Source: Octopus sinensis
Lineage: Eukaryota
Assembly: GCF_006345805.1 (NCBI RefSeq)
Contig: NW_021832106.1
Location: 1-58,146 of the forward strand
Direction: 5' to 3'
DNA length: 58,146 nt
Under the pieces are notes generated by a model that was not told the DNA's origin, made no database searches, and worked only from the letters and a program-made list of their open reading frames with translations. Shown here piece after piece: positions 1-58,146 of this stretch. Position 1 is the stretch's first letter. Each line of letters begins with the position of its first letter. A program made the translations under genes and the position numbers.

Positions 1-287
1 CTAAGTTTTGGAAAAATAATTTTGTTTTTTTACTTGCTTGGTATAAATGACTACGACTAGTTGCTCTTGAATTCAACAGAAACTTCTCAGGAGTTTATTG
101 AGGTCGGTTTCAAAGATTAAAAATCTTTTAGATAGGTCTTTTGGTCAGTGAGAAAATCTTAAAATCTATTGAGTTCGACTTGCATAGCTCCATAAACTAG
201 GAGATAAATTAAACTTAGTATTCACTTCTCGTTAATTGTAAAAAGCAATTTATAGACTTATCTACTCCCCATACATTATTTTTATGA

Positions 288-905
288 AATTTTTTTTTTC
301 AATAGACAAATTTATTGTTAATAAACGAAAAGAGTTAAAATGCGCAGCAAATCGACTGGCAATTCCCGCGCATGATGGCCAATGAGATCCTTTGAAAGAG
401 TCTGATCGACTCGTTGGGATCTTTCGTGGCAACCACGAGCTTAGATCAAAGGCGGCGGAGAAACGATAGCGTCTGCGGACCGACGACTCCAGAGGTTTCC
501 ACCGCGACTGCAGTGAATAGGTGATTCATTGCCAGGACCCGGTACTTCTTCTGTTTTGTTAGTTCCGCCTGCTTTGCAACTGAGCCCGGTTCCGCAGCGG
601 AGGCAATTAGATTCTTGGCGGAGAAAGTGTCGGAGCAGGTGGCGTCCCAGATAAGGCATTTCCCCTTTTCAAACGGGAAGATTGTCATGCCATCCGGGCG
701 CTTACCGTCGCCTCTGTCGAGCCCGACTGGTTCGAGCTCATTAGGAAACCCCGCCGTCGTTAGGGCACGGCTCACGGTGTCGTTGATGGCGGCGTGTCGT
801 GGGAAACGTCCGGCACTACGTGAGCAGGAGAGGGGATGATGGCCAAATGGGTCCACTCTTAAACCGCAGCGGCACTGGTGTGTTTTGCAAATGGGAAGTC
901 CGAGG
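288..905 (-). mobile_element. 5'-truncated CRE-like non-LTR retrotransposon 3' end (zinc knuckle + restriction-like endonuclease, RLE)
   Basis: Minus strand encodes CRCG..DPFGHHPLSC..GR..RH, RPDG..WDATCSD, KQKKY, VETSG and RLFQRISLAIMRGN. A poly(A) remnant appears as a T-run near 288-299. Confidence 0.85.
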
Positions 906-1099
906 CGGAGAAAAATATATACGAGATCGCATAATGTTTAAAAATAAATGCAAACTTTAAAAGACGAGAATGAAAAATTCAACTTATAATAAGAAATAGA
1001 ATATTTTTTCGTTTCCTGTGAAAATTAAGTGCTATCTGCTTTGTGAGTCTATACTTGCAAAAGTCTAAACAGTAAATCTTAAACAGCATTATTTAAAAA

Positions 1100-1595
1100 T
1101 ATGTAATTTGTATGTGTAACAAAAATTTTTAGTGTTTATATTGTTTACTTATTAAGTTAAATTTTTCGGTTAATTTTTTTAGCCTTTAGGTTAATAAAGT
1201 TATTTTTAGCTTAATAGAATCGCCCTAGTTATTATAATTGATTTGAAGTTTGAAAATTGAATTTTTAGTGTTAAAAAAGAGGCTTTACCTTTTTATGCCC
1301 CGCAACCACTGAAGGTTGCTTTCAATTGGACTGGTCGCATTTAAATGCTTTTTGATGTGACATGTTTATAGAACACTATCCATATGGCCATGCGGCCACT
1401 TGTTGTTTACTATTAAATTACAAGAAAAAAGCTAATCGATGTCAGTTTTAGTCTGCTACAACATTTTTATTAATGTCAGTTTTAGTCTGCACCCACGATC
1501 CTCGGGAGGTAGACTGGCTATTGCAACGGTTCTCGATCCCCGTTATCCGGGGGGAACAGTTTGGCAATCCGCCAGGCTGTAGTTGTTTAAACCAA
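1100..1595 (-). repeat. Family M dispersed repeat fused to a short RLE stub (left arm of an inverted pair)
   Basis: Reverse complement of about 3043-3570, including ggccatatggatag, cagtggttgcggggcataaaaagg and the stub reading WLLQRFSI.VIRG. Confidence 0.8.
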
Positions 1596-1880
1596 CGCAG
1601 AAGAATGGACAGGGTTTCCTACGTTTCTGCAAGGAACTGGGAAACCCATTCAAGGAAAAGGTGGCCCATGCAGAGGAATTTCGGTCGGTTATAAAGAAAT
1701 GCACTCCGATTGAGTTCCTCTGCAGAAGGAAGAGAAGGCGTTTCCGGGTTACGGTTGGGTCATCAGAAGATCACGTAGGGAGAGTACGGCTGTTGTTGGA
1801 GGCAGGGATTATCTAATTAGTTAGTTCTGACCTATCTTTCTCGGTGATCTTGGAGTTAATAAATAAATAATAAATTATTG
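1595..1880 (+). mobile_element. Extreme 3' end of an APE-type LINE (same family as 11790-12550)
   Basis: Near-identical to about 12265-12550 (TQKNGQGFLRFCKELGNP...LLLEAGII*), ending in a (taaa)n tail. Confidence 0.8.
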
Positions 1881-1902
1881 GATTAACATAGTTAGGTAAT
1901 GC

Positions 1903-2518
1903 CTATAGTCTTCTCTGAGGAATGTAGTCTAAAAGGCAAGTTCTGGAATGGAAGTTTTGGTGGAAATAGTCATTCTTGTCTACAGTGGCCCCTTCCTTCC
2001 ATGTTGGAACACCCTTGCTAGTTAGAAACAACCACCCACAAAGGAGATGGTCCCCTGATGGCGCATCATGTGAGACCTCGCCCACGTGGTCCAGTCCTGA
2101 GGAGTGGCATTGACGTAGTACAACGCATAATAACCAGCGAGGAGCCCCAAACAGACCTTCCCGAAGGCTTGTCTGAACATGAGGGCATATCTTCCTCCCT
2201 ACACTCACACCCCTCATCAAATACAATGTGCTGTTCTAATTTGGCTGCAACAATATCCAAAGGTCTTCGGTATATTCTCCGGAATATGTTGTGCTGCACA
2301 TATTTAGGTTTCGGTTCGTCCGGCGATAGGATTTGATCTCTCAGCCATTGCTGGCGCTGTGCCCGTTCGTCTTGTGTCATAAGTCTGTTCACTCGTTCTC
2401 GCTCTTCTCGCATTGGCTCTATGTTGAATGGGGGATATCGGCTCCCAGACTTGACTAATATTTCGTTCAATATTCTCCTTCTCTTCCATTCTGGAGTCGG
2501 CTCACCCGTGCCACACAT
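1903..2518 (-). CDS. NDUFB6: NADH dehydrogenase (ubiquinone) 1 beta subcomplex subunit 6; 3 exons, 26-nt introns at 2199-2224 and 2014-2039
   Basis: ERERVNRLMTQDERAQRQQWLRDQILSPDEP..NIFRRIYRRPLD matches the NDUFB6 signature. Splicing two GT-AG introns gives a TM segment (KVCLGLLAGYYALYYV), QDWT and C-terminal NDYFHQNFHSR..*. The start codon is uncertain. Confidence 0.8.
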
Positions 2519-2722
2519 GAACAGTCTTTTATAACAAAATATATATTAAAATCTTTTCAGTACAGTAAACTAATTAATTAGTTATATAAAATCATTATTT
2601 TTTATCTACCTGCAAATTCCCAAAATTTACCATATAACGACTAACTAAATATATTCTTTGGTTTCGTTTTCTATGTCAATTTTATTTGTCTATTAAATAT
2701 TTAATTTAGAACTAATTAATTC

Positions 2723-2815
2723 ACTGTCTGCCGCTGTGGCGCGAAAATCTGTCGCTTTGGATTGCACGCTCTATCGTGTAGACGTAGTGCTGGTCGCATC
2801 CCGTGCGTCATCTCG
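2723..2815 (+). mobile_element. CRE-like RLE element zinc-knuckle stub
   Basis: Reads CRCGAKICRFGLHALSCRRSAGRIP, homologous to the knuckle at about 820-880. Confidence 0.6.
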
Positions 2816-3042
2816 ACTGTTGAAAAGTGTCGGAATCACCTGAACACGTTAGTTAATGGTTAAGACGGTGATTCTGTTTTGGCTTAATTAATAATAATAA
2901 TAATTTAGAGCCTTATGCTAGAGTGAACTAACGACAGTTGTCTCCTCCTTTCTTATGCTGAAGATATTGTCATTGTTGCTAAAGACAGATTTTATGAAGA
3001 CCCATCCAAAATGGTTCAAGGAATACTTAATTTATTAACTGT

Positions 3043-3630
3043 TTGGTTTAAACAACTACAGCCTGGCGGATTGACAAACTGTTCCCCCCGGATAACGGCG
3101 ATCGAAAACCGTTGCAATAGCCAGTCTACCTCCCGAGGATCGTGGGTGCAGACTAAAACTGACATTAATTAAAATTTTCTAGCAGACTAAAACTGACATC
3201 GATTAGCTTTTTTCTTGTAATTTAATAGTAAAGAAAAAGTGGCCATATGGCCATATGGATAGTCTTCCATAAACATATCACAGTAAAAGCATTTAAATGC
3301 GACCAGTTGAGTTGAAAGCGGCCTTCAGTGGTTGCGGGGCATAAAAAGGTAAAGCCTCTTTTTTAACACTAAAAATTCAATTTTTAAACTTTAAATCAAT
3401 TATAATAACTAGGGCGATTCTATTAAGCTAAAAAATAAAAATTTAAACCTAAAAAATAACTTTATTAACCTAAAAGCTAAAAAAATTAACCGAAAAATTT
3501 AACTTAGTAACTAAACAATATAAACACTAGAACTTTTTGTTACACATACAAATTACATATTTTTCCAAATTTTCCGCTAGAAAATTTTGGTTAGATTTTA
3601 GAAAACTCTTTATCTCTTAGAAACATCTTT
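3043..3630 (+). repeat. RLE stub + family M repeat (right arm of the inverted pair around NDUFB6)
   Basis: Inverted match to 1100-1595; its distal part also matches 4230-4330. Confidence 0.8.
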
Positions 3631-3809
3631 TAGAGAACAGGTGTCTCTTGTGCTGGCAGTCTAACCCTGAAACTCGAGAGTGACAAACACGTACTCGATA
3701 ACTCAGCTGCCCGTGTTATAAGTTGAACTCATTGACAATTTTTTAATCATAAATCCAACATTTTTTAGTATAACTATGCATAACTTGAGTGGTCAGTCGA
3801 TCATGAATA

Positions 3810-4330
3810 GAAGGCACGCTGTCACAAACGGGGAATATAGATAAGAAACCTTAATTTTAATATCTGGGTAGAATCAAACGTCACCGAGAATAGGAAAATG
3901 TTGAACAGAATTTGGTAGAATTAACTAATGTGTATTGTAGCAGACGTCATTGATTAGCTTATTACTTATAATTTAATGGCCGTATGGCCATATGGATAGT
4001 AATCCATAAACCCTGCTTTCATACTACTGTAAAGAAAGTCAGGGAACGAAACAAATGTGCAGACAAGATATAAATGCAACCACTGAAGGTCGCTTGGGGC
4101 ATAAAATGGAATAGCCTCTTTTTTAACACCAAAAAATTAAATTTGCATTGAAGATCATTTTTCAAAATTCAGATCAATTATAATAAGTAGGGCGATTTTT
4201 TAAGCTAAAAAATAACAAATTAAAGCAATAAATTTTTTGTTACAAATACAAATTACAGAATTTTCTAAATTTTCTGGTAGAAAATTTTGGTTGCATCTTA
4301 GAAAACTTTTTATCTCAGAGAAACATCTTT
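3810..4330 (+). repeat. Family M copy with a LINE-derived head
   Basis: Core motifs are shared with the other M copies; 3815-3912 matches the reverse complement of about 5530-5630. Confidence 0.7.
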
Positions 4331-5084
4331 CAACTGAGCACGAATATATGCACGAGCATATATTTAAGAAATACAAAGACTCTAATAAATTTTAGTAGGC
4401 TCTAATGTTTCTTTGTAATTAACGTGTTGTGTGCATATTGCTATAAGAAGTGCAAGAAATGAGAACTATCAAGGACTCAGTCACCAATTGGAGACTCAAT
4501 ACCGATTAAAACAAATATCTGTTCACAAAATAATGAATGAGTTCCGAAAAGACAAAAAAAGAATGTTTGAGGTGGGAAAACCTTACATTTTTATTTTATT
4601 AATAATTGTTTATTTTATTGTTTTTTTAGGTCTACAAAAATAAATTTTTGGCACAATTATGCACGTTTTTTCTGTGATTGTTTTTTGTGTGCTTGTTTTT
4701 TTCCAAATACATATTTATATTGAATTTTATTTTGAAGGAATAGAACGTTATGAACTTTCATTTAATGATTTTCTAATTGAAATTTCCTGATTTTTTGGTT
4801 TATTTTGTGTTTATTCCTTTAAAATCTAATTTTTTTATTTTAAATTTTTAAATATATTTTCCGATAGTTCAAGTCTGCCTTTTCAAATTATTTAATGGAA
4901 TTATTCCAATTTGACCAATCTATTTTTTATACTTAGCATCTTTCGAATTGTGATTTGTGACACAATCTGATAGTTTCTTTTTAAACTTTTTATTGAACCT
5001 ATCCAGATTTCTTATACTTACTTTCTTAACTTTTTTTGAAAAAAAATTAATCATTTGGGGCAGAAAAGCTTTTTGAAATTTAAT

Positions 5085-5290
5085 TCAATCGGCCAGCAAC
5101 AGTTGTCGGTAAATCGGTTCAAAGTCGTCGAGTGGCTGCTTCATTCGCGGAAAATGTCAAAATTAAATTTATCTCCCCCCTGTGGAGGCCAAATCACCGG
5201 GAGCCGTTGTCTCAAAGACTAGAGGCAGAGTACGGTTGACGACTTGCACGGAAGCAAGCTAGTGTGGTCGGTGAGACGCTCCAGTGAGTC
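5085..5290 (-). mobile_element. CRE-like RLE stub
   Basis: Minus strand gives TLPLVFETT, and its 3' end (aatcggccagcaa on +) is shared with the stub at 21165. Confidence 0.55.
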
Positions 5291-5299
5291 AACATAATG

Positions 5300-6030
5300 T
5301 CCCAAAATAATTTTATCCAATTCATTTTCTGACGGCAAGACGAAGTCTTTTTCCTTCCAAAGGAAGAGTGCAGAATTAATATCACTTTTCAAAGTTGATT
5401 TTTAACAATTTTTTATTCAACCACCAAGACCACGATAAGAGTCAAACAAAAGTTACGTCATCCCGATGCACTCGACCAGGGACCTTATCTTCGCTCGTTG
5501 ATCTTTCCACGAGCCCACACAAGATCGCACAAATTCTGTTCAACATTTTCCCAGTCTCGGTGACGTTTGATTCTACCCAGATATTAAAATAAAGGTTTCT
5601 TATCTATATTCCCCGTTTGTGACAGCGTGCCGTTTTTGACGGGGCATTTGCTGACGGACCTAGATTCAGCTTGATAAGGTATTCTAGAGAAGTTGGATTG
5701 GGGCGTTGGCTATCATGTGACCAACCATCGGTTAATCTGAGGGCCTTTGTTGGGTTTCCTCGATTCGCCTCCTGTTGGACCACGATAACCGCGGACCCCA
5801 TGATCCGCAAGCGTAGGCAATACAAGGTTCGAAGTACTGGCGGTAGATATTCGCCAGAACCGGGTGCGACCCGTTTTTCCATATTCCGGATAGAGTTCGT
5901 AGTATGTTCAATTTTTGTTCGCATTTGCGAAGGAGGTTGTCCGCATGTGGGGAGAAACAGAGGTGCATGTCGAGGGTTAACAATGGCACAATTATTTCAA
6001 AATTGAGTAAATATGGCAAAAGTTTTTAAC
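5300..6030 (-). pseudogene. Degenerate LINE ORF2 C-terminal fragment (Jockey/I-like RT thumb and downstream)
   Basis: LTLDMHLCFSPHADNLLRKCEQKLNILRTL..LANIYRQYFEPCIAYACGSW is the LINE pattern LD..L.F..H...Y.....P...Y....W. Confidence 0.75.
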
Positions 6031-6208
6031 TCTGCTAATATGTATCTTTTGATCTTTTTTATTTTCTCCGTTAATTATCGTTACGAGTTCTCGATCTCTA
6101 TTTTTCACAATATGTTTTTGTGCAGATATTTCGTTGTATAATGGGTATTTTATACAACTTGAACTTGAATCTCTATCATGGGGTATTTGGATGTTTTTTT
6201 ATTAATAA

Positions 6209-6800
6209 CTAGCTCGGCAGCTCGCTTCGCTCACCGCGACCTAGCTCCTGCGGAGGGCCTGTTTCATCAAAAACTATAAGTTTATGTAGATGTATAAAAC
6301 TACCTGGTTTAATGTAACCCTATTCTATCGCCTGTTGATAAACGATGTTTGTCGCCCGTCCTTCCTTGGCATATATGAATAAATTTTTCTTTCTGCCTAC
6401 CTCGAGCATCCCACATACAGCTGTCCAAGTGAAAAGCACTCACTCTTTAAAAATAACCCAACTACCTTTAATGACTGTCCCTGGGCCTTGTTTATTGTCA
6501 TTGCAAAACTCATCCTCAAAGAATTGCAGCCTTTTAAATCTAAATGGTAATTCATCAGAAATTATCGAATTCGTGGAATATAAACATCCTCACCTCTATA
6601 CTTACCTGTTAATATCGTCGACTCTATTATGTTAGCCATCAAATTTTTGATAACTAACCTCGTTCCGTTGCATAATTAGGTGGCGCAAGATTTCGTAATA
6701 AAACCACTGGAACGCCTATCTTGAACTTTAAAAGATGATTCGGCATTCCAGAGGGATCTAGGAGTTTAAAAATTCATCTGGTTGAATTTTTAGAAAATAA
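6209..6800 (-). mobile_element. Helitron 3' end with a longer PIF1-like helicase fragment
   Basis: CTAG terminus and gagcgaagcgagc motif at 6209-6245. Minus strand encodes degraded PDEFLNS.DPSGMPNHLLKVKIGVPVVLLRNL...CNGTRL, then [19 protein letters not shown]. Confidence 0.85.
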
Positions 6801-6815
6801 CAACAAAAATAAAAA

Positions 6816-8551
6816 TCTTAATAATAAATGGTATGGTGTGGTCTGTCTGTCTGTCTGTGTGTGCACACCAACTTCAAATTGGCAATACGATGTCCTCGAC
6901 TTACATGATGAGGTCCTTAAAACCTTCCCCCCAAAAAATTAAAAAAAATTTTTCTGCGTTTTTGGTCAAAATGAACAACTACGATGTCCTCGACTTACAT
7001 GATGAGGTCCTTAAAACCTTCCCCCCCCAAAAAAATTAAAAAAAAATTTTCTGCATTTTGGTTAAAATGAAACTACGATGTCCTCGACTTACATGATGAG
7101 GTCCTTAAAACCTTCCCCCCCAAAAAATTAAAAAAAATTTTCTGCATTTTGGTTAAAATGAATAACTACGATGTCCTCGACTTACATGATGAGTCCTTAA
7201 AACCTTCCCCCCAAAAAAATTAAAAAAAATTTTCTGCATTTGGTTAAAATGAAAACTACGATGTCCTCGACTTACATGATGAGGTCCTTAAAACCTTCCC
7301 CCCCAAAAAATTAAAAAAAAATTTTCTGCATTTTGGTTAAATGAACAACTACATGTCCTCGACTTACATGATGAAGTCCTTAAAACCTTTCCCCCAAAAA
7401 ATCAAAATTATTTTCTGCATTTTGATTAAAATGAACACGCGAATGTCCCTCGACATTCATGATGAGGTCCATTAAAACCTTCAAGGCAAAAATCTCACGT
7501 ATTAAGAATATCCTTGATGAAACGACAGCGAGAATATTAACAATGATGAACTCCCAATTATTCGCGATAAAGAAATTCAATTCATCCTATGTTTTTTCTC
7601 TTTAAAATTAAATGCTATATCATTATCGACCATGAATCAAAATTAAAGCTATTATCATCTTTGACTTTGACAGAATGTGCAATCACAGATTGCACGACTT
7701 TGAATAGAGTGTGCAATTAACAGATTTTGAAAAACCACTTTGATAGTTGAAACCACATTAGCACATCATTAACACAATTTACCACCAATTGACGCACGAC
7801 CTTGAATAGAGTGTGCAACAACAGATTTTGAAAAACACTTGATAGTTGAAACCACATTAGCACCATTAACACAATTTACCACCAATTGACAGCGCAATCA
7901 GAAGAATTTGCGTAAAAATATTAACTATTTATTTGAGTTTTTCGTAAAGATAGAATTTATTTTCGGTATGCCTCTTTTCCTAAACTTTTTTTTATTCAAA
8001 ATAATTTTTTTAATAGATAACCGAAGGAGGAAAACGAAGCTGAAGAAAACGGTCAGCTTAATAAGGTAATTAATTAAATCTTTTTGTGTGTCGTTTTTTT
8101 GTGTGTCGCTTTCTTGCCTGCCGCATTTCCCCGCCTGCCGCATCTCCCCCTGCCCCATTTCCGCCAGTAAAAACAAAAAAAGAAAAAAAAGGAAATTACA
8201 AAGGAAAAATGAAAAAATAAATATAAAAAAAATAAACTACAAAAAATGAAAAAAAATTGTGCAATGACAATAAACAAGGCCCAGGGACAGTCATTAAAGG
8301 TAGTTGGGTTATTTTTAGAGAGTGAGTGCTTTTCACATGGACAGCTGTATGTGGGATGCTCGAGGGTAGGCAGAAGAAAAATTTATTCATATTGCCAAGA
8401 AGGACGGACGACAAACATCGTTTATCAACGGCGATAGAATAGGGTTACATTAAACCAGGTAGTTATCATCTACATAAACTTATAGTTGTTTGATGAAACA
8501 GGCCCTCCGCAGGAGCTAGGTCGCGGTGAGCGAAGCGAGCTGCCGAGCTAG
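6816..8551 (+). mobile_element. Non-autonomous Helitron (5'-TC...CTAG-3') with about 6 units of a 94-95 bp minisatellite
   Basis: Starts TCTTAATAATAAATGG after A and ends GCCGAGCTAG before T, with no TSD. Carries the helicase C-terminus [35 protein letters not shown]. Confidence 0.9.
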
Positions 8552-8755
8552 TAACAAATAAAAATAAATAATTAAAAACAAAAAAATAAAAAAAACAAAA
8601 AAAAAACTTTAAAAATTTGTAAAATAGTATAAACAAAAAAAATCTCTGCCGCCACGGCAACAACCTGTCTAATTTTTTTAACAGCCAATTAAGATAATGC
8701 TTAAGAGCCTTTATAGTCCGGAGATTTAGCTTAGTGACCTTGATTAGACAAACCA

Positions 8756-10907
8756 CTGGCGGAAATGGGGCAGGCGGAGATGCGGCAAGCAGAGTAGCAG
8801 CAGCCAAAAAAGCGACACACAAAAAGATTTAATCAATTACCTTAAGCTGACCGTTTTTTCTTCAGCTTCGTTTTTCCTCCTTCGGTTATCTATTGAAAAA
8901 ATTATTTTTGAATTGCACATTCTGTAATTGCACATTCTGTCAAAGTCAAATATGATAATAGCTTTAATTTTGATTCATGGTCGATAATTATTAATAATAA
9001 TAATAATGGTCGATAATGATATATGCATTTAATTTTAAAGAGAAAATCATAGGATGAATTGAATTTCTTTATCGCGAATAATTGGGAGTTCATCATTGTT
9101 AATATTCTCGCTGTCGTTTTCATCAAGGATATTTTTAATACGTGAGATTTTTGCCTCGAAGGTTTTAATGGACCTCATCATGAATGTCGAGAACATTAAC
9201 GTTGTTCATTTGAATCAAATGCAGAAAATAATTTTTTGATTTTTTGGCGGAAAGGTTTTAAGGACCTCATCATGTAAGTCGAGGACATCGTAGTTGTTCA
9301 TTTTAACCAAACTGCAGAAAATTTTTTTTTAATTTTTTCGCGGAAAGGTTTTAAGGACCTCATCATGTAAGTCGAGGACATCATAGTTGTTCATTTTAAC
9401 CAAAATGCAGAAAATATTTTTTTAATTTTTTTTTGGGGGGAAGGTTTTAAGGACCTCATCATGTAAGTCGAGAACATCGTAGTTGTTCATTTTAACCAAA
9501 ATGCAGAAAATTTTTTTTTAATTTTTTTGGAGGGAAGGTTTTAGGACCTCATCATGTAAGTCGAGGACATCGTAGTTGTTCATTTTAACCAAAATGCAGA
9601 AAATTTTTTTTTAATTTTTTTTGGGGGAAGGTTTTAAGGACCTCATCATGTAAGTCGAGGACATCGTAGTTGTTTATTTTAACCAAAATGCAGAAAATTT
9701 TTTTTTAATTTTTTTTGGGGGAAGGTTTTATGGACCTCATCATGTAAGTCGAGACATCGTAGTTGTTCATTTTAACCAAAATGCAGAAAATTTTTTTTTA
9801 TTTTTTTTGGTGTGTCTGGATCTGGCCAAAGCCTTCGATAGCGTGTGGCACCTGGGCCTACTCTCCAGAATCCATGACATCGGAGCCGGGATAAAGACCT
9901 ATCGATGGCTGGAGAGCTTCTTGTCAGGAAGACAATCATTTGTCCGCTGTGGAAACCGCCTATCGGGGTGTGTGGAACTTAGAAGGGGAGTCCCGCAGGG
10001 ATCTATCTTGAGTCCACTTCTGTTCAACCTCTTCTTGGCGGACATTCCTCTGCCGTCGACACGTACTGGCAAGCTCGTTATCTATGCTGACGATATCCTG
10101 GTCATGGATACCTCGAAAAGGATATCGCAGTCTTGGAGACGACTGAAATCATACATTGCAACGCTAAAGATGTGGACTATAGAGAAGGGTTTGACCCTAG
10201 CACCGGAGAAGAGCACCATTTCATGGTTGCGGAGAGGGAGTCGCTATGCGGAGTCTTGTGCATATGCGATGAGTAGCTATGTGATGGATCTCTCGAAAAA
10301 AAAAAAATCTTTCTTACCTGGGAGCAACCATTAACCGTCGTGGCTCGTACGTAGAGCATATAGCAAAATCAGAGAAAGAGGAGTGTGAGGATCCTCAAAA
10401 GCTTAACCAGGTTCCATCTGGATCCGGAAACGTACATCTACGTATACAAAACGTGTGTGCAGCCAGTCCTCACATATGGCTACGAGGGCTGGTACGGTAC
10501 GGCGGAGAGTGACTACCTGATCGAACAGTTGGAAAAGACAAGACGTTTCGCTATGATTTGGCTTACGGAGTACAACTTGACGGAAGGCTAAAAGACTCAC
10601 AAGAATCCTCTGTGCCCACGATCCGGATGGTCTTGGAGAATTGTCGTCAACATGACTAGTATTGGGGATACGCATGAAAGAGACCTTCGGTGCCTTGTTT
10701 TTATCTCCCCGCCGATGTTTTTCTTCCTTGTTTTTCTTTTTCTTTTCGCTCAATAAACACTATTCTATTCTATTCTTTTTTGGGGGAAGGTTTTAAGGAC
10801 TTCATCATGTAAGTCGAGGACATCGTATTGCCAATTTGAAGTTGGTGTGCACACACAGACAGACAGACAGACAGACAGACACACACCATACCATTTTATT
10901 ATTAAGA
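8756..10907 (-). mobile_element. 3'-truncated Helitron copy (about 7 array units) interrupted by a LINE
   Basis: 5' end attaaga at 10901-10907, (GTCT)n microsatellite and array units; the helicase/CTAG end is missing. Confidence 0.85.
9811..10775 (+). mobile_element. 5'-truncated LINE (RT domains 3-7 and 3' UTR) inserted in the Helitron array
   Basis: CLDLAKAFDSVWH, GVPQGSILSPLLF, YADD; AATAAA followed by a (CTATT)n tail; TSD TTTTTTGG at 9803-9810 and 10776-10783. Confidence 0.9.
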
Positions 10908-10959
10908 AAGACTAAAGAAAACTGGTCATTGGCAGATAGCCAGAGTATTGGCTCTGACT

Positions 10960-11290
10960 ATGGTTATTCGTTCTGTTAAATACCGGTGCTCAGAAGGGTC
11001 GCCGGTAACCCTTTCCATTAGTGAACCAATCCGCAGGAGTAGGCTCCGAGTAGAGGCCCCTGTATTCCTGACGTCTCAACAGCCAGGGGGACAAACACTC
11101 TGCCATTCCCAATGTAGCGTATTTCTCACCCTTTCTCTTCTCAGCCCGTTCAGACGGGGCTCTCGGATTTTCGATACTCAATTTGATATTCTGATTGGAA
11201 AAGGAGTTCACGCACGTGACGTCCTAAACCAGACCCTCTGAAAAGGAAAGATGGTCATCCCATCAGGTCTTCTGCCGTCCTCTACGAAAA
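10960..11290 (-). mobile_element. Degenerate CRE-like RLE stub
   Basis: DGRRPDGMTIFPF and AEKRKGEKYATL..FVPLAVETSG across frameshifts. Confidence 0.7.
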
Positions 11291-11373
11291 TCATGGGGTA
11301 TTAAAACTTCTTCGCCATTTTCAACTTCATATTTCCATTTTCTTCGCTTTTTATTTTTTCTCTTTATTTTTGA

Positions 11374-11780
11374 TTAAGTTAATGGAAAATACAAGGTCAG
11401 GAACAGAGCGGCCAAGCTCGATCTGATCCTCTGCCTCAGCCAAGAGGACTCGCGAGCATTCATTTTCTTCCAAGCAATAAGGATACCCAGGTCTTTCATG
11501 AAGCATGAGGTGAGCGGACCGGAAGCGTCTGATGTCTTAAAAGCTAGAGGCACGAAGAAATGCCGAGTGGCAAGATTCTTGTACTTTTTGACTTTGCGGG
11601 CTTCCGGCAAAGCAGCGGCCGAACCGGAAAAAGATGCAGATGATAATAAAGCGGATGGGGACGACGTTTCTGCACACGTGGCATCCCAGATGAAACAATT
11701 GCCATTCCAGAATGGGAAGGTAGTCATCTCATCCGGGCGTTTGCCGTCCCCTCTGTCCAATCCGGCGGGTTTTTTCACTT
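11374..11780 (-). mobile_element. CRE-like RLE stub
   Basis: PAGLDRGDGKRPDEMTTFPF..WDATCAET..ARKVKKY..PLAFKTS..WLRQRI. Confidence 0.85.
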
Positions 11781-11789
11781 GATTTTACA

Positions 11790-12550
11790 ATTCGTATTTT
11801 CTCCCGATACTCCTTCTCTACTATGTATTTTAATAAAGTTTTCATCTTTACGGGGGGTTCCCACTTTTCTATTCCAATGACCTGCAAGGAAAAAGAGAGT
11901 AGAGGCACGTATATCGTCTACAGCCACGGCGGAACTATTCATTGGAGACAAACCTATTCCCTCTTCGCGTACCCAGAAGATCCTTGGCGTGGTTTTCGAC
12001 TCCTTAATGACGTTCTCAAGTCACGTAGAGGAGGCCCTAGCTAAAGGTCTGCGGAAGTGGAACGTCTTGAAAGCTCTGTTAAAGAAGAGTCCCTTCCCCC
12101 TGAAAGATTGTGTCAGCAAAGTCTACCAACAAGTGATTACCCCGACGGTTAAGTATGCCTGCTCTGCCTGGAGGTTTGCTATTGCTTGTTCGAAAGCGGA
12201 ACGTTTGAACTCACTCAGAAGGAAGATTATGCTCCACACTGACACCTCAGTTGGCAGTCTTGCTTCCGAGGAGGCGACGCAGAAGAATGGACAGGGTTTC
12301 CTACGTTTCTGCAAGGAACTGGGAAACCCACTCAAGGAAAAGGTGGCACATGCAGAGGAATTTCGGTCGGTTATAAAGAAATGCACTCCAAGTGAGTTCC
12401 TCTGCAGAAGGAAGAGAAGGCTTTTCCGGATTACGGTCGGGTCATCAGAAGGTCATGTAAGGAAAGTACGGCTGTTGTTGGAGGCAGGGATCACCTAATT
12501 AGTTAGTTCTGACCTATCTTTCTCGGTGATCTTGGAGTTAATAAATAATA
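11790..12550 (+). mobile_element. 5'-truncated LINE 3' portion
   Basis: KILGVVFDSLMTFSSHVEEALAKG..VYQQVITPTVKYACSAW, a C-terminal extension ending LLEAGIT*, and a (taaa)n tail. Confidence 0.85.
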
Positions 12551-15505
12551 CAGCCACGGCGAGATTTGAGTAGAAATTTTCAACTTCTTCAGGACATTTT
12601 ATTGATATATAGCCATTGTCGGTGCATATACGTTGACAATTGTCATAAGTTTTTTTCTCAGCATTAGTTGTAAGATTGACACCCTGTCATTGATTCTCCA
12701 GGATTTGTGAATTGAATTTGCATAGCGTTTATTGATTGCAAATCCATGTCCATAATGTCTACATTCCGGTTTTAGTAGTATAATGCTATATGATCCAATA
12801 ATCTCATCGAAATCCTTGTTCAACTTAGTTTCTTGAAGACAAGCTACTGAAACTCCATAATGGGTTAGATCCTTAGTCAATTGTGTTCTTCGTAGCTCTC
12901 CAGGGTGTGTATTATACATATGTGCAAAAGAGGGACGTCACCACCTCGACCAAAATCACGATGACTATGGAAGGAGGATGTTTGATAAAAAGAGATGGCC
13001 GACAAAATTGCTACATACTTCGAGTCTTTCTTCAGAAATGACGATGAACACATATCTCAGTTTGTTGGAGATCCCCGATGTTTAACTGTTCCAATTACTA
13101 TCACTGAGATGCAAACTGCTTTGCGAAAATTGAAAAATGGTAGGAGTCCGGGCATTGATGGTATTAATGGAGAACTTTAAAATACTGACCAAACTCACTT
13201 GCTCATCAGTTATGCGACATACTAAACGGCATATTTACGACACATACCGACGTTCTAGTTGGACAAGGAGTACAGAAACCAAGGAAACCAGTTGGACCGG
13301 TAGAAAATCTCCGACCTATAATTCTCTTAACATCTCTACAAAAATTACTGTCGTTGATTGTCCTTGATAGAATATCCCCTATCGTGGACAAATTATTGTC
13401 TGTGGGACAATGTGGGTTCAGAAGAGAGAGGTCTGCGACGGATATTGTATGGACACACAGATGGATGTGTGCCATGACACAGAGGTTCAGGAAGGCGGTT
13501 CACGTACTGGGGATAGATCTATCAGGTCGTTTGACACTCTTTGCAGGGGAAAGCTTATTCAGCTATTGGAAACATTTTTGGATGAGGAAAGTTTGAGAAT
13601 GATACGTGTCCTAGTTGCTAATACTGATCTGGAAGTGTGGGTTGGCTCGGAGCACTCTCGTAAATTAAAAACACATATTGCCACTCCACAAGGTGACTCT
13701 TTATCTCCGATCTTATTCGTCATCTATCTGGAAGCTGCTCTTCATGATCTGAAAACTAAAATTGGCCCAACCACCATCATGGAATTAATATATGCGGACG
13801 ACATAGATTTTGTTTCAGAAGAAATGAATGATATCAGAATTGCACTTGACTACGCTCCTGAAGTATTTAGAAAGTGGTTTTTGAAAATGAACGAACAAAA
13901 GACTGAGTTCATTACAGTCAAGCGAGAAAGTAAAGTTACTGACGAGATATGGAAGAGATCAAGAAAAGTCGGGTCACTGCTTGGTGACTGGAAAGATGTC
14001 AATCGAAGAAAGATACTGTCAACATTAGCACTGAAGAGGCTTAAATCGACAAGCTATACCCATCTCTCAAATCCTGTAAAAGTACGTTTGTACAATGCTT
14101 TTATCCTGCCCATTTTACTATACAACTCAGGAACATGGGGGACTGAATCGGAACTGTATATAAAATCTCAATGCTTTTCAGAAAAAACAACTCAGGTCAT
14201 TATTGAAAATACACTATCCAATAAAGATCAAGAACCAAGACTTATACTCCGTTTTCAAAACAGAACAATTAGACGCAACTATCACTAAGAGTCGATGGGG
14301 ACTCTTTGGCCACATACTACGGATGGATTCCTAAGTTCCTTCCAATGACATCATGGAAACATACTTTCAATGCTCTGGGATTTCTTGAGGTAGGCCACGG
14401 ACAACACTACCACTAATTTTAAATAACGACCTTAAGCATGTCGGATTGCTACTAGAAAATACAGACGATCTAGACCAGTTGTTCTTAAGAATTTTGAGCC
14501 AGGGGCCGCAAAAATCAAATTTTTTATTTATAGGGGCCGCACATTTTTGTCAACTTAATGAAGATAAGATATTTGTTATTTCAGGTTGAACTAAAGAAAA
14601 TACATATGATTTTTGTTTTACTGTGTACATGCAATTTAGAGTTGCGTCCTATCGCCGCACATTCGTTATATCAATGAATGAAAGAATTTATAAACTAATT
14701 TGTCATATTTTCAAAATCTGGTACTTAGATGTCGAAATCCGCAACATCTGATTTAGATGGATATCCGTTAGTTCATTGCGGTATTATTTCCTAATTTTAG
14801 TATCGTTACTTAGAGGTAACTTGTGTGCAATATCGAAAACAGCGGGCGAACAACATTCCGATGCAAATATTTCGATTGCCGTTTTATATAATTCGCCATC
14901 AGAATAAGGCTTCATATTTTCAGCCAATAGGTAACTAATTTTGTATGATGCCAGGTTAATATTAGACGAATATGTCCCACTTTTGAAAGTGGATGATCGG
15001 TTTAAATAATCTTCTTTCATTTGTTTTAGTTTTTTCGTCCGAGAAACACCAGTGAATTTGTCATAAAGAATAGAGTGGGAGCGGTAGTGCCGTTCGATTG
15101 TATACGTTTTTAAAGTTACAATAATAGAATTGCATATTAGGCAAAAACCTTTCCATTGACCTCAAGAATAAAATATTTTTCTTCCCAGATGAGTTTAAAA
15201 ATCCTATTTTCCTTGGAAATTTTTCGAAAACGTTTAGAATTCGACATCACAACAACAAATAAAAAAACGTGACAAAAAATAAAATATTTATAGAAACATA
15301 AGCCCCTCAATTAAATCCTAGGGGCCGCAAATTAAATCCTAGGGGCCGCACTTGAGAACTACTGAATTAAGCAGTCTACGAAAAATCGCAATCTCAAGAA
15401 GAGCGTGAAAGTGTCTAACAGACAAAATCTTACGGGATGTGACACAGGCGACGAGAAGATTGTAACTTTCTTTCTTGTTGATGCGGATGTGCAATTAATA
15501 ATAAT
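12551..15505 (+). mobile_element. RTE-clade LINE with an inverted 5' APE segment (12551-12920 on -), interrupted by a hAT element
   Basis: APE motifs (VACLQETK, NVYAPT) on -. RT on + (LKNGRSPGIDGI, QCGFR, SFDT, PQGDSLSP, YADD, LYNSGTW). The RTE-type end LRKIAISRRA resumes at 15365. Confidence 0.85.
14476..15364 (-). mobile_element. Internally deleted Charlie/SPIN-like hAT transposon
   Basis: TIRs CAGTTGTTCTTAAG / CTTGAGAACTACTG and transposase fragment ASYKISYLLAENMKPYSDGE...LSNDT. The left flank ATCTAGAC fits the Charlie-type target; the right TSD copy is absent. Confidence 0.8.
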
Positions 15506-16133
15506 TTTCTCCCGATCATTACTTGGTAGTTATCTAATTTCTTTTGGTTATCTTTCTTGATTTTCATACAAGGTCGTTGAGAAAATTTGTATAGAAAGTT
15601 TTTAGAAAATTTTTTTGAATTCAGAATAATTTATAAAAGTCAGAATCATGTGGATTAACATAGCACGGTCTGGAATCCAAATTAGTAAATTAATTAAATT
15701 AAAGAAATATCTTATCCAGATAATATTGATTCAAGCTTCCTCCTCTTTGTTTCTCATTTGCCTCCTTCTGTCAGACTCATGGGTCGGGATACCGCGTCCG
15801 TATGCTCGACAGGTTCCACTGATGCTTTGTGTTGGCTACTTTTTTTATTCAGTCCCTCATTGATTGTTCCAACATTCATTACTGGCTGAGACAAAGGATC
15901 TTGTTCACTGATTTTTTAAAGACTTTAAAAAATAGTGGCAAGTCTCAGAATCCGTAAATTTCCACTAAAATTAGAAAATTTCCTTAAAAATTGGCAAATT
16001 TAAGAATTGGAAAATTTAAGAGTTTACTGGTATATAATTGACTAAAATGAGTACTGTTTTAGATTATATTGTATACAATTATATTGCTATTTATTAAAAT
16101 AGCACAAATAAAATATATTTAATTAATTACTCA

Positions 16134-17329
16134 ATGCTTAATTTACTCTTCTGTCAATTAATAGTCTTATTAAAATTTTCAACAGCTAGCGAGTCCTCTG
16201 ATCATTCTGAAAATAATTTTTTCGTAATTAATACGTGGGATTTTCCAGTAGCAAACGAAGAAGGTATTATTTAAATAATTCAAGACAGCTTATTTTATTC
16301 TAAAAAACGGGGGGACAGCACTCGATGCAGTAGAACAAGCATGTATTCAGTGTGAAGAAATGAAATGTGACCTCTCGGTCGGAATGGGTGGACAGTGTGA
16401 CGAATCGGGAGAGTCGACATTGGACGCCATGATAATGGACGGGTAATCTATACCTTAATAGTATTCTAGAAATACTCACAATGTAGGAGCTGTTGGTGGA
16501 ATAAAAAGAATTAAAAAATCTATTTCTGTCGCTCGATTTGTTCTTGAGCGAACTACTCATTCACTTTTGGTTGGAGAATCTGGTTGTTATCTTTTTAAAT
16601 TTAATCAGCAACGTCATTTGCGATTTCGATGGGGTTTCAACCACAAGATCTACACACTAATAGTTCCATTTACATACATAAAAAATGGGAAGAAAATAAT
16701 TGTCAACCGAATGCTTGGAAAGTTCAATTTTATAAAAATTATTTCCACAGAATGTGTATCCTGATCCATCCAAATCATGTGGGCCATATAGAAAGGCTGA
16801 TAGGCTATCACATGATCATAAAAGCGAAAATATAGACTGGAAGATCTCTGGACATGATACAATCAGCATAGTGGCCATGGATAAGAATAAGCAAATATTT
16901 GGAGCTACGTCGACAAATGGATTTAATCATAAAATTCCGGGGTTGAAAGGAATTTTTTATTGCATAGACGAGTTGGAGATTCACCTTTGCCTGGCTGTGG
17001 AGTATACGTAGACAACGAAATCGGGGGAGCAGGTGCAACAGGAGATGGGGACATTATGATGCGATTTTCGCCGAGTTTTCTTGTGGTCGAATTAATGGCT
17101 ACTGGAAACACGCCTAAAGATGCCTGTGAAATAGCCATCAAGAGAATTGCTAGATATTATCCAAGTTTTAATGGTGCCCTCTATGCAGTAACAAATGCTG
17201 GTGTTCATGGTTTATATATTTTTTATTTTAAAGTGAATAGGTGCTGCCTGTAGTGGATTTGATGGAAAATTTACATATTGGTTTAGTGACAAGAATTCTA
17301 AGGAAAAATATGAAGTTAAATGCATTTAG
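16134..17329 (+). CDS. AGA: N(4)-(beta-N-acetylglucosaminyl)-L-asparaginase (aspartylglucosaminidase); 7 exons, introns 25-31 nt
   Basis: The spliced frame is open: signal peptide, [34 protein letters not shown], autoproteolytic [30 protein letters not shown], ending VKCI*. Confidence 0.95.
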
Positions 17330-17779
17330 TTTATTTTGTTCTTGGAAATTTAACTTTTTGGAATGTTTTTTTGTTTTCTACGTATTTCATGTTCTAAGAA
17401 TGCTTTCAGTTTTTGAACAGGCTCCAATTGTGTCGAAAAGCTAAAATAGAACACTATTTAGAAGTGAGTATAAATAAAATGTTTCTTTGGCTATTTTGAC
17501 TTCAATTATATAGAGGCGTCTGTCGCATGCGCACTGGTCAGAACATCGACTTTTCAATAGAGAGTTGATTCCCCTAGGTCAGAAGGAAGGCTCTGAAAAT
17601 AAAGGCTAACACTTGTGCGTAGAATTTAGGTCAAATATCATAGCTCCAACCACGATGTCTTTGAAAATCGTTTTTTGAGAACAATTAGTGATTGTTTGTT
17701 TTCTCTCCTTCTGTGATATGTTTAAAAAATTATTTATGAATAACAAAATCGATTAGGAAAAGAGACATGCTTTTAATAA

Positions 17780-18268
17780 ACGGACTTTTAAAGTGTTTTT
17801 CAAAATCTGTTATTTGCACTCTCTATTCAAGGTCGTTCTTTATTTAATCACAAACAGTTAATTAAATAAATTAATTAGGTGAGTCCTGATCTTATACGAA
17901 TACGAAGGAATGTCCTCATCTTTTCTATGTGTTGGACTTTTGAGCTAACACAATTTCTGACCGACTGCGGAGCTGTTTTCCTTAGATATTCTTCCGGTAT
18001 TTTAAGGACCTAATCATGCAAGTCGAGGACATCTTTGTTGTTCATTTTAACCAAAATGAGAAAATATTTTTTTTGTCGGGAAAATTATAAGGACCTCATC
18101 GAGGCTATTGTTAATATGTTCGATTTTGCGTGGAGGGTTCTTGGAAAACCTCATCATTTTGGACTTGTTCCCCATTATTAGCTAATTATAAGAGAAATGA
18201 TTTTCACACTTGATCTGTATTTTGCCTATTTGAAGTTGGTGCGCAGACACACGATTTGGTTATTAAGA
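17780..18268 (-). mobile_element. Old, diverged member of the same Helitron family with an unexpanded array
   Basis: 5' end (tattaaga, then T) at 18261-18268; caccaacttcaaat motif; only 1-2 degenerate array units; matches to downstream Helitron repeats near 17790-17840. Confidence 0.7.
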
Positions 18269-18418
18269 TTGGTTAAATGTTTCTTCTACTGAATATAGAA
18301 AATCGTATTTTCTCCAATCACAGTTATGCCTATATTTCTCCAACTTTTCACAAAAATATTATGAAATGACAAATTTTTGCAGATATGCAAAAAGGCTTAG
18401 ATTTGTCTCTACTTAAAA

Positions 18419-19305
18419 CAGGGGTGTCAAACTCATTTCTTCCGCGGGCCGGATTAAAAAAATTTTAGCCTCCGCGGGCCAGACTATTTATTTTTGATTT
18501 AACAAAATTCGTACTATGATTTTTAATGTATAATTTTAATTTAAAATCATTTAACAACACATTTATTAATTTTTATAATTAAAATAGTTCCAGAAACTTG
18601 ACATCTTTTTTCTTCATAATAGCGTCAATATCTGGAGTGGAGTGAAATCCTGAGTTGCCGTCAATCTTAGAATCTCACTTAGATGAGTGTGGGTGAGCCT
18701 TGATCGAAATTTTGTTTATGTTAATTAAAGAAAAAAGTTGTTCACATAGATATGTACTTCCAAACATTGACAAGATTTTCGCAGCTAAGGTTGTTAAGTT
18801 GGGATACTTCGGCAAGAGATATTTATAAAAGGTGTCTAAGCCCACCATGGAATATTTATTCTTCAGATCTGAGTCACATTTCAAATCAATTTCTTCTCTT
18901 TTCTAATTTTTCCCATCAAATTATTGTATTCATGAGCATGATGGGTTTGGTAGTGTCGTCGAATGTTATATTCTTTGACAGAAATTTCTTGTCTACAGAC
19001 CAAACAAGTAGGTTTCCGATTTAAATCGGCAAAGAAATACTCCAGTTTCCCCTTTTTTTGAAAAGATCTGCATTCTGTGTTAACTTTGCGTTTAGTTGAA
19101 AAAGGCATCAGCACAAGACAAGAAAAACAATTAGAATAATATAAATCCAAAAACAAAATAATTTTTTTATTTTTATTTATATTCTAGATTATAGATTCTT
19201 TTATTTTTATTTGGTGTTAAATAATAATTTTAGATTTTAAATACACTTTTAAACTTTTACCGCGGGCCATTTGAGATCGTCCGCGGGCCAAAGCTGACAC
19301 CCCCG
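18419..19305 (-). mobile_element. Internally deleted hAT (GTF2IRD2/SPIN-like), 887 bp
   Basis: TIR CAGGGGTGTCAAACT / AGCTGACACCCCCG with perfect 8-bp TSD ACTTAAAA. Zinc-finger N-terminus (CLVC..KEYNIRRHYQTHH) is joined to the dimerization domain (SMFGSTYLCEQLFS). Confidence 0.95.
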
Positions 19306-19559
19306 ACTTAAAAGGATAAATCTATTTTTTAGATAATTTTTACAATAAATTCGAGTTTTTTTTCATGCAAAATTGGGCACATGCACTACGATGGAGAATC
19401 ACTTCAGTAGAATTTCTTAAAATATCAGTCTAGGTGGTTACAATAATGGACTTAAAATAATTTGAATTATATTTCAAAATCGATTTTGTCAAAATAAATA
19501 TAAAATGACAGTTTGAAAAAAATGAAAAATTTTTACGGTAAGCCAAAAAGAAATATGAG

Positions 19560-20660
19560 ACAGCACTTAGTAACGGAAAGATTAGACGAGCCGATTGCTT
19601 GGGACAATCGAGCTTCTCCAAAGTTCGTCCGCTTTTTCTGCCTGGAAACAGGGTCGAATGCTATTGATTCGGATCAATGAATATGTCGGTCACACGAGAT
19701 CGTTTCCGGAAAGTTCGATAGTTTCATCAATGGGTGCCTAGCTCCGGCGACTTCGTCTCCGCACAGCTTGGGACTAGGTTTCCTGAGTTTAACCTATAGG
19801 CTAGCTTTAGTGCCATATTTTTTCACGTTTCAGCAAGTTTTCCTGATATTGTTTCGAGTAGTACCATGCTTCCATACCATACAGTAGGCTGGGCAAAATG
19901 GTTGCGTGGAAAAGAAACAGGAAGGTTCTTGGGTTCAAGTGCATAGCTCGTTCAAAGCAGAGAGTCGCGATGGCTTTCCCTCTCTTTTTTTGACATGCAA
20001 GCAGAAACCTGAGTTAGCATCGATTTTAAGCCTCAAGTAGCGTATACAGCTAAGCCAATTAATTTCCCGGATCTATGATTTGGCGATTTTCTTGCGTTAA
20101 TTAGGAAATACGCTGATTTATCAATGGTCAGCGAGAGTCGCTTTCTGACGCACCAATCCTTTATCTTTTAATAATAATCTCCTTGATGTAACTGGAAAGT
20201 CGTTTTTCCAAGGAAATTGTGCTTATCGAGATGTAGAAGACAAAAAGAGGGTAAAGGAAACAGCTCACTACCAAATTAGAATAGAAGTGGACAGACACGG
20301 GAACCTTGTGGGACCCTTTTTCGGAGTGTGATGTTTCTTGAGCAAAAGCGTGGTTCGGAATCAAATGGCGGTTCGTGACGAAGCACAGCAAGCAGAAGAA
20401 GGCCTCTTCTGTTGACTCACAGAGTTGGATCCTCTTCAATAGGTCCCGATGTCAGTATCCGTCGAAGGCCTTTGAAATTTCTATGCGAGATAGAGTTTCT
20501 TTGAACTCCATTGCTCCCGAGGCTATGGACTGAGTCGTTAGGAAACAGTCACTCCAGCCCCGCCCGGAACAAAAACCCCATTGCTGTGGGGGAAGCACTT
20601 TCTTCTCTACGGCGAGGAAGTCAAGGCGCTTGACCATGACTTTTCCAATCAGCCTTGAGT
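19560..20660 (-). pseudogene. Degenerate LINE RT fragment
   Basis: QQWGF..GR, ISKAFD, VPQGS and FHATILPSLLYGMEAW in different frames. Confidence 0.75.
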
Positions 20661-21099
20661 TTTATTTAATCATGAACGTTTAATTAAATAAATTAATATC
20701 GTAAAGAAGGTAAGCTGTACAAACGGGGAAAACATAAAAGAAACGTTTATTCTAATATCAGATGACAATCAAACCTTATTGAGGTATAGGAAAATGTTGA
20801 ACAGAAATATAAAAAACATGCGAATGATCCGGAATTAACTAATGATTGACGAATTAGTCAAATATTACAGCAGACTAAAACTGTCATTGATTAGCTTTTA
20901 ACTTGTAATTTAATAGTAAAATGTCTATGGCCGTATGGCCATATGGATAGCAATTCTTAAACCATGCTTTCATGCACTGTTAAATGCTACAGGCTAAGAA
21001 AATCAAGTCATAAAACAAATAAGGGGTTTGGCTAAATGCCTCAGTGGTTGCATGGGGCATAAAAAGGAAACGCCTCTTTTTTAACACCAAAAAATTCAA

Positions 21100-21292
21100 T
21101 TTTTTTTTTGACTATATTTGGTATTTATTAAAAAAATATGGAAAGCCAAATTAATCAGAAATTAATCGGCCAGCAAGCCGGATGGAACAGCTGTTCCCAC
21201 GCACAACGGCCAACATGATCCTTTGGATTAGGAAAGTAAATTCCCTAGGATCCTTGGAGCGTAAAGAACAGAGGTGGCCAAGTTTCAATTGG
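21100..21292 (-). mobile_element. CRE-like RLE stub inserted in M
   Basis: SKDPREFTFLIQRIMLAVVRGNSC..*, with a T-run at 21100-21109 as the poly(A). Confidence 0.75.
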
Positions 21293-21327
21293 CATGTAAG
21301 TTCATTTTTAAACTTTAAATCAATTAT

Positions 21328-21490
21328 TCAAGAGATCGGGTCCCGCATGTCTGCTATCACAGGCGACGCCCGCAAATCGAGATGGTTTTTCGAGCGGATA
21401 TCCCTTGCGATAGTACGCTCTAATTCTTTCTCGATCGCGTCGGCTTCCCGCCCATGAAGCTTTTAATTAATTAACTTGTAATTAAATACT
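21328..21490 (+). mobile_element. CRE-like RLE stub inserted in M
   Basis: EIGSRMSAITGDARKSRWFFERISLAIVRSN..*. Confidence 0.8.
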
Positions 21491-21629
21491 TTTCATTAAA
21501 AAAAATTAAAAAAAAATTATTTAAGCTAAAAAATACAAAATTTAACCAAAAAATAACTTTATCTTAATAATAAAATGGTATGGTGTGTGTCTGTCTGTCT
21601 GTCTGTGTGTGCACACCAACTTCAAATTG

Positions 21630-23065
21630 GCAATACGATGTCCTCGACTTACATGATGAGGTCCTTAAAACCTTCCCCCCAAAAAAATTAAAAAAAATTT
21701 TTCTTTCTGCATTTTGGTTAAAATGAACAACTACAATGTCCTCGACTTACATGATGAAGTCCTTAAAACCTTCCCCCCCAAACAAATTAAAAAAAATTTT
21801 CTGCATTTTGGTTAAAATGAACAACTACAATGTCCTCGACTTACATGATGAAGTCCTTAAAACCTTCCCCCCCAAAAAAATTAAAAAAAAATTTTCTGCA
21901 TTTGGTTAAATGAACAACTACAATGTCCTCGACTTACATGATGAAGTCCTTACCTTCCTTCCCCCCAAACAAATTAAAAAAAAATTTTCTGCATTTTGGT
22001 TAAAATGAACAACTACAATGTCCTCGACTTACATGATGAAGTCCTTAAAACCTTCCCCCCAAAAAAAAATTAAAAAAAAATTTCTGCATTTTGGTCAAAA
22101 TGAACAACTACAATGTCCTCGACTTACATGATGAAGTCCTTAAAACCTTCCCCTCAAAAAAAATTAAAAAAAATTTTCTGCATTTTGGTTAAAATGAACA
22201 ACTACAATGTCCTCAACTTACATGATGAAGTCCTTAAAACCTTCCCCCCCAAACAAATTAAAAAAAAATTTTCTGCATTTTGGTTAAAATGAACAACTAC
22301 AATGTCCTCGACTTACATGATGAAGTCCTTAAAACCTTCCCCCCAAAAAAAATTAAAAAAAATTTTCTGCATTTTGGTCAAAATGAACAACTACAATGTC
22401 CTCGACTTACATGATGAAGTCCTTAAAACCTTCCCCTCAAAAAAAATTAAAAAAAAATTTTCTGCATTTTGGTTAAAATGAACAACTACAATGTCCTCGA
22501 CTTACATGATGAAGTCCTTAAAACCTTCCCCCCCAAACAAATTAAAAAAAATTTTCTGCATTTTGGTTAAAATGAACAACTACAATGTCCTCGACTTACA
22601 TGATGAAGTCCTTAAAACCTTCCCCCCAAAAAAAATTAAAAAAAAATTTTCTGCATTTTGGTTAAAATGAACAACTACAATGTCCTCGACTTACATGATG
22701 AAGTCCTTAAAACCTTCCCCTCAAAAAAAATTAAAAAAAATTTTCTGCATTTTGGTTAAAATGAACAACTACAATGTCCTCAACTTACATGATGAAGTCC
22801 TTAAAACCTTCCCCCCCAAAAAAAATTAAAAAAAAATTTTCTGCATTTTGGTTAAAATGAACAACTACAATGTCCTCAACTTACATGATGAAGTCCTTAA
22901 AACCTTCCCCCCAAAAAAAATTAAAAAAAAATTTTCTGCATTTTGGTTAAAATGAACAACTACAATGTCCTCGACTTACATGATGAAGTCCTTAAAACCT
23001 TTCCCCCAAAAAATCAAAAAATTATTTTCTGCATTTTGATTAAAATGAACAACGCGAATGTCCTC
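21630..23065 (+). repeat. 94-95 bp tandem array (about 15 units plus a variant terminal unit)
   Basis: Unit aaaatgaacaactacaatgtcctcgacttacatgatgaagtccttaaaaccttcc(c)n(a)ntt(a)nttttctgcattttggtt. Confidence 0.95.
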
Positions 23066-23269
23066 GACATTCATGATGAGGTCCATTAAAACCTTCAAGG
23101 CAAAAATCTCACGTATTAAGAATATCCTTGATGAAAACGACAGCGAGAATATTAACAATGATGAACTCCCAATTATTCGCGATAAAGAAATTCAATTCAT
23201 CCTATGTTTTTCTCTTTAAAATTAAATGCATATATCATTATCGACCATGAATCAAAATTAAAGCTATTA

Positions 23270-26200
23270 TGTGACATGGTTTGCGCGATACCTATGGGCC
23301 GCGTGATACCTGACGCGACCTTGAAATGTGCAATTATGACATTGATGGGATTAAATTATAAATCTTTTAATTAGACCGCGACTCATTCTTATCATTTAAT
23401 AATTTACTAAATTAGCTAAAGACTCTCTCATTTTGACAAAAAATTATATTTGTAAGAATTTAATTATCAGAAATTAATTTTTTGGTGGGAAACCTAAATT
23501 TCTTGAGTTATTTCTAGCGTGCAAGTATGTTTTGCAGCAATGTCCTCGTACAAAGGTTATGTAAAGAATAGTTTGGAATATCAAATTTTAAAAGATGTTT
23601 TACAGGATAAATTTCCTGAACATCTTACAAAGCAAAAAAAATATAGACTAGTTAAGAAAATTGAAAATTTTACTGTAATTAATGAAAGGTATCATACAAA
23701 TTGTAAATGTATAGATTGTATCTTAAATGTGCGAATTCAGATCACAAGCTAGTGATTTGTCTGGACAATGAACCCGAAATGGAGATCGTTGCTAAAAGTT
23801 TGCATGACTTCTTGCATGGAGGAGTTAACAAAATTGAATATGAATGTCGACAACGATATTTCACAGTTAAAATGAGATTATTCGAAAAGTCATTCGAAAC
23901 TGTGAAATTTGTAAATTTGCGCGACCCTTAAAAGTTTTAACTTTTTTAAATCCTAGATTGGAGATATAAATAACCATGTCTTTGCATCTTGCCCAAATGA
24001 AAGATTTCAGATATATCTTATAGATCTGAAAAGTTTTTCTACTATAAATAAAAATTTTAAATGGATTTTAACGGTCATCTTAATAATAAAATGGTATGGT
24101 GTGTGTCTGTCTGTGTGTCTGTCTGTCTGTCTGTCTGTCTGTGTGTGCACACCAACTTCAAATTGGCAATACGATGTCCTCGACTTACATGATGAGGTCC
24201 TTAAAACCTTCCCCCCAAAAAAATAAAAAAAAAATTTTCTGCATTTTGGTTAAAATGAACAACTACAATGTCCTCGACTTACATGATGAAGTCCTTAAAA
24301 CCTTCCCCCCCAAAAAAAATTAAAAAAAAATTTTCTGCATTTTGGTTAAAATGAACAACTACAATGTCCTCGACTTACATGATGAAGTCCTTAAAACCTT
24401 CCCCCCAAAAAAATTAAAAAAAAATTTTCTGCATTTTGTTAAAATGAACAACTACAATGTCCTCGACTTACATGATGAAGTCCTTAAAACCTTCCCCCCC
24501 AAAAAAATTAAAAAAAAATTTTCTGCATTTTGTTAAAATGAACAACTACAATGTCCTCGACTTACATGATGAAGTCCTTAAAACCTTCCCCCCCAAAAAA
24601 ATTAAAAAAAAATTTTCTGCATTTTGGTTAAAATGAACAACTACAATGTCCTCGACTTACATGATGAAGTCCTTAAAACCTTCCCCCCCAAAAAAATTAA
24701 AAAAAAATTTTCTGCATTTTGGTTAAAATGAACAACTACAATGTCCTCGACTTACATGATGAAGTCCTTAAAACCTTCCCCCCAAAAAAATAAAAAAAAA
24801 TTTTCTGCATTTTGGTTAAAATGAACAACTACAATGTCCTCGACTTACATGATGAAGTCCTTAAAACCTTCCCCCCCAAAAAAAATTAAAAAAAAATTTT
24901 CTGCATTTTGGTTAAAATGAACAACTACAATGTCCTCGACTTACATGATGAAGTCCTTAAAACCTTCCCTCCCAAAAAAAATTAAAAAAAAATTTTCTGC
25001 ATTTTGGTTAAAATGAACAACTACAATGTCCTCGACTTACATGATGAAGTCCTTAAAACCTTCCCCCCAAAAAATCAAAAAATTATTTTCTGCATTTTGA
25101 TTAAAATGAACAACGCGAATGTCCTCGACATTCATGATGAGGTCCATTAAAACCTTCAAGGCAAAAATCTCACGTATTAAGAATATCCTTGATGAAAACG
25201 ACAGCGAGAATATTAACAATGATGAACTCCCAATTATTCGCGATAAAGAAATTCAATTCATCCTATGTTTTTCTCTTTAAAATTAAATGCATATATCATT
25301 ATCGACCATGAATCAAAATTAAAGCTATTATCATATTTGACTTTGACAGAATGTGCAATCACAGATTGCACGACTTTGAATAGAGTGTGCAATTAACAGA
25401 TTTTGAAAAACCACTTTGATAGTTGAAACCACATTAGCACAATCATTAACACATTTACCACCAATTGACGCACGACCTTGAATAGAGTGTGCAATTAACA
25501 GATTTTGAAAAACACTTTGATAGTTGAAACCACATTAGCACAACCATTAACACAATTTACCACCAATTGACAGCGCAATCAGAAGAATTTGCGTAAAAAT
25601 ATTAACTATTTACTTGAGTTTTTCGTAAAGATAGAATTTATTTTCGGTATGCCTCTTTTCCTAAACTTTTTTATTATTCAAAAATAATTTTTTAAATAGA
25701 TAACCGAAGGAGGAAAAACGAAGCTGAAGAAAAAACGGTCAGCTTAATAAGGTAATTAATTAAATCTTTTTTGTGTGTCGCTTTCTTGCCTGCCGCATCT
25801 CCCCCTGCCCCATTTCCGCCAGTAAAACAAAAAAATAAAAAAAGAAAAAAAGGAAATTACAAAGGAAAAATGAAAAAATTAAATATAAAAAAAATAGACC
25901 ACAAAAAATGAAAAAAAAAGTTTGCAATGACAATAAACAAGGCCCAGGGACAGTCATTAAAGGTAGTTGGGTTATTTTTAGAGAGTGAGTGCTTTTCACA
26001 TGGACAGCTGTATGTGGGATGCTCGAGGGTAGGCAGAAGAGAAAATTTATTCATATATGCCAAGGAAGGACGGACGACAAACATCGTTTATCAACAGGCG
26101 ATAGAATAGGGTTACATTAAACCAGGTAGTTTTATACATCTACATAAACTTATAGTTGTTTGATGAAACAGGCCCTCCGCAGGAGCTAGGTCGCGGTGAG

Positions 26201-27086
26201 CGAAGCGAGCTGCCGAGCTAGTTGACGTATATAGCAGGTTAGTTTTTTTAACAATTTTTATAGATTTGCATTTGCGAGGCCGCTCTACACTAAGTCCTCA
26301 AATGAAGTTTGTGAAAACCTTATTTTTCTTAAATGGTCCGTGTCAATTTCTTCAGTCCGATAATGGGACTGAATTCAAGAATCGTGAAATGACCAATCTA
26401 TGTGAGGAATTCAATATCAAACGAATTCACGGAAGGCCAAACAATCCCCGCTCACAAGGGATTGTCGAACGCTTCAACCAGTCAATTACAAGAAAAATGG
26501 CAAAAATGATCGACAATGATAATAAAAAGTGGCTGGAAAAATTAGAAAATGCAGTGTACAGTTATAACATTTCTGTCCACTCATCTTCTAATGAGAGCCC
26601 TTTTGAAAGATACCGGGGAATAAGTGGAATAAATACAATATTTTATGGTTGTAATTATAAAATTATTCCTTAGATAATTCAAGTAATGATTTGTTGAGTC
26701 CTGATCAAGTCGATGATGCAAACAATTGTCCGAGTCCAATTGAAAATTCATGTAATTTGAATTTCTATATGTAGATGATTGTAATTATTCGTTTACAAGT
26801 CCGAAAAGATTGCGACTGAATAAGTTTGAATCTCCATATTATCCATCTGCAGAAATTATCAGTATTTTATCAAACAATCGCGTTGAGGTAGTTTAAACAT
26901 TCAAATTTAATAGATAAAAAATTCGATGAGCGAAATTTCGATTGTGCCAATGTCCAGACTTAAAAAATAATTAACAAGTTATTATTCTTTGAAGTTTAAT
27001 ATTAATTACAATATTGACATTAAGTTAAGCTGCAAGGTCACGTCAGGTATCGCGCGGCCCATAGGTATCACGCAAACCATGTCACA
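23270..27086 (+). mobile_element. Ginger-like DNA transposon (Gypsy-type integrase, TIRs), disrupted by Helitron B
   Basis: About 54-bp imperfect TIRs TGTGACATGGTTTGCG.., with 5-bp TSD TATTA at 23265-23269 and 27087-27091. Spliced ORF from 23540: HHCC (HDFLHGG..CEIC), RFQI.LID, ILTVIDVYSRF, LQSDNGTEF, SQGIVERFN, YN...H...SPF. Introns at 23689-23714, 23934-23956 and 26238-26263. Confidence 0.85.
24078..26221 (+). mobile_element. Helitron copy B (about 10 array units), full length
   Basis: TC...CTAG inserted at acggtca|ttgacg (A|T, no TSD), inside the integrase TVID codons. Confidence 0.95.
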
Positions 27087-27277
27087 TATTATCATATTTG
27101 ACTTTGACAGAATGTGCAATCACAGATTGCACGACTTTGAATAGAGTGTGCAATTAACAGATTTTGAAAAACCACTTTGATAGTTGAAACCACATTAGCA
27201 CAATCATTAACACAATTTACCACCAATTGACGCACGACCTTGAATAGAGTGTGCAATTAACAGATTTTTGAAAAACA

Positions 27278-27520
27278 AGGAGCTCTCTGAACGGTATCTG
27301 TTCACTCCCATCGCCGTCGAGACTTCCGGCGTCATCGGCGAAAAGTCTCTTTCCTTTCTAAAAAAGCTTGGCCGCATGATCTCCCATAAACGGGGAGACC
27401 CACGCGAGTCCAAGTGGCTTTTCGAAAGGATTTCCTTGGCCATAGTACGTGGAAACTGTGTTTCCATTTACGATGCCGGGAATTTAGTTAGTTAATAACT
27501 ATTTGTTAATTACATATAAT
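27278..27520 (+). mobile_element. CRE-like RLE stub inserted in Helitron A
   Basis: YLFTPIAVETSGVIGEKSLSFLKKLG..SKWLFERISLAIVRGN; the empty site gaaaaaca|ctttgatag is seen in copy B. Confidence 0.9.
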
Positions 27521-27614
27521 CTTTGATAGTTGAAACCACATTAGCACAACCATTAACACAATTTACCACCAATTGACAGCGCAATCAGAAGAATTTGCGT
27601 AAAAATATTAACTA

Positions 27615-29877
27615 CTAGCTCGGCAGCTCGCTTCGCTCACCGCGACCTAGCTCCTGCGGAGGGCCTGTTTCATCAAACAACTATAAGTTTATGTAGATGT
27701 ATAAAACTACCTGGTTTAATGTAACCCTATTCTATCGCCTGTTGATAAACGATGTTTGTCGTCCGTCCTTCCTTGGCATATATGAATAAATTTTCTCTTC
27801 TGCCTACCCTCGAGCATCCCACATACAGCTGTCCATGTGAAAAGCACTCACTCTCTAAAAATAACCCAACTACCTTTAATGACTGTCCCTGGGCCTTGTT
27901 TATTGTCATTGCAAACTTTTTTTTTCATTTTTTGTGGTTTATTTTTTTTATATTTAATTTTTTCATTTTTCCTTTGTAATTTCCTTTTTTTTCTTTTTTT
28001 ATTTTTTTGTTTTTTACTGGCGGAAATGGGGCAGGGGGAGATGCGGCAGGCGGAAATTCGGCAGGCAAGAAAGCGACACACAAAAAAGCGACACACAAAA
28101 AAGATTTAATTAATTACCTTATTAAGCTGACCGTTTTTTCTTCAGCTTCGTTTTTCCTCCTTCGGTTATCTATTAAAAAATTATTTTTGAATAATAAAAA
28201 AGTTTAGGAAAAGAGGCATACCGAAAATAAATTCTATCTTTACGAAAAACTCAAGTAAATAGTTAATATTTTTACGCAAATTCTTCTGATTGCGCTGTCA
28301 ATTGGTGGTAAATTGTGTTAATGGTTGTGCTAATGTGGTTTCAACTATCAAAGTGTTTTTCAAAATCTGTTAATTGCACACTCTATTCAAGGTCGTGCGT
28401 CAATTGGTGGTAAATTGTGTTAATGATTGTGCTAATGTGGTTTCAACTATCAAAGTGGTTTTTCAAAATCTGTTAATTGCACACTCTATTCAAAGTCGTG
28501 CAATCTGTGATTGCACATTCTGTCAAAGTCAAATATGATAATAGCTTTAATTTTGATTCATGGTCGATAATGATATATGCATTTAATTTTAAAGAGAAAA
28601 ACATAGGATGAATTGAATTTCTTTATCGCGAATAATTGGGAGTTCATCATTGTTAATATTCTCGCTGTCGTTTTCATCAAGGATATTCTTAATACGTGAG
28701 ATTTTTGCCTTGAAGGTTTTAATGGACCTCATCATGAATGTCGAGGACATTCGCGTTGTTAATTTTAATCAAAATGCAGAAAATAATTTTTTGATTTTTT
28801 GGGGGAAAGGTTTTAAGGACTTCATCATGTAAGTCGAGGACATTGTAGTTGTTCATTTTAACCAAAATGCAGAAAATTTTTTTTTAATTTTTTTTGGGGG
28901 GGAAGGTTTTAAGGACTTCATCATGTAAGTCGAGGACATTGTAGTTGTTCATTTTAACCAAAATGCAGAAAATTTTTTTTTAATTTTTTTTGGGGGGAAG
29001 GTTTTAAGGACTTCATCATGTAAGTCGAGGACATTGTAGTTGTTCATTTTAACAAAATGCAGAAAATTTTTTTTTAATTTTTTTGGGGGGGAAGGTTTTA
29101 AGGACTTCATCATGTAAGTCGAGGACATTGTAGTTGTTCATTTTAACCAAAATGCAGAAAATTTTTTTTTAATTTTTTTTGGGGGGGAGGTTTTAAGGAC
29201 TTCATCATGTAAGTCGAGGACATTGTAGTTGTTCATTTTAACCAAAATGCAGAAAATTTTTTTTTAATTTTTTTTGGGGGGAAGGTTTTAAGGACTTCAT
29301 CATGTAAGTCGAGGACATTGTAGTTGTTCATTTTAACCAAAATGCAGAAAATTTTTTTTTAATTTTTTTTGGGGGGAAGGTTTTAAGGACTTCATCATGT
29401 AAGTCGAGGACATTGTAGTTGTTCATTTTAACCAAAATGCAGAAAATTTTTTTTTAATTTTTTTTGGGGGGAAGGTTTTAAGGACTTCATCATGTAAGTC
29501 GAGGACATTGTAGTTGTTCATTTTAACCAAAATGCAGAAAATTTTTTTTTAATTTTTTTTGGGGGGGAAGGTTTTAAGGACTTCATCATGTAAGTCGAGG
29601 ACATTGTAGTTGTTCATTTTAACCAAAATGCAGAAAATTTTTTTTAATTTTTTTTGGGGGGAAGGTTTTAAGGACTTCATCATGTAAGTCGAGGACATTG
29701 TAGTTGTTCATTTTAACCAAAATGCAGAAAATTTTTTTTTAATTTGTTTGGGGGGGAAGGTTTTAAGGACTTCATCATGTAAGTCGAGGATATCGTATTG
29801 CCAATTTGAAGTTGGTGTGCACACACAGACAGACAGACAGACAGACAGACACACACCATACCATTTTATTATTAAGA
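27615..29877 (-). mobile_element. Helitron copy C (about 11 array units), full length, inserted in copy A
   Basis: CTAG at 27615-27618 and 5' end at 29877; empty site aatattaacta|tttacttgag as in copy B. Confidence 0.95.
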
Positions 29878-30619
29878 TTTACTTGAGTTTTTCGTAAAGA
29901 TAGAATTTATTTTCGGTATGCCTCTTTCCTAAACTTTTTTATTATTCAAAAATAATTTTTTAAATAGATAACCGAAGGAGGAAAAACGAAGCTGAAGAAA
30001 AACGGTCAGCTTAATAAGGTAATTAATTAAATCTTTTTTGTGTGTCGCTTTTTTGTGTGTCGCTTTCTTGCCTGCCGCATTTCCGCCTGCCGCATCTCCC
30101 CCTGCCCCATTTCCGCCAGTAAAAAACAAAAAAAGAAAAAAAAGGAAATTACAAAGGAAAAATGAAAAAATTAAATATAAAAAAAAATAAACCACAAAAA
30201 ATGAAAAAAAAAGTGTGCAATGACAATAAACAAGGCCCAGGGACAGTCATTAAAGGTAGTTGGGTTATTTTTAGAGAGTGAGTGCTTTTCACATGGACAG
30301 CTGTATGTGGGATGCTCGAGGGTAGGCAGAAGAGAAAATTTATTCATATATGCCAAGGAAGGACGGACGACAAACATCGTTTATCAACAGGCGATAGAAT
30401 AGGGTTACATTAAACCAGGTAGTTTTATACATCTACATAAACTTATAGTTGTTTGATGAAACAGGCCCTCCGCAGGAGCTAGGTCGCGGTGAGCGAAGCG
30501 AGCTGCCGAGCTAGTTAACCTATAAACTAAAAAAATTAACTTAAAAATTTAACTTAACTAAGCAATAAAAAACTAAAACTTTTTGTTACAAATTGAAAAA
30601 CTTGATAAAATTCTCAGGG

Positions 30620-31850
30620 AAGCTATACTGGATTTTTTCCAAAAATCTTCGGTCAGAAAATACATCATGTCAAATAGTAACAGAAAAACCAGGATAGACG
30701 AATCTTTGGGAAAACTTATAAAATGGAAGGGAAACCTTGAAAAAAGCTAAGACGATGCAGTGACCTCATAGATTTTATTCGTTTTCGCGATAAGATTTGT
30801 ATCGTGAAAACAGAGATAAATGATGTCGCAAAAAAACGTTCAGATCTTGGTTGGAAGAGTCAATGCTCGAAACTGAATAAGAAAAATCATCATTTTTGGA
30901 AGGTTTTCAACAGACTAAGTAATATGGAGAACAAAGGAGTAGAGATCCGACTAAAAAACTGAAGGAATAGTTATCCCGCTTGATGAAGTTCTTTCACATT
31001 TGCGAAAACAGCTGGCAAAAGTTCAAGAAATGAACCCGATAGACATGGTTCCGAAAGAAGTTACATGTGAGACACAGAGAAGTCTGCGAGCTAACTTGAG
31101 TTATACAGGACCACTGTGCAGAGATATAACGTTGGAAGAAACGTATGCCGCTATTATGAGCTGCAAGAACAATGCACCCAGCCATGACTACATTCCAATT
31201 ACTGTATTCAAACATGCCCCAATTATTCTCCTACGATACTTGACCGCACTATACAATGCAAGCTGGAGATTTGGATACGTACCGGACTCTTGGAAAAAGT
31301 CAATCGTACGTATGATTCCAAAGCCTGGAAAAATGAAGGACCATGCAGAGAACTATAGGCCGATAAGCCTAATATGCTCCGTCTCTAAAATTATGGAACG
31401 GATTGTCTTCACAAGACTTTCAAACTTTGTAGAGGAATCAGGTGCACTTGCAGCTGAGCAGTTGGGTTTCCGACAAAAAAGATCCTGCAGAGATTGTTTC
31501 GAAGAACTCGAGAAAGCCATCTCGCTTAGTCCTGCAAACAATATAGCGACTATTGCTATCTACCTCGATGTCTCAAAAGCTTTTGACAGCGTATGGCACC
31601 TGGGCCTCTTGGAAAGTATCGCCAAAATAAAACTCGAGTCTAGAACGATCAATTGGCTGAAAAGCTTCTATACATGAGGCGGTCATACATACGATGCGGA
31701 AACCGTTTGTCGAAATCTGTCAATCTCGAAAGAGGGGTACCTAAAGGCTCGGTCTAGAGCCCTATACTTGTTAATATTTACGTTGCTGATATTCCAAAAC
31801 CGAAAGATTCTACCAGTAATCTCATGATCTACTTGAAAAGACGAGACGAT
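30620..31850 (+). pseudogene. LINE RT fragment (Jockey/I-like)
   Basis: NNAPSHDYIP, WKKSIVRMIPKPGK, YRPISLI, EQLGFR, YLDVSKAFDSVWH and GVPKGS, with stops and frameshifts. Confidence 0.9.
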
Positions 31851-31854
31851 TGAA

Positions 31855-32190
31855 GAGAATTTGGTAGAATTGACTAATGATTGACAAATTAATTAAAATA
31901 TTGGAGCAGACTAAAACTTTCATTGATTAGCTTGTTTACTTATAATTTAAAGTAAATTACTTTTGGCCATATGGCCATATGGATAGGAATTTAAAAAACC
32001 TGCTTTCATTCTACTGTAAAATACTACAGACTAAGAAAGTCAGGTAATGAAACAAATCAAATAAATAAGGGTGTGTGTAAATGCAACCCTCAAGTGGTTG
32101 TATGGGGCATAAAAAGGAAACGCCTCTTTTTTAACACCAAAAAATTCAATTTGCATGGAAGTTCATTTTTAAACTTCAAATCAATTTAAT
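31855..32190 (+). repeat. Family M core copy
   Basis: tttggtagaattgactaatg..gcagactaaaac..ggccatatggatag..gtggttgtatggggcataaaaagg. Confidence 0.75.
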
Positions 32191-32480
32191 CGTGCCTCGT
32201 CGAACCGGTCGGACTTGATCGGGGAGACGGCAAAAGGCCTGACGGGATGACAATATTCCCGTACTTGTCGCGGAAGGCCCTCGTATGGGATGTTACCGTT
32301 GTGGATACCTTTTCAAAGTCGAGGATCCATTCTTCCGCCGCGAACCCTTGTTCGGCCGCAAACCACGCCGAAAAGATGAAGCTACAAAAATATTCTTCGC
32401 TCGCGGACCGCTAGCGCGTTACGCCAATCGCCCTGGAGACTGCTGGAGCCGCGGGAAATCCGCCCAAATAATAGACCCTA
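32191..32480 (+). mobile_element. CRE-like RLE stub
   Basis: CLVEPVGLDRGDGKRPDGMTIFPY..ALVWDVTVVDTF. Confidence 0.85.
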
Positions 32481-32689
32481 AATAAGATACATCTGGACTC
32501 AATCAAATCCATCCCTCAACGAATTTTTCATCAAGTTTGGGAAACTTGAGATTTGCTTTTTTAAGGCTAGATTGTGTATCTTTTTATCTTTGAGAAGAGA
32601 ATCTTTTTTCAAATGAATGTTGTTGATTGTTTTTCGAGAAATTTTTTTATTAAACAAAAAGGAAAAATCTTTCGGCCAAAAATTTAGGA

Positions 32690-33084
32690 CAGTGGTTCTC
32701 AAACTAGGGTAAGCAAAAAATGTATTTAATTTTCGGCACAATTAAATGAATTTTGGTGTAGAATGATATCAAAATGTCATAAAATTGGATTTTATATAAT
32801 CGAATTTTTGATTTTGTTTCCGACTACATATCTCTGCGAACAGAGATTTTCATCGTTGTTTAGTTTAAAATCAGTTCATCGTGCGAGGCTGAATGTTGTT
32901 CATGATATTCGTGTGACATTCGTCAATAAATCCAAAAGTCGATAGATTAGTTGTTGATAAACAACACCATTAATCTCATTATTAAATAATTTTTTTATTA
33001 ATTTTTGAAAAATCTATAAAGGATACGCAAAAAATTATTTAGATGGCAAGAGGTATGCAAGGCAAAAAAGTTTGAGAACCACTG
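32690..33084 (+). mobile_element. hAT MITE (Buster/Charlie-like), 395 bp
   Basis: TIRs CAGTGGTTCTCAAACT / AGTTTGAGAACCACTG; partial TSD ATTTAGGA/ATTTAGAG; dimerization remnant FPTTYLCEQRFS. Confidence 0.85.
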
Positions 33085-33092
33085 ATTTAGAG

Positions 33093-33215
33093 ATTGGTTT
33101 AATCATCTCGAGGAAGAGTCACGACAGTCGTAAAACGAGCTGGCTTTTTCAGCGGATATCGTTCGCGATATTACGTGGAAATTGCCTGTCCATCCGCTCG
33201 GCGACTCATCTAAAT
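33093..33215 (+). mobile_element. CRE-like RLE stub
   Basis: GLIISRKSHDSRKTSWLFQRISFAILRGNC. Confidence 0.75.
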
Positions 33216-33291
33216 TAGTTAACTTTTCTATTTTACTTGTTATTTTGCACTCTAAAAAAAACTGATTTAGGAGATTCACATACGTCATGAA

Positions 33292-35171
33292 TAGGGCAAT
33301 TTTTTTCAGGCACTTAAAATTTATTTTTAGGACCTTAAAAATAGGCATTTTAGGACTTTATTTTTAATTTTTAGGACTTTATTCTACATTTTTAGGCACA
33401 TTTTAATAAGGTATTAAATCAAAAAGTCGTAAAAAATTATTTGTTATAGTAAGGTATTAAATAATTTTTGACATTTTCCGCATTGAAACCTCTATCTTTA
33501 GTAATTAATTTTTTAAGCATAGAAAATGCTCTTTCAACGGTTGATGATGTACACTGACATTTTCTTATTAGTCCATATTCTTCAGGGGAGATATTACTTT
33601 TCTCCATTTCTATAATTGATTCTATGTCATTTTTGTGTAATTTTTTTGTATGTATTCATTTATTTCTGCATTATCAGACGGAAATTTTAACAAACAAAGA
33701 TCTGAATGTGCATCATTTATTGTATAACTTGTGGATTCCATTTTTTTCAATATTTGATTAAGTATCTGATAATTTTCATTTATTTCCATTAGACTTTTTC
33801 TTAAGGTTGGCGATTCAATTGCTTGTTTTACTTTTTTAACTAATATTCCGTCGTCTTTGAAATTCTCCACAATTTCAGCAATTGATACAAAATTATTTGC
33901 ATAATAGTATGCTGCTTGCAGCCAACTACCCCATCTAGTTATGATGACGTCGGGCGGATAACCAATTGTAGAAAACATTTTTTTTCTAGTTTTGTTTTTC
34001 ACTATTGATGTCTTTATAGTCGCAATAAGATTATCAACGTCCGAATAATACGCCTTTACTCTGAGACAGCAATTATGTAACAAATGTGCAACACATGTTA
34101 CATGGAACATCCTAGGATAAAGCATTTTCAATGTTTTTCCGGCTAAAAATAATTCAACAAACTACCCAAAATCATATACGGGGCTGCATCAGAAAGAAAA
34201 AGAAGAAAATTATTGCGTATAATCTCGAATTTTTTAATCTCTTCATCGATAATCTGAAGAATTGTGTTAGCAGTTACAGATTCATATAAAGGTTCACACG
34301 AAATTAAATAGGTCTTCTCTGGATAAGCGATATTCCCAATGAGAACAACTACAAACTTCTGTCCATTTACGTCACCCTCGTCAACAACCATAAAAATCTT
34401 TTGAGATCTAAAAATTAATCATTTGTTAACCTTAGATCACTTTTATACTTGGATAATTTTTGTTCACTGATTGCAGGAATACAATTGCGACAGGCTGACT
34501 GGGAAGGAAGCGAAATATTCAATTTTTCAAACAATCCCTTTAAGCTTGGATTATTGAGCTTATGAAGAGGAATGTTTGCTTCAGAAAAGGCTTTGGCAAC
34601 TTCCATCGGCATACTCTGAAAGTCTTCCGTTTCGGTTTGACCGTTGAATAGGGAATCTAAGGATTGTTGGAATCCTTCATTGTTATCTAAAAAAAATAAT
34701 TTTAAATTACTCAAAAGCTTTAGATGTTTTGTAGATTGTCTATGCTGATCAATATAATATTTTTTTGATGCATTGACGTAGATCATACATATTTTACAAT
34801 ATAGACTGCCTTTAATCACTGTGAATTCTTTTACGTAAGTTTCATAGGCTTTTAGAGCTTTAGACTTTATTGTAGAACGTACACGTGGCATTTGAACACA
34901 AAAAAGTAATTTATAGCGTGCCTAATTTGTTATTTTTAAAATATTTTTTTGTAACATTTAAAAATAATTTATTTTAAAAATTTTTAAGACCTTAAAAAAA
35001 TTTTTAGGACCTTAAAAAAATTTTTTAGGACCTTAACAATTTTTTAAGCATTTAAGGCATTTATAACTCGTTGTAGATAAATCTATTTTAATTAAATTAT
35101 AGCTTAAATTAATTATTTAAATAAATAGACCTTTTGGTGCAAAAAGGCATTTTAGGCAAAAAATTGCCCTA
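33292..35171 (-). mobile_element. Near-intact autonomous-type hAT transposon, 1880 bp
   Basis: TIR TAGGGCAATTTTTT, perfect 8-bp TSD GTCATGAA (33284-33291 and 35172-35179), and subterminal taggaccttaaaa repeats at both ends. Confidence 0.9.
33437..34891 (-). CDS. hAT transposase (CGGBP1/DUF659-like), about 460 aa after splicing; one frameshift in an A-run near 33645
   Basis: BED-like finger (LYCKIC..QH..STKH), VVDE, FLSDAAPYM, HVTCVAHLLHNC and STVERAFS. Introns at 34143-34165 and 34408-34430 (23 nt each) restore the frame; a probable third at 34687-34710 (24 nt). Confidence 0.85.
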
Positions 35172-35429
35172 GTCATGAACCTGTTTTAAAAAATTTATTG
35201 TTTATAAATTACCAAAAGTCATAAAAATTAAGACTAATCCATCTCTATTTTTTACATTGACAAAATGTTAGACAATTTTGCAACAATAGTAAATGGATCT
35301 CCGTATGGTTTTTCGAACCTTATTAATCTAGGCGAAGGATTGGTCCCAGAATGCTTTTGAATGCGAGTCCTTTAAGTAATTAAATTATAATACAATATCA
35401 TGCAAATGATCTGAATTATAAAAAACAGC

Positions 35430-35676
35430 TCATTTGATAGAATTAACTAATGATTGAAGAATTAATTAAAATATTGTAGCAGACTATAACTGTCATTGAT
35501 TAGCTTTTTATTTGTAATTTAATAGTAAATAGTAAATGGCCGCATGGCCATATGGGTAGTAATCCATAAACTCAGAATTCAAATCACAGGAACAGGAAAT
35601 GAAAATGCTACCCTCGGTGGTTGCGAGGCATAAAAAGGAAAAGCCTCATTTTCGACACCAAAAAATTAAATTGGAA
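35430..35676 (+). repeat. Family M core copy
   Basis: Same core motifs as the other copies (gcagactataac, ggccgcatggccatatgg, ggtggttgcgaggcataaaaagg). Confidence 0.7.
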
Positions 35677-36080
35677 TTATTATTATTTTAACCCAAGAAT
35701 CACCAACAGTTAATTAGGGTAATTAATTAGGTGATTCCAACATCCTCAAAATCTTTTTCAGCTTTTCCCGATGTTGGACTCGGGACCCAACGCAAGTGCG
35801 GGACGGGCGGGGAGCAGTTTTTTTGAGGAATTGTATTGGGGTGATGTGCTTCTGATTGTTGTAGTCTTTTGGCAGGTGGTCTTGTTGGAGGGCTAAGAAA
35901 CCCTTTCCATCTTTCTTAATAAGTTGGTCAAGCGGAGTTGGGGTAATGTTGTTCAGTTTGGAAATTTTCGTTATGCTAGCCGCGGCTCGGCATAGTGTAG
36001 TCTCAATTTTAAGGCGGTTAGACCAAATTGGAATGGAAAGTGTGCTAAAACAATTAAGCATCAATTTATTTTTCAAACTT
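35677..36080 (-). mobile_element. LINE 3' end, distantly related to the 11790-12550 family
   Basis: C-terminus ITPIQFLKKTAPRPSRTCVGSRVQH resembles CTPIEFLCRRKRRRFRVTVGSSEDH; (taa)n tail. Confidence 0.6.
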
Positions 36081-36649
36081 CAAATTAATAATATTTAGTT
36101 TTTAAAATTGTTGACCGTTTGAAATTTTGAATGTCAGGTAAATGAGAACGTAAACAATCTAACTAATCTCTCATCTTTCGTTTAAAAAAAAAGAAGGCTT
36201 AGGAACCAGTATTTTTCTGACAAAAACAGGACTGTCACTGTCACTGTAAACAAAGCAATGGTTCTTACAAAAAATCGAGTACGAGGTCTTTGAATGACTT
36301 AGTTGTAGAAGAATGCTATACAAGCTGATGCACGTGAGGATTTCTTCTCTGGTGATTAAGGATGCCTGAGATTCCTAGTTTAGGAATTTTCGGAGAAAGT
36401 GCGTCTTTTTAAGGCTTCTAACGATTCAGAAGATACACCGAAGACTGGTTGGCATGCCACAGTCAATGTTCTACAAATATGATAGCATAGTTGTCATGTA
36501 AAAGGGTATCGAAACTTTTTTTTTAATAACGCAATGAGCTTGTATTTCTGTAAGAATCAAAATTTTCCAATTTACACAAATTCGGAAAACAAGATTTGGA
36601 TACAGAAAATTGCATATTTGGTTTCTATGTACGCGAAACTTAATAGATT

Positions 36650-37140
36650 TTCATAATTTTTCAGGGAAAATATTAAACTGTATTTATTTTAAATGAAAAA
36701 CTAATGACATTAAAACGAAAAATCGAATTTTGGAATGCTTCCGTTGATAAAAATAATAATTTATGCTTTGCCCATTTGCAACAATATCTGGATGAATCAA
36801 AATGTGCATTGAATGCTACAGTTCTCCGAAAAATTGAAGATCATTTGGATATTTTGAATGATAACATTTGGAAATATTTTTCGGATATATTTGAGGACAG
36901 TTGGGTTTAAAATACATTCAATATTGAAGTAATATTAGCAAATTTAATAATATAAAAATCTTATTCAATATAAAATTCTTATTGGTTTGACATCAGAATA
37001 TAATTCAAAGATATCCCTTTTTAATTTTTGGAGAGCATTCATCTCAAAATATCTAGCTGATTTGAGGATACAGTTATTATTATTATTTAAGCCAAACAAC
37101 ATTAACTCCTAGCATTATACAACTATGCTATTAATTAAAA
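36650..37140 (+). pseudogene. hAT (Buster/ZBED5-like) transposase fragment
   Basis: KIEFWNASV..NLCFAHL...IEDHLDIL...KYFS...SWV, typical of the Buster C-terminal half. Confidence 0.55.
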
Positions 37141-37224
37141 ATTCCGCAAAAACTAATCATAAAAGGGTTCCACAAACACCTCAAAGTTTAAAACCATTTG
37201 TATAATAGATGGAAAGAAATTGAC

Positions 37225-37320
37225 TCCTCTGGAAATAGACTGGCTATTGCAACGGTTCTCGATCGCCGTTATCCGGGGGAACAGTTTGGCGATCCGCCAG
37301 GCTGCTGGCCTTCCCTTCGA
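37225..37320 (+). mobile_element. CRE-like RLE stub (same family as the stubs at 1490-1595 and 3043-3150)
   Basis: EIDWLLQRFSIAVIRGNSLAIRQAAGLPFD*; nearly identical DNA to 1511-1580. Confidence 0.8.
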
Positions 37321-37496
37321 TTAATCGATATTAATTGATAGCGAATATTTAAATTCTGAATTTATTATAAATTATTGTATAATAAACATTATTGACCGCA
37401 GCTACAAATTTACTAGCCAAAAAAATGTCATAAAATAATTAATTAATAAAACCGAGTATATTAATAGTCAATAGTTTACTTATTACAATGTCTTTT

Positions 37497-38028
37497 TAAA
37501 AAGGAAATAACCTTAATCGAGGTGGGCATAACATCTCAGGACCGCTTAAAACAAGTAGAAGTTGAGAAACTTCACAAATATGATTTCCTTGCAAATGAAT
37601 TATCACTACTCTACGAATGCCAAGTTAAAATTATTCCCGTGGTTCTGACCTGGGATGGTGTTGTCACAAGATGCTTCAAAAATTATATGGATAAACTATA
37701 TATTGAAAAATCTACAATGACATACATCCAATCGGTTGTGCTCAAAAGGACGCTAGAGAGCATGATAATTGAACACAAGCATGGAATGAAGATAACTGGC
37801 GAGGAATATGCCTCTGCGACCGATCAACTAGTAGAAATGGCATGCCACCAAGACACTCCATTCAAAGATAAAAGACGCACAACAACTGACGCAGAGATAG
37901 AGAATGAAGAGGAACAAGCAGCAGACTCTTCTCCTAAAAGGAGAAGAGAGACTACCAATCATGATTGAAAGTCCTAATTAAATATTTTAACCTTAATTAC
38001 ATTTTGGTTTGGTAAATAAACGTTCTAG
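37497..38028 (+). mobile_element. 5'-truncated R4/NeSL-like RLE retroelement
   Basis: IEVGITSQDRLKQVEVEK..KYD.LANEL..IIPVVLTWDG; 14-bp TSD TTACAATGTCTTTT at 37483-37496 and 38029-38042. Confidence 0.9.
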
Positions 38029-38033
38029 TTACA

Positions 38034-40155
38034 ATGTCTTTTACCTATGCAATGCTCGGTTTTAATTTTGTTTAATTTATAGGCATACTTTTCTGCGGGT
38101 CCATATGCGGTACAATAAAAGGAGTTTATGTTAAAGATTTACGTGTGAATATCTATAATTATGACGACCATTCATACTAGTTTGTAAAAATACAAACTTC
38201 TTAGAAGTCGTGAGTTTCGAAGGAGGCGATGTTGTCGTAATTAAACACATAAACAAAAAATGGACTTTCTTAGACGATTTTTTAGATAACTATTATATTT
38301 GCAAAAAAGTATCATAGTCCATGTAATTAAAAGCTGAAATATCATCGTTGGGTGTTAGCATATCTTCAAATAAACTTCTAAATAGTAATGCGGCTTTAAA
38401 TACTAAAATAGTTGATTACGAAAATTTGTTTTCATTCGGGGGACACTCGTATTATATTTATTCTGTATACCGAAACCACAATACTTCTATGAAAATCTTC
38501 AAAAATGACCATGACGGATATTTATTTATTCCAAACTATGCATTGGAAAATTTTGATATACAAAGTAAAATAATTATTTTATATCGAAAGGTGATAAACT
38601 CGAATGGGTTTAAGTTGGGATCACCCAAGAGCAGAACAATCAAAGGAGATTTAGCGCTATTTGATCAGTAAATTTGATTAGACGTACCTTTCTTGGGGTT
38701 CTGGTTATACTAAAAGTGAAATTTGCGTAATAAGAGGTGATACCGACGGTGAGTTCCAAACAAGAGATTGCAATACTGAAAAACACATCATTTGTGAAAC
38801 AGGTAAGTTTTATTTGTACCAATCTTCAAGACAAAGTTGTTCCGAAAGCAACTTCGACAGCATTTGATAAAATACTGGAATATGACGGATGGAAATTTAG
38901 TCTATTTAACATTGATACGACGCTGTCTGTTGCCAAAACAATTTGTAGTACACTGGGAGACGACCTCTTAGTTCCTCGCAATGAAAAGGAAAATTACGTT
39001 GTTTCTGGTTAATCGTCATTTTGTCATGTAAAAGATAATATGAAATTAACTATTGGATTAAACCAGCGGTTCTCAAATGCGGCCCCCGGGGCCGCATGTG
39101 GCCCCCAGGATTTTTTTTGCGGCCCCTCTAGAGTAACTAACTTTTTTAATTTTTAAATAATGTTTATTCTTAAGGTTAAACATATCTATAATTGGTGATT
39201 TAATTAATCAATTTGAAGCACGTTTTGGGGTACATTTATATAAATTTAATTTTTAGAATTTTAAAGAATTCCTTCCTTTAATGAAAATATTCGCAACTCT
39301 ATTCAGCGTGGAAATTAAGGATGCGCCTGCAAAGTTTCAACTAGAACTCATTAATTTACAACATGATATAGAACTGGCGGCATTGTTCAAAAATGCGTCC
39401 ATTATTAATTTTTACGAATTAATTCCTCAAGACAAATTCAAAAATATAACACACAATGCATATATTACATCAATGTTTGGATCTACATATTTATGCGAAT
39501 CAATATTTAGTAAAATGATTCGAATAAAAAATAAATATCGTAACAAACTCACGGATAATCACTCGAGTCAGCTTTTACGAACTTCTTCGACTTTACTTAT
39601 TCCGGATTTCAAAAACTTAATAAACAAATAATACTCTTTTTAGTTACAACGCCTTTTGTAGATTTTTTAACTTTTATTTCTTTATAAAGGAAATGGAAAT
39701 TAAAAAAAGGAAAAAAGAGTCCAAAAAACTCATTACGCATCAGCAGTGGCTGCACTTCGGATTGCAAGCGAGTTACCGGCTTGGAAAATATAAAAATATA
39801 TAAAATATTTTTTTGTGCGGCCCGCGAAGCTAATCTTAATTATCGATTTGGCCCTTGAGCTAAAAAGGTTGAGAACCCCTGGATTAAACTATAAACAAAA
39901 GAACGTCAAAAATGCGTTTCTTCCAGGAGACGATATAAAGAATGTAATTTCTTGAATGAATTTTTGTAGAATTATAACAATTGGAAAATATGATATTTTA
40001 ATTTGGATACTAATCGAAGTTGTGTGTATATGAATATCGCAACTGGAATGTGGGAAAACGATGTTTGTAGGAATGCTTCATTTGTATGTCGGGGACAAAG
40101 TAGTATACAATCTATGATAGATTGCTCAAACAATTTTTTGAATCTCATTATGTGA
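38034..40155 (+). pseudogene. Secreted C-type-lectin-domain gene, pseudogenized
   Basis: Signal peptide MSFTYAMLGILFCGSICG (24-nt intron). CTLD pieces AKTICSTLG..LLVPRNEKEN..TIGLN..NYNNW..SCVYMNIATGMWENDVC..FVC. In-frame stops, frameshifts and a hAT insertion in the CTLD exon. Confidence 0.6.
39064..39881 (+). mobile_element. Internally deleted hAT (GTF2IRD2-like), 818 bp
   Basis: TIR CAGCGGTTCTCAA / TTGAGAACCCCTG, perfect TSD GATTAAAC, and FQLELINLQ..SMFGSTYLCESIFS. Confidence 0.95.
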
Positions 40156-40269
40156 AACAGTTTCTAGAGCCACAAACTAGAGCTTACTCATTTATATTTG
40201 GCTCTAAAAAATATTTAATGTTTGGTTATCGCGAGATTTTCTACGAAGCAGTACGACTGTGTTCATATT

Positions 40270-41500
40270 ATGGCCTAAACCTTGTTCAAACTATTCTATT
40301 TTAAATTATCTAATTAAAAATCCAGATCTTCAGGGATTTCTCTTCTTCGCTTGGAAGAAGAGTTTTCCATAAACTTCCTTTCATTTTCTATTTCTGCGTC
40401 AATGATTTTATTTAACTGAGTGTCCTCACGACATGCCAGCTCCGCAAGTTGATTGGCGGCAGAGGCATACTCCTCGTTGTCTACTTTCATCCCATGTCTG
40501 TGCTCGATAAGCATACTCTCTAGCGTCCTCTTCAGCACAACCGACTGGATGTATGTCCTCGTTCCTTCTTCAATGGATAGCTGGTCCATATGATTTTTAA
40601 AAAACTTTGAGACAACTCCATCCCATATCAAGACAATTGGAATAATCTTCACTTTTGCTTCATAGAAAACCGACAGTTCGTTTGCAAGCAGGTCGTATTT
40701 GTGAAATTTTTCCACTTCAACTTGCTTTAAACGGTCTTGCGAGGTAATTCCCATTTCGATTAAACGAATTTCTCCTTTCCTCTTGTTAGTTTTATACGGG
40801 AATAACTTATCGTATTCCGAAAAAGGATAATTCCATTGAAGCCAGTGATTTTAGACCAATTACCTGTATGCCGTGACTTTATAAACTCGACACAAAGTGT
40901 GTAAATGAGAAAATTGCTGAGTATGTGGAAATATACAGTCTAATCTTTGAGTGTCAACTTGGCACTAAGAGGCATTGTCAAGGTGCAAAGGAGCAAGCAC
41001 TTATTAACTGTTGTGTGAACAGGTCACATGAGTACAAATTATTTTCTTCATGGGTAGACGTAAAAAAAGCCTTTAACTCAATCAATCACGAATTCCTTGC
41101 AGTGATTCTGAAAAACTCCGGGCTTCCTGAATGGATAACAAAGTTTGTAATGTCAATAATTCCAAATTGGAAGGTCTCCCTCAAATTAGGAAAGCAGCAT
41201 CTGGGAATTGTTAACATAGAACGTGGAATACTCCAAGGAGATTCCCTGTCTCCTCATTTATTTATTTTGACTTTGGATCCGCTGAGCAGATTGTTATCAG
41301 CTAAATACCTAAATTTATCAGTTAGTACCGATCAAGAAAATTCACTCCCAACTGGAACTCTAGAAAACCCAAAAACAGAGACTATCAGATCTCATGCGTT
41401 AGCGTTTCATCTGACAAGACATGGGTGACCAATATGTGCAGTGAAGAACGTTATCCCAGTTTGTGTCTAGAAAAAACATTAAAGCCGTCAAAACCCGTCA
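40270..41500 (-). mobile_element. R4/NeSL-like element: RLE 3' end on - (to about 40790) abutting an RT segment on + (about 40790-41350)
   Basis: GITSQDRLKQVEVEKFHKYDLLANEL on -; FRPITCM, CQGAKEQAL, WVDVKKAFNS and GILQGDSLSP on +. Confidence 0.85.
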
Positions 41501-42399
41501 CCAAAACCTCGATAAAACTTTCAAAAGGTAAAATATTGTGATAATATTTTAGCAACGTTTGATCCGAATATAGCAGCGTGTGATAATAGAATAATTTAAT
41601 GTTGCAGCTCAAGTTATTCATTGGGGACTAGGCGTTTGTGCCTTTTTTGCAGTTTTTGATTCCTAGCCTTCGGATTCGTGGTTATAATTTTACGCAGATA
41701 ATTAATTTTATGATAGATAAGGTGAACACTTCAATTAACAAGTTGTTATCGCTTGAAAGCTTAAAAGTATTCAATCGTTTTTATTTTATGGCGGTTTGAT
41801 GGTTGAATATATAAAGAAAAACATTGAATTTATCGAATTCAAAAAAGATAGCAAAATCAACAATGTAAAAAATAGCACATAATCAGTAATTGAATTACAA
41901 TTTGTTTAGACCAAAAATAAGCTAATCATATTTCTACAACATAAATGATTAGTTCATAAATATATTTTAAAAGAACAGTAGTATTGGTCCATATTCCCTT
42001 TTTAAGAATAAGTAGACTTTTCAAGAATAAATAAAAAAAGTAGACTTTATTAAATAACTGTTAACAAATATATAGCAAATATAGACGAAGAATGCAAATA
42101 ATGATAAAAAATGACACAATCATAAAGAGCACTTCAGGGTAACCCAGAGTGATGAAAGTAGAGTTGTCAGTTTGATTTAAGGGGGTCGCAAAAATAAATT
42201 GAAGGGCCGCATTTGAGAACCACTGTTCTTTGACATCAAACTCGATAGGAGAATTATCTTGAATGACTTTACTACAAGTCGGAGAGTGTTCGCTATTTCA
42301 CTAAATAATAAAACTTAAAAACGATTATAGCACGCTAGCGGAGCTCTGCGTTTCTTGTGGTGTCCACTCCTTACGTAAAACTTAACCAAATATAAGAGC

Positions 42400-44750
42400 T
42401 ATTCATTTGGTCAACCGACAGATCCAAAAGGATCACACCATTTCCAGTTCAAAGCGTCGGAATAAGATTAATATTCTCCAATTGAACATCAACGGAATCC
42501 AAAACAAATTCATGGAGCTCAAACACTTTATTATCTCATACAACATCGATATTGCCTTAATACAAGGAAGCAAATTAAATGAAAAACACAAAACGTCAAA
42601 AACTCCAGATTATTTTATTATACGACTTGACAGACCCTCCTCCGGTGTGGGCCTAATTACGTTCATCAGTAAAAATACCTCATATATCAAAACATCAAAC
42701 GATTTCAAACATAAAGTCGATGACAAAAACCGAGCTAAAATCTCTAAAAATAAAAAATAACATGAAATCCGATTTCAATATAATCAATATCTACATCCCT
42801 CCAACTTCAACTACCATTCCATGCTCATCTCGAAACAATCACATCTGAAAACCTTCAACGACATGAATAAACTCCTTCTCCTAGGTACTTCAATGCACAC
42901 GGCACATCATTGTACAAATCGAATCCAAAAAACCCCCACGGCAACCAAATATGTTACTAATGGCCAAGTATAATCCTATGTATATATCCTCAACAACCCC
43001 AAAAAATACACCCACCAACCATACCAATAAAACCACAATACCACCTTCCAAGATATCTCCTTCTGCTCTCTAAACCTAACATCAAATATTACATAAAATA
43101 CAATCAAATCATACACCAATCCTAATACAAACTCATGCTGTAATCAACATTCCGAACAATAACACGTTTATCAACTACAAAAGAGTCAAATGGAGCCTCT
43201 ATAAAAACGAAACAGAAAAACTTTTCTCGGAAATTACGGGAAAAAAACGCCCGTCAAATAACCCAACAAGCTTTTTATTGATAGTATCTCGAAAGCAGCT
43301 AAAAAACACATCCCAGTGGGGAACATAAGAAAATACAACCCGAACTACACCAAGGAAATAGCAGATTTAATGAAAACTCGCGACAACCTCAAACACAATA
43401 CGTCTCGGTCAGGAATTACGGATATTGCCACCCGACTAAGGGGATTAAACAAAAACATATTTAACAAACTCGAGGAAAGGAAAAAAGAAAACTGGCGTCA
43501 GTTCGCCAATACCCTTGACTACAAAACAAAAACACTCTTCAAAACATTCCACGGATATGAAAAATTGGAAAAATTATCACGAAATTAAAACCGCATAGAC
43601 CAGCTGCCAACTCATCATCACACAGACCAATCACACTTTTGTGCACCACATCAAAAAAATAAAACGTCTAAACAAAATATCTCATAAATTTCCAATTAGC
43701 AAAATCTAACATGGCTTTGGACAATATCATTCAACGAAAACTCTACTCACAAATATGACGCAAACAATATCAAACGGATTTAACAAAAAAATTCTTTGCT
43801 CCGGGCAATATTAATCACCCTAGATCTAAAAAAAGCTTTTGACTTCATTCCGCGACTCCCACTAATAAAAAAATCATCCATAAAAATATCGATAACAACT
43901 CAAAACGATGGTTATTCAACTACATCAGTGGGAAAAAAGTTTATGTACAATTCAGCAAAAAACGCTCAAATACACGCATCCTCCCCAATAAAGTACCTCA
44001 GGGCTCTGTCCTATTCCCTACACTTTTCAACGCTTACTTAAGTGACATTTCTACACCACCCGAAAATGTATTTCTGTTCCTATACGCAGATGATACTACG
44101 GTCACATCATCAAACACAAATCCAATTGCAGCATGTCGCCAAGTTCAACCATTCATTAATATTCTGTATAACTGGATTACTCTAAACGGGCGATTTCTAT
44201 CACCAACTAAATCATCAACCACTCTTCTAACAGTACAAGAAAACAAAATTTCACTCCGACAATCAAAATCAACAATATTTAAATTCCCCACACTAAAACA
44301 GTCAAAATACTCTGGATAACGTACGATATCTCCTTATCATTTCCCCAACACACAAATTCAAATGCAAAATGAATGCTTTCCGCTCACTCTTCAGAACAGA
44401 TTTTGGACAAAACAACGAATGCCTAATACTCCTATACAAACAGTACATTCTTCCAATATTGGACCATGAAGTCCATAATGGGCGCCTCTGTTGTCACAAA
44501 CTCTTCTTCAGAAACTAAAATCAATCCAAAACCAAGCACTCAAAATCATTAAGAGCTATATGAAGTCTACTCCGACCTACCATATGCATCAGGAAACCAA
44601 CATGATCAAACTTGCAGACCATTTCGACATCTGTGGAACATAATTCTTTGCCTCAGCAAATATGATCAAAAACCACCAAAGTCACAATCTTACAACACCA
44701 ACCCCTGACAGAAACATCAAAAACACACCAGCACTCCACTACTGCCGTAT
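42400..44750 (+). pseudogene. Heavily degraded full-ORF2 LINE (APE + RT, Jockey/I-like)
   Basis: ILQLNINGI..IALIQ; LITLDLKKAFD; PQGSVL; LYADD; many frameshifts. Confidence 0.85.
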
Positions 44751-44830
44751 AGTGGTTGCAGGGCATAAAAAGGAAAAGCCCTATTTTTCACACCAAAAAA
44801 TTAAAATAGCATGAAAAGTTTTAAAAATTT
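44751..44830 (+). repeat. Family M fragment
   Basis: agtggttgcagggcataaaaaggaaaagcc..caccaaaaaattaaa. Confidence 0.6.
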
Positions 44831-45129
44831 TTGACCGTTAAAGATTTTAAATGCAATTTTGATTTTTGTTTCAACAATTCTGATTTTGATTGCAACAAAT
44901 CTGACTCTCGTTGCGACAAATTCGAAATAGATCGAGAAACCCTGTGATAAAACAAACTAAAATTTAATAAGCTGATAGTAAACAAATTAAGAGACATTCC
45001 TGACGGTAACACTCGTCAAGCCCGTACGGAGTTTCCAAGACAGACAGCCGCCTTTATATTTCAAAATGCTAAATTAAGAACAATATCTCATAAGTAATTA
45101 CGAATTTCACGATAGTCAAAGTCATTTAC

Positions 45130-45860
45130 AATACATTGAATTCTTAATGCATTATCTCTGTATCTTTTCTTTTGGGTAGTTTCTTTGCACCAGAAGCATA
45201 CTGTTCAATTTTAGCTTTGTTCCTTGCTTATTCCTTCTTCAAAAAGTCGACGAATTTTCAAATAGTAGGATGGCACGCTTCAATTAAAGAATTAAAAGAA
45301 TGATGCCATACTTCACGAGAGTTTTTTTAGGACCAGCAATTTTTGATTCCTCAAAACAATTCCATAATTAATAAAAAACGCAAGCAACGACGCATGGCAG
45401 TCGAGAAGCCCTATTCAATTATTTTCTACATAGTCTAATACGGGTTGAACCTTTTCTGGAAAATCACTGTAATCACACGAATACTTAAAATAATGAGCAA
45501 CATTTAATGTAACAAAATCAAGAGCACCATCATGCGCATTTTTCACGCAAATTCACAATTTCTTTGACATAATTGTTGTAGACTATTTGATTGAATAGAT
45601 CGGAAAATGTATTGAGTAAAATGGAAATTTAACCCGATGAATTCACCTAGAACAAATAAAAAATAAAACATCATCGCGATCTAGATTATCCTAACATGTA
45701 TCAAACTCTATTTCTCGACTCCTCAAGAATAAATGAGAACAAAAAAATAAAACTTGGAAGATTTCTTCCTCAATAAAGGAAGATTCTTTTTTTGTTAAAA
45801 ATAAACTTCCTGAAATCTTCCTTACAAATAATATCACACCTTTCCATTTTGCCTTAAAGA
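45130..45860 (-). pseudogene. MULE/Mutator transposase C-terminal fragment
   Basis: NSREVWHHSFNSLIEACHPTIWKFVDFLKKE resembles the MULE motif TNN..E.WH...N......HP.IW.F...L. Confidence 0.65.
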
Positions 45861-46051
45861 ATTATACAATTAAATTAAATAAATGGACGGTAAGAATTAG
45901 TATGCGCTGAGTGCTTATATAGTAGTTCCCGAAAAAGTATTAAAACTAATTTCATTTTAAAAAAGATTTATGTAAAATATTTGTTAAAATAATTTTATTA
46001 TTAATTAAATTTATAAAAACAATAAATTAATTAAACAATTGAGTTCTTGTG

Positions 46052-47306
46052 ATGACAGTTTTCAATTCTTCAACCAACAAAAATTCAGTCACTGCACCTA
46101 ACCCTCCAAACGACACAGTATCTCATATGTCGTTTGGTCCAAACATGGCGACCTCTGTACTCTTGGCAGCCTCTTCATGGGAAGCATCAGTATATTCCTG
46201 AATAATTTCTAAATTTGTAGATTTCATGCTATGAAGTGACTTCTGACAGGAATGTAATTTACAAAGCAAAGAAAACAGACACTCAGCCAATCTTCCACAC
46301 ATGTTGGAGTCTCGTATTTCTTATATTAAAATATTTACTTTCCAGGACGGTAAACAAATATATTCAGCCTGTGGAGACAATTTTGCAAAGTTGTGGGACT
46401 TGCAGAGTGACCAGTACGTCAATGTAGCCAAGGTACTCATAATTTGTATATTTCTAGCACGATAAACCAGTTAGAAGCGTCCATTTCATAGACTCCCCAA
46501 ATTATAAATGTCTAATGACTGTGAGCTGGGACTGCTCCGTTAAGGTATTTAAAGTAATCATTTATTTCTAGTTTTGGGACTCACGTTCACAGACTCCAAT
46601 GAAGGTCCTCACATCGGAAGTGAAATACATAGCATCTGACGTTGTAAGTAATTGATAGGTTTTAAATTTGTTAATAGGTCTACCCGATGGCGTTGTTATT
46701 GAGAGCAGACAACAAAGTACAGTTGTGTGCACTGGACAACGAGCCCCGATTTCATAGACTGGACACGATAAATGACGTCAAATATACCTGTAGGACTGTG
46801 GCAGGCTATTTGAACGCCAATAAACTGCCTGATGGGTACGCAGTTGGGGGGTGTGATGGCCGAGTCCACGTCGTATATATCAATAATAGTGCCGATAATT
46901 ACATTTTTAAATGTCACCGACAAAATGCCCCTCAAACCAGGAATATTCCTCGCCAGAACGTTCACATGGTGCTTTGTGGGTGGATATATGGTAGATAAAC
47001 TCAATGGCCTTTCATCCGGTTCAAAAAACACTGCTTACGGCTGGAGGGGACGGATTTTACTATGGCTGGAACATTCGTAGTAAAGCAAAGATTTGTACTT
47101 CACGTGATTATTCTAATCCATTGACGGCTTGTTGCTTTAGTGGGGACGGAAATGTAATGGCAGTGGCCGTGGGGTATGACTGGTCAAAGGTGGTCATATT
47201 TACTTTATTTGATTAGGGATATAAGAATAATCTGTCTTCTATCAAACAGGAAATACACGTTAAGGCTACTGGCAATGACATGACCGGGTCGTCTAGGTTC
47301 GGTTGA
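46052..47306 (+). CDS. RAE1: mRNA export factor Rae1 (WD40); 8 exons, introns about 25-34 nt
   Basis: PPNDTVSHMSF, AASSW, LWDL, HDKPV..SPNYKCLMTVSWDCSVKFWDSR, DGRV, FKCHR, INSMAFHP..TAGGDG and GYDWSKG. The last two motifs distinguish Rae1 from Bub3. Confidence 0.9.
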
Positions 47307-47560
47307 TGACTGTAATTTTAGTTATTCGTGGAGATAAATTAATTTGTTTAATTTTTATTAGTTAAATTTTCTTTTTTAATATTTGTTTAAATTTAAAATA
47401 GATCTGATTCAGGTCATTATTGTTGAGTTGTATTTTTAATTGGTAAACGTTGGTTCTTATCACTAATATTCCTTGCCGACCCACTATTTATTTTAATAAT
47501 ATTTTTACCATGAATATTTATCAAATTAAAGCAACAATAATATTTAAATTACTTTAGAAA

Positions 47561-52026
<4,466 letters not shown>

Positions 52027-52874
52027 CGTTAATGGTAAATTGATAAATAGGAATATATTTTTGCTGATTTTTGTCTTTTACTATATACAATAATATTCTC
52101 TTTTATTTACATCTAAAATTGATTTAGATAATCTAGTATAAATTGTTGCTTCATTTATTGGTCCCTCCTATTTTGGAACGTGCATCGGCCAATATTTTCT
52201 TGAAATTCATCTTTATTTTAACCATATATTTAAATATAGTCTTTAGTGACAGATTTTTAATTTACAGTTAAAAACGGTTCGATTTAATAAAATGATTTTT
52301 ACAAGGATACTTGGTTTATTAGGAAAGAATACCTTTTATTACTGTAGTTTAAACTAATCTGATTTGTTTCAAATAAAAATGCAGAACGGAGATTTTTTTC
52401 CTCGTTCTCAACAAAAACCGCGTTTTAATAATTTTAGAATAGAATAATATGGTGAAGGAAATTTAGTTAAGAACATATTTATTTTGTCTTTAAAATGTTG
52501 TTTTTGCTTTGCGCTTTTTTATATTATAATATACAGATTATATATTTTAAACCGCGTAATTTACAGTATGGTCCAAAAATATTACACCCCCTTGTTTTTT
52601 TGTTGAAAAAATCTTATATCTGTTAGAATAATACATCTATTTAATTATTTTTTTGTGAATTATATCTATTTTAGAGTTTAATGAATTTTTCATTTTGTAG
52701 AAAATCAAAATGAATTTAATTGTACATATATTTAAAAAAAATTAATGAATTTCAAATGGTCCATAAATAGTACACTCTTAACAAATTCAACATCTGTTGT
52801 GCTTTATAATTACCCAATAAAGTTTTATTTAATATACAAAAATATTTTTATTATTAGTTTATGTTTTTTTATTA

Positions 52875-53949
52875 TGTCACATGGGTGATCAGACCCCTAT
52901 GGGCAACCTGGCCTTTACGTGTTTCCATGGCAACTACATAGCAAATATTTACTAAAAGGCCAACTAATATAAAGGCAAACGATACGAACTAATGATTGAA
53001 CTTTAAATTTTCGAGAAAATGATGTTTTATATTTGAACCATGCTTGCTTTAAAATAGTAAAATTATTTACAACATTAGCAAATTATAATGTGAATTATTT
53101 TTATTTTTGATAATATAAATTGCAACATTAGCAAATTATAATTTACATCAAATTTTTAGGCAAATTTGTAACAACTTTAACTCTAACCTTAACCCAAACC
53201 CTAACGTTGGCAAGTGACAACATAAATATTCAAAATCTAACCCTAACGTTGGCAAGTGACAACATAAATATTCAAAATCTAACCCTAACCTTAACCCAAA
53301 CCCTAACGTTGGCAAGTGACAACATAAATATTCAAAATCTAACCCTAACCTTAACCCAAACCCTAACGTTGGCAAGTGACAACATAAATATATTCAAAAT
53401 CTAACCCTAACCTTAACCCAAACCCTAACGTTGGCAAGTGACAACATAAATATATTCAAAATCTAACCCTAACCTTAACCCAAACCCTAACGTTGGCAAG
53501 TGACAACATAAATATTCAAAATCTAACCCTAACCCTAACGTAGCCCTAACTCGAAATTAAATGATGTTTCTGCTGACGATTCTTCAGGCATTTTTGACAA
53601 AAATTGGAAGCCTTTTTGGCCAACCGGTGTTTGCTTCGAGCATTCATATCCTCCGGGAATATCCCGATTAACGTTTCCTTAATTTGATTGTATTCGTTAA
53701 TATTTCTGACGTAACCCTTAAACCCAGACATCACAAAGTGTGAGTAACCACGCTGTTAAAATTAATATACTTTTGGGTAAGCCATTTTTAAAAGATAATT
53801 CAAATGTAATTTTTAATTAGAGTAATTGATTAATCTACACTCTTCCAAATATAAATTGCTATATTCAATATTTAATACCTTTTCTGTGGTTTCCATAGAA
53901 ACACGTAAAAGGACTGGCTGCCCATAGCGACCTAGTCGCCCATGTGACA
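52875..53949 (-). mobile_element. Ginger-like deletion derivative (1075 bp)
   Basis: About 60-bp imperfect TIRs TGTCACATGGG.., TSD TATTA at 52870-52874 and 53950-53954. ORF MSGFKGYVRNINEYNQIKETL..FPE..KHRL is homologous to MSSYKGYVKNSLEYQILKDVL..FPE..KYRL at 23540. Confidence 0.85.
53181..53548 (+). repeat. About 60-bp tandem repeat (6-7 units) rich in CCCTAA-type hexamers
   Basis: Unit ccctaaccttaacccaaaccctaacgttggcaagtgacaacataaatattcaaaatctaa, with one 42-bp short unit. Confidence 0.95.
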
Positions 53950-53983
53950 TATTATTTTATTAGTACCTCGAGGGAAACCATTA

Positions 53984-54742
53984 CAGTGCAACCCCTTATT
54001 GGGGCGACCCCGGACGTGGGGCACCCTCGGGTTTTGGGGCAATTTGAATTTCTATTAGGAATTTTTCTGTTTATTCTTTATAAGATAAACCCCGTTATGG
54101 GGCATTTAATATTATATATTTTTTAGTTATAATTTTTGAATTTTATTTTATAATAACTAATAATAACGTGTTTCTGTTGTTATCCCGAAGAGAATTTCTG
54201 TCAAAGACAAATTAGAGATTGCAAGGCTTTAAAAACGAAAAATATGTCTGAAAGACAAGTTTTAAACAAATTCAAGACAAGCAAAGGGACTATTTCTAGA
54301 ATCAAACGAGAAATATGTAATTTTGATGGATGTGAAGGTTCTGAGGGCTTTAGAGAACCCAATAATAGTGATAAACATTCATAAATTTTTTTATATTTGC
54401 CTAAAAATACTACTCCGCTGCTTCAACCGCTTGACATGGGAATAATTCGCTCATTCAAAACATGTTACTCACATGAACTGGTTAAATTCATGTTTTTTTA
54501 AAGGCAAAGAATTAATATTAAATGGTATTCACTGTAGATAAATAAATCTTTTAAGGCCTATCAAATATAAATATGAGAAATCCCGACAAGTAAAGACTAA
54601 AATTGTTAAATGAAATTAAGAATAAACATCTTTTGGTTTTAAATTACAAAACGTTAGTTTTTTTTGTTAATATTAGAAAACCCTCTATCTGGGGAAACCC
54701 CTGTTTTTGGGGCATTAGGTGGCCCAAAAAGAGGTTAGACTG
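53984..54742 (+). mobile_element. pogo/Tigger-like deletion derivative
   Basis: TA-flanked CAGTGCAACC / GGTTAGACTG; HTH start PKRISVKDKLEI; LPKNTTPLLQPLDMGIIRSFK. It splits the Tc1 codons GKPL|LSKRH. Confidence 0.85.
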
Positions 54743-55869
54743 TATTGTCAAAAAGGCACAAAAGAAACCGTTTACAATTTGCAAAAAAATATGTAAACAA
54801 AAATATGGATTTTTGGAATAGAATTCTGTGGTCAGATGAGACCAAAATCAATTTGTTCGAATCAGATGGAATTCAGCATGTGTGGCGCAAAAATGGCGAT
54901 GCACTAAATCCAAAATGCATAGTAGCTACAATGAAACATAAAGATATGGGGATCTATGAGCTCGCAAGGACCTGGTGAACTTTATATCATAAATGGGATC
55001 ATGAATGCAGACATGTACATTAATATACTTGAGGAAAAAATGATTCCCTTTATCAACGATCATTCAGGAAATCCGATTTTCCAACAAGATAACGATCCGA
55101 AGCATACTGCAAAGAAGACTAAAAGTTTTTTGACTTAAAAAAAAATCTTGCAATTGGACTGGCCGAGCATGTCGTCAGATTTAAATCCAATTGAACACCT
55201 ATGGTGCTATTTAAAAAGAAAAATTGAAACATTTGACGTCACAAATAAAAACAATCTAGAAAATTTAATTATTGAAGAATGGAAAAAAAATTCCATACGA
55301 AATGTATCAAATTGGTGGAATCAATGACTTCGAGACTAAAAGCAGTCATCAAAAATAAAGGAGGGCACACCAAATACTGACTTTTTAAATGGTGTACTAT
55401 TTATGAACCGGCAATTTTTCATGTTTTTGCTCACAGATATAAAATAAATTGATTTTTGGTTTAAAAAAAATAAAAATCATTAAATCAACTTTAATAGGAA
55501 CTAAATTGCATAAAATAGTTTAAGTAATTAACTATTAGTATCGAAAATTGATTTTATTTGTCAAAAAGTCAAGGGGTGTAATATTTTTGGACCATACTGT
55601 ATAAGTAAAAACACGCGTTTATTTTGCTACATTTAAGTTATATTTTAATTAAGTTGGTTCATTTGTGCATTTAATGAATGCCTTGGAGAGAAATTTTGTG
55701 GTTTTGTGGTGTTTTACATTTTCTGTAAAGTATCTCAATATAAAAGCTGTGCGTGGGGAAAGACCTTCCTACACTGTATCTAAGTCCCAGAAAAATCTTG
55801 TAGGGAAATTTTCCTACGCCCTAATGGGTTAAAAAGTCACTGCAAAACATCAAATCTCGAGTCTTCACG

Positions 55870-56085
55870 CAGAATTGCACACATTTGCAACGTGGAACTT
55901 AAGAGGTTTAAGCAAAGAGAAACTAGAAGTCGTAAAAAAGAGAAGGCTTAATATTGACCTGCTTGGAAACAAGGAGCTTCACTGGTTTGACAGTTGCTTT
56001 TTTCGTTCTGATGATTCTGTCATATATTTTTTTGGTTTCTTGAAATTGCGAATGACCGGGAGAGGTGAAGAAAATTAGCTTGAGA
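55870..56085 (+). pseudogene. RTE-type APE endonuclease N-terminal fragment
   Basis: FATWNLRGL..KLEVV...NIDLLG.KELHW...F.SDD.VIYFFG. Confidence 0.7.
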
Positions 56086-56323
56086 TCTCCAAGGGTTGGA
56101 CACGAATTAATTGGATAACCTAACCTAATTTTATAGAACATTTACATAAATTTAATTATAATTAAATTTGATAACCGAGTTATTTTACAATGAAAATAGG
56201 TCCTCAAAAAAGAAATTTTTTTGTTAATCGGTTTGAGGTTATAATTTTGTGGTTTTCATAATAATGAAATTATATACTAATAATTCTAAATTATAAAGCG
56301 TTAATAACTATTCATTTTGTTTG

Positions 56324-56949
56324 ATGGTTGTTTTTCTTTTACTTTTCATATTTTTATTTCGAATAAAATCAAATCCATATAAAATGGAAATAAGATTTGC
56401 AAATACTCTTGATTCTATAAACGTAAGATTTGATTGCAAAGAAAAAAAATTTCACGGTTTACTGGTTGATGTACGACAAGCTGGAGAACTTAAAAATATT
56501 AAAAATCAACATGTACTTCTTCTGGAAATAATAGATAATAATGCGGTTAATTTGATTAGAAATTCGTCAATTTCTTTTATTATAATGTTTGGAACAGAAA
56601 ATAAAACTCTAAATTCATTTGGTAAATAAAGTATTTGTTATCCATAGGAAATATTTGTATTGTACGCTGTGAATACTATATTGGATTTAAATTGCAGACA
56701 CTTTTGAATTTAAAAATCAAAATATTTGTCAATGTTGTTGATTATTTTAAATCTGAAAAAAATTTCATTGGGAAAAAGATTTACATTTTCCTTAGTAATG
56801 TTTCGTATGTTGCATTTGCTATATTGATTATGTATTGTTTATACAAACTTTTTAACGCTCAGAATCCTTTCCTTTTAGTACAACATTTCGTTCTAAAAGT
56901 ATCTAAATTTAAACAAAGATTTTTTAGAGGGCATTTAAAAAACGAGTAA
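56324..56949 (+). CDS. Orphan putative type-I membrane protein (199 aa, one 26-nt intron at 56622-56647)
   Basis: The frame is open after splicing: hydrophobic N-terminus MVVFLLLFIFLF, TM-like VSYVAFAILIMYCLY and a basic tail. No family recognised. Confidence 0.55.
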
Positions 56950-57261
56950 TAAATGACATCAATACTTTTCCTTGCCAAAAATATGAAGTATTTTAAATAC
57001 TTAACAATTCTAGAATGAATCGATTGAAATATTCTGCGCAATTTGTATATCTGAAATTTTGTGCGGTGAAATAGTTCGAACTATGCCATGCAAGTAAAAA
57101 AACAATATTTATATTTTATTTTAGTCATCAATTTCACAAAGATTGTATAGATCCTTGGCTTTTGATGAAAGGAAAATGTCCATTATGTCAAAAAACTTTT
57201 ATTTCTTTAGTTGAAGTATAAATAAAGTTAATCACTCTATAATAATTGTCGTAAGTTATAA

Positions 57262-58146
57262 TGTCTAGGCCCGTTCTAAGTGTCCGGAGTGATAAATCGG
57301 ATTTATCACTCCAAATCATCTAAATTCTTTGTAGATAATAAAATTTACAAACATTGTCCCAAACAGTCTCGTATAATATAAATTCAGTTTTCAACAGAGT
57401 CTGTATTCAACCGCTACAGATTCTGTGCAAACTCTTCCGGTCCTTATTTATGTGACGAAAAGGGTTTAGACGAGATGACCTTCTTTCAGTATAGAAGCAA
57501 CGTCTCCTATGTCGAATAAAACAAAGCAAAAGTTCACTTATATTATGAAACAATTTTTAAAGAAACATTACAAATTGATTGAATATAAAATGAAAATGTA
57601 ATTTTTTAAAAGTTAATTTTTTAATCATTGACTTTGGAATTGTCTTCCTTTCACCAGATGTGCAATTCTCAACGAGAACGGAATGCAGAGAAACTTCTTC
57701 CACTACTAGAAATTGTTCCTTGCTAAAAAAACTAGTGAGTGGATATTTTCTTGTTTTTATATTTTTATCGAAATCAATTTTAATTGTAACATTATCTCCA
57801 ATTGTGATATCTTTTTTTCGAAAATTTTTATTTGCGTCTTCTGTAACTTTTCTTTTATACTTTTCATTATGAGTTTTTTACTTCTAAGGATAATTCCGTT
57901 TCTTCCGATTCTGAGTTAATCTCTTCTTTTGCGCCTCCACATGGCAAAATATTAAAACCCGTTATTCCGTAAAATAGACTGGGTAAATAAAAAGAGACTA
58001 ACCAAAATGGTGACTTTCCAGTTGCGCGATGACAAGTTATGTTGTATTTATACACCACCTTCTGTAGAATTTCTCTCCACCTTATAGATTCTGTTGCGAA
58101 CAAAGTCTTCCCAACCAACGTTTGAGAGTTTGGTTATATCTTTCTA
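57262..58146 (-). mobile_element. 3' part of a third Ginger/Gypsy-integrase element, running off the window
   Basis: RWREILQKVVYKYNITCHRATGKSPF parallels WLEKLENAVYSYNISVHSSSNESPF; LFDIGDV; candidate terminus TGT at 57262 preceded by TATAA. Confidence 0.55.

Follow-up and report, generated by a model that had tools for sequence, protein, structure and literature searches.

The production of some transposases depends on the removal of introns by the host, as in the case of IVS3 of the P element, where retention leads to a truncated protein. Ac is also known to have introns. Ginger1 and Ginger2/TDD DNA transposons were described by Bao, Kapitonov & Jurka 2010 (PMC2836005). One study deals with the dynamics of introns in the transposase genes of CACTA elements (PMC4158355), and another with intron gain in domesticated genes derived from transposons (PMC3369469). 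In some animals the median intron length is 22-27 bp, the splice junctions being backed by long cDNA reads (PMC13644364). The Dicyema japonicum genome has 36.7% GC and 49% repeats (PMC6736024). Intron-bearing transposase genes and animals with introns of about 25 nt are already known separately, and their combination is expected in principle. A literature search produced no report of introns of about 25 nt inside transposase genes.

We analysed a stretch of DNA of 58,146 nucleotides, referred to below as the window (Table 1). It comes from an animal, probably a dicyemid or a myxobolid, with ultra-short spliceosomal introns of its own (about 23-34 nt) that hosts two class II transposons, one of the hAT superfamily and one similar to Ginger2/TDD. 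The most probable reading, to which we assign a probability of roughly 0.8, is that both families carry spliceosomal introns of host size, gained after the families had settled in this lineage.

Table 1. Features of the two transposons and of the host comparator genes (window positions; a slash marks a splice junction or an insertion point)
Feature	Position	Strand	Basis or remark
Ginger2/TDD-like DNA transposon	23270..27086	+	TGTGA termini, TSD, sole integrase gene between TIRs
Ginger-like TSD TATTA, left copy	23265..23269		5-bp duplication
Ginger-like TSD TATTA, right copy	27087..27091		5-bp duplication
Integrase pseudogene (H2C2 zinc finger, rve core, C-terminal domain)	23540..26970	+	Pfam, PDB profiles, conceptual translation
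Integrase intron 1, 26 nt, phase 2	23689..23714	+	INER/LYL, gap-free
A-run, 1-nt frameshift in integrase	23869..23872	+	homologue alignment
Integrase intron 2, 23 nt, phase 0	23934..23956	+	RPLK/IGDINNH, gap-free
TAT (Tyr) codon for near-invariant first Asp of DDE core	24014..24016	+	FQIYLIDL vs FQIDLIDL
Nested Helitron, 5' TC..., 3' ...CTAG	24078..26221	+	between A24077 and T26222, inside TVI/D
Integrase intron 3, 26 nt, phase 2	26238..26263	+	DVYSR/FAFARPL fits consensus SKFAFAxPL
T5 run, 1-nt frameshift in integrase	26323..26327	+	homologue alignment
Integrase intron 4, 26 nt, phase 1	26648..26673	+	gap-free vs homologue P0059
Integrase intron 5 (probable), 23 nt, phase 1	26752..26774	+	frame logic only
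Integrase intron 6, 26 nt, phase 0	26888..26913	+	NNRVE/IKNS, gap-free
Complete hAT-superfamily element, 1,880 bp	33292..35171	-	perfect 14-bp TIRs and 8-bp TSD; DUF659-type transposase
hAT TSD GTCATGAA, left copy	33284..33291		same 8-mer on either flank
hAT TSD GTCATGAA, right copy	35172..35179		same 8-mer on either flank
hAT TIR TAGGGCAATTTTTT	33292..33305	+	14/14, 0 mismatches
hAT TIR TAGGGCAATTTTTT, inverted copy	35158..35171	-	14/14, 0 mismatches
Gene of the hAT transposase, from ATG at 34891 to stop at 33439-33437	33437..34891	-	frame, homologue comparison
hAT intron 1, 23 nt, GTTAACAAATGATTAATTTTTAG, phase 2	34408..34430	-	KSDLR/SQKIF, gap-free vs 12 homologues
hAT intron 2, 23 nt, GTAGTTTGTTGAATTATTTTTAG, phase 1	34143..34165	-	DAAPYMIL/AGKTLK, gap-free
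A5 run, 1-nt frameshift in hAT (formerly "third intron")	33630..33634	-	frame, homologue alignment
AGA (aspartylglucosaminidase) gene, host comparator	16240..17300	+	55-62% identity to animal AGA
AGA obligatory introns	16443-16469 (27 nt), 16583-16608 (26 nt), 16722-16750 (29 nt), 16942-16967 (26 nt)	+	
RAE1-like WD40 gene, host comparator	46053..47250	+	
RAE1-like introns 1-3	46190-46220 (31 nt), 46314-46345 (32 nt), 46433-46457 (25 nt)	+	
RAE1-like introns 4-6	46545-46571 (27 nt), 46644-46677 (34 nt), 46969-46994 (26 nt)	+	

The two transposons and their state

The first-pass annotation had assigned both genes to DNA transposons, and the ends of the elements bear this out. The hAT element has the 8-bp TSD of its superfamily and short TIRs with the 5'-YARNG terminus (here TAGGG); the chance expectation for the TIR match is 0.18. 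Its transposase comprises 468 codons after removal of two introns and bridging of one frameshift. In the spliced frame 404 codons are open, the other two frames containing 34 and 42 stops. The N-terminal MPK and the C-terminal YN end are common to the transposase and its homologues. The Pfam search yielded DUF659 only (E=2.3e-6, under the gathering score), PF05699 is on record for just one homologue (P0047), and the profile match to the Hermes transposase is weak (E~2e-3). The alignment with the homologues contains the invariant residues D163, D227, E438, C251/H254 and R304-W305. The perfect TSD and TIRs point to a recent insertion, and the only ORF of the family needs both excisions. This young copy is almost intact and contains one 1-nt frameshift.

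The Ginger-like element is about 1.67 kb long without the nested Helitron. Its TIRs begin with TGTGACATGG; they match almost perfectly over the first 54 bp or so, a length in the range of about 50-180 bp seen in Ginger2/TDD, and over 90 nt their complementarity is 79%. The TGTNR termini, the 5-bp TSD (4-5 bp in Ginger2/TDD) and the AT-rich target also agree with this family. Four empty paralogous sites, AAAGCTATTATCATATTTGAC, are uninterrupted (7645, 25321 and, on the minus strand, 28548 and 8965). The integrase (378 codons after conceptual splicing) is the sole gene between the TIRs, with no RT or RNase H. Pfam matches are rve (1.4e-12) and Integrase_H2C2 (4.7e-6), and the PDB profile search matched the PFV and Ty3 integrases. 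Ginger2/TDD elements lack the YPYY and GPY/F motifs of Ginger1 and Gypsy; in the present integrase the C-terminal segment KFESPYYPSAEII may represent a GPY/F module in degenerate form.

To judge from its sequence, this copy is a dead relic. The integrase is split by a Helitron, has lost the first Asp of the DDE core to Tyr, and contains two frameshifts and a deletion of about 35 amino acids adjoining intron 5. The Helitron has TC and CTRR ends, lies between A and T and has no TSD (A/TCTTAAT...GAGCTAG/T); its ends at 24078 and 26221 recur 4 and 5 times across the window, and it contains a tandem 95-bp array.

Candidate introns of host size

Eight multi-base segments interrupt the two genes. All of them start with GTA or GTT, end with TAG, and are exactly 23 or 26 nt long. 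After excision, alignments with homologues are gap-free at seven of the eight junctions, and conserved motifs such as DAAPYMIL/AGKTLK and VYSR/FAF are restored, as had been claimed. The exception is integrase intron 5, placed by frame logic only, as conservation is poor in this region beside the deletion. Retention leads to a stop within 2-21 codons in seven of the eight cases (after 5 and 7 codons for hAT introns 1 and 2, and after 2 codons for integrase intron 6); only integrase intron 3 departs from this, in the mutated copy.

The first-pass annotation had counted three integrase introns (26, 23 and 26 nt). These stand, with gap-free junctions, but the total is six (26, 23, 26, 26, 23 and 26 nt), introns 4, 5 and 6 having been missed. 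In the hAT gene it had counted two or three, of which the two 23-nt introns are retained. The third, "probably 24 nt", was rejected: no GT-AG segment fits at this site, which is flanked by coding sequence in different frames, so that a 24-nt excision could not join them. Shifting the frame by one base within the A5 run gives YTK(N)DIESII, gap-free against KKN-D of the homologues. Such 1-nt frameshifts form a separate class of lesions, every one in a homopolymer run.

In length, ends and composition the segments are indistinguishable from the host mini-introns, in agreement with their earlier description as host-style. Host introns in the window are 23-34 nt long (median 26) with 76% A+T, and the transposon introns have 80% A+T. 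Those of the AGA and RAE1-like genes share the GTA/GTT start and mostly the TAG end. Two LINE RT regions, 12900-14288 and 31000-32300, were spot-checked and contain small frameshifts and in-frame stops but no introns, so in these regions the statement that retroelement ORFs have none holds. A GT-AG candidate at 13350-13370 lies within RT coding sequence and is spurious.

The segments could instead be random short insertions or other indels in decaying pseudogene copies. Indeed, both copies have other lesions (three 1-nt frameshifts, the Helitron insertion, the D-to-Y substitution and the deletion), and one copy of each element was sampled in the window. However, random events would have to produce the same ends in eight cases out of eight, two exact lengths and the composition of host introns. 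The frequency of GT x AG dinucleotides in the window is 0.0024, and there are about 30-50 stop-free placements of the same length per junction. This yields a chance of about 0.1 per junction and about 1e-5 for five junctions, and far less if the placement must also restore conserved residues. Chance is an unlikely source of the restored junctions. Besides, the hAT copy is otherwise pristine, with its perfect TSD and TIRs and 404 open codons. We consider random indels very improbable.

Removal might also occur at the DNA level, as with the internal eliminated sequences of ciliates, in somatic nuclei. Dicyemids are reported to eliminate DNA, and the first-pass annotation had hinted at differences between germ line and soma. 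This explanation is scarcely credible, as the boundaries are GT...AG and not TA...TA, the standard genetic code is in use, and the same segments occur in the ordinary host genes, AGA and RAE1-like. In short-intron animals such junctions have been confirmed on cDNA reads (PMC13644364).

We infer that the eight segments are ordinary U2-type GT-AG introns of the minimal size of the host, and predict that they are spliced. A functional transposase would need the host spliceosome to remove them first.

Origin of the introns

It had been suggested that the transposons either gained their introns or shrank them to host dimensions. Comparison of the intron positions with the closest homologues favours the former. 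Both hAT positions are crossed without interruption in 58 out of 58 homologues, the genomic loci in aphid and in three ENA assemblies are single-frame there, and in the NJ tree the hAT of the window is nested among intronless homologues. For the integrase, the closest full-length homologue compared at the level of genomic DNA is a TIR element of the microsporidian Dictyocoela, which is one uninterrupted ORF. Since the relatives are uninterrupted at the same positions, lineage-specific gain is favoured over shrinkage. However, the protein collection comes mostly from uninterrupted ORFs, so that intron-bearing relatives would be under-represented, and this weakens the case for gain.

Shrinkage would mean that the ancestral hAT and Ginger introns were longer and were cut by a host-like deletion bias, whereas the relatives lost theirs. 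Some Ginger1 transposase genes contain 1-4 GT-AG introns (PMC2836005), the host introns of such lineages are believed to have kept their positions while becoming shorter (PMC13644364), and the closest relatives are just 45-57% identical; the bias towards uninterrupted ORFs acts in the same direction. On the other hand, the nested position of the hAT element among intronless relatives would require several independent losses per intron, and the single-frame loci in aphid, the ENA assemblies and the microsporidian also argue against inheritance. We consider shrinkage improbable.

Gain thus remains the favoured origin, and the introns would be specific to these transposon lineages, having most likely arisen after the families settled here. 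A more specific proposal is that all eight were made de novo in the transposase genes after colonisation, and that an animal with introns of about 25 nt still gives birth to new ones of minimal or near-minimal size. We hold it tentatively, at slightly less than even odds. It is plausible in that 23-26 nt with GTW, an A-rich stretch and TAG may be enough for recognition. If so, transposon families, which begin without introns and whose age can be read from the divergence of copies, would provide a clean and datable record of intron birth, and the elements would serve as natural minimal-intron test constructs.

The 23-nt GT-AG segments in genes that a recently mobile family must express would give independent support for ultra-short introns in animals, and since the relatives have no introns, the elements are exceptionally clean candidates for intron gain within one lineage. 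One may hypothesise that an element needing the mini-intron spliceosome would probably fail to function if transferred horizontally to an ordinary host. Splicing-based control, restriction of host range and a difference between germ line and soma, all raised earlier, are likewise no more than reasonable hypotheses.

Comparison with known systems

Like Ginger1 and Ginger2/TDD, the Ginger-like element has a stand-alone Gypsy-like integrase (H2C2 and DDE) between TIRs with TGTNR termini. It shares the short 5-bp TSD in an AT-rich target with TDD-4/5 and canonical GT-AG introns with some Ginger1 genes, which have 1-4. It differs in having six introns, each just 23 or 26 nt, in a 1.1-kb gene. Membership in Ginger1 was rejected, as the TSD is TATTA and not CCGG/CCGT, and no OTU or Ulp1 domain was found in the Pfam search. 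Its nearest relatives, among them the Dictyocoela element, which shares the TATTA TSD, consist of uninterrupted ORFs.

The hAT element resembles its superfamily (hobo/Ac/Tam3; Hermes structure 2BW3) in TSD length, in the short TIRs and in the putative D-D-E, CxxH and RW motifs and the C-terminal VERxFS region kept in the alignment, together with the weak Hermes match. However, the N-terminal zinc finger of this DUF659-type transposase looks more similar to the U1-C type than to BED, and it has 23-nt introns whereas its relatives are intronless. As with P element IVS3, the transposase would rely on intron removal by the host; the parallel concerns dependence on splicing and not its regulation or tissue specificity.

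The introns of Dicyema japonicum and of myxobolid myxozoans (PMC13644364; PMC6736024) are similar in size (22-27 bp) and have the same reduced signals, GTa ... AG with an A-rich stretch upstream of AG; a TE-rich genome with about 35% GC would also agree with D. japonicum. However, these papers describe host genes and not introns of transposase genes. In the CACTA and domesticated-gene studies (PMC4158355, PMC3369469), as here, transposase genes were used to trace intron gain and loss. Those cases involve introns of normal size in plants and mammals, and mainly loss, whereas here near-minimal introns were apparently gained in mobile copies.

Miniature introns of the host genes

The window is TE-rich eukaryotic DNA with about 34% GC and the standard genetic code. 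The exons of the aspartylglucosaminidase (AGA) gene can be joined solely by excision of GT-AG segments of 27, 26, 29 and 26 nt, and those of the RAE1-like gene by excision of such segments of 31, 32, 25, 27, 34 and 26 nt; therefore ultra-short introns are present in the host genome. About 11 more candidates of 23-30 nt were predicted in the kinase/coiled-coil gene by ORF bridging. The host introns and candidates in the window (n=21) have a median length of 26 nt (range 23-34 nt) and are 76% A+T; 17 of the 21 start with GTA or GTT, and 15 end with TAG. AGA is similarly close to the proteins of all animals, and its placement in the neighbour-joining (NJ) tree was uninformative.

Median introns of 22-27 bp are known in myxobolid myxozoans and Dicyema japonicum, where they have reduced signals (GTa...AG) and are backed by long cDNA reads (PMC13644364). 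The genome of D. japonicum, with 36.7% GC and 49% repeats (PMC6736024), is compatible with the window in these respects. From GC content, repeat content and intron size, the host may tentatively be a dicyemid or a myxobolid. An interstitial tandem array of 42- and 62-bp units around telomere-like AACCCT(AA) motifs was observed at 53197-53539.

Host genes, transposons and predicted transposase introns in the window
Feature	Position	Strand	Length	Sequence or remark
AGA gene	~16.2-17.3 kb			55-62% identity with animal AGA
RAE1-like WD40 gene	~46.05-47.25 kb
Kinase/coiled-coil host gene	47700-51900	+		downstream of RAE1-like gene
hAT transposon, complete	33292-35171			perfect TIRs and TSD
hAT TIR			14 bp	TAGGGCAATTTTTT, perfect
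hAT TSD			8 bp	GTCATGAA, perfect
hAT transposase gene	ATG 34891 to stop 33439-33437	-
hAT intron 1	34430-34408	-	23 nt	GTTAACAAATGATTAATTTTTAG
hAT intron 2	34165-34143	-	23 nt	GTAGTTTGTTGAATTATTTTTAG
Ginger-like TIR starts	23270 and 27086			TGTGACATGG
Ginger-like TSD			5 bp	TATTA
Integrase intron 1	23689-23714	+	26 nt
Integrase intron 2	23934-23956	+	23 nt
Integrase intron 3	26238-26263	+	26 nt
Integrase intron 4	26648-26673	+	26 nt	additional
Integrase intron 5	26752-26774	+	23 nt	additional; frame logic only
Integrase intron 6	26888-26913	+	26 nt	additional
Further Helitron ends	10907(-), 29877(-), 8551, 6209(-), 27615(-)

Candidate introns of the hAT and Ginger-like transposases

In the DUF659-type hAT transposon, the unspliced reading meets a stop after 5 codons in intron 1 and after 7 codons in intron 2. 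The predicted product with intron 1 retained would comprise residues 1-154 plus 5 more and contain the zinc finger alone. Both introns had been proposed in the first-pass annotation, and both are retained: upon their excision the junctions KSDLR/SQKIF and DAAPYMIL/AGKTLK (slashes mark the introns) align without gaps with 12 full-length homologues. The resulting protein aligns with these from end to end at 27-45% identity, with D, D, E, CxxH and RW at the expected positions. The spliced frame has 404 open codons, and the other two frames contain 34 and 42 stops. The family profile matches the Hermes transposase weakly (E about 2e-3), and Pfam yields DUF659 alone, with a score below the cut-off. 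The probable third intron of the same annotation is instead a 1-nt frameshift in the A5 run 33630-33634. The final 64 codons are in a different frame, which removal of 24 nt leaves unchanged, and there is no fitting GT-AG segment at this site; a one-base shift in the run produces YTK(N)DIESII, collinear with KKN-D of the relatives.

The N-terminal zinc finger of the hAT protein (residues ~30-81, window 34891-34700) is nearer to the U1-C type than to BED (profile search, E 1.3e-3). A copy of the hAT TIR with one mismatch, TAGGGCGATTTTTT, at 4188-4201 may mark the terminus of a related non-autonomous transposon. Adjoining the hAT transposon is a small Charlie-like hAT deletion derivative (32690-33084). 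Its 16-bp TIRs, CAGTGGTTCTCAAACT, match perfectly, and it contains a remnant ORF of a hAT C-terminus.

The integrase gene of the Ginger-like element, starting at 23540, encodes an H2C2 zinc finger and an rve core, and the profile search matches PFV and Ty3 integrases. The three integrase introns reported earlier all hold, and three more were found downstream. Five of the six junctions align without gaps with the closest relatives; intron 5, situated in a variable stretch next to a ~35-aa deletion, is predicted from frame logic only. Several lesions show that this copy is dead: a Helitron occupying 24078-26221 (5'-TC...CTAG-3') lies within the integrase between A24077 and T26222, splitting the TVI/D codons; the first Asp of the core, otherwise nearly invariant, is replaced by Tyr (FQIYLIDL); and there are 1-nt frameshifts in the A-run 23869-23872 and the T5 run 26323-26327. 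Around 26238-26327, a frame of 145 open codons persists in this copy when intron 3 (+26 nt) is retained along with the additional T of the T5 run (+1), which may be coincidence or compensation.

The TATTA duplication is backed by four uninterrupted paralogous target sites within the window. The target of the Ginger-like element was one copy of a Helitron family, and a second copy was later inserted into the element. This family, abundant in the window (range 21562-30514), has the 5' end TCTTAATAATAAAATGGTATGG and the 3' end ...GCGAGCTGCCGAGCTAG, and contains a 95-bp tandem array and a C-terminal remnant ORF of a PIF1-like helicase. The TIRs of the Ginger-like element (23270-23323 and 27033-27086) differ at three positions of their first ~54 bp, in each case by C/T at a CpG site. 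Such differences may point to methylation of cytosines in host TEs, which would argue against a myxozoan host, as myxozoans reportedly have no cytosine methylation pathway (PMC13644364).

The eight multi-base interruptions of the two transposase genes all start with GTA or GTT, end with TAG and are 23 or 26 nt long, with 80% A+T. Single-base lesions (n=3) form a separate class, each in a homopolymer run; they may be private to these copies or errors of the assembly. The frequency of GT multiplied by that of AG in the window is 0.0024. With 30-50 stop-free placements of the same length per junction, the probability of a chance occurrence is ~0.1 per junction and ~1e-5 for the five introns proposed initially; it is much smaller when conserved residues must also be restored. 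A window-wide scan of ORF-joining excisions, with ten other dinucleotide pairs as controls for GT-AG, did not discriminate, as any pair can bridge adjacent ORFs; counts for each junction and alignment with homologues took its place. Apart from these segments the hAT copy is pristine, and its insertion is recent; it is thus not credible that 23-nt insertions with exact splice ends disabled it twice independently. We conclude from these sequence features that the eight segments are predicted spliceosomal introns. A ciliate origin, or a reading of the segments as IESs, was rejected given the standard code and the GT-AG ends.

No convincing match within the window was found for the transposon introns as copies of other window sequences (intron transposition); the only further fuzzy matches, those of intron 1 of the hAT gene and intron 5 of the integrase, were short, with four edits each. 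All eight lengths have remainder 2 modulo 3; in the host introns the remainders 2:0:1 are distributed 10:6:5, and the uniformity in the transposons has a chance probability of ~0.003 in this small sample.

In two LINE reverse-transcriptase regions, 12.9-14.3 kb and 31.0-32.3 kb, the reading frame is interrupted only by small frameshifts and in-frame stop codons. One GT-AG candidate, at 13350-13370, is spurious, lying inside the RT coding sequence. The earlier observation that retroelement ORFs show no introns stands in these two regions, as expected, because retrotransposition copies spliced RNA.

Intron gain and shrinkage

All 58 hAT homologues are continuous across both intron positions. A relative on an ENA contig is a single 491-codon ORF, and relatives in Myzus persicae are single-exon copies at several genomic loci. 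Two partial hAT ORFs appeared to begin just past intron 1 (query residue ~162), as if this intron were shared; this was rejected, as tblastn alignments extend upstream in the same frame. In the NJ tree the window hAT protein is nested among its homologues. The closest full-length integrase relative, from the microsporidian Dictyocoela muelleri (49% identity), is one 450-codon ORF in an element of ~1.8 kb (GCA_016256075.1, L001:2783-4598) that has TGTCG termini, TIRs of 213 bp (98%) and, like the Ginger-like element of the window, a 5-bp TATTA duplication. This integrase family is common to unrelated parasites, D. muelleri among them, which may be due to horizontal transfer.

The first-pass annotation allowed for both gain and shrinkage of introns. 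Since hAT and integrase relatives are uninterrupted and the window hAT is nested, gain in the window's transposon lineages is more parsimonious than repeated loss. This holds with two caveats: even the closest relatives are distant, and uninterrupted ORFs are over-represented in the protein collection. The protein search with window sequences yielded no match above 57% identity. An exact look-up of a window ORF and two metagenome scans, one for the exon-intron-exon pattern and one for the Helitron satellite, seeking the source genome or other copies, yielded no matches.

Comparison with known transposons

The termini of the Ginger-like element, the length of its TIRs, its TSD and its gene content agree with Ginger2/TDD. 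The element does not fit Ginger1, with its CCGG TSD and OTU/Ulp1 domains (PMC2836005), or GingerRoot, with its 6-bp GC-rich TSD (PMC6839031).

Splicing-based regulation of these transposons and restriction of their host range are reasonable hypotheses. Intron-bearing transposase genes are well known, among them those of the P, Ac and Tc elements. Ginger1 transposase genes carry 1-4 introns (PMC2836005), and the intron dynamics of CACTA elements has been analysed (PMC4158355). Introns of these transposase genes generally have the size typical of their hosts. As both transposase introns and ultra-short animal introns are known, their combination here is a new example and not a new kind, of further interest in that all eight appear to have been added within the lineage at close to the minimal size.
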